Virus record (IMG/VR): IMGVR_UViG_3300029913_000003
Span: 1 to 64,000 of that record
Length of the DNA stretch: 64,000 nucleotides
Strand: one strand, 5' to 3'
From: a virus
In this document: piece by piece, positions 1-64,000 of the stretch
Layout of the letters: each line of letters opens with the position of its first letter
Position numbering within the stretch: the first letter of the stretch is position 1
Made by a program: the position numbers and the translations under genes
Notes under the pieces: generated by a model
What the model saw: only the letters and a program-made list of their open reading frames with translations
Databases searched by the model: none
Told to the model about the DNA's origin: nothing

Positions 1-9744: not shown

Positions 9745-10143
9745 TTAATTTTTTATATCATTCCAATCAATATCATCACTATCTACATATTCATCAATTT
9801 CTTGGTTTCTATATTTGGAAATAATTTCTTGCCATGTTGGTTTAACTTTCCAAATACCAAGTATATTTATATAATCAGACCATTCAATGTGATTATCAAT
9901 ATCATAAACTTCTTCTCTATTTTCATTAACCCATTTAACATAATTAAATGCAAATGCTTGATCTGCAACAAAAAATCCAAGGTAAATTGCGAATATAGGT
10001 TTTGTGACTTTAAACACACCTTTATAATTTCTATCTTGATATTCTTGAAAAAGAATATAATCACCGAATTTTAATTGATTACAATTATCTGAGAAAGGAT
10101 TAAGTTTTTTCATAATTTTATATTTCAGTTTGTATTTTTGCAA
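9745..10143 (-). CDS. hypothetical protein (132 aa)
   Basis: ORF track. Confidence 0.5.
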   Translation of the reverse strand: MQKYKLKYKIMKKLNPFSDNCNQLKFGDYILFQEYQDRNYKGVFKVTKPIFAIYLGFFVADQAFAFNYVKWVNENREEVYDIDNHIEWSDYINILGIWKVKPTWQEIISKYRNQEIDEYVDSDDIDWNDIKN

Positions 10144-10300
10144 GTCCGTATCCTAAATATCCTCCTGATACACAGCATAATATAATTGTCAATATTATAT
10201 TATTCATTACAAATAAAGGATTTATAATCATAATTATAACTAATAATAACAATGTAATTATAGATATCACAAAAGGATAATATTTTTTTGCTTTTTTCAT
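10118..10300 (-). CDS. small membrane protein
   Basis: Two predicted TM helices. Confidence 0.45.
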   Translation of the reverse strand: MKKAKKYYPFVISIITLLLLVIIMIINPLFVMNNIILTIILCCVSGGYLGYGLAKIQTEI

Positions 10301-10305
10301 ATTTT

Positions 10306-10659
10306 TTATTTATAATTAACTTCTAAATAATGTTTTATACATTTATTTAATAATTCTGGATGAAGAATCTTTGCTGTTTGAATAGCGTCCATTTGCATTT
10401 CTGGCTTAGTATATCTTGCTAATGCCCAATCTATGTATGCTTCATATAAATCTTCATCTGTCTTTACATTGTGATGCCTTGCTATTCTTCTATGAATTTT
10501 AGATGCATTATAATCTCCTAAAATAAGAATAAGAATCATTTTTTCTAAATCGTGTTTAATTACTCTTAGCAATGAAACTTTTGTGGTTTCAGTCTTCCAC
10601 AATTTTAAAATTGCTATCTTATGTTTATATACTCTTTTAGATTCATCAAATCTATTCAT
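10306..10659 (-). CDS. hypothetical protein (117 aa)
   Basis: ORF track. Confidence 0.5.
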   Translation of the reverse strand: MNRFDESKRVYKHKIAILKLWKTETTKVSLLRVIKHDLEKMILILILGDYNASKIHRRIARHHNVKTDEDLYEAYIDWALARYTKPEMQMDAIQTAKILHPELLNKCIKHYLEVNYK

Positions 10660-10700
10660 AACTAAGTTTTTAATAATTAGAATACAAAGATAATAAAAAA

Positions 10701-10732
10701 AGTAGAATTAAATGAATAATTCTACTTTTTTA
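10701..10732. terminator. hairpin plus T/A-run intrinsic terminator
   Basis: agtagaatt / aattctact stem flanked by A-run and T-run. Confidence 0.55.
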
Positions 10733-10751
10733 ACTGTTATATTATGTTAAT

Positions 10752-11051
10752 TTAATCAAATAAATTTTCAGATGTCAATTCAGAGTCATCTCCATTTTCT
10801 GATGCTTCTTTACCATATCTAATTTGATTACTATTTTTAGCTATTTTCCAAGCTTCTTTTCTATAAACAAAATTTCCTTTTGATGTTAAAAATCCTTGCT
10901 CTTTTCTATTTGGCTCATGAAATTTAGTAGAGTTACAAGAAATTTCAATTTTATTTAATGAATCATAACAATCATTATGCCTTCTACCACAAACTATTAT
11001 ATCATCAAATTTAATTGCTGAGCATAATATATATTCTTTATCTTCCATCAT
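10752..11051 (-). CDS. hypothetical Cys-containing protein
   Basis: ORF track. Confidence 0.45.
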   Translation of the reverse strand: MMEDKEYILCSAIKFDDIIVCGRRHNDCYDSLNKIEISCNSTKFHEPNRKEQGFLTSKGNFVYRKEAWKIAKNSNQIRYGKEASENGDDSELTSENLFD

Positions 11052-11267
11052 TAAACTATTATACCATTTAATATCATAATATTTTTATATTTGTTAAAGT
11101 CAAGTTTTTGACGAATTATTTCACATTTTTTATTATATTCTTTAAGTGTTTTTGCGCCTTCGTCTACACACTGATAATGAGTTTGTACAAGAATATCAAA
11201 TTCTAATTGAGCATTTTTAGCATCTTCACGTTTTTCTTATACATAAAGTACTAGTTCTTCTGTAGTT

Positions 11268-11385
11268 CCGTCAACTTAAACATGCACAAATTTGTACAGG
11301 AAGTGACGTTTGGATGTTGTTTGATAACATTCCTTGTCCGAACACACTATTCTTTATAAATTTAAAGAAATCGTAGTCGCATTTA
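11268..11385 (-). ncRNA. putative omega-RNA (reRNA) scaffold region at TnpB 3' end
   Basis: ~118 nt at the 3' end of the TnpB ORF is repeated at 28386..28508; hairpin with conserved loop ATCAAAC kept by compensatory stem changes. Confidence 0.4.
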
Positions 11386-12728
11386 ATTTTAACTGGATTA
11401 CACAGTTTAAACATATAATTTTTCAGCCATGAAAAATCATTATTTTTGTTTGATTTTTTAATATGATTAACTGCACCATTTAAATCTGCATTCATTGTTT
11501 TATTTATTAGTTTGTCTGTAAACAATCCACGTTTAGAACGAACACCATTTAGTTCTTTATCTAACGGATTATTAACATCATCACTAACACAAGAACACTT
11601 GGAAGTGTAGGCTTCGTTAATTATATCTACTTGAATTCCAACTTCATTACTTTTATATTGAATGTAATCCAATAATTTAATGAAAGGAATCTGTATGAAA
11701 TTTTGTTTTACTTTATTATTTAATTTGCAGTCACCATTATATTTTAAGCTAGCTAAATTATATGATATGGTTAGGTTTGTTACTGAATTTAATTTCAAGA
11801 ACTCAACTACCCTTTTACTTACTTTATGAAACTGATCATAAAAATAACGATTCCTCTTTTCATAAAGAAATGTCTTATACTTCCTTAATTCTATTCCTCT
11901 TTGAGTCCACTTGGAAGCATATTTAATATTATTTTTACTTAAACTATATTCTATTACTTCGTTAGAAATTGATTCATTTAATTTAGCTATAAAACGATTG
12001 AATTTTGAGTTATAAGTCTTAAAGTGATTTCCATCTACAATAATTGATTTAGATTTTTTATCATCAATAAATATTGCAAGCAAATTATTGACTCCAACAT
12101 CAATCCCTGCTTCTTTTATGTTCAAATTACTATTTAAAATATCTTCAGTTAAATAGTTCAAGTGTAAATAAATTTCTTTGTTTGAGTAAACTATTTTAAG
12201 GCTTTGAATGTTTTTTGGTAGAAATTCGTGTTTGAAATCAATGTAAAACATTTTATTACTTAAGTTAATTCCAATTTTATCTTTTTTCTTGAAGGAAAAT
12301 GCAATTTGATCAACTAAAATTGAATATTTTGTTACCAAGAATAGCTTTTTAGCACTGGGTGTATTTGCCTTAACTTTTTGTTTGATTTTAGTGAAAAATG
12401 CTTTATAACTTACTTTAACTCTCTTAATCAAATCAGAAATATTATGAATTTTAAGACATTTAGATAAACGAATCAACTCAATCATTTTATCATAATTTTT
12501 ATATTTATCTTTAATAAACTTTACTTTGTCTTTTTCCAAACCGCCAGCAGTTTCAGCAAGAACTGCTCTCATGACTTTATAGTTAGAAAGTAAATTAAAA
12601 TCTTCTTGGTTTTCCTTCAATATTATAAGGTATAAGTTTTCGAAGTGACGATATTTGAAAATATAATCACTCATCATTTTTTTATATTTATCTTCTTTAA
12701 TGTGTATTATGAAGGTTCTATTATTCAT
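11271..12728 (-). CDS. tnpB: TnpB / Fanzor-like RuvC-fold RNA-guided nuclease (IS200/IS605 OrfB family)
   Basis: RuvC-I GIDVGVNN, RuvC-II INEAYTSKCSC, RuvC-III NADLNGAVNHI; 485 aa; no adjacent TnpA. Confidence 0.8.
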   Translation of the reverse strand: MNNRTFIIHIKEDKYKKMMSDYIFKYRHFENLYLIILKENQEDFNLLSNYKVMRAVLAETAGGLEKDKVKFIKDKYKNYDKMIELIRLSKCLKIHNISDLIKRVKVSYKAFFTKIKQKVKANTPSAKKLFLVTKYSILVDQIAFSFKKKDKIGINLSNKMFYIDFKHEFLPKNIQSLKIVYSNKEIYLHLNYLTEDILNSNLNIKEAGIDVGVNNLLAIFIDDKKSKSIIVDGNHFKTYNSKFNRFIAKLNESISNEVIEYSLSKNNIKYASKWTQRGIELRKYKTFLYEKRNRYFYDQFHKVSKRVVEFLKLNSVTNLTISYNLASLKYNGDCKLNNKVKQNFIQIPFIKLLDYIQYKSNEVGIQVDIINEAYTSKCSCVSDDVNNPLDKELNGVRSKRGLFTDKLINKTMNADLNGAVNHIKKSNKNNDFSWLKNYMFKLCNPVKIKCDYDFFKFIKNSVFGQGMLSNNIQTSLPVQICACLS

Positions 12729-12750
12729 TCAATTACTTGATTTTATTGCG

Positions 12751-12780
12751 TATTATATATAAATATTTAATAATTGTTTA
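12751..12780 (-). promoter_or_regulatory. AT-rich promoter-like repeat upstream of tnpB
   Basis: 25/30 identity to 13301..13330; both ~25-35 nt upstream of minus-strand starts; contains TATATAAT. Confidence 0.3.
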
Positions 12781-12956
12781 ATTTATTTACACTTTTTTAT
12801 AGTTTTGTTTAAATTTTTTGTAACTGAATCTAACCTCTTGCTCTTATGCTTTTAGCTTCACCATATTGACTATTTTCATCACCACTTGAATATGAAAAGC
12901 CAATTTCTTTTATAAATTCTTCTGTGAAAATTTTTAACATAACTTTATATTTTTAA

Positions 12957-13268
12957 TTATATAATATTATTATCAACGCACCAATTATTAAATAATTTTT
13001 CTAACGATGGTTCAATTTTAAAAAATATAGTGATAGGTAATTTATCTATAACCATATTTTGATAATATTTATCTAAAAAATTCAAATTCTTTTGAATTTG
13101 TGATTTAGTCATATCAATATCTTTACATCTATTAAAATATTTAATAAATGGTGATTCTAAATCAAAATATGCATATACATCAGCTTGTTCCATAATTGAT
13201 ATTTTAAATATTAATAATAAATTTGAATACAAAGATAATACATTATTTTTATATACTAAAATGTGCAT
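12957..13268 (-). CDS. hypothetical protein (103 aa)
   Basis: ORF track. Confidence 0.45.
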   Translation of the reverse strand: MHILVYKNNVLSLYSNLLLIFKISIMEQADVYAYFDLESPFIKYFNRCKDIDMTKSQIQKNLNFLDKYYQNMVIDKLPITIFFKIEPSLEKLFNNWCVDNNII

Positions 13269-13300
13269 ATAAAATAATATAATTTTTTATTGTTATTTAA

Positions 13301-13330
13301 CATTATATATAAATATGTAATAATTTTGAA
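13301..13330 (-). promoter_or_regulatory. second copy of promoter-like repeat
   Basis: cattatatataaatatgtaataattttgaa, upstream of 12957..13268. Confidence 0.3.
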
Positions 13331-13404
13331 TGTTTTTGCTCTAAATATTTGGTAGATTTAAAAAAATGTAGTATTTTTGCTAATTGTCATAATAAAATAA
13401 AACT

Positions 13405-13734
13405 ATGATTTATATATTAATAATTTATTTGTTTGGATTTTTATATATTCCAAAAACATTACTCAATAAAACTGAGCCAGAAAAACTAAAATCAAAAGAT
13501 TATATCATTTTCAATGGTCAACAATCATATATGAAATGCCTATTATATTTTTTTGTTTTTAATTGGATTTGTTTTTTATTTTTAAATAAAATAAGAGAAA
13601 TGAGAAAAATAGATTATTATAAAGATGTTATTGATAGTTGGAATAAAAGTTATGGATTTGAAAATCTTCATGATCAAACTAAATTAGATTATATTAGAAT
13701 CAGTAGATATATTAAAATTAAAAAACTAAAATGA
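13405..13734 (+). CDS. family C small membrane protein (TM + FLFLNKIREMRKIDYYK + RYIKIKKLK tail)
   Basis: Shared motifs with 13731, 21406 and 21755 genes. Confidence 0.55.
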   Translation: MIYILIIYLFGFLYIPKTLLNKTEPEKLKSKDYIIFNGQQSYMKCLLYFFVFNWICFLFLNKIREMRKIDYYKDVIDSWNKSYGFENLHDQTKLDYIRISRYIKIKKLK

Positions 13735-14069
13735 TACAGATCATACCATTTATATTTCTTATAATATATTTTACAAGTTTTTCATACATGCCTTATATTT
13801 TAGACAAAAAAACTAAACCAAAAGGAAATGACGGACTTATTGAAACTAAATACAATGTATTATTTTGTTTTGTTAATATTTTTTGTTTTTTATTTTTGAA
13901 TAAAATTAGAGAAAAAAGAAAAATAAATTTTTATAAAAATAGAATATTACATTATGATCAAAACTTTATAAAAATTTTTGGTTTTGAATCATTATCACCT
14001 GATGGTAAATTAGATTACAATAGAATGAAGAGGTATTTAAAACTTAAAAAAATAAATGAAAAATCATAA
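13731..14069 (+). CDS. family C small membrane protein
   Basis: ATGA overlap; FLFLNKIREKRKINFYK. Confidence 0.55.
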   Translation: MIQIIPFIFLIIYFTSFSYMPYILDKKTKPKGNDGLIETKYNVLFCFVNIFCFLFLNKIREKRKINFYKNRILHYDQNFIKIFGFESLSPDGKLDYNRMKRYLKLKKINEKS

Positions 14070-14415
14070 ATCTGAGTACCATATAAATCATACAAAAATA
14101 CGTTATTTAGAAAGATTTAATGAAATTTTATCTGATGATGAATATGATGAATTATGTTCATTATTATCAATAGAAAATTCTATAAGATTAACAGCTCATA
14201 AATATAGAAACATTATTAAATTTAAAGAACATTATATTTGGTGCACGTTTAATAGATATAAATATATCATCACAGTATATTTTTTAAGCAAAAAAGAAAT
14301 AATATCATACAATAATGGTAAAATAGATTATTCAAAAGCTACTTTAAAATATAAAGAAAAAAATGACAGAAAAAAAATATTTAAGAAAACTCAGAAACAT
14401 GCTATCTCAAATTAA
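14056..14415 (+). CDS. hypothetical protein
   Basis: ORF track. Confidence 0.45.
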   Translation: MKNHKSEYHINHTKIRYLERFNEILSDDEYDELCSLLSIENSIRLTAHKYRNIIKFKEHYIWCTFNRYKYIITVYFLSKKEIISYNNGKIDYSKATLKYKEKNDRKKIFKKTQKHAISN

Positions 14416-14815
14416 TCTACATATTTACAAAGATAGTGATGAAAAAACTTACATTGATATAATTAAAAAATATGCAATGAAGTTTATAAAAATGAAAGAA
14501 GATAATGATAATAGTGGATTAAAATATAAATTAGGTAAAATATATGTAGATTTATATAATATCATAAAACAATATAATACAAGTGAAGAAACTATTAAAC
14601 AACTTTATAATGAAGAACAAATTAAATTAGTTTTGCATAAAAGATTTGATTATAAACAAAATCCTATTGTGAGACGTGACAATAAAGGAGTACTAATTGG
14701 TATGGGATTTGGTGGCAATAAAAATATGACAAGATATCCTAAAAAGAATCGTCCTCTAAAAGTGTGGAAAAAATTTTACGAAATGTTCCCAATTGAAGCA
14801 AAAAAAGATAATTGA
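14363..14815 (+). CDS. hypothetical protein (150 aa)
   Basis: ORF track. Confidence 0.45.
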   Translation: MTEKKYLRKLRNMLSQINLHIYKDSDEKTYIDIIKKYAMKFIKMKEDNDNSGLKYKLGKIYVDLYNIIKQYNTSEETIKQLYNEEQIKLVLHKRFDYKQNPIVRRDNKGVLIGMGFGGNKNMTRYPKKNRPLKVWKKFYEMFPIEAKKDN

Positions 14816-14848
14816 AATGGTAAAACATCATCTAAAATGAAATAATTT

Positions 14849-15424
14849 ATGATTGAGTACTACAATAAATATTTTAATATAATATCTGAAAATGATAGTT
14901 ATAATTCTGAAATTGCATTTATTAATACAAATAATACTTGCATATTTAAAGAATCTGCATATGTTGAATATATTGAAAATAACACATTAAAATATGGAAT
15001 ATTCAAAATGACAGATGAATTGAAAAAAATTTATTTTGAATTTAGAAATAATCCAGATTTTATACATAAAATAATCAAAAAAATTCAAATTTCAACAAAC
15101 AATTATTCTTATATTAAAATATTAAAAGATAATATAAATCCTCAATTAGAAGGAAAAATAATGATTTTTAAATTTAAGCATAAAATTTCTGAAACTATTG
15201 GAACTTATATAATTAAAGAAAAAATAAATATTATTGGTCATACATTTAGAATAAATTTAAATAAAAAAAGTCATTATCTCAATACTGATTATTGTTATTT
15301 CACTAATGTTGAATATTGCATTGAAGATTATAGTTTAGATATTAGAAATGATATTCATATTAAATCTTTGAATATATTAAATATAGAAAGAAAAGAAAAA
15401 ATTAAAAAATTAAATTTATTATAA
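14849..15424 (+). CDS. hypothetical protein (191 aa)
   Basis: ORF track. Confidence 0.5.
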   Translation: MIEYYNKYFNIISENDSYNSEIAFINTNNTCIFKESAYVEYIENNTLKYGIFKMTDELKKIYFEFRNNPDFIHKIIKKIQISTNNYSYIKILKDNINPQLEGKIMIFKFKHKISETIGTYIIKEKINIIGHTFRINLNKKSHYLNTDYCYFTNVEYCIEDYSLDIRNDIHIKSLNILNIERKEKIKKLNLL

Positions 15425-15427
15425 TTT

Positions 15428-15766
15428 ATGAAAATTATATTACTATCAATAATTATATTTGAGTTATATGCAATAATTTCTATATATGCAAAAAAATATT
15501 TAGAGAAGAGATATAATAAAATGTATAAAGATTTTTTTATTTATGTAAATATTAATTTAGATTTTCCAAAGGCGTTATATTATCCTATTCATATATTATT
15601 ACGTAAAAAATATGATATGAAATATAAGAAATTATATTTAAGTGCTAAAATAGATGAAATATATTTTTATGATTTTCAATCTGACTTTATTGATAATAAA
15701 TTATCTAATTTACAAAAAGAACTAAACAAAATTAATAGACAAATTAAATTAAAAAAATTAAAATGA
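15428..15766 (+). CDS. small membrane protein with IKLKKLK tail
   Basis: N-terminal TM helix; tail motif. Confidence 0.5.
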   Translation: MKIILLSIIIFELYAIISIYAKKYLEKRYNKMYKDFFIYVNINLDFPKALYYPIHILLRKKYDMKYKKLYLSAKIDEIYFYDFQSDFIDNKLSNLQKELNKINRQIKLKKLK

Positions 15767-16200
15767 TTAATACATTTATTTTATTAGTAGAAATTGCAAT
15801 TATATTATCTATATATTATCTGATAAATTCATTCATATTAAAAAATGAACTTAAAAAATATACTAATGAATATAGAATATATTTTAAAAAAAGACATATA
15901 AATAAACATCCTATTTTATATATTTTTTTCACTATGTTTATATTTTTATATAATAAGTATCATAAAGATGAAATTGAATATGATTTCTTAAAATATAAAG
16001 TTGAAAGATGTGATTTAATAAAAAATGATCCATATTTTATAACGCTAAATAATAACATATCTGTTTATAAAAATAACTCTGTTTATAAAATTGATAATTT
16101 TAATATTAAAGAGGAAGAAATACGAAAAAAATTAAGATCTTGTGCATTAAAAATAAAATTAAAAAAAATAAATAAAATAGTTAATGATGATAGCAAATGA
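15763..16200 (+). CDS. small membrane protein with LKIKLKKINK tail
   Basis: ATGA overlap; TM helices. Confidence 0.5.
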   Translation: MINTFILLVEIAIILSIYYLINSFILKNELKKYTNEYRIYFKKRHINKHPILYIFFTMFIFLYNKYHKDEIEYDFLKYKVERCDLIKNDPYFITLNNNISVYKNNSVYKIDNFNIKEEEIRKKLRSCALKIKLKKINKIVNDDSK

Positions 16201-16531
16201 TATAATATTAATATGTTTTATAATATTTAATATTTATATAATAGTAAATTGTATATTATTTATCATTTATAAAAAATTAATTAAAAAAGGTATTGATTTT
16301 TATGAATATTTTTATGATAATAATATTAGGAAGAAAATTTTATTATATATGTTTTTAACTATATTTATTATTTCATATAATATTTTATATAAAGATAATA
16401 TTAAACTTAAGTATTATAATTATAAATTGAAAAAAATAAGATATGGAGAAGATTTTGAATCAGAATTAAATGAAATAAAAAAATTAATTCATCAGACTGA
16501 AAGAAGAATAAAAATTAAAAAATTCAAATGA
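16184..16531 (+). CDS. small membrane protein with RIKIKKFK tail
   Basis: ORF track; TM helices. Confidence 0.5.
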   Translation: MMIANDIILICFIIFNIYIIVNCILFIIYKKLIKKGIDFYEYFYDNNIRKKILLYMFLTIFIISYNILYKDNIKLKYYNYKLKKIRYGEDFESELNEIKKLIHQTERRIKIKKFK

Positions 16532-17019
16532 ATAATATATTAAAGCTAATAACGATTTCTTTTGAAAAATATTATTATAATAATAGGAATGAATATCTTA
16601 AAATAGATTTTATTAAAAATTTTATGTATGATAATTGTGATAATATAAATCCTACTGATTTTATTAATAAAAAAATACCAATATATTTCGTTTATGATAT
16701 AAAAGATAATTTAGAATTAAAAGATATAAATATAAATGAATTTGATACTAATGAAATTTATGATAATAAAAAACAAATTTTAGAGTTAGTCGATCAAGAT
16801 AATGAAATAATTGAATGTATTGATTTTTCATTATTTTCTGATAGAAAATATATAATATATTCAAATTTAAATAATAATATAGTATTAAAAAATAAAATAT
16901 ATTCAAATGATTATAAATTATTTTTATTCTATGAGGATCATAACTTTATTGTAAAATTAATATATTCTCCTAATATTAGAAAATATAAATTACAGCAAAT
17001 TAAAAAGACGATAAAATGA
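16528..17019 (+). CDS. hypothetical protein (163 aa)
   Basis: ATGA overlap both sides. Confidence 0.5.
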   Translation: MNNILKLITISFEKYYYNNRNEYLKIDFIKNFMYDNCDNINPTDFINKKIPIYFVYDIKDNLELKDININEFDTNEIYDNKKQILELVDQDNEIIECIDFSLFSDRKYIIYSNLNNNIVLKNKIYSNDYKLFLFYEDHNFIVKLIYSPNIRKYKLQQIKKTIK

Positions 17020-17231
17020 AAATAGGAGATATAGTAATATATATAGGTAAAGATAATAAATTAATATATTTGAAAGAATATACTATTTATTATATAACTA
17101 CAACAGGATTTAATTATATATTTTTTATGATTGATGGAATTAATGCTATGAGCATGTTTCCTATTGAAGATTTTTGTACATTAAAAGAATATAGAAAATT
17201 AAAATTAAATAAATTATGCTCAACCAAGTAA
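17016..17231 (+). CDS. family A small protein (MKIGDIVIYIG ... LKEYRKLKLNKL)
   Basis: ORF track. Confidence 0.55.
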   Translation: MKIGDIVIYIGKDNKLIYLKEYTIYYITTTGFNYIFFMIDGINAMSMFPIEDFCTLKEYRKLKLNKLCSTK

Positions 17232-17434
17232 AAGGAATTACAGCTAAAACAGAATTAGATAAAAAAGCATATGAAAAATATGAAGAGTATATTGATATTC
17301 AAGGTTATTACACTCAATATACGTTAGATTTATTCTTAACTCAAAAGAAATCTAATAAAATTAAATTATTTTATGAAATAGCTTTAAAACAATTGAGATT
17401 AGATAAATTAAATAAATTATGTATACAGAATTAG
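17216..17434 (+). CDS. family D small protein (...KLNKLCIQN), TAG stop
   Basis: First of 4 tandem paralogs with overlapping junctions. Confidence 0.5.
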   Translation: MLNQVKGITAKTELDKKAYEKYEEYIDIQGYYTQYTLDLFLTQKKSNKIKLFYEIALKQLRLDKLNKLCIQN

Positions 17435-17613
17435 AAAAATTAAACAAGTTTGCATATGATATGTTTATATACGACATGAAAAATAAATATAGAATAAGCT
17501 ATTTGACTATTTATGAATTTATTGAAAATAAAGAAATATATCATAATTATTATGATAAAGCAAAAAAATTAATAAGAAAAGAAAAACTTAATAAAATATG
17601 CACACAAACGTAG
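17419..17613 (+). CDS. family D small protein (...KLNKICTQT), TAG stop
   Basis: Tandem paralog. Confidence 0.5.
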   Translation: MYTELEKLNKFAYDMFIYDMKNKYRISYLTIYEFIENKEIYHNYYDKAKKLIRKEKLNKICTQT

Positions 17614-17789
17614 ATATGCTAGCATATGAATTATATTGTGAAAGTAGAAATCCAAAGGATGAAGGATATTCATGCCTATGTACATTTGATTATTTTATTT
17701 ATAAAAAAAATGAATATCAATTATATTATGATAAGGTTATCAGAAAAGAAAAACTTAAAGAATTAAATGAAATATGTACACAGAATTAG
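17598..17789 (+). CDS. family D small protein (...ELNEICTQN), TAG stop
   Basis: Tandem paralog. Confidence 0.5.
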   Translation: MHTNVDMLAYELYCESRNPKDEGYSCLCTFDYFIYKKNEYQLYYDKVIRKEKLKELNEICTQN

Positions 17790-17965
17790 ATAAATTGACA
17801 TATAAATTATATTCAGAATATATGATGTCTGAAAGATGTATTATTTGGAATGATATTGAATATTTTATAAAACGTAAAGATTCATATCATGATTATTTCA
17901 ATGACGCTATAATTAAATTAAGAAAAGAAAAACTCAATACTATATCAAAATATGTGCAAATTTAA
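17774..17965 (+). CDS. family D small protein
   Basis: Tandem paralog. Confidence 0.5.
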   Translation: MYTELDKLTYKLYSEYMMSERCIIWNDIEYFIKRKDSYHDYFNDAIIKLRKEKLNTISKYVQI

Positions 17966-18513
17966 TATCGGAGATAAAATTGTTTATATTGTATATGAAA
18001 ATAATTTATCTTTTTATGAGTATCCGTTTGAGTGTTTTAAATATAGTGTTTTATTGTTAATTATTTAGCATGTGTTACTTGTCAACCATCTCTTTATTAG
18101 TTAACTACGTACAACTCTCAATTTTAACTTGGGGATTAATTAAAACATAAGAAACAACTCCATAGTAGTTGATCAGAACAATCAACCACGTATGCTTTAT
18201 TTTAGTCTATCCTAATTGATGACCCATACAATCAAATTTTATAACTATATAAATAACAAGACATTACTAATATTAAATAGATAAAGCGAATCAACATAAA
18301 TATATATATTAAGATATCCAAACGGATACTCATATATCTTTTTATGATGATTTTTTTAAAAAATATAACACGTATACGATAGTTCAAATTTTAAATAATG
18401 GTATTACATTTGGACTAGGAATTAAAGAGATAGGTGGTTATTACTCATCAAATTATTTCATAACTTTAAAAGAATATAGAAAATTAAAACTTCAAAAATT
18501 AGAATTGTTATGA
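17952..18513 (+). pseudogene. family A gene split by a MITE insertion
   Basis: MCKFNIGDKIVYIVYENNLSFY | 320-bp insert | DDFFKKYN...ITLKEYRKLKLQKLELL*; removing insert plus one TSD copy restores the frame. Confidence 0.6.
18015..18334. mobile_element. MITE-like non-autonomous element with 16-bp TIRs and 8-bp TSD
   Basis: TIRs TATGAGTATCCGTTTG / CAAACGGATACTCATA perfect; flanking direct repeat TATCTTTT at 18007..18014 and 18335..18342; no ORF inside. Confidence 0.7.
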
Positions 18514-18757
18514 TAACTAATATAAATAAATATGATAAAGTAGTATATATTTTGGTCATGATGGTAAAATTAGTCAGTCTAAATTTATCTATGGTAATAT
18601 TTATACAGTAACAGGCTACTTTCGATCTTATATACCAGAATTGTCTTATATAACTACAGATGAAATAGAAAATTTTTATATTTATCTTAATTTTTTTATT
18701 ACATTAAAAGAATATAGAAAATTAAAACTTCAAAAATTAGAATTATGTTTAGAGTAG
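18510..18757 (+). pseudogene. family A pseudogene, frameshift in a T-run
   Basis: MITNINKYDKVVYIL.. then frame switches to ..HDGKISQ...ITLKEYRKLKLQKLEL. Confidence 0.5.
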
Positions 18758-18954
18758 GAGAAAAAATAGTTTATATAAAGCAATCATATACTGGACTTAA
18801 ATTAGCATCAATTCATATTATAAAAGATATTAGATTTGATACTAGTATATCATTAGAAGATTCTTATAAAAATTGGTGGTTTTCATCCGAATGTTTTATA
18901 TCACTATCTGAATATCGAAAACAAAAACTTAATGAATTAAAAAAAATATCATAA
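18745..18954 (+). CDS. family A small protein (MFRVGEKIVYI ... LSEYRKQKLNEL)
   Basis: ORF track. Confidence 0.55.
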   Translation: MFRVGEKIVYIKQSYTGLKLASIHIIKDIRFDTSISLEDSYKNWWFSSECFISLSEYRKQKLNELKKIS

Positions 18955-19019
18955 TATTTTTTTATTCAAAATTAATTTCATATATTTGCACATTAAATGT
19001 TTAACTAAATAATTATAAT

Positions 19020-20081
19020 ATGATAGATAAAAATATTTGTATACCTGGCAACATATTTGTTGTAAATAACAAAGTTTCAAAAGTAAATAATCAATATAAT
19101 GATTATTATAATCAAAAAGACTCATTAGGATTAAATGCTTATATTCATATGAAAGATGGAATAGATTATTCTGGTTATAACATGATTGAAATTCCATCAG
19201 GTACAAAAATTGAAATAATTAAATTTAAAAATGCAACAGCATTTTTTAAAATAATAAGTGAGCCTAATAATATTTATTCTGCATATTGGTCTCCATTTAA
19301 AGTTAAAGTTGATAAAATTGAAGGTCAAGAAATTAGTGAACCTGAAGTTATACCAACTAGATATAAAATCTTCTATAAAGGAAAAGCTCACAAGCCAAAA
19401 TATTTCAATGATCTTGGTAAAGTTAAAGCATCATTACTTATTACAATTGGATATTATGAAAATCAATATGAAATGTTCCAAAAATATATTGATCGTAATC
19501 CAGAATTAGAAGACTCACAAATTCCAGAATGGTGTCAATCTGCGAATGAAACATTTGATAGAGATGATTGTAAATATCTTGAAATTATGTCATACGTTAA
19601 TGGTGATAACAAACATCCTATCAAATTTGATTTTGATATGCTTAAATATTATGATGATTCAATGAGATTGATTAATGTCACTGCTCAGTTTGGCAACGCA
19701 GCAAGAGAAGTATTCAAAAATGTAATGAATACAAAAGAATATTCTTATATGTTAGTTTATTATCCTTATGAATATCGTAATCCTAATAATTTTGATGTAA
19801 GTTATGGCTATAAAAGTAGTAATTTTGATTTTAGTGAATTGAAAGAAGATCAAAGAATTAAAGACATTTTAAAAGAATCTGGGATCAAAGGAACAAAAAA
19901 ATCTACCAAATTTGGTAAAACTGCAATAGCTTTTAAAACTCTTGATGATCTTAAACAAGTTATGTTAAGGCTAGAACCAAAAGAATATTTTATTCTTGAT
20001 TGTGACGGTGATCAATTAATTGAAAAAAATACAAGATTTATTAAATTAATTATGCTTCAAGAAGAAAATTTTGATGAATAA
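19020..20081 (+). CDS. hypothetical protein (353 aa)
   Basis: Long intact ORF; no recognisable motif. Confidence 0.55.
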   Translation: MIDKNICIPGNIFVVNNKVSKVNNQYNDYYNQKDSLGLNAYIHMKDGIDYSGYNMIEIPSGTKIEIIKFKNATAFFKIISEPNNIYSAYWSPFKVKVDKIEGQEISEPEVIPTRYKIFYKGKAHKPKYFNDLGKVKASLLITIGYYENQYEMFQKYIDRNPELEDSQIPEWCQSANETFDRDDCKYLEIMSYVNGDNKHPIKFDFDMLKYYDDSMRLINVTAQFGNAAREVFKNVMNTKEYSYMLVYYPYEYRNPNNFDVSYGYKSSNFDFSELKEDQRIKDILKESGIKGTKKSTKFGKTAIAFKTLDDLKQVMLRLEPKEYFILDCDGDQLIEKNTRFIKLIMLQEENFDE

Positions 20082-20084
20082 TAT

Positions 20085-20387
20085 ATGAAAATAGGAGATA
20101 AAATATTTTGCTTAGATTATCAAATATATTCGGATTATAATGACGATATTAAATATAAAGGAGGATTATTAAAAAAAAATACAGAATATACAATCTATGG
20201 TATTTTTTTAGAATTTAGTGATTATTCTGAAAAATGGGTAGCAGAAACTCCTAAGATAGATGATAATAATTGTCAAATATATTTTGAATTAATTGAACTT
20301 GATGAGTTGATGTTTAATAAATGTAGATTTTTAACTAATAATGAATATAGAAAACTTAAGTTGCAGAAAATATATGAAAGTAGGTGA
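20085..20387 (+). CDS. family A small protein (MKIGDKIFCLD)
   Basis: ORF track. Confidence 0.55.
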   Translation: MKIGDKIFCLDYQIYSDYNDDIKYKGGLLKKNTEYTIYGIFLEFSDYSEKWVAETPKIDDNNCQIYFELIELDELMFNKCRFLTNNEYRKLKLQKIYESR

Positions 20388-20607
20388 TAAAGTAATTTTT
20401 CATAGTAATCATTATTATAGAGATTTAATAGAAGGTTACACATATACAATATCTGAAATTAATAGAATAGATGATGCTTATATTGAAATACCTAACGAAG
20501 ATTATATTATAGTATTATTAGAAAATACTTACGTTTTTTTATCAGATTTTATAACTATAAAAGAATATCGAAAACTTAAATTGAAAGAAATAGATGAAAG
20601 TAGGTGA
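20341..20607 (+). CDS. family A small protein (MKVGDKVIF)
   Basis: ORF track. Confidence 0.55.
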   Translation: MNIENLSCRKYMKVGDKVIFHSNHYYRDLIEGYTYTISEINRIDDAYIEIPNEDYIIVLLENTYVFLSDFITIKEYRKLKLKEIDESR

Positions 20608-20797
20608 TAAAGTTGTATGTATTGATAATTATAATTATACATATAAAATTTCATTAGATAAAATTTTAACAATAAAATTCAATAATAATTCTTATATGAA
20701 ATTTGATGAAATCGATTATAGATATTCAAGTAATAGATTTATAACTATAAAAGAATATAGAAAACGTAAATTAAAAAAATTAAAAAACTTATACTAA
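20594..20797 (+). CDS. family A small protein (MKVGDKVVCID)
   Basis: ORF track. Confidence 0.55.
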   Translation: MKVGDKVVCIDNYNYTYKISLDKILTIKFNNNSYMKFDEIDYRYSSNRFITIKEYRKRKLKKLKNLY

Positions 20798-20835
20798 TAT
20801 TTGGTAGTTATAAAAAAATATATTATCTTTATAAT

Positions 20836-21360
20836 ATGACAGAAAACAAACAAATAAATAAAAATGTAACTTTTTTTGGAGGTGCTATTAATGATAGAAC
20901 TACTTCTAAATATAGTGATAGTGTTTTAATTGGAAACTTTTTAGCTTCAAATGGGTATATAATTAAAAATGGAGGATATAGTGGATTAATGGAAGCTGTT
21001 TCTAAGGGAGCTAATGAAGCAGAAGGTACAATAATTGGTTATACTTGTTTATCTATTGGCTGTGCAAGAGGAAATGAATATTTAACAGAAACAGTTCCTT
21101 GTATTGACATCTATCAAAGATTGAGATTATTAATATCTGATAGTGAAATTTTTATAGTCCAAATAGGTGGAATTGGTACATTATCTGAAGTGTTTCTTCT
21201 ATTAGATGGCATAAGAAAATTAAAAGTAAAACCAAGAATATTTTTATTTGGACCTGAATGGAACAATTTATTTAATAATTTAACTGACTTTATGTCACCT
21301 GATCAAATAAAAATGATCACATTTTGTCAGGATTTTGAAGAATTTATAAAAGTTTTTTAA
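20836..21360 (+). CDS. LOG-family (TIGR00730-like) Rossmann-fold nucleotide-binding protein
   Basis: NGGYSGLMEAVSKGANEAEG and QIGGIGTLSEV resemble LOG GGYGGxMEA / PGGxGTxEE motifs. Confidence 0.5.
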   Translation: MTENKQINKNVTFFGGAINDRTTSKYSDSVLIGNFLASNGYIIKNGGYSGLMEAVSKGANEAEGTIIGYTCLSIGCARGNEYLTETVPCIDIYQRLRLLISDSEIFIVQIGGIGTLSEVFLLLDGIRKLKVKPRIFLFGPEWNNLFNNLTDFMSPDQIKMITFCQDFEEFIKVF

Positions 21361-21405
21361 ATTTATTTAGTTGGTATCATATTTGTAATATTAAAAAAAA
21401 TATAA

Positions 21406-21735
21406 ATGACTGTATTTTATACATATTTATTTGGTGTGATAGTAGTATTTATTCTAATTATAAATATTCATATATTAGATGAAAAAACAAAATATAAAGA
21501 TGATGATAGAGATTTATCTATAAAATACTATATATTATTTTATATTTTTAATATATTTTGTTATTTATTTTTAAATGTAATACGTGAAAAAAGAAAAATA
21601 AATTATTATAAATATTATATAAAATGTTTTGATGATAATAGAATATATTTTGAATTATCATTTAGTTTAGAAATTGAAATCAAAAAAAGAAATAAAATAA
21701 TTAGATATTTAAAAATTAAACAATTAAAAAAATAA
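21406..21735 (+). CDS. family C small membrane protein
   Basis: FLFLNVIREKRKINYYKYY; tail RYLKIKQLKK. Confidence 0.55.
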   Translation: MTVFYTYLFGVIVVFILIINIHILDEKTKYKDDDRDLSIKYYILFYIFNIFCYLFLNVIREKRKINYYKYYIKCFDDNRIYFELSFSLEIEIKKRNKIIRYLKIKQLKK

Positions 21736-21754
21736 TCATTATATAAACTTAAAT

Positions 21755-22120
21755 ATGATAATAGCAGTAAAAGTGTATCAAATTATTTTATTTATGATAT
21801 TAATTGCAATTATTTATAAAATTGTTCTGGTATTAGATGAAAAAACAAAATTTCCTGATGATCATAGAAAAATATCTTTTAAATATTCTATATTTTTTTA
21901 TATTTTTAATGCTTTTTGCTTTCTATTTTTAAATACTATAAGAGAAAATAGAAAAAATGATTATTATAAATATTACGTAAAATATTATAAAAAATATAAA
22001 AAATCACTTGATTTTTTAACTAAATATTCTATATATGATGATTGTAATGCAATAAATTATAATATTAAAACTTATAATAAAATACTTAGATATTTAAAAA
22101 TTAAACAATTAAAAAAATAA
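21755..22120 (+). CDS. family C small membrane protein
   Basis: FLFLNTIRENRKNDYYKYY; tail RYLKIKQLKK. Confidence 0.55.
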   Translation: MIIAVKVYQIILFMILIAIIYKIVLVLDEKTKFPDDHRKISFKYSIFFYIFNAFCFLFLNTIRENRKNDYYKYYVKYYKKYKKSLDFLTKYSIYDDCNAINYNIKTYNKILRYLKIKQLKK

Positions 22121-22288
22121 TCATTATATAAACCCAAACATGACAATATTGTTATGCTTAACAAAAAAAAAAGAAAATTATGAAACATCAACATTAGGTT
22201 TTATCATTTGATAGAGGTTCACCTTTTATTATTTTTAATCAATTAGTATTTAAAAAAATTAATAATTTAATAAAAAAATAATAAAAAT

Positions 22289-22612
22289 ATGAAAACTACA
22301 ATAAAAAATGATATAAAAAAACTGGCGGAGAATCAATCAAATCTCAGAAATCAAAGAAAAACTATTCACATTAAAGGTGAAAGAGTAATGGAATCATGGA
22401 AAGCAGATTATTTACATTCTGAAAACAGACATGAATTAAGAATGTTATATGCAGCTTATGCAGTATTAAAAGGTAAAATATTTGAAGAAATTGAACCTAA
22501 AAATAAACCAGATAAATTGCCTTTATCATATTACAAAAATTCAATTGATAAATTAGTTGAAAAATATAATGTGATAGAAGAAATTAAAGATGAATCATTA
22601 GCATCTATTTAA
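22289..22612 (+). CDS. hypothetical protein (107 aa)
   Basis: ORF track. Confidence 0.45.
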   Translation: MKTTIKNDIKKLAENQSNLRNQRKTIHIKGERVMESWKADYLHSENRHELRMLYAAYAVLKGKIFEEIEPKNKPDKLPLSYYKNSIDKLVEKYNVIEEIKDESLASI

Positions 22613-22613
22613 T

Positions 22614-22940
22614 ATGATAATGAAAAACGTCAAAGATGATTTAGAAAAAGATAAATTATTTATATTAATTGACAACAAGCTTGATGTTACTTATGGAGGA
22701 GTTCAAGGTGCTCACGCTTCATGCCAATGGTTACTTGATCATAAATAGGTGCAAACCTGGAATAATCAATACTTAATTTTTCTATCTGCAGAACTTGAAA
22801 AATGGATATTTAAGTTAACTCTTAAAAATATAGATTTCACAGTGTTCTATGAACCTGATTTAGATAATAAACCAACTGCATTAGCAGTACATGGCAATGA
22901 TTCTCTATTTCGTAATTTAAAACTTTGGGGTGCTTTATAA
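22614..22940 (+). CDS. PTH2-like peptidyl-tRNA hydrolase with one in-frame TAG (codon 45)
   Basis: 22614..22745 and 22749..22940 are the same frame separated only by TAG 22746..22748; GGVQGAHASCQ ~ PTH2 GKGKxAAQCSHA; C-terminal FRNLKLWGAL ~ GHLKLL; human PTRH2 has Gln at the TAG position. Confidence 0.55.
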
Positions 22941-22947
22941 GCACCCC
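22927..22947 (+). promoter_or_regulatory. GC-rich stem-loop over the PTH2-like stop codon
   Basis: ggggtgc tttataa gcacccc; 7-bp G/C-rich stem with TAA in the loop, 15 nt before the tRNA. Confidence 0.4.
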
Positions 22948-22962
22948 GATTTTAATAAAAAT

Positions 22963-23033
22963 GCTCATTTAGTCCAGTGATAGGGCGGTAGCCTCTAAAA
23001 CTACCTACATCGGTTTGAATCCGATAGTGAGCA
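22963..23033 (+). tRNA. tRNA with anticodon CUA (amber-reading / suppressor-type), hand-folded
   Basis: Acceptor GCTCATT/AGTGAGC; D-stem GTCC/GGGC; anticodon stem GTAGC/ACTAC with loop CTCTAAA (U33, A37); T-arm ATCGG-TTTGAAT-CCGAT; discriminator A; 71 nt. Confidence 0.65.
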
Positions 23034-23070
23034 CAAATATATTTTTCATAAGGTATATTTATTTTTAAAA

Positions 23071-23099
23071 GGATTGAAATTCATTTCAATCCTTTTTTT
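23071..23099. terminator. intrinsic terminator after the tRNA
   Basis: ggattgaaa ttca tttcaatcc then ttttttt. Confidence 0.6.
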
Positions 23100-23139
23100 A
23101 TGTATAAAAATTTGCACATTCAAAATTTAATAGTTATAT

Positions 23140-23592
23140 TTGTATCTTATTTTAAAACTTATAAAAATGATTGTAAATATTGTAAATTATGTAATGAGTA
23201 GTTCATATATATCATTAAATACTGATTATAATATTTTTTATAATAATAATGATTCTATTAAAATATTAGATTTTAATAAGATGCTTGATATTACTATATC
23301 AATGAAAATAAATAATATAAATTTAGGTGGACTATTATGGTTCGTTAAAGAAATTCGTATGTATGAAATATGTCAATTAAAAGAATGTAAAGATTTTACT
23401 GATATGTTGAGAATGATTGGTATAATAATTGGCACAAATACTATATCTATAAGTGATGAAATATATTCAATAAAAGGTTTAACTTTATTAGAATTAACTC
23501 ACATAATTGATAATAATCCTGATAATTCATTTCAGAAATTACGAACATATATTAGAAAGAAAAAACTTGAAAAAATAATGATAGATGCTTAA
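23140..23592 (+). CDS. hypothetical protein with IRKKKLEKIMIDA tail
   Basis: ORF track. Confidence 0.5.
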   Translation: MYLILKLIKMIVNIVNYVMSSSYISLNTDYNIFYNNNDSIKILDFNKMLDITISMKINNINLGGLLWFVKEIRMYEICQLKECKDFTDMLRMIGIIIGTNTISISDEIYSIKGLTLLELTHIIDNNPDNSFQKLRTYIRKKKLEKIMIDA

Positions 23593-23839
23593 CGTTGGAG
23601 ACAAAATTTATTTTATTAAATCTTTATGATACAATATAGATTTACCATCAAATAAAGAATTAACAATCTTACATATATTTGATTGCCGTAATAATATTGT
23701 AATAGGAGGAGTTACTACTGTAATTAGAATAAAAGAAGCTATAATTGTTGATGATTATTATTCAGAACAATTTTTATCATTGAAAGATTATAGAAAAGAA
23801 AAACTAAAAAAATTATCAAATATATGCAAGCTTGGGTAA
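23585..23839 (+). pseudogene. family A-like pseudogene (multiple frame breaks)
   Basis: MLNVGDKIYFIKSL* then tail ..SLKDYRKEKLKKLSNICKLG* readable only in other frames. Confidence 0.45.
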
Positions 23840-24078
23840 AAAAACATAATTCAACATTTTATTGTATTGATAACTATATAAAAAAAGATAATAAAAATTA
23901 TAATCTTAAATCTTATAAAATGGGTACATCTTTTGATAAATATACTAATTTTAGAATAATATACTATGATAGTAATATATCAAGACAAGTTTTTTTTTCA
24001 AATATAACATTATCTGCTAATGAATATAATAATTTTATAAGAAAAACAAAAATTGAAAAATTATCAAAATATGAATGA
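23824..24078 (+). CDS. hypothetical small protein, tail IRKTKIEKLSKYE
   Basis: ORF track. Confidence 0.45.
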   Translation: MQAWVKKHNSTFYCIDNYIKKDNKNYNLKSYKMGTSFDKYTNFRIIYYDSNISRQVFFSNITLSANEYNNFIRKTKIEKLSKYE

Positions 24079-24334
24079 TTGGATAAATAAATGGATAGAA
24101 AGAAAAAATGAATTACCATTATTTTTTGATTATATTATTAAAAAAGATAATGAAAAATATGAATTTTATTCATATATGAAATTAACAACTTATGAATTTA
24201 GCATAAAAGTTAAATTGTCATATTATATTATAAATGTAGATACTATGTTTTCAGATGAAAAAGAAATATCATTTAATTCATTTAATAATTATCTTAGAAA
24301 AATTAAATTAGAAAAATTAAATGAAAATATCTAA
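24053..24334 (+). CDS. hypothetical small protein, tail LRKIKLEKLNENI
   Basis: ORF track. Confidence 0.45.
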   Translation: MKNYQNMNDWINKWIERKNELPLFFDYIIKKDNEKYEFYSYMKLTTYEFSIKVKLSYYIINVDTMFSDEKEISFNSFNNYLRKIKLEKLNENI

Positions 24335-24608
24335 TTTTGAATTATTGATTTATGTTATAAATAACGTTGAACGTTTTTATATATCAGAAGGATATGTTAT
24401 AGATCGTATATCATATAATATAATTAGAAATACATTATGTATAACTGTACGATATTTAATTAAAGTTGATTCTGAATTATGTACAAGTATTACAGTAAAT
24501 GTTAATATTAGAGATTATATTAGAGAAACTAGAAGAATAAAATTTAAGAAAATGAAAATAGATGAAAATAACAAAAAAGGATATGATGATTTATATATTG
24601 AATCATGA
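24321..24608 (+). CDS. hypothetical small protein
   Basis: ORF track. Confidence 0.45.
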   Translation: MKISNFELLIYVINNVERFYISEGYVIDRISYNIIRNTLCITVRYLIKVDSELCTSITVNVNIRDYIRETRRIKFKKMKIDENNKKGYDDLYIES

Positions 24609-24793
24609 TGAAGAATTTATTCTTAATAAAAAATATACTATTGACGATATAAAATATCATATATCAATAATGAAATTAATATTGATATTACATATTTAAT
24701 AGCTGATAATAAATATAAACAATTTAATTATTATATTTATATTTTAGAATACGTAAAATATATAAGAAAATTTAAATTATCTAAAATAATATT

Positions 24794-25222
24794 ATGATAA
24801 ACGTAAAGTTATATAATAAAGAATTATTTACTAAACATAATTTGTTTATTGAAGTCTGTATTCCTAATGATAAATATAATTCTATATCTCATTTATTTGA
24901 TGTAATAATAAATAAATTAATAGAGTATAAAAATAGAGATGTTTATTTTGCTTCTATTCGTAGTTTAATAGGTATAATGCTAGTTGAAATGAAACATGTA
25001 GATGAATTGGAATTAGAAGATTTTTTTAGAATTTTTCAATATAGATTTGATGTGCTTGATAATAAAATAGATGTGTTTAATGGATGGTATCATTTTATAA
25101 ATCAAGATATAGAAGATATTAAAGGAATAACTTTACATCAATTTAATATGATGATTAATGATGATAAATATATTAAAAAATATTTTAGAATGATTAAACT
25201 TCAAAAATTATCAAAATTATGA
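24794..25222 (+). CDS. hypothetical protein, tail RMIKLQKLSKL
   Basis: ORF track. Confidence 0.5.
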   Translation: MINVKLYNKELFTKHNLFIEVCIPNDKYNSISHLFDVIINKLIEYKNRDVYFASIRSLIGIMLVEMKHVDELELEDFFRIFQYRFDVLDNKIDVFNGWYHFINQDIEDIKGITLHQFNMMINDDKYIKKYFRMIKLQKLSKL

Positions 25223-25590
25223 TAGTAGAATATTATAATATAGATTTTTCAATAAATTATCAATCTGAAGAAATAGATTCAAATAGAATATATAATATTA
25301 TTAAAAATTATATAAATAATTATATAATGATATATAAAAATAATCCTCATATTTATGTAGGTAAGGATTGTTTTGATTTTATTTTATATTCCGATAAATT
25401 TCATCTTATTTCTTACAAATCATCAAAACCTTATATCGGAATATTATATGACTGTTATCTTTATATAAACACAGATTTACAAGAAGGGGATTTTTATTTA
25501 TCTAATAATAAAATAGATTTTAAACAATATAATAGAAAATTAAAAATAGAAAAAATAAATAATTATTATAATGAAAATAGTAAAATTTAA
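25219..25590 (+). CDS. hypothetical protein, tail NRKLKIEKIN
   Basis: ATGA overlap. Confidence 0.5.
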   Translation: MIVEYYNIDFSINYQSEEIDSNRIYNIIKNYINNYIMIYKNNPHIYVGKDCFDFILYSDKFHLISYKSSKPYIGILYDCYLYINTDLQEGDFYLSNNKIDFKQYNRKLKIEKINNYYNENSKI

Positions 25591-25707
25591 TGTTGAAATA
25601 TTTGATAATTATATATTAAAAACTACTAGGATTTTTACGAATTATTATATAAAGAAATATCTAAAAATTTTAATGATTATGGAGTTGCTGTTGTTTTTAG
25701 TCGTAAA

Positions 25708-25914
25708 ATGATGGATAATTTAAATTATCTTAATTGTAATTATAAAATTCATATTCAATATCAAGTAAATGATTATATAAACATAAATGATGTTTTTATA
25801 TATCCATATTATGCAGCCAATGAATGTGATATTATATTAACAGATTTTGATTTTATTAAATATTATAGAAAACAAAAACTTAAAGAAATATGTTTAAACC
25901 AGGAGATAGAGTAG
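25708..25914 (+). CDS. family A member with decayed N-terminus (tail YYRKQKLKEICLNQEIE)
   Basis: Upstream in-frame remnant DYGVAVVFSRK lacks a start. Confidence 0.45.
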   Translation: MMDNLNYLNCNYKIHIQYQVNDYININDVFIYPYYAANECDIILTDFDFIKYYRKQKLKEICLNQEIE

Positions 25915-26132
25915 TTTGCATAAATGATGAAAATAATTGTGATCCAAATATAAATCTAATTAAATATAATATTTATATTGTAAAAGAGTTACATGAATAT
26001 ACCAATAATAGAATAATATTAGAATATCATGAAAATAGTTTATATTATAATACTAGATTTATATTATTAAAAGAATATAGAAAAGAAAAACTCAAACAAA
26101 TAGAATTATGTTCAAACCAGGAGATAAAGTAG
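25890..26132 (+). CDS. family A small protein (MFKPGDRVVCIND)
   Basis: Tandem array; junction ELCSNQEIK overlaps next start. Confidence 0.6.
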   Translation: MFKPGDRVVCINDENNCDPNINLIKYNIYIVKELHEYTNNRIILEYHENSLYYNTRFILLKEYRKEKLKQIELCSNQEIK

Positions 26133-26344
26133 TGTGTATTAATGATAAATATTTTTATAATGATAAATCTATAATAGAAATGATTAAATATAATATTTAT
26201 ACAATAAATAGAATTGCAGAAATTTCAGGTAGCAATACAGATAGAGTTGTATTATATGAATGTAAACGTATGTATTTTTCACACAGATTCATATCATTAA
26301 AAGAATATAGAAAACAAAAATTATTAGAAATATGTTCAAAGTAG
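26108..26344 (+). CDS. family A small protein
   Basis: MFKPGDKVVCIND ... RFISLKEYRKQKLLEI. Confidence 0.6.
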   Translation: MFKPGDKVVCINDKYFYNDKSIIEMIKYNIYTINRIAEISGSNTDRVVLYECKRMYFSHRFISLKEYRKQKLLEICSK

Positions 26345-26598
26345 GAGATAAAGTAGTTTGTATTGATGTTAAAAAATATAATAATAATAATTATAATGTA
26401 AACCTAATTAAATATAATATTTATACAATTAATATAGATTTTTCAGTTTTTGATAGATCAAGTTTTGGTAGATCAAGAGTTGAAATAAAAGAATGTTGTA
26501 ATGAGACATTTTATTCAGAGAGATTTATATTATTAAAAGAATATAGAAAACAAAAACTCAAACAAATAGAATTATGTTCAAACCAGGAGATAAAGTAG
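26332..26598 (+). CDS. family A small protein
   Basis: MFKVGDKVVCIDV ... RFILLKEYRKQKLKQI. Confidence 0.6.
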   Translation: MFKVGDKVVCIDVKKYNNNNYNVNLIKYNIYTINIDFSVFDRSSFGRSRVEIKECCNETFYSERFILLKEYRKQKLKQIELCSNQEIK

Positions 26599-26813
26599 TT
26601 TGCATTGATCAACAATATAGAAAAAAATACAATTTACCTAATACAATATTAGAAGTTACAGAATATAAAGATATAAGATATAAAAAATTATTTAGTGAAA
26701 ATTTTATTATTTGTTTCAAAGATATAAAATATGGATATAATTATAATTGTTTTATGCTATTAAAAGAATATCGTAAATTAAAATTATTAAAATTAAATAA
26801 AAATGATAAGTGA
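26574..26813 (+). CDS. family A small protein
   Basis: MFKPGDKVVCIDQ ... LLKEYRKLKLLKL. Confidence 0.6.
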   Translation: MFKPGDKVVCIDQQYRKKYNLPNTILEVTEYKDIRYKKLFSENFIICFKDIKYGYNYNCFMLLKEYRKLKLLKLNKNDK

Positions 26814-27084
26814 ATCAAGTCTTGTTAATTATATAGAAAATCTAAATCTTAGAAAAACCCATGAATGTTTTGATACTAACTATATAATTGATAATAATTA
26901 TATAATATGCATTGAATCATCTACTAATGTTTTTTTCATAGATAAAAAAATGAATTCGAACCTGTATATTTTCATAATTAATATTGAAAAATTAAAAGAT
27001 ATTTATTATAAAAAAACTGGTAAAAATATAGAAATTTTAATGAGAAAAGAAAAACTAAAAAAATTAGAAGAATGTTCAAGATAA
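26803..27084 (+). CDS. divergent array member (tail LMRKEKLKKLEECSR)
   Basis: Lacks GD start motif. Confidence 0.45.
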   Translation: MISESSLVNYIENLNLRKTHECFDTNYIIDNNYIICIESSTNVFFIDKKMNSNLYIFIINIEKLKDIYYKKTGKNIEILMRKEKLKKLEECSR

Positions 27085-27296
27085 GAGATAGAGTAGTTTG
27101 CATTGATAATTCTTATTTATATGATATAAATCTATTACAATTAAATAATATTTATATAATTGAAGATATTTTTAGTTATGATACAGAAAATAATTATATT
27201 GGTATGATATTAGAAAAATATAATTTTGAATTTAATTCTAATAGATTTATATCATTAAAAGAATATAGAAAACAAAAAATATTAAAATTATGTTAA
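27072..27296 (+). CDS. family A small protein (MFKIRDRVVCIDN)
   Basis: ORF track. Confidence 0.55.
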   Translation: MFKIRDRVVCIDNSYLYDINLLQLNNIYIIEDIFSYDTENNYIGMILEKYNFEFNSNRFISLKEYRKQKILKLC

Positions 27297-27535
27297 AACC
27301 AGGAGATAAAGTAATTTGTATTGATAATTCTTATTTAGATGATAATAGTATGAGAAAATTATTATTAAACCATATTTATATAATTAAACTATGCTTTACA
27401 TATCAATCAGATCATTTTAATTATATTATATTAGAAAATGATTTTGAATATCATGAAAATAGATTTATAACATTAAAAGAATATAGAAAACAAAAACTAT
27501 TAAAATTATGTTCAAACCAGGAGATAAGTTATTAG
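27290..27535 (+). CDS. family A small protein (MLKPGDKVICIDN)
   Basis: ORF track. Confidence 0.55.
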   Translation: MLKPGDKVICIDNSYLDDNSMRKLLLNHIYIIKLCFTYQSDHFNYIILENDFEYHENRFITLKEYRKQKLLKLCSNQEISY

Positions 27536-27756
27536 AAATATCAACTAACAAAATTTTCACATTCTGTGATTATATAAAAACTATATCATATTCATCAAAT
27601 TATAATGATATGATAGTGAATGATTATGATTATGAAAATGGTTTAATATCAATCAATGAAGATGCAGAAAATTATCATAGAATTAATAAATATTTATCTA
27701 TTAAAGAATGTAGAAAAGAAAAACTTAAAAAATTATATAAAGATTTTAATATTTAA
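27508..27756 (+). CDS. family A divergent member (MFKPGDKLLEIS)
   Basis: ORF track. Confidence 0.5.
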   Translation: MFKPGDKLLEISTNKIFTFCDYIKTISYSSNYNDMIVNDYDYENGLISINEDAENYHRINKYLSIKECRKEKLKKLYKDFNI

Positions 27757-27849
27757 AGTTAAAAATCAATAAAATAAATAATATATTAATATCTAAATCA
27801 TTTATATTTTATATCTTTGTCATCATTATAATAATTATTTAAAATACTC

Positions 27850-28116
27850 ATGAAAATAACATATACTAAGCAAAAAGGGGCGAGAATTAAATATTCATTC
27901 AAAAGACCATTTTCAATTAATATAAATGGTTATTGGTGGAATTGTGAATTATTAAGATGGGAAAAAGAAGATGACTTCAATTTTTATAAATATGAATATA
28001 CTAGTAATTATTATTCTTTAAAATCAGTTAAAAGATTTCTTATAAAATATAAAGCACCAAAAGGTAAAGATTCCGTTACAAAAAAATTAAATAAAAATAT
28101 AAAAAAGTGTAAATAA
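27850..28116 (+). CDS. hypothetical basic small protein
   Basis: ORF track. Confidence 0.45.
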   Translation: MKITYTKQKGARIKYSFKRPFSININGYWWNCELLRWEKEDDFNFYKYEYTSNYYSLKSVKRFLIKYKAPKGKDSVTKKLNKNIKKCK

Positions 28117-28385
28117 AATAAACTTTTTTAAAATATTATACTATTAAATATAATTAAACAAATAGTTCTTTGATGTCATGATAAAATGGTTGTTAGTTAA
28201 AAACTTAACTAACGTAAAATCATAAAAGTAATAAGTTTGATTAAAAATCAAACTGAAACTTTTAATCGTTATACATATCAATAATATTGATTACAGTAAA
28301 CATAGAACGATTAATACACTTTTAAATACATCTTAACAACGGACTATAATAAGTCTTAAAAATGGTTGTTCGTTATGTAGTTTAA

Positions 28386-28508
28386 ATAATTAAAAGCGAC
28401 TACGATTTCTTTAAATTATTAAAGAATAGTGTGTTCGGATAAAGAATTTCATCAAACGAAATTCAAACGTCACAGCAAGTACAAATTTGTATAAGTTTAA
28501 GTTGACGG
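28386..28508 (+). ncRNA. orphan copy of the TnpB 3'-end / omega-RNA-like element (no tnpB ORF)
   Basis: ~85% identity to revcomp of 11268..11385; perfect hairpin GAATTTC-ATCAAAC-GAAATTC; sits in a 430-bp ORF-free gap. Confidence 0.45.
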
Positions 28509-28615
28509 TATACCTATTAATATATCAACCATGTGGATTAATCATGATATGAAAGTTATCATAAAAAAAGATTTAGTTGGAAGTAAATTAAGAAAAAGAA
28601 AATTATTAAAAATAA

Positions 28616-28840
28616 ATGAAAATAGGAGATAAAGTTTTATTTACTGATTATTTTTATGAACATCATAAATATATAACAGATAATAGATATAATATTTTTA
28701 CAATCAAAGATTATTTTAGCGATAATTTCACCATTATTTCTTTATATGAACTTCCAATGTATTATTTTGAACCAAAAAATTTAATAACAGTATCAGAAAT
28801 TAGAAAAAAAAAATTAAAAAAATTAAAAATATATGAATAA
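28616..28840 (+). CDS. family A small protein (MKIGDKVLFTD ... VSEIRKKKLKKL)
   Basis: ORF track. Confidence 0.55.
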   Translation: MKIGDKVLFTDYFYEHHKYITDNRYNIFTIKDYFSDNFTIISLYELPMYYFEPKNLITVSEIRKKKLKKLKIYE

Positions 28841-29384
28841 ATTCGGAGTAATATTAGCAAGAGTTCAGCCAGTACATAATGGTCATATGGCATTAATTAA
28901 AAAGGCATATGATGAAAATGAAAATGTAGTATTTTTAGTTGGAAGTGCGGATAAAGTTGACTCAAGAAATCCAATTCCAGTTAGCATTAGAATTGAAATG
29001 CTAAAAGATGCATTAAAAGAAGCTAAGTTGATTGATAAATGTTTAATAATACCATTAGATGATTTAACTTCAGAAAGTGATAATTCTATTGAATGGGGTT
29101 TTTATCTTTATACTAAAATAGTAGATCAAATTAAAGATAGTTGTTTCACTATGTATTATTCAGATGGATTTGAAATCATCACTAAATGGTTTCCAGGATT
29201 TATGTTCAAAAATAATGTATCTCTGGTGCTATTAGCAAGAGGAACTGTTGAAGATGGTGTATCTGCTACCGAAGTTAGAAAAGCTATACTGAGCAATTCT
29301 CCTGAGCTAAAAAACATGGTTCCAAAATCAGTCTATAATAACAGAAATACGATTAAATCATTTATTGAATTAAATAAAGAATGA
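28833..29384 (+). CDS. nicotinamide-nucleotide adenylyltransferase, archaeal NadM-type cytidylyltransferase fold
   Basis: ARVQPVHNGH matches NMNAT GRFQPFHxGH; SATEVRKAI matches SxTxIR; 183 aa. Confidence 0.6.
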   Translation: MNKFGVILARVQPVHNGHMALIKKAYDENENVVFLVGSADKVDSRNPIPVSIRIEMLKDALKEAKLIDKCLIIPLDDLTSESDNSIEWGFYLYTKIVDQIKDSCFTMYYSDGFEIITKWFPGFMFKNNVSLVLLARGTVEDGVSATEVRKAILSNSPELKNMVPKSVYNNRNTIKSFIELNKE

Positions 29385-29665
29385 AAAATATTTATATAAC
29401 AAAAGATGAACTTGATAATTTCACAGAAGAACAATTAAATAGATTAGTATTTGTTTTTTATGATGGGCAAGGAGACACTAGCGTTATGATATGGAAAGAT
29501 TTTATTGAATTATCAAAAGAATGGGAGAAAGAACTTGGAATTGGATTTCCAAAAAATTCAGATAAATTTGATTTTTTATATAAAGATAGTGAACTAAATG
29601 GTAATATAAGTGAATTTCTATATTTTGATTTTAATAATGAATACAAAAGAATTTATTTTAAATAA
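29381..29665 (+). CDS. hypothetical protein
   Basis: ATGA overlap with NMNAT gene. Confidence 0.45.
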   Translation: MKNIYITKDELDNFTEEQLNRLVFVFYDGQGDTSVMIWKDFIELSKEWEKELGIGFPKNSDKFDFLYKDSELNGNISEFLYFDFNNEYKRIYFK

Positions 29666-29673
29666 TAATTATT

Positions 29674-29910
29674 ATGGCAAAAGATTATTTTGATAAAGAA
29701 TTTAAAAAAATGTGGATGGAAACGTGCATTGAATCTTGGAATGATCAATTTCTTGGAATATACTATACAAAACCATTTGAGGAAATTATTTATCTACATA
29801 ATAATATAGAAGAATTAGAAAGATATATTTCAGCATATGAAAAAAAATATGATACTAAACTAACATATAGATTAGATAACGGTTGCTCTTATATTTCACA
29901 ATTAAAATAG
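29674..29910 (+). CDS. hypothetical protein
   Basis: ORF track. Confidence 0.45.
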   Translation: MAKDYFDKEFKKMWMETCIESWNDQFLGIYYTKPFEEIIYLHNNIEELERYISAYEKKYDTKLTYRLDNGCSYISQLK

Positions 29911-29914
29911 AGAT

Positions 29915-30208
29915 ATGAAAGAGCACAATCACAATAATGATATTAATTATAATGCTGTTATTGAACAATGTGGTTTAATATTATATAAAAAGAAAGCAAT
30001 AGGTAATAAAGCAAGATTATTGTATATAATTCAAGCAAAATCTGGTAGATATGATCATCAAAGTATTATTATAATAAAAGAAATTAATAAAGATTTCATA
30101 AAAATAAATGATTCTAATGATATAGAATCAAAATTATATGAACCAGATAGATTACTTTATAACCAAATAAAAGAATATATAATAGAAGCAAATTATGAAT
30201 ATAGATAG
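29915..30208 (+). CDS. hypothetical protein
   Basis: ORF track. Confidence 0.45.
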   Translation: MKEHNHNNDINYNAVIEQCGLILYKKKAIGNKARLLYIIQAKSGRYDHQSIIIIKEINKDFIKINDSNDIESKLYEPDRLLYNQIKEYIIEANYEYR

Positions 30209-31217
30209 AAAATTAGCAACAATTCAGGTAATTAAAGACATATTACCAATTAAAGGAGCAGATAGAATAGAGGTTGCACGCATAAAAGGTTGGAAAGTAG
30301 TAGTTAAAAAAGACGAATTTAAAGTAGGTGACAAAGTTGTTTATTTTGAAATTGATTCACTATTACCTATTAGAGAAGAATTTGAATTTCTTAGAAATAG
30401 TTCATATAGAAAAACTGATGAACAAGAAGGTTTCCTCTTGAGAACGGTCAAATTACGCAAACAATTTTCATGTGGACTAATAATGTCATTAGATATTTTA
30501 AATGATACACCTTGTCATATATTTAAATTGACAGAAGGTGATGATGTATCTGATTATCTAAATGTTGTAAAATTTGAAGTTCCAATACCTGATGAACTTA
30601 AAGCTGATGTTGTTGGTCCTATTCCTTCATTCATATTGAAGACAAATGAAGAACGCGCACAAAATTTATCTGATGATTTCGATGAATGGAAAAAAGATAA
30701 TGTAATATTCTATGAAACAGAGAAACTTGATGGTCAATCTACCACTATGTATTTACATAATGGAGTATTTGGCGTGTGTGGTAGAAACTGGGAATTTAAA
30801 AGAAATCCAAATAATTTATTTTGGAAATTTGCAATTGAAAATAATATTGAAGAGAAATTAAGAATATATGGTAAAAATATTGCTGTTCAAGGTGAATTAA
30901 TTGGTTCAGGAATAGAAGGCAATAACTATAAATTAAGCCATAAAACAATAAAATATTTTAGAGTTTTTAATATAGATGAATATAAATTGGAAGATTATAA
31001 TACATTCGTTGATATTGTAACTAATGTATTAAATGCTGACACGGTTCCTTTAATTTGTAGTTATTATAAATTACCTGGCACTATTGATGAAATATTAAAA
31101 CATGTTGAAGGCAAATCTGTATTAACAAATTCATCAAAAAGGGAGGGAAGTGTATTTAAATCAATTGATTCATCAATAAGTTTTAAGGTCATTAACAATG
31201 AATATTTAATTAATTGA
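30195..31217 (+). CDS. ATP-dependent RNA ligase (Rnl5/DraRnl-like: N-terminal OB/tRNA-binding fold plus nucleotidyltransferase)
   Basis: N-terminus IKGADRIEVARIKGWKVVV..VGDKVVYFE resembles OB tRNA-binding fold; ligase motif I ETEKLDGQS (KxDG); 340 aa. Confidence 0.5.
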   Translation: MNIDRKLATIQVIKDILPIKGADRIEVARIKGWKVVVKKDEFKVGDKVVYFEIDSLLPIREEFEFLRNSSYRKTDEQEGFLLRTVKLRKQFSCGLIMSLDILNDTPCHIFKLTEGDDVSDYLNVVKFEVPIPDELKADVVGPIPSFILKTNEERAQNLSDDFDEWKKDNVIFYETEKLDGQSTTMYLHNGVFGVCGRNWEFKRNPNNLFWKFAIENNIEEKLRIYGKNIAVQGELIGSGIEGNNYKLSHKTIKYFRVFNIDEYKLEDYNTFVDIVTNVLNADTVPLICSYYKLPGTIDEILKHVEGKSVLTNSSKREGSVFKSIDSSISFKVINNEYLIN

Positions 31218-31310
31218 TAATCAACAAATTACGGGAAGATATTATATATTTATATTATATATCATGATCTTGCATCTTTTTTATAATACATTTAATATTA
31301 GTGAATTACA

Positions 31311-31520
31311 ATGGTAGAATTTAAATTTAAAATTAGTGATGAAGCATTTAATTTATTGATGTACATTAAAGAGCATAAACAAGCAGAATATCGTGATTAT
31401 GAATTTGAAAATATAGATAAATTTATAAAATCTAATAATGAATTTATTACAGTTGAACAATTTAAACATAGAAATTGTAATGGAACTTATTATTTAATCG
31501 ACTTGAGATACATAATTTAG
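31311..31520 (+). CDS. hypothetical small protein (paralog of 31847)
   Basis: Shared AEY..RNC[DN]GT.YLI motif. Confidence 0.45.
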   Translation: MVEFKFKISDEAFNLLMYIKEHKQAEYRDYEFENIDKFIKSNNEFITVEQFKHRNCNGTYYLIDLRYII

Positions 31521-31637
31521 TTTGTAGTAATAATTTTGCATGGCATCCTACATTTATATTAACTGAAATAGGTAAAAAAATGTTAGAAAATAATTGTAGA
31601 AGAATTAAATTAGAAAATTTAAATAAAATATAAAAAA

Positions 31638-31859
31638 ATGTTTAAACATGGTGATGTAGTAATTGCATTAGAAACATATGATAATTTAATTGTAATAAAT
31701 AATTCTTATATTATTGAACGTACTGGATATGTGAAAAATAGAAAAAAATATTATGTAATATTACAGTATCCGCCTGGTTTTTATATAGAAGAAGAAAAAT
31801 TTAAATTAGATATAAAATATCAAAGAATAGAAAAATTGAAAAAAATATGCAAAATATAA
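31638..31859 (+). CDS. family A-like small protein (MFKHGDVVIALE ... QRIEKLKKI)
   Basis: ORF track. Confidence 0.5.
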   Translation: MFKHGDVVIALETYDNLIVINNSYIIERTGYVKNRKKYYVILQYPPGFYIEEEKFKLDIKYQRIEKLKKICKI

Positions 31860-32191
31860 TAAATAGCAGAAATATTATTAATAATATTAGTCATGATGCT
31901 CATAAATTATTAATTTATATTTATGAGAATGGTAGTGCTGAATATAAAGATCCACAATATCAATCTATCTCTGATTTTATAGGCAATTCATTATATTTGA
32001 ATCTTGTTGAAGAATTTAAAATAAGAAATTGTGACGGTACACTTTATTTAATACCAGAGTTAATAAAATATTCATTAGTTGATAAATATTTTTCAGAATA
32101 TACTGATAAATATATATTATCTGATTTTGGTAAAAAAATACTTGTTAGCGTTATTAGAAAAGAAAAATTAAAAAAATTAGAAAAATTATAA
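31847..32191 (+). CDS. hypothetical protein, tail IRKEKLKKLEKL
   Basis: Paralog of 31311. Confidence 0.45.
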   Translation: MQNIINSRNIINNISHDAHKLLIYIYENGSAEYKDPQYQSISDFIGNSLYLNLVEEFKIRNCDGTLYLIPELIKYSLVDKYFSEYTDKYILSDFGKKILVSVIRKEKLKKLEKL

Positions 32192-32196
32192 AAAAT

Positions 32197-32613
32197 ATGC
32201 AAAAAATAGTAATAGTAAATAGTAATAATGGTTGTACTTTTTCATTATCAACAAAAGTTATACGTAGATATTTCGAACTTTCAAATTTGGGTAAACCATA
32301 TTTTTATATCAGAGATTATAGTTATTTAAATATCACTAAATATAAAAAAATTGAAGATGCTGATGATTATTTTTATACTTCATTTAATGATTTAGGAAAA
32401 GAATTAACAAATGAAAATAACATTTTTGATAAAGAAAATTATTTTGATCAAATGGAAATTTTAAGAGATGATGTAAATTTAGTTAAAGCAGTGGAAGAAA
32501 TAAAACCTGACGAAATAAAAATTGTTGAAATTCCAGATGATGTTGAATGGTATATTAGAGAAGAAGATGATGGACATGAATCAATAGAAGAAACACATAG
32601 ATCTTGGTTTTAA
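32197..32613 (+). CDS. hypothetical acidic protein
   Basis: ORF track. Confidence 0.45.
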   Translation: MQKIVIVNSNNGCTFSLSTKVIRRYFELSNLGKPYFYIRDYSYLNITKYKKIEDADDYFYTSFNDLGKELTNENNIFDKENYFDQMEILRDDVNLVKAVEEIKPDEIKIVEIPDDVEWYIREEDDGHESIEETHRSWF

Positions 32614-32629
32614 TTAATTAAATAAATAT

Positions 32630-33097
32630 ATGAAAAAAGAGTTTTATAGTTATTCTGATGAAGAACAAAAACAAATAAAAAGAATTCAAGCATTTAGTTT
32701 GATGAAAGAAATAGAAATTATTAATTGTGATAAATTAGATGATGAAACGCACACACAGTTAATGATATATGTTGTGTTATTTTCTAATCCTCACTTATCA
32801 TATCTTAATAAATTTAATACAGAATATACTATTGTAGGCAATGAGATTATTGAAAAAACTTATACAGTTAATAAAAAAATCGAAAAAATCGAAAAAATAA
32901 AACCTGATTATATTTTTGAAAGAAAAGAATATAAAAGAAAAACAGTAGTAGAAGGAAAGGTAGGAATTGTAAATGATTATGAAGAATATGTTAATAGTAA
33001 GAAATATTATGAATATTCAGATGATAGTTATGAAAGGAAAAATTGGAGAACTATTGAATATAAATGGAAAAATTACATTAAAGAAATAAATATATGA
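32630..33097 (+). CDS. hypothetical protein
   Basis: ORF track. Confidence 0.45.
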   Translation: MKKEFYSYSDEEQKQIKRIQAFSLMKEIEIINCDKLDDETHTQLMIYVVLFSNPHLSYLNKFNTEYTIVGNEIIEKTYTVNKKIEKIEKIKPDYIFERKEYKRKTVVEGKVGIVNDYEEYVNSKKYYEYSDDSYERKNWRTIEYKWKNYIKEINI

Positions 33098-33540
33098 AAA
33101 AATTATTTTTATGTGCATTGTTTAGTGTATTATTTTTGTCTTGTCAAAAATATAAAACATATGTGACAAAACCAGTTGTTTTAAGACAAATGGTTAAAAC
33201 TGAAGTATCAAATAAATCAGCAAGTGGTAGTTTTTTATTGGTTTATGGGATTTATAACTCTAAAGAAAAAACCGAATTGATGGTTAGATGTTTAGGAAAC
33301 GTAGATGGTATGTATAGATTAATTGAGTTGCCAATGAAGAGCGTTAGAATAAAGATCAATAACAATATAATTACTCCAACATTACAATTTGTTTATTATA
33401 GTAATTACGAATTAAATATTAACTCTTTACTTTCTATAGGAGAATGTCCAGATCCATTTTCTAACTATAACTTCCTATATTATATTATAAATATTCCAGA
33501 AAAATATATTCCAGAAAAATTAATACCAATAACATTATAA
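33094..33540 (+). CDS. putative lipoprotein
   Basis: N-terminus MKKLFLCALFSVLFLSC (signal peptide plus lipobox-like LSC). Confidence 0.5.
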   Translation: MKKLFLCALFSVLFLSCQKYKTYVTKPVVLRQMVKTEVSNKSASGSFLLVYGIYNSKEKTELMVRCLGNVDGMYRLIELPMKSVRIKINNNIITPTLQFVYYSNYELNINSLLSIGECPDPFSNYNFLYYIINIPEKYIPEKLIPITL

Positions 33541-33565
33541 TAAATTAAATTAAAAAATTATAAAT

Positions 33566-33853
33566 ATGAAAAAATTAATATTATTTAGTTGCATTTTATT
33601 ATTTAGCTGTAATAATAAAATACATTATGATGGACAAGAGTTTGATAATTATGATCAATATGTAGAATATTCCATTAATCAGTTGAAATCTCCAGTAGTA
33701 ATTACTAATATTAGATCTAAATTTTATTCTAGTGATACTATATATTCTATTGTAGTTAAAGATGCCAATAATATAATTAAAGAATATGATTCACAATCAG
33801 AATTAATTGATATTATAGCAAAAACAAAAGATATTGGAGATACAATTAGATAA
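33566..33853 (+). CDS. putative lipoprotein
   Basis: MKKLILFSCILLFSCNN; lipobox-like LFSC. Confidence 0.5.
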   Translation: MKKLILFSCILLFSCNNKIHYDGQEFDNYDQYVEYSINQLKSPVVITNIRSKFYSSDTIYSIVVKDANNIIKEYDSQSELIDIIAKTKDIGDTIR

Positions 33854-34383
33854 ATAATATATTATGGAACAAAATAAAGAAATTATTTACAGAGTTGTAA
33901 AAAATATATAAAATTATAGAAATATTTATAATTTTATAATTATCACAATAAAAAATGCGATGTTATTATAGTTACTAATGTAGATAATCCTTATTATAGA
34001 ATTATGAATAATGATAAAGAAAATTTGGAATATGATGAATATATTGATAGTCATGATTTAAATATTTATTGACTTATTGATTATTTAATTTATTATGGAT
34101 TAATGAATAAAAATTACAAACAATTAAATTTAAATAATTAAATCATGGATGATATAACAATATTATGCATATGCATTCCGCTTGCGATATTTTTTATATT
34201 TTTAGCAATATCTACTATTTTTGGTAAAAACAGAAATAGTGGAATTGGTGGATTTAAACCACCAATATCAAATAAAAACTTAAATTCTAAAAAATAAATT
34301 ATGGATTATACCGCAGTTTATTACGACAAGAATTTAAAGGTTATTTCTTATGAAAATTTAAAAGATTTAGAAATTTTTATAAA

Positions 34384-34872
34384 TCAGAACAAATCAAGTA
34401 AATTAAAATATGTTCTTTCTGTGAATTTGGACCTTAATCTATTTAATTGAATTAAGAATTCACTTTTTGTTATTAATGTATTAGTTTTTCCAGATTTTCC
34501 AATAGAATGTTCTAATTTATAAGGTATTGATTCTTTTAAACTATTTCTAAAATATTCATTTTTTTCAAATAAGCAATCATAAGATCTTGTTATTAAATTA
34601 TCATATTCTTCGGATTGTCTATCAATTGGAGTAGATATCCAATATAATTTTTGCTTATCTACCCAATTTAAATATTGACCAGCTTTCCATGCTTCAAACC
34701 CTGATAGTTTCCATATATTCTCTTTAATTTGTATATCTGGAGTCCTTAAAGACTGTACAAAGCCTTCATATGAAGCCACAGATATACCGTCAATCTCGAA
34801 TTGATAAGGATATAAATTTGATAGTTTTTTTTCTAAACCATCAGTTCTAAATTTAATATCTAATATTTCCAT
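34384..34872 (-). CDS. NADAR / YbiA-like (DUF1768) domain protein
   Basis: LSNLYPYQFEIDGISVASYEGFVQSL resembles YbiA SNFYPspFelDGitfptvEHyfQA. Confidence 0.5.
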   Translation of the reverse strand: MEILDIKFRTDGLEKKLSNLYPYQFEIDGISVASYEGFVQSLRTPDIQIKENIWKLSGFEAWKAGQYLNWVDKQKLYWISTPIDRQSEEYDNLITRSYDCLFEKNEYFRNSLKESIPYKLEHSIGKSGKTNTLITKSEFLIQLNRLRSKFTERTYFNLLDLF

Positions 34873-34904
34873 TCTATATTATATGGTATAAAAATAAAAA
34901 AGTT

Positions 34905-35183
34905 ATGATTAAAGTAAATATTATATTATCCGAGATTAACTATTATAAAAATAAGTTAACTGAATTTGAAAAGGAGCATATTACAATTGAAAATAATATT
35001 AAAACAGTACATATAAAATCGGTTAATGATTGTAATAATTATGTTAATATTATGAAATCATTAAATGAATATGAAAATAAATATAAAAATGCAATAGAAT
35101 ATAATGCTAAAATTGATATTAGAAAAGATAAGTTAAAACAATTATCAAAATATTATCATTATTGTAATAAAATTAATATTTAA
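34905..35183 (+). CDS. hypothetical small protein, tail IRKDKLKQLSKYYHY
   Basis: ORF track. Confidence 0.45.
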   Translation: MIKVNIILSEINYYKNKLTEFEKEHITIENNIKTVHIKSVNDCNNYVNIMKSLNEYENKYKNAIEYNAKIDIRKDKLKQLSKYYHYCNKINI

Positions 35184-35281
35184 AATAGTTGAGAATAATT
35201 TGTGTATTTGAATTTTTTTATTATCTTTGTATTTGAAATCAATAAAAAATTGTTTTCATGTTTAATTAAAATAATAATAAT

Positions 35282-36409
35282 ATGAATTTATTAAATGTAA
35301 CACCAACAACAACAGTATCATCAACAAAAAAAGTTGATAAACTTGGATTATTAAATAAACTTAATGTAATAGAATCTGACATAAAGGATTTTATATTAAC
35401 ATTGAGAGTATTAGAAAAAGTTAAAATTATTGATACCCATAGTCACTATTATTCTGATAATTCTAAAACTAATTTTTCTACTAAACAAGAAATTTTCAAA
35501 CATTTAGGATATGAAATCACGGATAAAGTAAATAATTATAATAGTATATTAAGAGAATTAAAAAACTTTAATATTAAAGTACCAGATAATTTAATTAAAT
35601 ATGATTTAGAAGTTGAAGAAATTAAATCTGGTTGTAGATATAATGGATCATCAAGTGAAAAATATAATCAAATTTTAATTAAAACAGATGAAAATTATAA
35701 TAAATATCTAAATTCAAGATTAAATTCAAAACTTAGTTCTATCGTAGAAATAGCAGAAACATTTGGATTTATGATAATTCCATTAGAATTAGCAAAAAAT
35801 TCAATTTTAACTTGTGATCCAAAAAGAAAATCTGTAGATATTGAATCTGCAATTAACAATTATAAATTTGCAAATTCAGAAAGATATTTTTACATTTTAT
35901 GTCCAATTGGATTTTATGATTTTGAAAAACATGTAAAATCTCAAAAATACTATGATGTTTATTTTCCTAGTTCATTATCAATGGTTAGTATGAATGTTGG
36001 TATGAATTTACCATTATTCAGAAGTATGTATGAAACTATGGTAAATCTTGGTAATAGAGTAGATGCACTTGAAAATTCAACAAAAGTTTTAAAAGAGCAA
36101 GTAAAAGGAATAGAACAAAATATTTGTAGAATTCAGTCAGAACTTGAAAAAATATCAAAAGAACAAATTCGTCAGCAACAACTAGCTATTCAGCAAGCTG
36201 AACAAATTAAAACATTAAACCTTGAAGTCCAACAAGCATTAGCAAGAAGAGAAGATCCTTTATTATTTTCTACATCTTATAGTATAACTAATTTTTCTGA
36301 AGATTCTCATTGTGATGTTGCATTTGCATGGGGTACAGAATTTCCAAATGAATTTTTAGAAATGATGAATGTTAAAGGAATTAAAAAAAGTAATTATTGG
36401 TTAAAATAA
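35282..36409 (+). CDS. hypothetical protein with C-terminal coiled coil (375 aa)
   Basis: Heptad-rich Q/E segment ~aa 260-320. Confidence 0.55.
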   Translation: MNLLNVTPTTTVSSTKKVDKLGLLNKLNVIESDIKDFILTLRVLEKVKIIDTHSHYYSDNSKTNFSTKQEIFKHLGYEITDKVNNYNSILRELKNFNIKVPDNLIKYDLEVEEIKSGCRYNGSSSEKYNQILIKTDENYNKYLNSRLNSKLSSIVEIAETFGFMIIPLELAKNSILTCDPKRKSVDIESAINNYKFANSERYFYILCPIGFYDFEKHVKSQKYYDVYFPSSLSMVSMNVGMNLPLFRSMYETMVNLGNRVDALENSTKVLKEQVKGIEQNICRIQSELEKISKEQIRQQQLAIQQAEQIKTLNLEVQQALARREDPLLFSTSYSITNFSEDSHCDVAFAWGTEFPNEFLEMMNVKGIKKSNYWLK

Positions 36410-36413
36410 TATT

Positions 36414-36713
36414 ATGAAATTAAATGAAACTTGGGTATTATATGATATGTGTATGTCTGAAATAGTTGAAGTATTTTCAGATAAAAATAAAGCAATTGAA
36501 CTTTGTGATATAAATATTAAAGATTGTTATATTAAAAATCGTGAGTTAACTCATTTTTTTAAAGATATGTCTGATGAACAATATGATGAGCATTTTAAAA
36601 AATATTTTTCAAATACTTTATTTAGCGTTATTACATTAGATGAAGCTATTGAAAATATAAAAGAAAAATTAACTGATTATTTTGAATCAATAATATATCC
36701 TAATTATAATTAA
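36414..36713 (+). CDS. hypothetical protein
   Basis: ORF track. Confidence 0.45.
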   Translation: MKLNETWVLYDMCMSEIVEVFSDKNKAIELCDINIKDCYIKNRELTHFFKDMSDEQYDEHFKKYFSNTLFSVITLDEAIENIKEKLTDYFESIIYPNYN

Positions 36714-36714
36714 A

Positions 36715-37053
36715 ATGATTGATAAAAAAAGATTAAAAGAACACCTTAATAATGGTAAAATAGAATATGTTATGTGCGCTTCTAATTGGATAGATGATGG
36801 AATAGATTATCTTTATAAGCCATATAATATAGATAAAGGAATTTGCTATAATAGCGTACGGCATCCTTGCATATATGAGCAAACAAATAAAATTTATCCT
36901 GCTGAAAAATATGGAATGTTGACTGTTGAAGGATTTTTAACTACAAAAAATAGATTTCTTAATAGAGAAGAAGCTTTAGAATTAGTTAAATCAAATGATC
37001 AGTTAAAACAAGATTTAATAGGTAGTGTATTAACATCTGAAGATTTATGGTAA
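36715..37053 (+). CDS. hypothetical protein
   Basis: ORF track. Confidence 0.45.
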   Translation: MIDKKRLKEHLNNGKIEYVMCASNWIDDGIDYLYKPYNIDKGICYNSVRHPCIYEQTNKIYPAEKYGMLTVEGFLTTKNRFLNREEALELVKSNDQLKQDLIGSVLTSEDLW

Positions 37054-37307
37054 ATAGAAATATAATTAAAATAGGATATATGAGAATTAATATAGATACT
37101 ATTTTATGCTATTATATTGGTAGAGGTGATAAAACTATTATAATTCAAAGATCACTAGATGATATAAATGATATTGAAATAGATTTTGATAATAATATAG
37201 AATGTGAAAAATCATTAGCTGAATTAGATTCATTATTAGTTTTAAATGCTCATAATTATATAAGAAAATTAAAAATAGAAGAACTAAATGATAATAGAAC
37301 GAGATAA
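37047..37307 (+). CDS. hypothetical small protein, tail IRKLKIEELND
   Basis: Paralog of 37288. Confidence 0.45.
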   Translation: MVNRNIIKIGYMRINIDTILCYYIGRGDKTIIIQRSLDDINDIEIDFDNNIECEKSLAELDSLLVLNAHNYIRKLKIEELNDNRTR

Positions 37308-37563
37308 AATTAAAATAGGTGATTATAGATTAAAAATTGATAGTATATTTGCATATTATCCTACTACAGTTGAAGAAAATGATCGTTGGTTTATTGTAAT
37401 TGAACGTGACGTACCAGATGGTATTACAGAATTAGAAGTCGAATTTGATACAGAAGAAGAAAGAGATAAAGTTTTATTAGAATTAGATAAATTATGTACT
37501 ATTGATCCAATGAATTTAAGAAAAGAAAAATTAGAAGAAATAAATAAAAATGGAAAAATTTAA
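37288..37563 (+). CDS. hypothetical small protein, tail LRKEKLEEINK
   Basis: Shared KIG(D)YR..IDSI..YY N-terminus. Confidence 0.45.
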   Translation: MIIERDKIKIGDYRLKIDSIFAYYPTTVEENDRWFIVIERDVPDGITELEVEFDTEEERDKVLLELDKLCTIDPMNLRKEKLEEINKNGKI

Positions 37564-37798
37564 AATAATTAAACAAGTTCACACATATCAAAATAATATT
37601 ACTAATTTTGTTGTATATAAAAAGAATTTTATTGGTTGGACTCCAGCAAATATTATTTACAATAATTTTAAATATCAATATGATTCATTCTTTGAAGCTG
37701 AGATGTCAATATTTAATTATTTTGAAACTAAACATGGTGGTATAATAGATATTGATGTAAATATTTATACATACTCACCGTATTCTTTACCAATATGA
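37550..37798 (+). CDS. hypothetical protein
   Basis: ORF track. Confidence 0.4.
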   Translation: MEKFKIIKQVHTYQNNITNFVVYKKNFIGWTPANIIYNNFKYQYDSFFEAEMSIFNYFETKHGGIIDIDVNIYTYSPYSLPI

Positions 37799-37842
37799 AT
37801 TAAAAAATAAATAATATTTTATATATAAAGATATAATTAAAA

Positions 37843-38133
37843 ATGAAAGATAATAGATTAGTAAGAACTGAGTTAGTTACAAGAGAGATCGAAATTGATT
37901 TAACATATCATGAGATAAAAAAACTTATGATTGAAAAGTCTCCAACTGAAATTTTTGTTATGACATATAGTAGTTCCAAACCATGTATTCGTATTACTAA
38001 GCCAATATTAGATAGTGATAAAGAAATATGTGTTTGTTATGAATCATGTAAAGATAAAGATGAATATTTCCTTACATGGATAGGTTTTTATAATTTACTT
38101 GAAAAATATGGATTATCAAATATTAGATTTTAA
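37843..38133 (+). CDS. hypothetical protein
   Basis: ORF track. Confidence 0.45.
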   Translation: MKDNRLVRTELVTREIEIDLTYHEIKKLMIEKSPTEIFVMTYSSSKPCIRITKPILDSDKEICVCYESCKDKDEYFLTWIGFYNLLEKYGLSNIRF

Positions 38134-38163
38134 TATTTTATCAAATAAAAAAAATAAATTAAA

Positions 38164-38652
38164 ATGAAAATAAAAAAAGAAGATTATTATGAATATAAAC
38201 AAAATAGATCATTATCATCATTTAAACATGCATTAATTGTTATTGGTGTAGCATTTTTAGCATTTATGGCATTCCAATTTGGAACTAAAATTGGTCAAAA
38301 TACAGAATTGAATTATTATTTAAATGTAATGAATCCTGTTGACCCAAATATTGAAGTTGGGCAAACTTGGATTTATATTCTTAATAAAGATAATCCATTT
38401 GAAGATACAATTCAAATTAAGAAAAAAATTATAGGAATTAAAAATGATTATATTTTATATGTTCAAAGCAACTCTGATAGTACAATAAATAGTAATGATA
38501 CTATTAGTGAAAATGAATCTTATTTTATAATAGGATGTGAATTATTGAAATCAGATAGTACTAAATTTAATATTGAGTTTCCTATATTTAATGAAAATAT
38601 ACCTGAATATAAACCTGAATATGAATTCAAATTAAATTATATAAATAATTAA
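38164..38652 (+). CDS. membrane-anchored hypothetical protein
   Basis: One TM helix near N-terminus. Confidence 0.45.
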   Translation: MKIKKEDYYEYKQNRSLSSFKHALIVIGVAFLAFMAFQFGTKIGQNTELNYYLNVMNPVDPNIEVGQTWIYILNKDNPFEDTIQIKKKIIGIKNDYILYVQSNSDSTINSNDTISENESYFIIGCELLKSDSTKFNIEFPIFNENIPEYKPEYEFKLNYINN

Positions 38653-38656
38653 AAAT

Positions 38657-38818
38657 ATGAAAAAATTAGAATATATTAATGTATTTATTCTGATAATATT
38701 ATGTGGTATTTTAGGGTATCTAATATCTTATCCATTTGATCTCAAATTTCAAACTATAGTTATATCAGTATTATTTTTATCATATTTAACTTTTTTTTTA
38801 TATAAAAATAAAAAATAA
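38657..38818 (+). CDS. small membrane protein (53 aa)
   Basis: Hand-translated MKKLEYINVFILIILCGILGYLISYPFDLKFQTIVISVLFLSYLTFFLYKNKK*. Confidence 0.35.
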   Translation: MKKLEYINVFILIILCGILGYLISYPFDLKFQTIVISVLFLSYLTFFLYKNKK

Positions 38819-38835
38819 AGAAAAATTAAAAAATA

Positions 38836-39012
38836 ATGAGAATACTATTATATTTTATGTTGTTTATGCTAATGTCTCTAACTGGTTTATTTTGTTATTT
38901 AATATATTATCAGCCAAATGATAAATTACATATTGGATTATCAATAATAGCATTTTTTATATATTTAGGAATATTTATATATGTAGATGAAAAATCAAGA
39001 AAAATTAATTAA
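38836..39012 (+). CDS. small membrane protein (58 aa)
   Basis: Hand-translated MRILLYFMLFMLMSLTGLFCYLIYYQPNDKLHIGLSIIAFFIYLGIFIYVDEKSRKIN*. Confidence 0.35.
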   Translation: MRILLYFMLFMLMSLTGLFCYLIYYQPNDKLHIGLSIIAFFIYLGIFIYVDEKSRKIN

Positions 39013-39026
39013 TTAAATGAATAAAA

Positions 39027-39266
39027 ATGAATAAAAATAATATTACAGTCAAAGTGGAGGGAGCAACTGCAATCGGCAAATCCGCTGTTACACTAGCAAT
39101 AGTAAAAGCTCTTAAAGAATTTGGATTTGAAGTAGATTTAGAAGATACTGGACATAGAAATATTAATCATTTAGAGCATTCCATGGAGCATGATATATCA
39201 TTTTCTGAACGAATGAATACTATGAATAGTAATACTAAAGTGATAATAAAAGAAATAACAATTTAA
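39027..39266 (+). CDS. hypothetical protein
   Basis: ORF track. Confidence 0.45.
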   Translation: MNKNNITVKVEGATAIGKSAVTLAIVKALKEFGFEVDLEDTGHRNINHLEHSMEHDISFSERMNTMNSNTKVIIKEITI

Positions 39267-39268
39267 AT

Positions 39269-39571
39269 ATGAAAAGATATAGAAGATTAGAAGATATTTT
39301 AGTGTTTCATTGGACTGGTGATTTTTCAATTATTGATGAAATTAATAATGCAGTAAAATCATTTAATAAAGAACATCAAGATACTTTAAATGCAAGTAAA
39401 GATGTTGATAATGACGATAAAATTTTAATAATAACTCATAATGGAGAATATGGTACAATGAGTGAATCAGTTAAAATGAATGATTATATTATATTTGATG
39501 TAAATGAAATTGAAACATCATTAGGTGCATATTCTGAAGATTATTTAAATGATCATTTTATATTAATATAA
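39269..39571 (+). CDS. hypothetical protein
   Basis: ORF track. Confidence 0.45.
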   Translation: MKRYRRLEDILVFHWTGDFSIIDEINNAVKSFNKEHQDTLNASKDVDNDDKILIITHNGEYGTMSESVKMNDYIIFDVNEIETSLGAYSEDYLNDHFILI

Positions 39572-39743
39572 TGAAAAGAATAGAAGTCGAATTTAATGTT
39601 AAAATGATTATTGATGTTGAAGATAATCAGAATATAGAAACAGTTGTTAATACAATTGAAATTGGTGAATTTGATATAGATGAAGATGCCAATATTATAG
39701 CATGTAACATAACGAATAGAAATTATTCTAATTTTTTAAAAAA

Positions 39744-40445
39744 ATGAAAATTTTAAACATAGGGGATATTCACGGATTTGATTCATGGAAAAAATTTGTA
39801 GATGATATTTCTCAATATGATAAAATAATATTTGTAGGAGATTATGTTGATGAATATCATCTAAGTAATATTACAATATTAAATAATTTATTAGATATCA
39901 TTGAATTTAAGAAAAAATATCCAGATAAAGTTATTTTATTATTAGGTAATCATGATTATCAATATGCTATACGACCACCTAGTATGAATATTTTAGGACA
40001 TTGCTCTGGATATAGAGCAGAAATGCATTTTGATTTATATGAAATATTTCATAATAATTTAAAATTATTTCAATTATCTTATCAATACGAAAATTATATT
40101 TGGACCCATGCAGGAATTCATCGTGGATGGTATGACCATTTTTTAATAGAATTTAAAAAAGTTTCTGATTTTGAAGGTACTATATCAGATAAATTAAATT
40201 TAGCATTTGAATTTGAGTTAGAATGCTTACTTGATTGCGGATATGTACGTGGTGGATATAATAAAGTTAGCGGTCCATTGTGGGCTGATAAAACTGAATC
40301 ATGGACTAAACCATTAAAGAATTGTCATCAAATTTGCGGTCATACCCACACAGATAAAATAGTTCATCATGAAATACCAAATATAAATTCATCTGTTACA
40401 TATATTGACTCCTTGCCAGAATATTGTTACATTTTAAATATATAA
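39744..40445 (+). CDS. calcineurin-like metallophosphoesterase (PPP / ApaH / lambda-phosphatase-like)
   Basis: GDIHG ... FVGDYVDEY ... LLGNHDYQY ... GHTHTD. Confidence 0.6.
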   Translation: MKILNIGDIHGFDSWKKFVDDISQYDKIIFVGDYVDEYHLSNITILNNLLDIIEFKKKYPDKVILLLGNHDYQYAIRPPSMNILGHCSGYRAEMHFDLYEIFHNNLKLFQLSYQYENYIWTHAGIHRGWYDHFLIEFKKVSDFEGTISDKLNLAFEFELECLLDCGYVRGGYNKVSGPLWADKTESWTKPLKNCHQICGHTHTDKIVHHEIPNINSSVTYIDSLPEYCYILNI

Positions 40446-40448
40446 ATT

Positions 40449-40670
40449 ATGAAAATTAAAATATTTAATTACTATTTCGGTACCAGACTTGCATATGCTG
40501 ATACTATTACTAAACTTGAGTATGAATTGAATCATTGGATAGAATATGATAAACCTGAAATTAAACAATTCACACAATCAAATACTAAAGAATATTTAAT
40601 ATATACCTTTTTATATTACGAAAAAAAAGAATTAAGAAAAACAAAACTTGAAAAAATTAATGAATTATGA
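40449..40670 (+). CDS. hypothetical small protein, tail LRKTKLEKINEL
   Basis: ORF track. Confidence 0.45.
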   Translation: MKIKIFNYYFGTRLAYADTITKLEYELNHWIEYDKPEIKQFTQSNTKEYLIYTFLYYEKKELRKTKLEKINEL

Positions 40671-40885
40671 AAACAGATAAATTAAAAAATAGATTACTTG
40701 AGTTTTATATATTAGGATTCAAAAATGAAATAGATTTTTGTGATGTACCAAATAAAGAAAATCTAAAAAAATCATATTTATTAGGAAAAAAACATTCAGA
40801 TGCAGGCGATACATTTGAATCTACTGAATATTTGAACGACGATATCATTGAATATTTAATAGAAAAAGAGGAATTAAATTATTGA
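40667..40885 (+). CDS. hypothetical protein
   Basis: ATGA overlap. Confidence 0.45.
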   Translation: MKTDKLKNRLLEFYILGFKNEIDFCDVPNKENLKKSYLLGKKHSDAGDTFESTEYLNDDIIEYLIEKEELNY

Positions 40886-40907
40886 GGATGAATAAATTAT
40901 AAATAAT

Positions 40908-40931
40908 ATTTGCAATTTGCAAATTGCAAAT
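40908..40931. repeat. perfect 24-bp palindrome ATTTGCAATTTGCAAATTGCAAAT
   Basis: Self-complementary; starts an ORF-free 700-bp region holding the tRNA-like cluster. Confidence 0.6.
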
Positions 40932-41206
40932 TTAAAAATTTTATATATAGTTTATGATTGTGAGTTATTAATTTAACTATCAATTAATTAAGTTAGAGAA
41001 GCTTAACGATTTATTATTTACGTAAAAAATGATACTGATTGTGCTATAGTTTAATAGTGCTAAATGGATAAGGAATAACCAATTCCCCCATTTTAGGTGA
41101 CTTTTTTTAATTCAGTAAGACGATTAAGTTGTTTTTTTCAAAGTAAAAAAACATTGGTTACATCTATTCATTGTATTCTCAGGTGGAGATAGCTAGGTGG
41201 CGGAAA

Positions 41207-41288
41207 GGTTAGACGTTTGGGTAAAAGTCCCATTAGTGAGGTAGCTCAAAGATTATTTCTTATATAGGTTCGAGTCCTATCCTAACTA
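41207..41288 (+). tRNA. tRNA-like gene with canonical T-arm; body does not fold as a standard 76-nt cloverleaf
   Basis: T-arm ATAGG-TTCGAGT-CCTAT; acceptor GGTTAGA/CCTAACT (6/7); D-arm TGGG-TAAAAGT-CCCA; anticodon arm unresolved. Confidence 0.35.
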
Positions 41289-41298
41289 CATTTAAAAA

Positions 41299-41359
41299 TG
41301 AAAAGACGGATCTAAGCCAAAAAAGCATTAGTATGTGGGTTCAACTCCCACATTTTCAC
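41299..41359 (+). other. tRNA-like fragment (T-arm plus acceptor-like ends; too short for a full tRNA)
   Basis: GTGGG-TTCAACT-CCCAC; TGAAAAG/ATTTTCA ends; 61 nt. Confidence 0.25.
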
Positions 41360-41375
41360 TAAATAATATTAATTA

Positions 41376-41468
41376 AAGAAAGTAAGTCAAAAGGTCAGAC
41401 TAGTAAAGCCAAAAAAGCGTTTATATAAAAAATATTCATTTATGTTGGTTCGAATCCAACCTTTCTTT
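41376..41468 (+). tRNA. tRNA-like gene with canonical T-arm and D-arm plus ~20 extra nt (possible intron)
   Basis: Acceptor AAGAAAG/CTTTCTT perfect 7 bp; D-arm AGTC-AAAAGGTCA-GACT; T-arm GTTGG-TTCGAAT-CCAAC; anticodon region not canonical. Confidence 0.4.
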
Positions 41469-41635
41469 CAAAAATTTAAAAATATGAAATCACATACTCA
41501 AAAAAATAATTTTTTATTTAACTGAAAAGTTTGTGATGATGAAAAAACTTTTTTTGAATTTTTGAAATAATAATAAAATATTGAATTTTTTATTTGGTTA
41601 ATCCATAATATAGTTGTATCTTTGTAAGCTATATT

Positions 41636-41893
41636 ATGGATTTATTAATTTATATTATGAAACAAGGGGATAAAGTAGTTTGTATATGTAACACAAGAGG
41701 AGCCTTTATGGGGAGTCCAAGATTATATGTAGGTAAAACATATACAGTAAAAGATTATCATATGGTAGGATTTTCTGCAAATTTTATATGTCTTGATGAG
41801 CATCCACAATATTCATATACAGAAAAAGATTTTATAACTCAATCTGAAAATAGAAAAAATAAGTTAAATAAAATAAATAAATGTATAATATGA
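41636..41893 (+). CDS. family A-like small protein (MKQGDKVVCIC ... ENRKNKLNKI)
   Basis: ORF track. Confidence 0.5.
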   Translation: MDLLIYIMKQGDKVVCICNTRGAFMGSPRLYVGKTYTVKDYHMVGFSANFICLDEHPQYSYTEKDFITQSENRKNKLNKINKCII

Positions 41894-42078
41894 AAAAATT
41901 TAATTTAGATAGGGAGCATGGTATTTTTTGTGGAGTGTGTGCTGGATTGTCAAATTATTTTGATATTGATAAATTATTAATAAGAGTATTATTTTTGATA
42001 TTTTTTAGTTATAGTTTATTACCATATCTTATAATTGCATTAGTCAAATCAAATAATGATACTGATGAACAAACATAA
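41881..42078 (+). CDS. small membrane protein
   Basis: Hydrophobic core. Confidence 0.4.
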   Translation: MYNMKKFNLDREHGIFCGVCAGLSNYFDIDKLLIRVLFLIFFSYSLLPYLIIALVKSNNDTDEQT

Positions 42079-42463
42079 AAATAAAAAAGTTTCATTCGAT
42101 TTTGATAGTACATTATCAAAAACTAATATTCAGGATTATGCAAAATTATTGATCGAAAAAGGAATAGAAGTTCATATTGTAACTGATAGATTTGAAAATA
42201 CAACTAAATGCGCATACACAAATGATTATTTGTTTGAAGTAGTTGAAAAATTAGGAATTAATAAAAATAATATTCATTTCCTTAATATGACAGATAAACA
42301 TAAATTTTTTTTAGATAATTCAGATTTTATTTGGCATCTTGATGATGATGATATTGCTATGAGTTTTATTAATGCGGAAACAAATGTTATATGTATATTA
42401 AATGATAAAATGATAGATTGGAAAGTTAACTGCAATAATTTATTACAAAAATATATAAAATGA
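42056..42463 (+). CDS. HAD-superfamily hydrolase-like small protein
   Basis: VSFDFDSTLS matches HAD motif I DxDxT. Confidence 0.4.
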   Translation: MILMNKHKNKKVSFDFDSTLSKTNIQDYAKLLIEKGIEVHIVTDRFENTTKCAYTNDYLFEVVEKLGINKNNIHFLNMTDKHKFFLDNSDFIWHLDDDDIAMSFINAETNVICILNDKMIDWKVNCNNLLQKYIK

Positions 42464-42675
42464 AAAAAGGTAAAAAATTAAAAATATTCTTATGTTTTTT
42501 CGTGATATTATTAATGTCATTTTATTTAATTGATCTTGTATCATATTATTTAATAGGCGCTGAAATTAATATTAAGTATTTTATATTTGATACAATTGCT
42601 ATAATATATTGGATTTATCTTTTGAAAAATACTATTAAAAATAAAAACAAAAAAAGTGAAACAATAACTAAATAA
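42460..42675 (+). CDS. small membrane protein
   Basis: ATGA overlap; two TM helices. Confidence 0.45.
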   Translation: MKKGKKLKIFLCFFVILLMSFYLIDLVSYYLIGAEINIKYFIFDTIAIIYWIYLLKNTIKNKNKKSETITK

Positions 42676-42712
42676 AAATATAAACCAAATAAAAAATTAA
42701 ACATAAATAAAT

Positions 42713-43033
42713 ATGGAAACTAAATTATCAAAGGAAGAATTGCAAGAGCAATTGAATATAATTGAAGAAAAAGAAAAAGAATTGAAAGAAGAAATTTTTT
42801 ATCAAGATTATTCTGATCTTACATTTTTTCAATTATGGAAAAATCATAACGATTGGAAAAGAATTATTATATTTGATATTATTTATAGTATTATAATTGC
42901 TGCATTATGTTATCATACAATATTATTACCAGTAATATTTATTCCTACTGCAATTCTTTTTTTAGCTTCTTTATCAACTGCATTAGACGTTAAGATGAAA
43001 ATTAATAGCATTAAAAAGAAAAGAACAAATTAA
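42713..43033 (+). CDS. small membrane protein
   Basis: TM helices in the C-terminal half. Confidence 0.45.
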   Translation: METKLSKEELQEQLNIIEEKEKELKEEIFYQDYSDLTFFQLWKNHNDWKRIIIFDIIYSIIIAALCYHTILLPVIFIPTAILFLASLSTALDVKMKINSIKKKRTN

Positions 43034-43112
43034 AATTTAATATGAATGAAATAGAAATATATGATTATAAATTTCTAATAGTAATTAATATTATATAATA
43101 TAAAATTAAATT

Positions 43113-43511
43113 ATGGAATCAGATTCAAAATGTCCAAAATGTGGTTCATATAGATTCTACGATGGTACTAAATGTACAAATTGTGGATATAAGAATGATA
43201 ATCCTGATGATGATATAATTATATGTCCTGGATTTTTTAAATATGATAAATTAAATATGATAAATATGGTGTGGGGAGTTGATAGTGGAAGTATAGATGA
43301 TAAAATTTTAAAGCCATTAGGATTAGTTTGTGATGGAGGTGGATCATTTAAAAATAATGAGCTTAGTTATCATGTTACAAATATTAATAGTAATAAAAAT
43401 AAAATTGATATTTATCTTACTAAAAAAGAATTTAATAATATTGAAAATTATATGAAAAAATATAATAAAGAAATTAGATTAAAAAAATTAAAAATATTAA
43501 ATTTAAAATAA
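43113..43511 (+). CDS. zinc-ribbon protein with IRLKKLKILNLK tail
   Basis: CPKCGSY...CTNCGY. Confidence 0.5.
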   Translation: MESDSKCPKCGSYRFYDGTKCTNCGYKNDNPDDDIIICPGFFKYDKLNMINMVWGVDSGSIDDKILKPLGLVCDGGGSFKNNELSYHVTNINSNKNKIDIYLTKKEFNNIENYMKKYNKEIRLKKLKILNLK

Positions 43512-43692
43512 AAATGGAAAAAGCAACTTATTGTATAGGAGTAAATGAAGTAGGAATTAATTCATATGTAGAACATGAAATTCCTGAAAACGATGTAGAT
43601 GAATCAACAGTGTTAACGCCTGATGTTGATATTAATGAATCTTATAATGAAACAGATGGATTAATTAATGATGTAAAATAAAATTATAGAAT

Positions 43693-44106
43693 ATGAATAT
43701 GAAAAAAATTATAATTCTTCTTATACTTGGATTTGGAATATTTTCAAATTCATATTCTATTGATAAATATTCTATTGATAGCGTAAAAATAAGAGTAAAT
43801 AATGTAAAATATGAAAATTGTTATACTCTATATGAATGGCAATCTTGGCAAAAAGTCAATGGTCAATTGTATATAGATAAAGATAATAAAAGAATAACTT
43901 TAGCATTAAATATGCCTAAAGTATACATTTATATGAATGAAAAACTTGAAAGATATAGTAATAATATAAATTTTGATTGTTTTTATACGAATGATGTTTA
44001 TACGCTATCTATTTATATGTATAATAATGATACATATTTTTATATTTTAGATGACTTTAATCAAATTGAAATAATTTATAAATTAAATAAAAAATGGAAG
44101 AATTAA
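43693..44106 (+). CDS. secreted/exported hypothetical protein
   Basis: N-terminal signal-peptide-like MKKIIILLILGFGIFSNSYS. Confidence 0.45.
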   Translation: MNMKKIIILLILGFGIFSNSYSIDKYSIDSVKIRVNNVKYENCYTLYEWQSWQKVNGQLYIDKDNKRITLALNMPKVYIYMNEKLERYSNNINFDCFYTNDVYTLSIYMYNNDTYFYILDDFNQIEIIYKLNKKWKN

Positions 44107-44522
44107 AACAAGGCACAAGAGTAAAATATCATGAGCAATTACTTATTGGAACAGGTAAAATTGTTGGAGTGGTAACAAATGATATGCCTTTAACTGGTAG
44201 ATTATATATAGTTGAACCAGATGAAAAAGTAATTAGTGAAATTTATCATTATTCAAATATCGCAGTATTCGAAAGTAATTTAGAAGTTATAGATGAAATA
44301 AAAATAAAAAAAGCATTTTTATCATTTGAAGATAACTTAAACATTAAAGATCTTGAAATAGAAGATGGAAACCAATTTAAATGCTTTCATATTGATTTAA
44401 CTGAAGGTGAAGATAATGGTATGTATATCAAACTTTGTTCTTGGGATGAAAATTTAGAGCATAAAAATTTTGATCAATTTATAGGCAAAAAAGTTAAAAT
44501 AACTATTGAAGAAATAAATTAA
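44094..44522 (+). CDS. hypothetical protein
   Basis: ORF track. Confidence 0.45.
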   Translation: MEELKQGTRVKYHEQLLIGTGKIVGVVTNDMPLTGRLYIVEPDEKVISEIYHYSNIAVFESNLEVIDEIKIKKAFLSFEDNLNIKDLEIEDGNQFKCFHIDLTEGEDNGMYIKLCSWDENLEHKNFDQFIGKKVKITIEEIN

Positions 44523-44525
44523 ATT

Positions 44526-44738
44526 ATGAAAAAATTTTTAATGTCATATTTTGCAATTATTTGGGAAGTCAAATATAGTATATTGACTACATGGTTGTTT
44601 TTCTTTTTATTAGCAACGTGCAGTAAATCACCTTTTAGTTTTTTACATTTAGCGATTTCATCATTTTGTTTTGTATTAGGAATTATTTCATTTATAATTT
44701 TATTTATAACTTTATTATCAAATCATAGATATAAATAA
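44526..44738 (+). CDS. small membrane protein
   Basis: Two TM helices. Confidence 0.4.
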   Translation: MKKFLMSYFAIIWEVKYSILTTWLFFFLLATCSKSPFSFLHLAISSFCFVLGIISFIILFITLLSNHRYK

Positions 44739-44739
44739 T

Positions 44740-44958
44740 ATGAAAATAGGAGAATTAATAGATTTAAACTCAGAAGCTCATGAAATTATAAATTCCAATT
44801 TAAGTTGGAATGTTAAATATGATTTGATTTTTTCTGATGATATGTCATCAAAAGTTAAATTAGATTATTATGATCCAGACACATCATATGAAGAAGATGT
44901 ACTAGCTTGGATTGGAGCCTTTGATGAATATTTAAAATATAATAACATATTAAAATGA
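44740..44958 (+). CDS. hypothetical acidic small protein
   Basis: ORF track. Confidence 0.4.
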   Translation: MKIGELIDLNSEAHEIINSNLSWNVKYDLIFSDDMSSKVKLDYYDPDTSYEEDVLAWIGAFDEYLKYNNILK

Positions 44959-45575
44959 AAAATATCGCACTTTTTTTTGGTAGCTATAATCCTTGTCATA
45001 ATACACATATTAAGGTAGCTGAATGTGTATCTAAGTTAGATTATATTGATGAAGTGCAATTAGTAGTTTCGCCACAAAATCCATTTAAGCATGATTTAGC
45101 TGATTATAATGATAGATTTAATATGTGTGAGTTATCTGTAGAAAATTATGCTAATATCACAGTAAATCATATCGAACGTTATTTACCTTTACCATCATTT
45201 ACCATTAATGCATTAAATGAGTTAAGTAAATTAAATCCTGATACTAAATATTATATGATAATGGGGTTAGATATTTTTTTAGATATAGATAAATGGAAAA
45301 GTTATAAGGTTATATGTGAAAAATACCCTTTTTTAGTTTTACCAAGAGATTTTGATATAGAAACAAATGAAAAATGTTTTATTTATAAGAAAACTGAATT
45401 ACTCAATAGTAATGTAATTATAAATAAAGATACTGTTTTTTTGAAAGATTTTAAAATATCATCATTATCTTCAACAAAAATAAGAAATAGTGTTGCAAAT
45501 TCAGAAGATATTAGTATCTTTGTACCAGAAACAGTAAATAAATATATTCATCAACATAATCTATACAAAATATGA
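44955..45575 (+). CDS. nadD: nicotinate/nicotinamide mononucleotide adenylyltransferase (bacterial NadD-type)
   Basis: GSYNPCHNTH (HxGH-type) and ISSTKIRN (SxT.IR) motifs; 206 aa. Confidence 0.55.
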   Translation: MKNIALFFGSYNPCHNTHIKVAECVSKLDYIDEVQLVVSPQNPFKHDLADYNDRFNMCELSVENYANITVNHIERYLPLPSFTINALNELSKLNPDTKYYMIMGLDIFLDIDKWKSYKVICEKYPFLVLPRDFDIETNEKCFIYKKTELLNSNVIINKDTVFLKDFKISSLSSTKIRNSVANSEDISIFVPETVNKYIHQHNLYKI

Positions 45576-45883
45576 TTTATGTAACAACTACTTATTCCGA
45601 TGATTATACCCATATTGAAAATGTATGGGATGTAAATGTAGATAATGTTGAAGAACTTTATAAAATTTTTATTACTGAAAAATCAATAGAGATGAATATT
45701 ATTATAAATAAATATTGGTTAAATATAATGGATTTTGAACTTTTTCATAAACATTTAACAAAAACACAATATAATAATTTATCTAAAAAATGGAAAAAGT
45801 TTTTACGTTTATGGAATAAAGATAAATTCATTTTTGAAAAATTAAATGGATTAAAATTAGAATTTAAATGTTTATCTAATTAA
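45572..45883 (+). CDS. hypothetical protein
   Basis: ATGA overlap. Confidence 0.45.
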   Translation: MIYVTTTYSDDYTHIENVWDVNVDNVEELYKIFITEKSIEMNIIINKYWLNIMDFELFHKHLTKTQYNNLSKKWKKFLRLWNKDKFIFEKLNGLKLEFKCLSN

Positions 45884-45889
45884 TAAAAT

Positions 45890-46261
45890 ATGCATAATTT
45901 CAGTGAACTGTTAAATTTTAATACATTAGAAGAAGGTCAAAAAAATTTGAATAAAGCGGTTGAAATTCGAGATATGATGGGAGGAGAATTATATTGGAAC
46001 ATAGCTAATGATGATTGTGATGAAATTTCAAATAAGCTTGTTGATCTTAAAGTTAAATTGTTCAAAATAAAAGAAAAACTTAACGGCATAAGTATTAAAG
46101 TTATTAAATTTTATTTAAGAATAAAAAAAATAGAATATTTAGATTCATCTTTAAATAGTAATGATAATAGATGTTTTGGATATTATATTCTAGATACTAT
46201 AGAATTTAAATATATTGAAAATTTTTACAATAAAATTGATATAAATATATGGAAAATATAA
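45890..46261 (+). CDS. hypothetical protein
   Basis: ORF track. Confidence 0.45.
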   Translation: MHNFSELLNFNTLEEGQKNLNKAVEIRDMMGGELYWNIANDDCDEISNKLVDLKVKLFKIKEKLNGISIKVIKFYLRIKKIEYLDSSLNSNDNRCFGYYILDTIEFKYIENFYNKIDINIWKI

Positions 46262-46482
46262 ACGAATTATCTTTAAAATTAAAGAATGAATTGATTAATG
46301 ATTTAATGACATCTCCAAGAAATTTAGATGTAGAATATCTTCATGTTGGAATGAAAGTATACTCCAGACGAGAGTTGGCTAATGAAATTAAAAATGAAAC
46401 TGAATTTGGATTAGAGTGGCTAGCAACATCAATAACTGTTGCAATAAATATAATTGCTAAGGATTCATTAAAAAATAAATAA
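46249..46482 (+). CDS. hypothetical protein
   Basis: ORF track. Confidence 0.4.
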   Translation: MENINELSLKLKNELINDLMTSPRNLDVEYLHVGMKVYSRRELANEIKNETEFGLEWLATSITVAINIIAKDSLKNK

Positions 46483-46516
46483 AGAAAATTATAATAAACA
46501 ATAAATAAAAATTAAA

Positions 46517-46855
46517 ATGAAAGAAAAAATTAAAGAATACCCAGTTATTACGACAGAAGAATTCGAAGCAAAAAAATTATTTATGATAATTGATGTTCTT
46601 GATATATTTTATAAAAAGCATATCAAAAATAGTATAGAGTCAGTAAATATTGTTCTTAATTTTTTTGATAAATTCTCAAAAGAAAATAATATACAATGTA
46701 AAAATTTGTATGTAGTATCATTTGAATATAAAGGAGATGTAGTAGGATATTATGGATGCTGTGATATATTATCAGATGAATATTTAGAAAAATTTAGTGA
46801 CTATTGCGATAATATCGGATTAGATTTAGATTATTATATCGAAGATAATGATTAA
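46517..46855 (+). CDS. hypothetical protein
   Basis: ORF track. Confidence 0.45.
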   Translation: MKEKIKEYPVITTEEFEAKKLFMIIDVLDIFYKKHIKNSIESVNIVLNFFDKFSKENNIQCKNLYVVSFEYKGDVVGYYGCCDILSDEYLEKFSDYCDNIGLDLDYYIEDND

Positions 46856-47312
46856 TTTAAAAAAAATTAACGGAAATGAAATTATAGATTTCATTAACAA
46901 ATCATATGAAGATAATGATGATCTTGATGATTGCTCACTAGGATTTCCACTTACATTTGAAAGTCAAAGAATTTTCAATGACAGATATGAATTGAGATTT
47001 ATGTCCCGTTATAATAATTGGGGTAGTAACGGTACATTACAACCTATATCTGATAATATTATTGCTATTGATGAAGAAGGTAATATTATAATAGGATTAG
47101 AAGAACCTTTTGAAGATGATGAAAGTTCTGATATATTAGAAGATATACTAAGCAAATGGTTACCTACTCATGTTTTCAGTGATCAATCTGAAAATTTTAA
47201 TAATATAATGATTGACGCACGTGAAAAAATTAATAAAATTTCTATTAACGATATAAATCTTATGGATAATATAATCAAACAATTAACCAATGCTAGAACA
47301 ATGATGAAATAA
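46848..47312 (+). CDS. hypothetical acidic protein
   Basis: ORF track. Confidence 0.45.
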   Translation: MINLKKINGNEIIDFINKSYEDNDDLDDCSLGFPLTFESQRIFNDRYELRFMSRYNNWGSNGTLQPISDNIIAIDEEGNIIIGLEEPFEDDESSDILEDILSKWLPTHVFSDQSENFNNIMIDAREKINKISINDINLMDNIIKQLTNARTMMK

Positions 47313-47313
47313 T

Positions 47314-47511
47314 ATGAATGCTACTGAAATTGTTACAAATAGAGAAGATTTTAAAGATAAATTAAAAAAACTTTTCATTCCATCATGTATAAAGGATTTT
47401 GGTGATATAGAACCATTTAACATAGGATACGCAATGAAAAACTGGACATTTTTTTATTATTCTGTTGAAAATATTGGAATACATACAGTAGAATTAATTG
47501 AAAATAAATAA
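47314..47511 (+). CDS. hypothetical small protein
   Basis: ORF track. Confidence 0.4.
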   Translation: MNATEIVTNREDFKDKLKKLFIPSCIKDFGDIEPFNIGYAMKNWTFFYYSVENIGIHTVELIENK

Positions 47512-47920
47512 TATGAAAAAACAATTTATATCACCTTTTAATGAGGAGTCTTTTGAAAAAGAATTTATTCAACATGATATTAGTAAATATGATGTTTTGT
47601 ATCATGTAACAACTGAAGATAGAATAGAAAATATTAAAAATGATGGACTGAAAATTAACCAGCCTCAGTATAAATCACTTGTTGAGACAGGGATGTTGTT
47701 CTTTTCTTATCCTATACTACATAATACTCAAGATTTATTTAGATATTATGATAAATCGTATATTGTAGCACTTGATGTACAAAAATTGATTAAAGATGGT
47801 ATTATTTTTTATGATGATAATTTCTCAAATCAAGATCAATCATCAAATAGAAATCATTTATGCTGTGAAGTAGATATACCAGTTAAATATATTAAAAAAA
47901 TTATAGAACCATTTGAATAA
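47498..47920 (+). CDS. hypothetical protein
   Basis: ORF track. Confidence 0.4.
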   Translation: MKINNMKKQFISPFNEESFEKEFIQHDISKYDVLYHVTTEDRIENIKNDGLKINQPQYKSLVETGMLFFSYPILHNTQDLFRYYDKSYIVALDVQKLIKDGIIFYDDNFSNQDQSSNRNHLCCEVDIPVKYIKKIIEPFE

Positions 47921-47934
47921 TAATTTGCATTGAA

Positions 47935-48120
47935 AATATTAATTCAATTGATGCGTTCACTCGTAATTTGCCATTATTTAAGCCTTTGCATGTAGTATCT
48001 AATGATCAATTTAGAATTGAATTTAAAGAATATAAAAATAGGTTATATTATAAAAACCGTCATATATTTATTACACCATCTGAATATAGAAAACTTAAAT
48101 TAAATAAATTAAATAATTAA
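47935..48120 (+). pseudogene. N-terminally truncated family A-like copy (no start codon)
   Basis: Open frame ..FKPLHVVSNDQF...PSEYRKLKLNKLNN* with no ATG. Confidence 0.4.
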
Positions 48121-48330
48121 ATCTGGCGATATATTAATTTGTACTCAGCATAATTCAAGTTTTGGGTTCACTAACACTAACTTAAAACTTTTTACTCCAT
48201 TGCATGTTAAACATTTAAAATATGGAGATACATTTGAATTTTATGAATATCCAGGTAAAACTTATATATCTGAATATCACACTTTCATAAAATTATCTGA
48301 TTATAGAAAACTTAAATTAAATAAATTAAA
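48121..48330 (+). pseudogene. family A-like copy with ATG>ATA start-codon loss
   Basis: IIKSGDILICTQHN...LSDYRKLKLNKLNDKTW*; aligned start of intact neighbour is ATGATAAAACCTGGTGAT. Confidence 0.4.
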
Positions 48331-48566
48331 TGATAAAACCTGGTGATATATTAATTTGTACTCATAATAAAGAAGGTTCAAGTAAAATTGAACTTTTCAA
48401 ACCTTTACATGTTAAACTAACAACAAATGATGATCATTTTTTTGAATTTGAAGAATTTGAAAATGTTGCATACACCAGTAATTATCATATTTTTATAAAA
48501 TTATCTGAATATAGAAAACTTAAATTAAATGAATTAAATGAAATCTCAAATAAAGAAATTTATTGA
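48330..48566 (+). CDS. family A-like small protein (MIKPGDILICTHN ... LSEYRKLKLNEL)
   Basis: Intact copy of the unit found decayed twice upstream. Confidence 0.55.
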   Translation: MIKPGDILICTHNKEGSSKIELFKPLHVKLTTNDDHFFEFEEFENVAYTSNYHIFIKLSEYRKLKLNELNEISNKEIY

Positions 48567-48831
48567 TTATATATTCGAAAAAATACATAAGCAAAAAATA
48601 GAATTAATTCTTAAAAAATATAAAATTGATACTGATTCATATGAGAAAGGTAGGCAATTTGGATATGAGAAAGGGTTTATTGACGGAACAAAATCGAATC
48701 CACAAAAACATTACTCTGTACCAAAAAAAGATTATGATGACTTAATTATATATTTAGCATCTCATAATCTTGTACTTATATATAACGTAGATTCACCAGA
48801 TGGAACTGGATTAATGGTTAGAAAAATATAA
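48538..48831 (+). CDS. hypothetical protein
   Basis: ORF track. Confidence 0.45.
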   Translation: MKSQIKKFIDYIFEKIHKQKIELILKKYKIDTDSYEKGRQFGYEKGFIDGTKSNPQKHYSVPKKDYDDLIIYLASHNLVLIYNVDSPDGTGLMVRKI

Positions 48832-48842
48832 AAATAATAATT

Positions 48843-49241
48843 ATGGGCCTTGATTTAACATTTTATAAAACAAAAGATATATATAATGAGATAACTCCAG
48901 TTATATATAAAGATAATGATTATACAGAAGATGAAGCAAAAAATTCAATAATATTTGAAGATTTTGAAAAAAAGGTAATAGAAATTTATTATCTTAGAAA
49001 TAATTACCAATTACTAACTTATTTAATTAGTGAATATGGTCAAATAAAAAATGATAAAAAATCATATTTTAAAAATAATGAGCTTAATGATTGCATTGTT
49101 AAAATTAAAGAAAGTGATATATTAAATATTAAAGAAGTTATAAAAAATAAGCACTGGACAGATAAAGATGAAACTCATTTCATTGATATTCTTAAAAAAT
49201 CAATTGTGCACAATAGCATTTTAATACATATTAGTTATTAA
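48843..49241 (+). CDS. hypothetical protein
   Basis: ORF track. Confidence 0.45.
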   Translation: MGLDLTFYKTKDIYNEITPVIYKDNDYTEDEAKNSIIFEDFEKKVIEIYYLRNNYQLLTYLISEYGQIKNDKKSYFKNNELNDCIVKIKESDILNIKEVIKNKHWTDKDETHFIDILKKSIVHNSILIHISY

Positions 49242-49331
49242 TATTATTATTTAACTTTTAAGATACTACATATACCAAATATATGTGGTATCTTTGTATT
49301 TGAAATTTTTAAACAATTAAATCATATTATT

Positions 49332-49535
49332 ATGAGTACAATGTTAATATTATCAGTATTTTTAGGAATTATTTCTGTTATTTTTTTTGGATTTGCATTT
49401 CTTGGTAAATCAAATAGATTAATGATGTATATTATTGGATGCTTATTCTTTTGTGCTAGCATGATTTTTATGCATGAATATTCTGATCATGTAAAATGTA
49501 ATAATTCTAAATTAGAGTATTATATTAAAAAATAA
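49332..49535 (+). CDS. small membrane protein
   Basis: Two TM helices. Confidence 0.45.
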   Translation: MSTMLILSVFLGIISVIFFGFAFLGKSNRLMMYIIGCLFFCASMIFMHEYSDHVKCNNSKLEYYIKK

Positions 49536-49589
49536 ATTATTAGAGTATTTTTATTATAACTTCATGTTATTCATTTAGTGAAATAACAA

Positions 49590-49780
49590 CAAGAGATAAA
49601 CAGGTTTGGTGAGGTTATGAAATAATATTTGTAAACCGAAGTGGAACTAAGATGCCATTGAAAAAAGTTAGTAAGTTCGGCGCAGGACTAAAAAGATTAC
49701 AAGGTCTAAGTTAGAGAGGGATCCAAGAAAGAACTGAACTATGCCATAGTAGAAATAAATACCTGTAATAATTTATAAAA
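49590..49780 (+). ncRNA. candidate structured small RNA (GC-enriched island ending at a terminator)
   Basis: ~190 nt with no ORF, locally higher GC than surroundings, nested inverted repeats (CCGAA..TTCGG), ends at hairpin 49781..49808. Confidence 0.3.
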
Positions 49781-49808
49781 AGTGAATGATTAATCATTCA
49801 CTTTTTTT
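49781..49808. terminator. intrinsic terminator
   Basis: agtgaatgattaatcattcact then tttttt. Confidence 0.6.
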
Positions 49809-49873
49809 GCGTATATAATAGTTATATAACATAAATTTAATATAATTTTAATAGTAAATCATCTAATAATATA

Positions 49874-50608
49874 GTGAATATTAAATATATAATAATAAAA
49901 AATATGGAAATAGAAGCACTTTTTATATCAGATGTGCATCTTGGTACAAAATATACAAAAGCTACTGAATTATTAGAAATATTAAAATATTATAAGCCAA
50001 AAAAATTATTTTTAATAGGAGATATCATTGATGGATGGGCGTTAAAAAAGAAGCATTACTGGAATCAAGAACAAACAAATGTAATTAGAAAAATTTTATC
50101 ATATTCAAAAAATGGAACAGAAATATATTACATATCAGGAAATCATGATGATTTTTTAAAACATTATATATTTGATTTTGGTAATATTCATATAATATCT
50201 GAAATGATATGGAATAATTGTTTAATTACTCATGGAGATAAATATGATACTGTAGTTATGAATAATAAATGGATTGCTCATTTGGGTAGTATTGGTTATG
50301 ATATCGCTCTTTATTTAAATAAATATATTAGTAATATTAGAAAATTATTTGGTTTAGATAAAAAATCTTTCAGTAAATGGTTAAAAAATAATGTAAAAGA
50401 AGCTATCAATTTTATATACAAATTTGAAGAAATTTTAATAACAGATACAATAAAAAAAGGTTGTGATACTGTAATTTGCGGTCATGTTCACACTCCTGAT
50501 GATAAAATTATAAATAATGTAAGATATTTAAATACTGGTGATTGGATTGAAAATTGTTCATATATTATATATGATAAAAATAAATTCACTTTAAAATATT
50601 ATGATTAA
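49874..50608 (+). CDS. LpxH-like calcineurin-type metallophosphoesterase
   Basis: FISDVHLG ... LIGDIIDGW ... ISGNHDDF ... THGDKYD ... CGHVHTP. Confidence 0.6.
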   Translation: MNIKYIIIKNMEIEALFISDVHLGTKYTKATELLEILKYYKPKKLFLIGDIIDGWALKKKHYWNQEQTNVIRKILSYSKNGTEIYYISGNHDDFLKHYIFDFGNIHIISEMIWNNCLITHGDKYDTVVMNNKWIAHLGSIGYDIALYLNKYISNIRKLFGLDKKSFSKWLKNNVKEAINFIYKFEEILITDTIKKGCDTVICGHVHTPDDKIINNVRYLNTGDWIENCSYIIYDKNKFTLKYYD

Positions 50609-51326
50609 TATAAAAGATTTATTGACAATTATTATTCCTTGTAAAAATGAAGAAAAATATATAGAAAGCACTTTAACTAATATTAATAATCAAAATAATG
50701 TTAAAGGAATAATTGTTTATATTTCTGATGCAGGATCAACAGATAACACATTAGATATAATTAGTAGTTTTGAAAATAATTTAAAAAATAATTTAAAAAT
50801 TAAAATAATTGAAGGTGGTAGAGTATCTGTAGGTAGAAATAATGGATTGAAATTAGTTGATACTCCTTATGTTTTATTTATGGACGCTGATACAACATTA
50901 GAAAATGATAATCAAATAAATGAATATTTAAATTGTATGATAAATAATGATTTATATTTAATGACTTCTCCATTATATTGTATTGTAAATGATAAATATG
51001 CAAAAATAATGTTCAAATCTTTTAACGCTTTAAATAAAATATTATCTAATATTCAACCGTTTGCAATTGGATTGTTTTTTATGACAAAAACTGATATTAT
51101 TAAAAAATTAGGTGGCTTTGATGAATCTGTTATACATTCAGAAGATTATCTATTATCTAAAAAATATAATAGAAATAAATTTAAAATAGGTAAATATAAA
51201 GTAGGACAAGATAATAGAAGATTTAAAAGATTTGGATATTTCAAAATGATAAAATTATTATCAAATGGATTATTATATCAAAATAATATAGATTATTTCA
51301 GAAAAGATAATAATTATTGGAATTAA
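50601..51326 (+). CDS. family 2 glycosyltransferase
   Basis: IIPCKNEEKYI ... DAGSTDNT ... FMDADT (DxD). Confidence 0.65.
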   Translation: MINIKDLLTIIIPCKNEEKYIESTLTNINNQNNVKGIIVYISDAGSTDNTLDIISSFENNLKNNLKIKIIEGGRVSVGRNNGLKLVDTPYVLFMDADTTLENDNQINEYLNCMINNDLYLMTSPLYCIVNDKYAKIMFKSFNALNKILSNIQPFAIGLFFMTKTDIIKKLGGFDESVIHSEDYLLSKKYNRNKFKIGKYKVGQDNRRFKRFGYFKMIKLLSNGLLYQNNIDYFRKDNNYWN

Positions 51327-51341
51327 AAAATTCTGAAAGAA

Positions 51342-51653
51342 CTATAAGTTAAAATTAGTTGCAGCATTTTTTAGTTTAATTATTTCTTTATCTTTATCAA
51401 ATATTAATATAGCATCTGGATAAATGATCCATCCTTTAGTATGACTAAAATCATAAAAATTAATTGTATATGATGCCATAGTTCCAGTTTCATAATCAAT
51501 TATTTTAAAAATTTTATTTGTTAATTTTTTCAAATAATATTTTTTTAATTCTGAATTTGAAAAACTTATATTATTCACATCAAGAATAACATAATCTCCT
51601 ACTTCAGGTTTATCAGTATTATTTATTTCTTCAAATCTTTTTAAGTATTTCAT
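51342..51653 (-). CDS. family E cassette protein (MKYLKRFEE ... ATNFNL)
   Basis: Conserved N/C termini; NTDKPEVGDYV subfamily. Confidence 0.55.
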   Translation of the reverse strand: MKYLKRFEEINNTDKPEVGDYVILDVNNISFSNSELKKYYLKKLTNKIFKIIDYETGTMASYTINFYDFSHTKGWIIYPDAILIFDKDKEIIKLKNAATNFNL

Positions 51654-52018
51654 ATGTTAAATTTATTTGCATTTTTTTTAATTTCTATTCGTTGTTTTAA
51701 TTCTTCTTTTGTTTTTCCAATTGCATTTATATCCTCTAAATTAAATATTTTATTATAACCTCCATAAGGTTTATCATATGGAAAAAACTTTAATACATTT
51801 TCTGGAATTTTAAATCCATATGTTACAATTATTCTATCATCATTAAAAAATGTATATATTTGTCCAGGATGATTAAGAAGATAATCTTTTAAATTATCAA
51901 GTTCTTTTTCATCATAGTATCTTTTTAAATGATTAATATATTTTTTACTTATTATTGAAACATAATCTCCTACTTCAGGCTTATTAGTAGTATTTTCAAA
52001 TGTTTTTATATATTTCAT
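51650..52018 (-). CDS. family E cassette protein (MKYIKTFEN ... ANKFNI)
   Basis: ATGA overlap; conserved termini. Confidence 0.6.
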   Translation of the reverse strand: MKYIKTFENTTNKPEVGDYVSIISKKYINHLKRYYDEKELDNLKDYLLNHPGQIYTFFNDDRIIVTYGFKIPENVLKFFPYDKPYGGYNKIFNLEDINAIGKTKEELKQRIEIKKNANKFNI

Positions 52019-52365
52019 ATGTTAAATTTATTTGCTTGTAATATAGCTTTTAATTCTTCTTTATTTTTAGAATATTTTATAATATCTATTGCTTTCATAG
52101 AAAATCCATATTCATTATTTGATAGAAATATTTTAAAATTATTTAATTCAAATGGAATATTATCATATTGTATAATATAATGTGTAGTTCCAGGAAATAA
52201 TTTACCAGTAATTTCAACAAGTTTACCTATATTATTATTAATAAAATCATTAAATATTTTATATTTTTCATTATTATGACCTTCATACCATTCACATATG
52301 ACGTAATTTCCTACTTCAAGTTTATCAGTATTATTTATTTCTTCAAATGTTTTTATGTATTTCAT
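52015..52365 (-). CDS. family E cassette protein
   Basis: ATGA overlap; conserved termini. Confidence 0.6.
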   Translation of the reverse strand: MKYIKTFEEINNTDKLEVGNYVICEWYEGHNNEKYKIFNDFINNNIGKLVEITGKLFPGTTHYIIQYDNIPFELNNFKIFLSNNEYGFSMKAIDIIKYSKNKEELKAILQANKFNI

Positions 52366-52751
52366 AAATTAAATTTATTTGCTGCAATTTTAAGTTTCAA
52401 ATCCTCTTTGGTTTTAGAAAATGCATATATTTCGTTATATTGAAAATTTTTAAAATATCCATATTTTTCAATATATCCTAATAATTCTTTCATATTATCA
52501 GGTATATTTTTACCATATGATACCTCAACGCTATGTATATTATTTCCAATACTATAAAATTTAATTATTTTACCTGGATAATTAAGAAAAAAATCTTTAT
52601 AATCTTCATATCTACTATTTATTGAAACATAATCTCCTACTTCAGGCTTATTAGTAGTATTTTCAAATAATTTTAAGTATTTCATATTATTATATATTAA
52701 AAAAATATAATTAAATTCCTCAATTGAAATAATTATAGTATTTTTGTACAT
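52362..52751 (-). CDS. family E cassette protein (first in operon)
   Basis: Internal MKYLKLFENTTNKPEVGDYV. Confidence 0.55.
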   Translation of the reverse strand: MYKNTIIISIEEFNYIFLIYNNMKYLKLFENTTNKPEVGDYVSINSRYEDYKDFFLNYPGKIIKFYSIGNNIHSVEVSYGKNIPDNMKELLGYIEKYGYFKNFQYNEIYAFSKTKEDLKLKIAANKFNL

Positions 52752-52769
52752 AATATTAAATATAAATAT

Positions 52770-53294
52770 ATGGAACTAAAAGTAGTAGATTATAAGATAT
52801 ATAAAATTCATACCACACGTGAACAATATCGTGAGAATGCTATCAAATATGATTATGCATTAAAAAATAAAAATTGGGCTAACGATTTTGAAGGAATGAT
52901 TGAAAAAAAATATTCTGGATATTCTGATGAAATAGGTTCATTTAGTGAGAATCATTATTTATTAAAAACTGTATTTGTTGGTGATAAATTTGATATAAAT
53001 AAAGATTTTTATGATAAATGTAAAGAACCTTACTATAATATAGTAAATATTGAATTTAGAGAATATGGTGATAATTTGACCGATGAAATTATTAAATCTA
53101 AATTTGAAGTAGTTAAACCAAATAAACCAACTACATATCCTAAATATAATAATGAAATTAAATTTAATTATGATAAAAAAAATGTTACAATTGAAAAAAT
53201 ATACTTTGATGGATATCAATGGCAATATAAATTAAAGAATATTGGGCATATTTATGATTATATTTCTGAAACTACTATCAATAAATATAATTGA
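52770..53294 (+). CDS. hypothetical protein (174 aa)
   Basis: ORF track. Confidence 0.5.
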   Translation: MELKVVDYKIYKIHTTREQYRENAIKYDYALKNKNWANDFEGMIEKKYSGYSDEIGSFSENHYLLKTVFVGDKFDINKDFYDKCKEPYYNIVNIEFREYGDNLTDEIIKSKFEVVKPNKPTTYPKYNNEIKFNYDKKNVTIEKIYFDGYQWQYKLKNIGHIYDYISETTINKYN

Positions 53295-53380
53295 ATTGTT
53301 AAAAAAATATAAAAATTATTTAATTTTTTGGTATATAATAAAAAATGTGATAATTTTGTAATGTAATTAAAAATTAAAAT

Positions 53381-54010
53381 ATGCAACCAGAATACGAGCA
53401 CATTATTCAAATCTTAGCATCATTAGCCGCTGGCTCTATATTGGGATTAGAACGTGGATTTCATGGTAAGCCTGCAGGTTTTAAAACTATGATATTGATT
53501 TGCGTTAGTTCATGTTTATTCACTATACTATCAGTTAATTTAGTTAGTGGTGATCGTATAGCATCAAATATAGTTACAGGAATAGGATTTATTGGTGCTG
53601 GAGTTGTATTTAAAGAAGGTGGAAATGTTCGTGGTATAACTTCTGCAGCTATCATTTGGATGGCATCAGCAATAGGTATGTGTATTGGGTTTCAAAATTA
53701 CGCACTATCTTTCTTTGTTTTATTAGTAGTTATGCTAGTTATGATTGTACTATTTAAGTTTGAGAAATTGTTTGATACTTTTCATCATTCTAAATTATAT
53801 ATTATACATTTTATATTTTCTGAATATTCATTAGAAGATTTAGAAAAAGAAATGACAGAACTTGAAATTTCATATAAAAGAAATAAAATAGGTAAAACTA
53901 ATAATATTATTAATGTTGAATATAATGTAATAATTTATCCAATTGAAAATATGAAAAAAATTGATAATTTTTTAATCAATAATACTCATATAAATAGTTT
54001 TTATGATTAA
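53381..54010 (+). CDS. mgtC: MgtC/SapB family membrane protein
   Basis: LAAGSILGLERGFHGKPAGFKT ... GIGFIGAGVVFKEGGNVRGITSAA; 4-5 TM helices. Confidence 0.7.
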   Translation: MQPEYEHIIQILASLAAGSILGLERGFHGKPAGFKTMILICVSSCLFTILSVNLVSGDRIASNIVTGIGFIGAGVVFKEGGNVRGITSAAIIWMASAIGMCIGFQNYALSFFVLLVVMLVMIVLFKFEKLFDTFHHSKLYIIHFIFSEYSLEDLEKEMTELEISYKRNKIGKTNNIINVEYNVIIYPIENMKKIDNFLINNTHINSFYD

Positions 54011-54029
54011 ATAAAATAAATAAATAAAT

Positions 54030-54689
54030 ATGTGGAATATTTTAAAAAGTAATGCTCGTAAAAAACTTGACGCTGAAAAAATTAAATTTGAATCTGAAAA
54101 AATTAAGCTTGAAGCTGAAAGATTGGATGCGCTATATAATATAGAAAGCAAACGACTAAATGATAAGATATCTAATGCATGTATCAAATTTAGAAAAAAA
54201 GAAAAAGACAGAATAAAAAAATTGAATGAAATTTGTCCAAAATGTTCTTCTAATAAAGTTGTTGATAAAATAAGTCAATTGAAAGGAGAGATAAATGGAA
54301 CATCATTTGGATCAATGTCATTTGGATCAGGATATTCTTCAGGATCAATTCATGGAAGCATGGATACGTATGAAATTAATAAATGTAATGATTGTGGTAA
54401 TGAATGGAAAAAAGTTACTTATAATAATTACGGTGAAACTTCATGGGATCAAAAAATTAGATTCTTAAGATTATCTATATCTAATTTTATTCAATTTCCA
54501 GATAAAAAAGAACCTTATTATGTTATAGAAACAAGAAATTTCTGGTCTGGTACTAAATTAGAAATTTTACCTTTATTGCTTGAAAAAGAACATATTGAAA
54601 ATGAATATTATAGTGTTAACAAAATTATAATGGATTTAATTAAAGGTAATGAAGATATTTTAATTGATAAATTAGGATTTATAAAATGA
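54030..54689 (+). CDS. hypothetical protein with zinc ribbon
   Basis: CPKCSS ... CNDCGNEW. Confidence 0.5.
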   Translation: MWNILKSNARKKLDAEKIKFESEKIKLEAERLDALYNIESKRLNDKISNACIKFRKKEKDRIKKLNEICPKCSSNKVVDKISQLKGEINGTSFGSMSFGSGYSSGSIHGSMDTYEINKCNDCGNEWKKVTYNNYGETSWDQKIRFLRLSISNFIQFPDKKEPYYVIETRNFWSGTKLEILPLLLEKEHIENEYYSVNKIIMDLIKGNEDILIDKLGFIK

Positions 54690-54717
54690 TAAATGGAATA
54701 GTTATAGATATTAAAAA

Positions 54718-55656
54718 ATGAAAAAAGATAAAAAATTAGTCATATCTTGTGGATTACCAGCAGCAGGTAAATCAAGCATCATTGAAAAATATGTTGATTA
54801 TAAATGTACATTACTATCAAGAGATATTGAAGGAGATACATTAAGTTCTCTTAATAAAAAACTTGAACAATTAATGTTAGATGGCGTGGATATTGTATTA
54901 GATGGAACATATTCAACTAAATTATCTAGGGCTGATGTTATTGAATTAGCAAAAAAATATAATTATTATATATTATGTATTCATTTTACTACAAAAATTG
55001 AAGATTGTATGTTCAATCAGGTAACAAGAATGATAAGAAAATATGGTAAATTATTCACAGAATTAAGTGAATATTCTAACTCTAATGATCCACATATGTT
55101 TCCTGTTGCTGCACTTTATAAAATTAATAAAAATTTTGAAGCACCTGAATTATCAGAAGGTATTGATGATATAGAAAAAATAGATTTTAAACGTTATTCA
55201 TCAGAATATAAAAATAAAGCAATTTTATTTGATTATGATGGTACATTGAGATTAACTAAAAGTGGTGAACATTATCCAACTGATATTAGTGATATTGAAA
55301 TAATTCCAGGTAGAACAGAAAAACTTTTAGAATTACAAAGTCAAGGTTATATATTACTTGGAGTTTCAAATCAAAGTGGAATAGCAAAAGGATTATTATC
55401 TAATGATACAGCAATAGCTTGTTTTGAAAAAACAAATGAAATGCTAGGAGTTAATATTGATTATAAATATTGTGGGCATTCAGTTCCTCCAATAACTTGC
55501 TATTGTAGAAAACCAGGAGTTGGACTAGGAATAGAATTTATTGAAAAATATAAACTTGATCCATCTCAATGCATAATGGTTGGAGATTTAACAAGTGATA
55601 AAACATTTGCTAAAAGATGTGGATTCAAATATATTGATGCTGCTAATTTCTTCTAA
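54718..55656 (+). CDS. polynucleotide kinase / 3'-phosphatase (T4 Pnkp-like: P-loop kinase plus HAD phosphatase)
   Basis: Walker A SCGLPAAGKSS; HAD motifs LFDYDGTL, GVSNQSG, VGDLTSD; domain order as in T4 Pnkp. Confidence 0.6.
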   Translation: MKKDKKLVISCGLPAAGKSSIIEKYVDYKCTLLSRDIEGDTLSSLNKKLEQLMLDGVDIVLDGTYSTKLSRADVIELAKKYNYYILCIHFTTKIEDCMFNQVTRMIRKYGKLFTELSEYSNSNDPHMFPVAALYKINKNFEAPELSEGIDDIEKIDFKRYSSEYKNKAILFDYDGTLRLTKSGEHYPTDISDIEIIPGRTEKLLELQSQGYILLGVSNQSGIAKGLLSNDTAIACFEKTNEMLGVNIDYKYCGHSVPPITCYCRKPGVGLGIEFIEKYKLDPSQCIMVGDLTSDKTFAKRCGFKYIDAANFF

Positions 55657-55670
55657 TTAATATTAAAAAA

Positions 55671-55703
55671 CATTAAATTAAACCTTGAATATTTTATATT
55701 CAA
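55671..55703. terminator. intrinsic terminator after Pnkp-like gene
   Basis: aaccttgaatat tttatattcaaggtt then ttttttt. Confidence 0.6.
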
Positions 55704-55746
55704 GGTTTTTTTTATACTTTTGTATTGTAATTAAAACAAACTACTT

Positions 55747-56013
55747 ATGAAAGAGCCGAAAGATATAATTGATATTCCTACAATTGATAATATTGATTTA
55801 TTCTATTCAAATAGGGATAGAGCAGAACATATGAATTTAGAACATTGTCCATGCTGTGGAAAAGAATTAAAAAATCCAGAATATTTCATCAATTCTATAT
55901 ATGGTGGATGTATGTATAAATCTGATGATAAAGAAGTTTATTCTGACACATGGATTATGGGTGTAGGTCCAGAATGTAGAAAAAAGTTTCCAGAAGGTTA
56001 TGTATTCAAATAA
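55747..56013 (+). CDS. Cys-rich small protein
   Basis: HCPCCGKEL ... GCMYK ... GPECRKKF. Confidence 0.45.
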   Translation: MKEPKDIIDIPTIDNIDLFYSNRDRAEHMNLEHCPCCGKELKNPEYFINSIYGGCMYKSDDKEVYSDTWIMGVGPECRKKFPEGYVFK

Positions 56014-56283
56014 TTGGTATTATGAAAGATAAACTTTTTAAAATTTTTAAAATTTTTTATAATTTCATTTTATTGATTGTATATGGATATATGTTTTCAC
56101 TTACAATTGGTGCAATAAAAATTACATATAATTTATATAATATTCATTATTATTCATTAAATAAATGTATTTAGAATTATATTGTTTTAGGATTAGTTTC
56201 ATTGATAATTTTTATTATATTTATTACTATATTAGTTATTTCATATATTACATTAAAAACTAAAAAAAATAAAATATAAAATT

Positions 56284-57006
56284 ATGCCAAAAATTTATGA
56301 AGTGGGCGGATGTGTACGTGACCGTATCTTAGGAGTTGATTGTAAAGATATAGACTTTACTTTTGTATTGGATGACAAGAATCAATCAGTTGAATCTGGA
56401 TTCATGTCAATGGACTTGTGGTTACGTAAAAATGGCTACACCGTATATAATTCAACTCCAAGATGTTTCACAATCAAAGCAAAGTTTCCAAAAGGACATA
56501 AGCATGAAGGGTTAACTGCAGATTTTGTAATGGCTAGAAAGGAAATTGGTTATTACGAAGGAACAAGACGTCCAATTTTAGAACTTGGTACACTTGAAGA
56601 TGATTTAATCAGACGTGATTTCACATTGAATGCTATGGCACTTGATGAAGATGAAAATTTGATTGATTTATTTGATGGAGTAAAAGATCTTAAAATGGGT
56701 ATTCTTAGAACGCCAAGACCTTGCCAACTTACATTTGATGAGGATCCATTACGGATTTTACGTTGTGAGCGTTTTTGTATTACAAAAGGTTTCAGAATGA
56801 CTGATGATATTGAAGTTGCTATTAAAAATTATGATTATGAATCAAAAATGCAAGTAGTTTCAAATGAAAGAATTCAAGATGAACTTACCAAGTGTTTTAA
56901 ATTTGATACATTAAAAACAATTTTGATGTTGAATGAATTTCCTGAATTGAGAGATTATGTATTTAATCATACTAAGATGTGGTTGAAACCATCATTTCAA
57001 AAATAA
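56284..57006 (+). CDS. tRNA nucleotidyltransferase (CCA-adding / poly(A) polymerase) head-domain protein, Pol-beta superfamily
   Basis: N-terminal YEVGGCVRDRILGVDCKDIDFTF matches class-II GGxVRD...DxD; only 240 aa. Confidence 0.55.
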   Translation: MPKIYEVGGCVRDRILGVDCKDIDFTFVLDDKNQSVESGFMSMDLWLRKNGYTVYNSTPRCFTIKAKFPKGHKHEGLTADFVMARKEIGYYEGTRRPILELGTLEDDLIRRDFTLNAMALDEDENLIDLFDGVKDLKMGILRTPRPCQLTFDEDPLRILRCERFCITKGFRMTDDIEVAIKNYDYESKMQVVSNERIQDELTKCFKFDTLKTILMLNEFPELRDYVFNHTKMWLKPSFQK

Positions 57007-57010
57007 AAAA

Positions 57011-57042
57011 AGAGTTGTGATTTAAATCACAACTCTTTTTTT
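57011..57042. terminator. bidirectional intrinsic terminator between convergent genes
   Basis: agagttgtgatttaaatcacaactct flanked by A-run and T-run. Confidence 0.65.
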
Positions 57043-57241
57043 ATTTTTTCTTTAAACGTTTATTTAAAATTTCACTTATAACATAATTAATATCATTATT
57101 TGTTGGTTTATAACCTTCAATTGTAGTGGATTTAAAATTTTTAACTGCACTATTTATTGCAACTAAAAATTGAAGTTTTAATTCTTCTCTTATTCTCCAA
57201 TTTTCAAATTCCTTTATTTCTTTTTCTTTATCTGTTTTCAT
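57041..57241 (-). CDS. hypothetical small protein
   Basis: ORF track. Confidence 0.4.
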   Translation of the reverse strand: MKTDKEKEIKEFENWRIREELKLQFLVAINSAVKNFKSTTIEGYKPTNNDINYVISEILNKRLKKK

Positions 57242-57248
57242 AATATTA

Positions 57249-64000: not shown

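Follow-up and report, generated by a model that had tools for sequence, protein, structure and literature searches.

Dispersed genes for predicted NAD+, ADP-ribose and RNA-repair functions in an AT-rich jumbo phage

Does a phage that carries two mononucleotide adenylyltransferase-like genes, a NADAR-like gene and a PPK2-HAD fusion gene encode one NAD+ pathway, or are these genes parts of a broader repertoire? The question is raised by four open reading frames (ORF1 to ORF4, Table 1) in a stretch of 64,000 nt of viral DNA, referred to as the window, which a first-pass annotation had placed under one theme of NAD+ and nucleotide-pool maintenance. All four ORFs and the motifs quoted for them were present exactly as described, and a check with Pfam and NCBIfam profiles backed the domain calls (ORF1, PF01467; ORF2, PF08010; ORF3, TIGR00482; ORF4, PF03976 and PF18143). 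The common theme, however, was overstated, because no partner genes were found in about 80 kb, the four genes do not form an operon and the HAD domain of ORF4 is of an RNA-repair type. Judged by homology, the four genes are probably functional, independently acquired and part of a counter-defence repertoire, concerned with NAD+/ADP-ribose and RNA repair, that jumbo phages of this sort typically carry, not of one pathway; the same degree of confidence covers, jointly, the view that the window belongs to the accessory (early-type) arm of the phage genome.

Table 1. Features of the window that are discussed in the text
Feature	Position	Strand	Description
ORF1	28833..29384	+	183 aa; stand-alone NadM/archaeal-type NMN adenylyltransferase-like protein; phage-specific family
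ORF2	34384..34872	-	162 aa; T4 gp30.3/AdfN-family NADAR, putative DNA ADP-ribosylglycohydrolase; strand opposite to neighbours
ORF3	44955..45575	+	206 aa; bacterial NadD-type nicotinate/nicotinamide mononucleotide adenylyltransferase
ORF4	61890..63539	-	549 aa; class-I-like PPK2 (residues 169-391), then HAD_SAK_2 (398-534)
LOG/SLOG-family protein	20836..21360	+	Lysine_decarbox, LDcluster4
RNA ligase	30195..31217	+	PHA02142 OB fold and RNA_ligase; 0.8 kb downstream of ORF1
Calcineurin-like phosphoesterase	39744..40445	+	
Tpt1/KptA-like, very weak lead	47498..47920	+	NAD+-dependent RNA 2'-phosphotransferase; PF01885, E 0.0014
Second calcineurin-like phosphoesterase	49904..50608	+	
T4-type polynucleotide kinase/phosphatase (PNK)	54718..55656	+	AAA_33 kinase and PNK3P HAD phosphatase
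PolyA_pol head-domain nucleotidyltransferase	56284..57006	+	CCA-adding-enzyme-like
cREC_REC	57249..57587	-	cyclic-phosphate-processing receiver domain; E 4e-18

The window has a GC content of 21.4% and contains about 155 small ORFs. Proteins identical or nearly identical to those of the window were found on contigs of 326, 346 and 711 kb and in a 330-kb IMG/VR genome, and the source is probably a jumbo phage, rich in AT, with a genome of at least 330 kb. A nucleotide search of the phage database with a 7.5-kb stretch retrieved no related phage, only short matches to RNA ligases. The sequences point to a host that probably belongs to the Bacteroidota. The non-phage NadD sequences nearest to ORF3 were all from this phylum, and members of the ORF1 family occur in the Bacteroides phage BS-TP1 and on contigs of phage size, for which the bins were mostly those of Bacteroides, Muribaculaceae or Bacteroidales. 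A tRNA with a CUA anticodon is present, and stop-codon recoding was therefore examined. Readthrough of TAG or TGA gave no long ORFs, and thus the ORF calls made with the standard code were retained.

By profile and motifs, ORF3 is a genuine member of the NadD family. It scored 138.1 bits against TIGR00482, above the curated cut-off of 112.45, in a full-length match (residues 6-204 of 206), and contains both signature motifs, GSYNPCHNTH at residues 9-18 (GxxxPxHxxH) and SSTKIR at residues 172-177 (ISSTxxR). Its PDB matches were NadD proteins (E 1.6e-16). In contrast to bacterial NadD, it is encoded by a phage. About 10 clusters of close homologues were found, all on contigs of the same phage clade, and the next-best homologues, which include its nearest cellular relatives, were NadD proteins of Bacteroidota with 35-41% identity. 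Apparently, ORF3 was captured from Bacteroidota and is restricted to the present clade. It evolves faster than ORF1, with dN/dS values of 0.23-0.36.

The assignment of ORF2 to the NADAR proteins also held. ORF2 scored 104.2 bits against PF08010 (Phage_30_3; gathering score 36; E 6.3e-30), the model of phage gp30.3 and not the Pfam NADAR model itself. T4 gp30.3 is AdfN (anti-DarT factor NADAR), an experimentally proven DNA ADP-ribosylglycohydrolase acting against DarT1, which is abolished in function by the K43A exchange and is most effective on hydroxymethylated DNA (PMC11257639). ORF2 is of similar length and colinear with T4 gp30.3 at 32% identity, and it contains the motifs LSNL (residues 17-20) and YEGFVQSLR (residues 35-43). 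The catalytic Glu36 (T4 numbering) is retained, as in 66 of 67 family members. However, the essential Lys43 of T4 is replaced by Arg, which is basic but not the proven residue; position 43 is Lys in 57 and Arg in 8 of the 67 sequences. With a profile of these sequences, E. coli YbiA (2b3w) was the top PDB match (E 0.001), and the canonical NADAR model PF08719 was matched by 7 family members. The predicted structure of ORF2 was poor (pLDDT 41, alignment of 10 sequences), and therefore the link to NADAR proteins is based on profiles and the literature. The dN/dS values of ORF2 were 0.20-0.23.

The earlier description of ORF4 as a PPK2-HAD fusion was confirmed as well. PF03976 (PPK2) was matched with 245.6 bits (E 6e-73) and PF18143 (HAD_SAK_2) with 85.9 bits (cut-off 27.5; E 4e-24), whereas the N-terminal region of about 160 aa had no match. 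The score against TIGR03707 was 272 bits and thus below the cut-off of 301.8, so that the PPK2 class can be given only as class-I-like. Walker A, Walker B and lid motifs are present, and GRDAAGKG (Walker A, residues 202-209), DRSWY (258-262) and the lid sequence RFELRK...W align with PA3455. The HAD domain has motif I (DIDG, residues 402-405) and the acidic motif IIIDDN (505-510); by its profile match, it is specifically of the "Swiss-army-knife" (SAK) RNA-repair type. Among 50,697 phage records, no PPK2-HAD_SAK_2 fusion was found and no record covered at least 80% of ORF4. Only two relatives were retrieved from IMG/VR, each 90% identical. The dN/dS value was 0.07.

The type of the HAD domain and the cluster of PNK, CCA-adding-like and cREC genes 4 kb away make it uncertain whether ORF4 serves the nucleotide pool only. 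Its main task could instead be to heal RNA ends in the manner of T4 Pnkp, and PPK2 would then phosphorylate 5'-OH RNA ends with polyphosphate or regenerate NTPs locally for repair. The order of the domains is similar to that of T4 Pnkp, a P-loop kinase followed by a HAD phosphatase, and the HAD_SAK_2 family was defined from RNA-repair proteins (PMC9503650). The three genes of the cluster lie 4-7 kb off, and at least two RNA ligases are encoded nearby. Against this reading, PPK2 proteins of class I/II that phosphorylate nucleotides are very similar to the PPK2 domain of ORF4 (PDB matches with E 1e-63 to 1e-66), the domain has retained its nucleotide-binding motifs, and the phage already encodes a canonical PNK. 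In addition, no PPK2 is known to act on polynucleotides. A primary role in end healing is rather unlikely. The fusion may point to a connection of polyphosphate energy with RNA repair.

The genes around the four ORFs resemble the NAD+-ADPr/RNA-repair network described for large phages, including jumbo phages (Iyer et al. 2022, PMC9503650). NADAR, SLOG, cREC, calcineurin-like phosphoesterases, SAK-type HAD, RNA ligases and PNK occur in both. In that survey, SLOG was assigned a role in the NAD-ADPr network, the role of cREC was predicted, and KptA was included, whereas PPK2 is not in its text. No clear gene for KptA, a sirtuin, a Macro or a 2H protein was found in the window. The Tpt1/KptA-like candidate was not accepted, as it scored 19 bits against PF01885 (cut-off 26) and had no PDB match. 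A homologue of the first calcineurin-like phosphoesterase is located about 1.4 kb upstream of an ORF1 homologue in a separate clade of gut phages. This phosphoesterase may be an ADP-ribose pyrophosphatase analogous to the Nudix part of NadM, but its PDB sequence matches were only weak and to Ser/Thr phosphatases.

It has to be asked whether four such genes within 35 kb need a common explanation at all. They could be independent morons, assorted by chance among hundreds of accessory genes and without any functional theme. In favour of this, the four genes lie scattered, with ORF2 on the strand opposite to its neighbours, the acquisition histories differ, and unrelated genes are located in the same region (vault-like protein, TnpB, MgtC, ankyrin/LRR proteins and GT2). 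However, NADAR, SLOG, cREC, RNA ligases, PNK, HAD-SAK and NMNAT-type genes are reported to co-occur in large phages above chance (PMC9503650), and a syntenic block is kept down to 66% identity. Chance assortment is rather unlikely. The genes are also maintained. Homologues of ORF1, ORF2 and ORF3 were found together on the same contigs of relatives (130, 326 and 711 kb), and the stretch from the gp30.3 gene to the NadD gene is syntenic in L104. The dN/dS values of the flagged genes (0.07-0.36) reveal purifying selection, which indicates that they are functional.

At the other extreme, the four genes would form a single NAD+/nucleotide-pool module, selected by NAD+-depleting defences (Thoeris, DSR, SIR2), with the two NMNATs as redundant back-ups. 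The known phage NAD+ reconstitution pathways NARP1-3 and the NAD-jumbo phages offer precedents, an ORF1 homologue of another phage has a Tad2-like anti-Thoeris gene at a distance of about 4 kb, and purifying selection acts on all four genes, although purifying selection does not identify defence as the driver of acquisition. The first-pass annotation had proposed a search for a partner NAMPT, NadV or Nudix gene. The window, about 7.5 kb upstream and 8 kb downstream of it (about 80 kb in total) were inspected by a Pfam survey of 150 ORFs, by scans of single ORFs and by precomputed Pfam results for matching contigs. No gene for NadV/NAMPT, Nudix, PRPS-like Adps/Namat or PnuC/NadR was found in these 80 kb, among the 31 of 32 Pfam families of the survey that were listed. 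Hence, none of the known NAD+ reconstitution pathways is complete in this region. As no enzyme that makes NMN or NaMN was found in it either, the substrate would have to come from the host or from genes elsewhere in the phage genome. The flagged genes do not form an operon, but are 5-17 kb apart among about 150 small ORFs, dozens of which are unrelated and lie between them, so that only shared biochemistry suggests a functional link among them. NadD-type and NadM-type enzymes normally differ in their preferred substrate, which speaks against redundancy, the HAD domain is of an RNA-repair type, and NADAR proteins counter DNA ADP-ribosylation and not NAD+ depletion. A single module is thus unlikely.

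The reading of ORF1 requires a similar weighing. ORF1 contains ARVQPVHNGH at residues 9-18 (RxQPxHxGH, HIGH-type) and VSATEVR at residues 143-149 (SATEVR, 144-149; ISxTxxR type). R10, H15 and H18 align with R11, H16 and H19 of M.th NMNAT, and R149 aligns with R136. D77, N84 and W88, which are invariant in the family, align across a 3-residue insertion with D80, N84 and W87 of M.th NMNAT, presumably residues of the NMN pocket. PF01467 was matched with E 6e-9, and the top NCBIfam matches were archaeal NMNAT and NadM, but every one was below its cut-off (TIGR01527, 57.5 versus 181.2; NF002243, 69 versus 127). The protein shares the NMNAT fold, with NMNAT as its nearest structural neighbour and PPAT almost as near. 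The family comprises 639 homologues, essentially all on phage-like contigs. Two motifs, YYSDGFEIITxWFP and DNSxxWGFY, are invariant in the family and lacking in archaeal NMNAT. No Nudix domain was found in ORF1 and its listed homologues (180-261 aa). The homologue of BS-TP1 is 52% identical, and neither NadV nor Nudix is annotated in the complete genome of this phage, unlike in true NadM phages. In four lineages, a gene of the family is located within 8 kb of a ligase gene (the window; the P0079 clade; RtcB in BS-TP1; a DNA and an RNA ligase in the gut clade).

The scores below all NMNAT equivalog cut-offs, the family-specific motifs, the closeness of PPAT, the ligase neighbours and the gene content of BS-TP1 would also fit a phage-specific HIGH-family nucleotidyltransferase that is not an NMNAT and that adenylylates or cytidylylates some other substrate with a phosphate group, such as a derivative of ADP-ribose, a sugar phosphate or the end of an RNA in ligation or repair. 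We regard this as improbable. Two signatures, RxQPxHxGH and GSA...NP, align with archaeal NMNAT, as do the D/N/W positions of the presumed NMN pocket, the best matches in every search were NMNAT, NadM or NadR, and the nearness to ligases may reflect only a common early-gene region.

ORF1 and ORF3 had been called unrelated. In a pairwise BLASTP comparison they shared only two motifs (E 0.027), yet they represent different families of one superfamily, HIGH/CTP_transf_like. The 639 phage-like homologues of ORF1 contrast with the clade-restricted close clusters of ORF3, which suggests that the two genes were acquired independently. Of the proposal of independent acquisition under strong selection, the separate origins thus remain, while purifying selection is no proof that defence drove the acquisition.

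For the favoured explanation, a NAD+/ADP-ribose and RNA-repair repertoire, all steps of the mechanism are derived from homology. ORF1 would convert NMN and ATP to NAD+, and ORF3 would convert NaMN (possibly NMN) and ATP to NaAD (or NAD+), with host NadE completing the synthesis. The two enzymes would be complementary and not redundant, and with both of them the final adenylyl transfer would have a higher capacity, so that NAD+ could be rebuilt from mononucleotides still supplied by the host. NAD+ may be in demand because the host depletes it or because the phage itself consumes it, for example in NAD-dependent ligation or RNA 2'-phosphate removal. ORF2 would remove ADP-ribose from guanine in phage DNA that was modified by DarT1-like toxins. 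The PPK2 domain of ORF4 would use polyphosphate to convert NDPs to NTPs, including ATP for the adenylyltransferases, the RNA ligases and PNK, and its HAD domain would most likely act as a phosphatase that takes terminal phosphates off RNA ends or off derivatives of nucleotides. Its partners in this step would be the RNA ligases and the products of the PNK, CCA-adding-like and cREC genes close by.

Two NMNATs in one phage had been considered unusual. This is true insofar as NadD-like matches were found in only 21 of 50,697 records of an isolate-dominated phage database, but nadD, nadM, nadR and other NAD+ synthesis genes have been published for NAD-jumbo phages, mostly with Bacteroidota hosts (PMC11662467). 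The present phage is therefore a further example and not a new kind. It shares with them the jumbo size, probably the predominant host phylum, and genes of the nadD and nadM types (PMC11662467), and the 735-kb LR756501, which has a lone nadD, was also matched in the present search. The emphasis of that study is on complete salvage/Preiss-Handler pathways, often clustered (NAMPT, pncB-nadD-nadE, pnuC-nadR-nadM) (PMC11662467), whereas the roughly 80 kb inspected here yielded only the two adenylyltransferase steps, encoded apart from each other. With regard to NARP1, NARP2 (NadV and the bifunctional NadM/Nudix protein NatV of KVP40) and NARP3, the nearest characterised kin of ORF1 are the adenylyltransferase domains of NadM, archaeal NMNAT and NadR. 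ORF1, however, has neither a Nudix nor a kinase domain and is about 20-27% identical to NadM, and no NadV, PnuC or Adps/Namat partner was found in the window, its flanks or the complete BS-TP1 genome.

Taken together, the results add an environmental, extremely AT-rich case to the recently described NAD-jumbo phages and mostly confirm published patterns. The ORF1 family emerges as a large, well-conserved and essentially phage-confined set of stand-alone NadM-like proteins that have so far been annotated only as "cytidyltransferase". MisA of the Metis system splits NAD+ into NMN and AMP, the same is predicted for other calcineurin-like effectors, and no phage counter-measure is mentioned in the preprint (bioRxiv 10.1101/2025.11.05.686725). 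It is conceivable, though quite unlikely, that the ORF1 family consists of stand-alone NMNATs for a one-enzyme "re-ligation" counter-defence, which would convert NMN and ATP to NAD+ after the action of such host effectors; in the present phage, PPK2 would recharge AMP/ADP with polyphosphate, so that two genes would make up a route different from NARP1-3, and an ORF1-type enzyme would also recycle NMN from NAD-dependent DNA ligase, which BS-TP1 encodes. If ORF1-type proteins indeed act as NMNATs without NadV, this would suggest a simpler strategy to restore NAD+ than the three known pathways, and it might match the newly found defences that cleave NAD+ to NMN and AMP.

The four ORFs were present exactly where the first-pass annotation had placed them, with the motifs it had quoted, and were assigned to families by Pfam, NCBIfam and PHROGs searches (Table). 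The 64-kb window has a G+C content of 21.4% and contains about 155 ORFs, mostly small, which cover about 90% of the sequence. Proteins identical or 80–92% identical to those analysed were found on metagenomic contigs of 130, 177, 326, 346 and 711 kb, and also in a 330-kb IMG/VR viral genome. The window contains T4-type genes (gp30.3, T4_Y16D, PNK and RNA ligase), and no nucleotide similarity to isolate phages was found except for short RNA-ligase matches. Based on the contig sizes, the T4-type genes and the lack of an isolate relative at the nucleotide level, the window represents a section of an uncultured jumbo phage's accessory arm.

Table. Features in the window and its upstream flank
Feature	Coordinates	Strand	Assignment
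ORF1	28833-29384	+	CTP_transf_like; top NCBIfam matches archaeal NMNAT and NadM, far under cut-off
ORF2	34384-34872	-	PF08010 Phage_30_3, E 6e-30
ORF3	44955-45575	+	NadD TIGR00482, 138 bits (cut-off 112)
ORF4	61890-63539	-	PPK2, E 6e-73; HAD_SAK_2, E 4e-24
RNA ligase	30195-31217		Pfam survey
T4-type PNK	54718-55656		Pfam survey
PolyA_pol/CCA-adding-like enzyme	56284-57006		Pfam survey
cREC	57249-57587		Pfam survey
LOG/SLOG	20836-21360		Pfam survey
Calcineurin-like phosphoesterases (two)	within window		Pfam survey
Second RNA ligase, 315 aa	5083-6030 of L103, just upstream of window
Paralogous 62-100-aa family	5602-7663	-
Paralogous 62-100-aa family	20085-20797	+
Paralogous 62-100-aa family	25890-27756	+
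Paralogous 62-100-aa family	28616-28840	+
Paralogous 62-100-aa family	singles
tRNA, anticodon CUA	22963-23034	+	ARAGORN "tRNA-Pyl"; Rfam tRNA, 55 bits
tRNA-like element, 93 nt	41376-41468	+	Rfam, 41 bits; missed by ARAGORN
Vault-like protein, 817 aa	2531-4984	+	Major Vault Protein shoulder and repeat domains; Band_7/SPFH
TnpB-like protein	11271-12728	-	OrfB_IS605; Cas12f1-like TNB domain
Ankyrin-repeat ORFs (four), LRR ORF (one) and MgtC-family membrane protein	58058-61156	-
	53381-54010	+

ORF3 is a full-length NadD, as shown by the curated TIGR00482 threshold and by PDB matches. Only about 10 clusters of close homologues (66–100% identity) were found, and all of them come from contigs of this phage clade. 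The next-best matches, at 35–41% identity, are NadD proteins of Chitinophagales, Mucilaginibacter, Carboxylicivirga, Paludibacteraceae, Flavobacteriales and other Bacteroidota. Because the nearest NadD proteins outside the clade are all from Bacteroidota, the results indicate that ORF3 was captured from a Bacteroidota host, and they support this phylum as the host phylum. NadD-like sequences were found in only 21 of 50,697 phage database records, mostly fragments, plus a 735-kb huge phage. The dN/dS of ORF3 was 0.23–0.36.

For ORF1, R10, H15, H18 and R149 line up with R11, H16, H19 and R136 of the archaeal M.th NMNAT, and R11, H19 and R136 are mutated in deposited structures of that enzyme. 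NMN is the most likely candidate for the second substrate, and no more than that, because the similarity to NMNATs lies mostly within the N-terminal 80 residues, ORF1 scored under every curated NMNAT cut-off of NCBIfam, and its central motifs are specific to its own family. Members of this family come essentially from phages alone: They occur on at least 80 IMG/VR contigs and in only 10 of the 185,579 species genomes, where most are on contigs of phage size, six of which were binned with Bacteroides, Muribaculaceae or Bacteroidales. The dN/dS of ORF1 against its relatives was 0.08–0.09.

One isolate phage has a family member, Bacteroides phage BS-TP1 (52% identity). Its complete 111.7-kb annotation includes an NAD-dependent DNA ligase and RtcB, but neither NadV nor Nudix; by contrast, NadM phages are described as always having NadV (PMC9503650). 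In a separate clade of gut phages (about 185 kb), the homologue of ORF1 is found among NrdD, a calcineurin-like phosphoesterase, dUTPase, an ATP-dependent DNA ligase and an RNA-ligase-like gene, which is a neighbourhood of nucleotide metabolism and ligases and not an anti-defence island. The phosphoesterase (7914-8579 of locus L026, a homologue of 39744-40445 in the window) precedes the ORF1 homologue (9998-10552) by about 1.4 kb, and this arrangement was found in 47 of 80 IMG/VR loci. An ORF1-family gene of another phage lineage is followed, about 4 kb downstream, by a Tad2-like (anti-Thoeris sponge) gene (L011/L012, 12500-12790). Within the window, the start of ORF1 is overlapped by the gene directly upstream, one of a 24-member paralogous family of proteins of 62–100 aa encoded in tandem overlapping arrays (Table).

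The two adenylyltransferases had been described as unrelated and independently acquired. The first term is too strong, as ORF1 and ORF3 have two superfamily motifs, and these alone, in common (BLASTP E 0.027). They represent two families within one superfamily and have separate histories, which supports independent acquisition.

ORF2 is colinear with T4 gp30.3 (32% identity), the PF08010-family protein that was renamed AdfN and that genetic and biochemical evidence has shown to be a NADAR DNA ADP-ribosylglycohydrolase neutralising DarT1 (PMC11257639). E36 and K43 are essential in AdfN (PMC11257639); E36 is kept in ORF2, whereas K43 is replaced by Arg, which occupies this position in 8 of the 67 family members sampled. 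The profile of these 67 sequences had E. coli YbiA as top PDB match (2b3w, E 0.001), with an alignment spanning the SN..F..DG...E..Q..K core, and seven members also matched Pfam NADAR. This profile-level link to NADAR is independent of the literature; the Pfam match of ORF2 itself is PF08010. The family comprises 1,040 representative clusters, with matches in 1,501 phage records. The structure prediction for ORF2 had a pLDDT of 41.

The PPK2 domain of ORF4 matched class I/II PPK2 structures with E values of 1e-63 to 1e-66, and its Walker A, Walker B and lid motifs are all intact. DIDG and DD motifs are present in the HAD domain, whose family was defined from "Swiss-army-knife" RNA-repair proteins. 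No phage record covered at least 80% of ORF4; PPK2 by itself occurs in 634–735-kb huge phages and the HAD domain by itself in Vibrio and Shewanella phages. Only two IMG/VR relatives of the fusion were found, which are 90% identical, and the dN/dS was 0.07. A Pfam survey of 150 further ORFs, followed up ORF by ORF, revealed neighbour genes (marked "Pfam survey" in the Table) which, with the second RNA ligase just upstream of the window, match the NAD+-ADPr/RNA-repair network described in large phages (PMC9503650), and RNA repair may therefore be as much a role of ORF4 as maintaining the nucleotide pool.

The RNA ligase gene at 30195-31217 is uninterrupted. In relatives that are 90–92% identical (L004, 11174-13210), a GIY-YIG endonuclease ORF (304 aa) has been inserted and separates the OB-fold part (an ORF of 121 aa) from the ligase part (235 aa), which resembles an insertion polymorphism of a homing endonuclease or intron. 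Beside the PPK2 fusion is a run of ankyrin-repeat and LRR ORFs, and the window also encodes an MgtC-family membrane protein; these domains are more characteristic of eukaryote-associated bacteria.

The CUA anticodon is that of an amber suppressor. TAG is the stop codon of only one of 75 ORFs of at least 100 aa, and no long ORFs on TAG read-through were found within the window; TAG may be recoded in late genes in other parts of the genome. The second tRNA-like element has canonical acceptor, D and T arms and 27 nt in place of the 7-nt anticodon loop, in which no U33 or obvious anticodon was seen. These 27 nt may represent a long variable arm or a short intron, or the tRNA may be degenerate. No obvious TnpA was found near the TnpB-like gene. 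Just outside the window, a DnaJ-domain protein is encoded upstream, as is the second RNA ligase, and an Endonuclease_NS nuclease and a DUF4406/DUF7768 protein downstream (L101, 4785-7749); the downstream flank includes 3.9 kb without called genes.

The proposed common theme of NAD+ and nucleotide-pool maintenance was partly supported. Homologues of ORF1, ORF2 and ORF3 occur together on the same contigs of the clade, synteny from gp30.3 to NadD is kept down to 66–80% protein identity, and all four ORFs are under purifying selection. However, the ORFs are 5–17 kb apart with ORF2 on the opposite strand, and therefore they are no operon. Partner genes were searched by ORF size and Pfam and in the precomputed Pfam annotation of matching contigs. 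As these searches of the window and about 16 kb of flanks yielded no NadV/NAMPT, Nudix, PRPS-like Adps, Namat, PnuC or NadR, none of the NAD+ reconstitution pathways NARP1, NARP2 and NARP3 is present there. In the simplest biochemical reading, ORF1 would act on NMN and ORF3 on NaMN in complementary roles, and the mononucleotides would come from the host or from genes outside the sequence seen.

Metis MisA is an NAD+ diphosphatase effector with the products NMN and AMP (bioRxiv 10.1101/2025.11.05.686725). That ORF1, aided by PPK2, directly re-ligates NMN and ATP and thereby undoes such effectors seems improbable. Jumbo phages with nadD, nadM, nadR, NAMPT, pncB, nadE and pnuC, whose hosts are mostly Bacteroidota, were described in 2024 as "NAD-jumbo phages", and the lone nadD of a 735-kb phage was noted in the same work (PMC11662467). 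These phages and the characterised AdfN are thus already known, and NADAR, SLOG, cREC and RNA repair have been reported to occur together in large phages (PMC9503650). Three points go slightly past the published work consulted: how large the stand-alone NadM-like family is and how it is restricted to phages, together with its occurrence where no NadV is annotated (in BS-TP1, the only complete genome examined); the K43R state of the clade's NADAR protein; and the PPK2-HAD_SAK_2 fusion.

Follow-up and report, generated by a model that had tools for sequence, protein, structure and literature searches.

A conserved, ORF-free cassette closed by a terminator hairpin in an AT-rich phage genome, a putative small RNA gene

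What does a GC-rich segment without ORFs do in a phage genome that is otherwise very AT-rich and tightly packed with genes? The window analyzed here (the whole stretch of 64,000 nt, positions 1 to 64,000 of IMG/VR virus record IMGVR_UViG_3300029913_000003) is crowded with short ORFs; those of at least 40 aa cover 91% of it, many ORFs overlap by 4 nt in operon-like runs, and none of the 105 ORFs has a Shine-Dalgarno-like motif upstream. Around position 49600 lies a compositional island that ends in a hairpin, which a sequence-only reading had proposed as a candidate small structured RNA or as a possible cis-leader of the LpxH-like gene to its right. Comparison with a second phage lineage turned this "GC island" into a "conserved cassette" and removed both the "structured RNA" and the "LpxH leader" parts of the proposal.

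The gene content of the window points to a very large tailed phage (>340 kb) with T4-like elements, and the island lies in a variable, accessory-gene part of the genome. The encoded proteins include a member of the T4 gp30.3 family, an RNA ligase, a polynucleotide kinase/phosphatase, a CCA-adding enzyme and a PPK2 to which a 'Swiss-army-knife' HAD domain is fused, as well as a TnpB-like and a vault-shoulder-like protein, proteins of the ankyrin and LRR types and one with a cREC_REC domain. Sequence identical to the window is found in bog and peat metagenome contigs of up to 346 kb, and the closest cultured-phage match of the LpxH-like protein is in Pelagibacter phage Mosig (141 kb).

An ORF scan, a GC profile and a hairpin fold confirmed the island, its lack of ORFs and its terminator, all of which we therefore judge to be real. 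No ORF of 30 aa or more is present on either strand between 49536 and 49873, and GC content rises to 0.37–0.39 at 49585–49774 against a window mean of 0.214 (21.4%; sd 0.057 for 120-nt windows), as had been claimed from the sequence on both counts. Of the 16 segments of the window that lack ORFs over 100 nt or more, the island has the second-highest local GC content, behind the segment that holds a tRNA-like cluster (40886–41635) and ahead of one that lies just downstream of the tRNA at 22963–23034. Its body consists of 40% A, 24% G, 24% T and 12% C; it is thus 65% purine, with twice as much G as C. The excess of G over C and of A over T on the + strand is that of the sense strand of + genes, which the body resembles in composition rather than a compact RNA.

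A second copy was reached through a 132-aa protein encoded further upstream, whose relatives at 65–73% identity include one on a 326-kb contig, L068. This contig is identical to IMG/VR UViG_3300029983_000007 (330 kb) and to five more contigs, and it shares synteny with the window to the left and right of the locus at 74–86% DNA identity. Positions 49528–49807 of the window match L068 10878–11165 at 84% over 288 nt (E = 3e-85). Within 49533–49776, 211 of 244 positions are identical (86.5%, with 4 gap columns), against 27 of 53 (51%) in the left flank and 36 of 68 (53%) in the right flank. The similarity sets in exactly where the two unrelated upstream genes have their stop codon and ends after the hairpin, and the LpxH and GT2 genes are absent from the 20-kb L068 locus. 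An extent of 49590–49808 had been proposed; the element is larger, since conservation reaches back to 49533, right behind the upstream stop codon. The earlier idea of a candidate small RNA that ends in a terminator survives in this form, as a module conserved in a second phage lineage with different neighbors (Table 1).

Table 1. Features at the locus, and gene order around the module in the two lineages.
Feature	Position	Strand	Comment
ORF67	49332..49535	+	ORFan, outside the conserved module; replaced in L068 by an unrelated 126-aa ORF
AT-rich 5′ segment of module	49533..49598	+	57/66 identical to L068 (86%)
GC-rich, purine-rich ORF-free core	49599..49752	+	GC 0.37, purine 0.65; 130/154 identical to L068, no gaps (84%)
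Candidate hairpin H1	49603..49637	+	49603–49608 pairs with 49632–49637, 23-nt loop; two adjacent compensatory changes in L068
CCGAA/TTCGG helix of the sequence-only reading	49636..49680	+	Alternative to H1; C49636 and C49637 common to both
AT-rich block just 5′ of terminator	49753..49776	+	24/24 identical to L068
Intrinsic terminator	49777..49808	+	13-bp stem, 4-nt loop, T7 tail
Promoter-like spacer 5′ of LpxH-like gene	49809..49903	+	Outside the module; aligns with L021, unrelated to L068 downstream sequence (53%)
Window gene order			ORF67 - module - LpxH-like - GT2
L068 gene order			Unrelated 126-aa ORF - module - 70-aa ORF (-), TnpB (-), radical-SAM protein (-)

To place the identity of the module on a scale, we compared it with nine orthologous gene pairs of the window and L068, in which codon positions 1, 2 and 3 are identical at 0.755, 0.817 and 0.670. 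By this measure the conservation of the module is close to that of second codon positions (0.82) and clearly exceeds that of third positions (0.67). Elsewhere, the non-coding columns that could be aligned are identical at 0.787, and gap columns outnumber aligned ones. The binomial probability of 211 identities in 244 positions is approximately 3e-12 against a baseline of 0.67 and approximately 8e-6 against 0.75. Identity between the window and L068 is a mosaic, however, and one neighboring gene has a third-position identity of 0.83, a baseline against which the 86.5% of the module would not be significant. Because the genomes are mosaic, part of the excess identity could reflect younger shared ancestry instead of selection, and a more recent exchange of the segment between co-occurring phages could explain the conservation in part. 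The GC content of the module is kept at 0.34–0.37 in both lineages, versus a non-coding background of 0.10–0.20, and the blocks CGAAGUGGAACUA, GAUGCCAUUGAAAAA, CGCAGGACUAAAAA and AAAUAAAUACCUGUAAUAAUUUAU are invariant in the two copies. A hairpin region further upstream (T1, 49242–49321) is also kept in L068, at 84–85% identity.

The AT-rich 5′ segment of the module may be a promoter site or the 5′ part of an RNA. A scan by sigma-70 rules, outside of which phage-specific promoters fall, found no sigma-70-like promoter common to the two copies. No terminator separates the module from ORF67, which has no homologs among 5.8 billion protein clusters, so that read-through transcription from the left is possible. 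The invariant block next to the terminator has neither a second copy nor an antisense match in the window.

We then considered whether the body of the island is a folded RNA, and found no good evidence that it is. The nested inverted repeats pointed out earlier are present as strings, at a frequency not above chance: measured against dinucleotide shuffles, the minimum free energy (MFE) of the body without the terminator equals the shuffle mean (z = 0.00 on the + strand, 0.10 on the − strand), and even with the terminator included the whole region reaches a z of only −1.3 versus shuffled sequence. The proposed inner stem ACTAA/TTAGT loses 2 of its 5 pairs in L068, the only homolog, and the closing stem ACAGGT/ACCTGT, 6 bp long and favored by the single-sequence fold, loses 3 of 6. 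An RNAalifold consensus of the two copies contains H1, two invariant 5-bp hairpins (49640-44:49655-59 and 49674-78:49685-89) and a long-range AU-rich helix (49707-19:49762-75), with all substitutions outside H1 at unpaired positions. In H1 a G-C pair becomes U-A and the adjacent U-A becomes C-G, changes that are not significant alone; in the competing CCGAA/TTCGG helix the outer pair C49636-G49680 is A-U in L068. When the same 24 substitutions were placed at random, at least 2 compensatory pairs arose in 14% of trials and at least 3 helix-preserving double changes in 12%, so that the covariation from three compensatory events in two copies is not significant (null P = 0.12–0.14). The consensus fold of the core scored z = −1.29 (p = 0.09) on the + strand and −1.20 on the − strand against column-shuffled alignments, and the built-in shuffle control of the covariation tool is uninformative with two rows. 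The description of the island as structured is therefore not upheld: it has no thermodynamic signal and no Rfam family, and the comparison with the related genome, run on the L068 copy, gave no significant structural covariation.

The terminator is the only supported structure of the module. As had been claimed, it is strong: 49777–49789 pairs with 49794–49806, with pair probabilities of 0.9–1.0 and −13.4 kcal/mol, followed by T7. The corresponding stretch of L068 is identical at only 23 of 32 positions (72%), yet it forms a 14-bp hairpin with a T-rich tail and a symmetric two-base insertion in both arms. Judged from these two sequences, the terminator appears to be conserved by structure rather than by sequence. 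No terminator for the − strand was found at the left end of the island.

Searches for known families and for further copies placed the module among orphans. The impression by eye that the island matches none of the usual consensus cores was borne out, since Rfam finds no family at the locus, be it 6S, SRP, RNase P, tmRNA, a riboswitch, a ribozyme, YrlA or a described phage RNA, its only matches at gathering over the whole window being two tRNAs elsewhere. With E values of up to 10 allowed for 49400–49950 and for the L068 copy, Rfam gave chance-level matches only (the best being HrrF, at 19.3 bits versus a threshold of 77), driven by the terminator or by AT-rich sequence. In neither the window nor L068 did ARAGORN report a tRNA or tmRNA at the locus, and no T-loop motif was seen by eye. 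BLASTN of the island against 50,697 phage records gave no match, and a pattern scan of JGI metagenome contigs yielded nothing. Exact and degenerate DNA patterns in IMG/VR returned only chance matches in high-GC coding DNA or L079, which is the same as L068, while a scan of GTDB genomes returned one chance 20-mer match at the apparent 5′ end of gyrB in an actinobacterial MAG of 52% GC. Using nhmmer, neither the single sequence nor a two-sequence profile found a further copy in approximately 0.5 Mb of related loci. Self-BLAST and motif searches showed the module to be single-copy in the window, and a search of the 64 kb for a trans target by complementarity found nothing beyond chance. The two copies are the known members of an orphan candidate RNA family, which falls within the known category of phage sRNA candidates.

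Other identities were tried and rejected. As a MITE, the element would depend on a 27-nt "terminal inverted repeat" (49532–49558 / 49750–49776) that is 74% complementary, AT-rich and weak. A CsrB-like RNA was dropped with three GGA motifs present versus ~3.8 expected, an estimate from base frequencies, and tRNA-like, T-box, SRP and boxB readings were dropped after inspection of the sequence by eye. For a TnpB omega-RNA or an IS200-IS605 derivative (PATE), the island has no similarity to the TnpB locus at 10000–14000; the tnpB of the window is 37 kb from the island, and in L068 the two TnpB copies cease to be similar at the ORF borders. A type III toxin-antitoxin RNA (ToxI-like) was set aside with no direct-repeat family at seed 6 and with a metallophosphoesterase gene downstream, absent in L068.

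Evidence from the relatives of the LpxH-like gene bears directly on the suggestion that this gene is controlled through the terminator by the island, acting in cis as a leader or riboswitch. What speaks for it is layout only: a GC-rich segment, a terminator and a gene approximately 95 nt further on. In L068, however, the module is followed by convergent unrelated genes with no LpxH, and in four LpxH relatives at 73–77% identity (L018, L019/L020, L021 and L022) the island is absent upstream; these are short contigs, in which it was looked for beside the LpxH gene only. More broadly, none of the LpxH loci surveyed, eleven from IMG/VR, 27 from metagenomes and eight on assembly contigs, contained the island. 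L018 and L021 have the layout of an unrelated gene, a long AT-rich hairpin with a T-run, a promoter-like spacer and the LpxH-like gene, and window 49768–49846 aligns to L021 1120–1199 (74%, E = 3e-6), again between hairpin and LpxH-like gene. From this alignment, and from L018 by inspection, the hairpin and the LpxH promoter region appear common to the relatives, and the island is an upstream addition. The position of the shared spacer downstream of the hairpin suggests that LpxH transcription would start downstream of the terminator. On reading the sequence we saw no anti-terminator complementary to a terminator arm, and there is neither an aptamer family match nor a conserved aptamer fold with significant covariation. 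A leader of the LpxH-like gene is contradicted by these comparisons and hardly credible, and the module is independent of that gene.

We also asked whether the module could be coding. Differences between its two copies are distributed 14/10/9 by phase, with no codon periodicity. From an ATG at 49652, one frame in the window runs for 20 codons to a TAG (49712–49714) and then for 17 codons to TAATAA (49766–49771); in L068 the TAG is TAC and the frame is intact, with 38 codons from the ATG (MPLKNDSKFVAGLKKLIGLSYRGIQKRTEVCHFINKYL) and 52 from stop to stop, and it is the only frame open there. This frame could encode a micro-protein of 38 codons if the TAG of the window were read by the phage's own tRNA of the suppressor type, with anticodon CUA, at 22963–23034; the ATG and the double stop are common to both copies, and a weak positive codon-usage score is highest in this frame. 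The substitutions, though, are the opposite of those in real genes of these phages: the 20 differences fall 5/9/6 on codon positions 1/2/3, approximately 2 are synonymous, and the amino-acid changes are often radical (V to D, G to V, Q to I, S to F, R to I). Nor is TAG recoding seen elsewhere in the window, where TAG ends 9 of 105 ORFs and reading TAG or TGA as sense produces no ORF fusions. A frame with at most one stop over ~50 codons is expected by chance, at a rough estimate of 0.1 per frame. The translated frame has no Pfam family, and phmmer of a 33-aa frame against 1.84 billion proteins found only two repeat-protein matches, the best single alignment at ~24 bits and the E-values inflated because the matched proteins are repetitive. 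A translated micro-protein is therefore quite improbable. A pseudogene or coding remnant was rejected as well, with tblastx of the island against relatives negative, a weak codon-usage score and no credible homolog. Based on the substitution pattern, the lack of TAG fusions and the Pfam and phmmer results, it appears that constraint acts on the nucleotide sequence and not on a protein.

Two further explanations take the module to be non-coding DNA without an RNA function of its own. It could be a recombination or regulatory DNA cassette, serving, with the hairpin and promoter-like elements that flank it, as a homology anchor for accessory-gene swaps in a hyperplastic region, a role proposed for the PeSL elements of T4-like phages, or else as a protein-binding DNA site, its conservation being due to recent exchange or to selection at the DNA level. 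The genes to the left and right differ between the two phages, with the module and the T1 hairpin region retained, the identity of the window and L068 is mosaic, the hairpin with its promoter-like spacer is shared with L018 and L021, and small composite terminator/promoter motifs known as PeSLs adjoin indels and replacements (PMC4122927). PeSLs, however, are short and occur many times per genome, whereas the module is approximately 245 nt plus a hairpin and unique in the window; a homology anchor does not need a strand-asymmetric core rich in GC and purines, and L068 does not preserve the palindrome ACTATGCCATAGT. We consider such a cassette unlikely, although it deserves some weight. It is rather unlikely, too, that the module is a non-functional relic, foreign or formerly coding DNA, acquired by the common ancestor of the two phages, that is transcribed only as a passive 3′ UTR and has not yet decayed. 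Its GC content resembles that of conserved protein genes of the window, its composition is sense-strand-like, no structure signal, family or third lineage was found, and the closest LpxH relatives do not have it ahead of their LpxH-like gene. A relic is harder to reconcile with 86.5% identity and almost no indels, where third positions stand at 67% and other spacers are gap-rich, with a GC content held well above background in both lineages, with the lack of translated similarity to anything searched, and with a genome so tightly packed.

The reading that we favor, to which we give about an even chance, is that of a self-contained non-coding cassette (~49533–49808) that would give rise to a weakly structured, purine-rich, trans-acting sRNA. 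That the module is probably a small phage RNA gene, or encodes a 3′-UTR-derived sRNA, is argued by its being single-copy, sharply bounded, conserved and non-coding, by its survival of neighbor replacement in a genome that tolerates little non-coding DNA, and by a terminator conserved in structure. The presence of tRNA genes at the other top GC-rich ORF-free segments of the genome counts in favor of an RNA gene. The + strand is favored because the T-run is stronger on that side, because the left end has no terminator for the − strand, and because the skew is sense-like. Transcription would proceed rightward, either from a promoter in the AT-rich 5′ segment or by read-through from the upstream gene, and would end at the intrinsic terminator. 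The product would be an RNA of approximately 210–270 nt with a purine-rich, mostly single-stranded body and at most a few short hairpins; it would not be a compactly folded riboswitch, ribozyme or housekeeping RNA, nor an LpxH leader. It would work in trans, either pairing with target RNAs rich in pyrimidines or binding a protein, and the invariant A/U-rich block beside the terminator is reminiscent of the parts of terminator-ended sRNAs that serve as seeds or bind chaperones. What the analysis shows is the compositional island, its lack of ORFs, the terminator, conservation beside other neighbors in a second lineage, a non-coding substitution pattern and independence from LpxH; that a discrete RNA is made, from which strand, where its 5′ end lies and any role in trans are what we infer. 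Among more adventurous versions, each a long shot, the module might be a new portable promoter-to-terminator RNA gene that moves or persists regardless of its neighbors in accessory regions of huge AT-rich phages and acts on the host, for example as a decoy or sponge against RNA-targeting defense or as an sRNA for host take-over, in keeping with the set of RNA-repair and tRNA genes around it; or it might give a 38-aa peptide as a timing switch, made in the phage of the window by TAG read-through with its own suppressor tRNA.

Functional ncRNAs of large environmental phages are almost unexplored, as most have been found only by transcriptomics in model phages. Our results show that, where a phage genome is very AT-rich, a compositional island can point to conserved non-coding sequence that outlives the genes beside it; confirmed transcription would make the module a concrete candidate for an orphan sRNA, available for study in two natural variants. 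They also call for caution, in that neither GC enrichment nor inverted repeats that catch the eye were a sign of a folded RNA at this locus, and lying next to a gene was no sign of regulating it.

Bacteriophage T4 makes the stable small RNAs rnaC and rnaD (species 1 and 2), which are encoded in the tRNA gene cluster and processed from a tRNA precursor. By description only, the module can be likened to them as a small non-coding RNA, here predicted, of a T4-type phage; in contrast to rnaC and rnaD, it lies 8 kb from the tRNA-like cluster (41180–41470) and has no tRNA-like features. The locus also invites comparison with PeSL and PmSL, composite terminator-promoter cassettes in the hyperplastic regions of T4-like phages (PMC2839356, PMC4122927), with which it shares a hypervariable accessory region, conserved non-coding DNA at gene-replacement junctions, and a stem-loop that leads into an AT-rich, promoter-like spacer, also present in L018 and L021. 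Unlike PeSLs, which are short and occur in many copies, the GC-rich body of the module measures 245 nt, is found once in the window and precedes the stem-loop; only the hairpin and the downstream spacer (49777–49903) are therefore PeSL-like, and not the island. Phage-encoded, terminator-ended sRNAs are known, among them the Hfq-associated lambda sRNA LPR1/PreS (bioRxiv 10.1101/2024.10.31.621285). Compared with typical sRNAs, the candidate is longer and more purine-rich and has no sequence similarity to a described sRNA in Rfam. It shares with terminator-ended sRNAs such as LPR1/PreS its size range, its lack of an ORF and the A/U-rich stretch before a Rho-independent terminator with a U-tail, and, as a phage-encoded element with a largely unstructured body and a predicted 3′ end in common with the transcription unit of the upstream gene, it is also like 3′-UTR-derived sRNAs.

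Similarity between the TnpB-like genes of the window and of L068, a 326-kb related phage contig, reaches 83% identity and stops within at most ~20 nt of the ORF, and the two copies occupy different loci. Since the similarity ends so close to the coding sequence, the gene seems to be mobile by itself. ORF-free, GC-richer stretches flank the window copy (11052-11270 and 12729-12956), and these might contain a guide RNA and the element ends.

Features outside the island core
Feature	Sequence	Coordinates	Strand	Remark
TnpB-like gene (OrfB_IS605 plus Cas12f-like TNB)	window	11271-12728	-	
TnpB-like gene (OrfB_IS605 plus Cas12f-like TNB)	L068	11534-12994	-	
tRNA, anticodon CTA	window	22963-23034	+	ARAGORN label 'Pyl'
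Cluster of non-canonical tRNA-like genes	window	41180-41470	+	inside ORF-free 40886-41635
Large family of small paralogous ORFs	window	47968-48566, 18380-18760, 28560-28830, 41636-41893		
817-aa protein: major-vault-protein shoulder, repeat domains, SPFH/Band-7 domain	window	2531-4984	+	
RNA-repair and tRNA-maintenance gene set	window	30195-31217, 54718-55656, 56284-57006, 61890-63539 (-)		
Long AT-rich perfect hairpins with T-runs, then promoter-like spacers	window	49260-49294, 49777-49903		
Same	L018	2180-2386		contig with close LpxH-like relative
Same	L021	1131-1252		contig with close LpxH-like relative
Same	L068	10421-10455		

Within the tRNA-like cluster, Rfam scored a tRNA at 41376-41468 (41.4 bits) that was not detected by ARAGORN in the window and whose anticodon-loop region holds an intron-like insert of 27 nt. 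A second tRNA with a long variable arm (41191-41288) fell narrowly below the threshold of 29, at 28.8 bits, and a T-arm-like remnant lies at ~41300-41359. The codon read by the 'Pyl' tRNA is UAG (amber). TAG is the stop of 9 of the 105 ORFs in the window, where no TAG or TGA recoding was seen and ORFs were not fused when either codon was taken as sense. Across the whole window, the 20 nt preceding each of the 105 ORFs that encode 80 aa or more are free of Shine-Dalgarno-like motifs, and start regions are A/T-rich, which suggests a host without Shine-Dalgarno-led initiation.

The RNA-repair and tRNA-maintenance set consists of an RNA ligase, a polynucleotide kinase/phosphatase, a CCA-adding enzyme and a PPK2 fused to a SAK-type HAD domain; a cREC_REC protein, counted with the set, is encoded elsewhere in the window. 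The 817-aa protein, an unusual one to find in a phage, matches MVP_shoulder at E = 5.5e-29. The window further contains four ORFs with ankyrin repeats and one with LRRs. Members of the small-ORF family have the C-terminal motif EYRKLKL(N/Q)KL in common, and some copies are apparently degraded, with the motif still there in ORF-free stretches.

For ORF67 (49332-49535, +), directly upstream of the island, a search of 5.8 billion protein clusters gave no homolog. Read by eye, its sequence appears holin-like in topology, with two hydrophobic stretches and a C-terminal tail that is charged. DNA ~70% similar is present at this position in a third lineage (L074-L076), on contigs that stop short of the island. 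The island itself includes an imperfect direct repeat, GAAGTGGAACTAAGATGCCAT at 49641-49661 and GAACTGAACTATGCCAT at 49730-49747, and both of its ATGCCAT cores are kept in L068.

Gene-replacement junctions are recurrent sites of a hairpin, a T-run and a promoter-like spacer. The junction hairpins are kept between relatives, and the region after the 132-aa gene further upstream is 84-85% identical. These hairpins and spacers look similar to the PeSL cassettes of T4-like phages, in which a terminator stem-loop is combined with a promoter.
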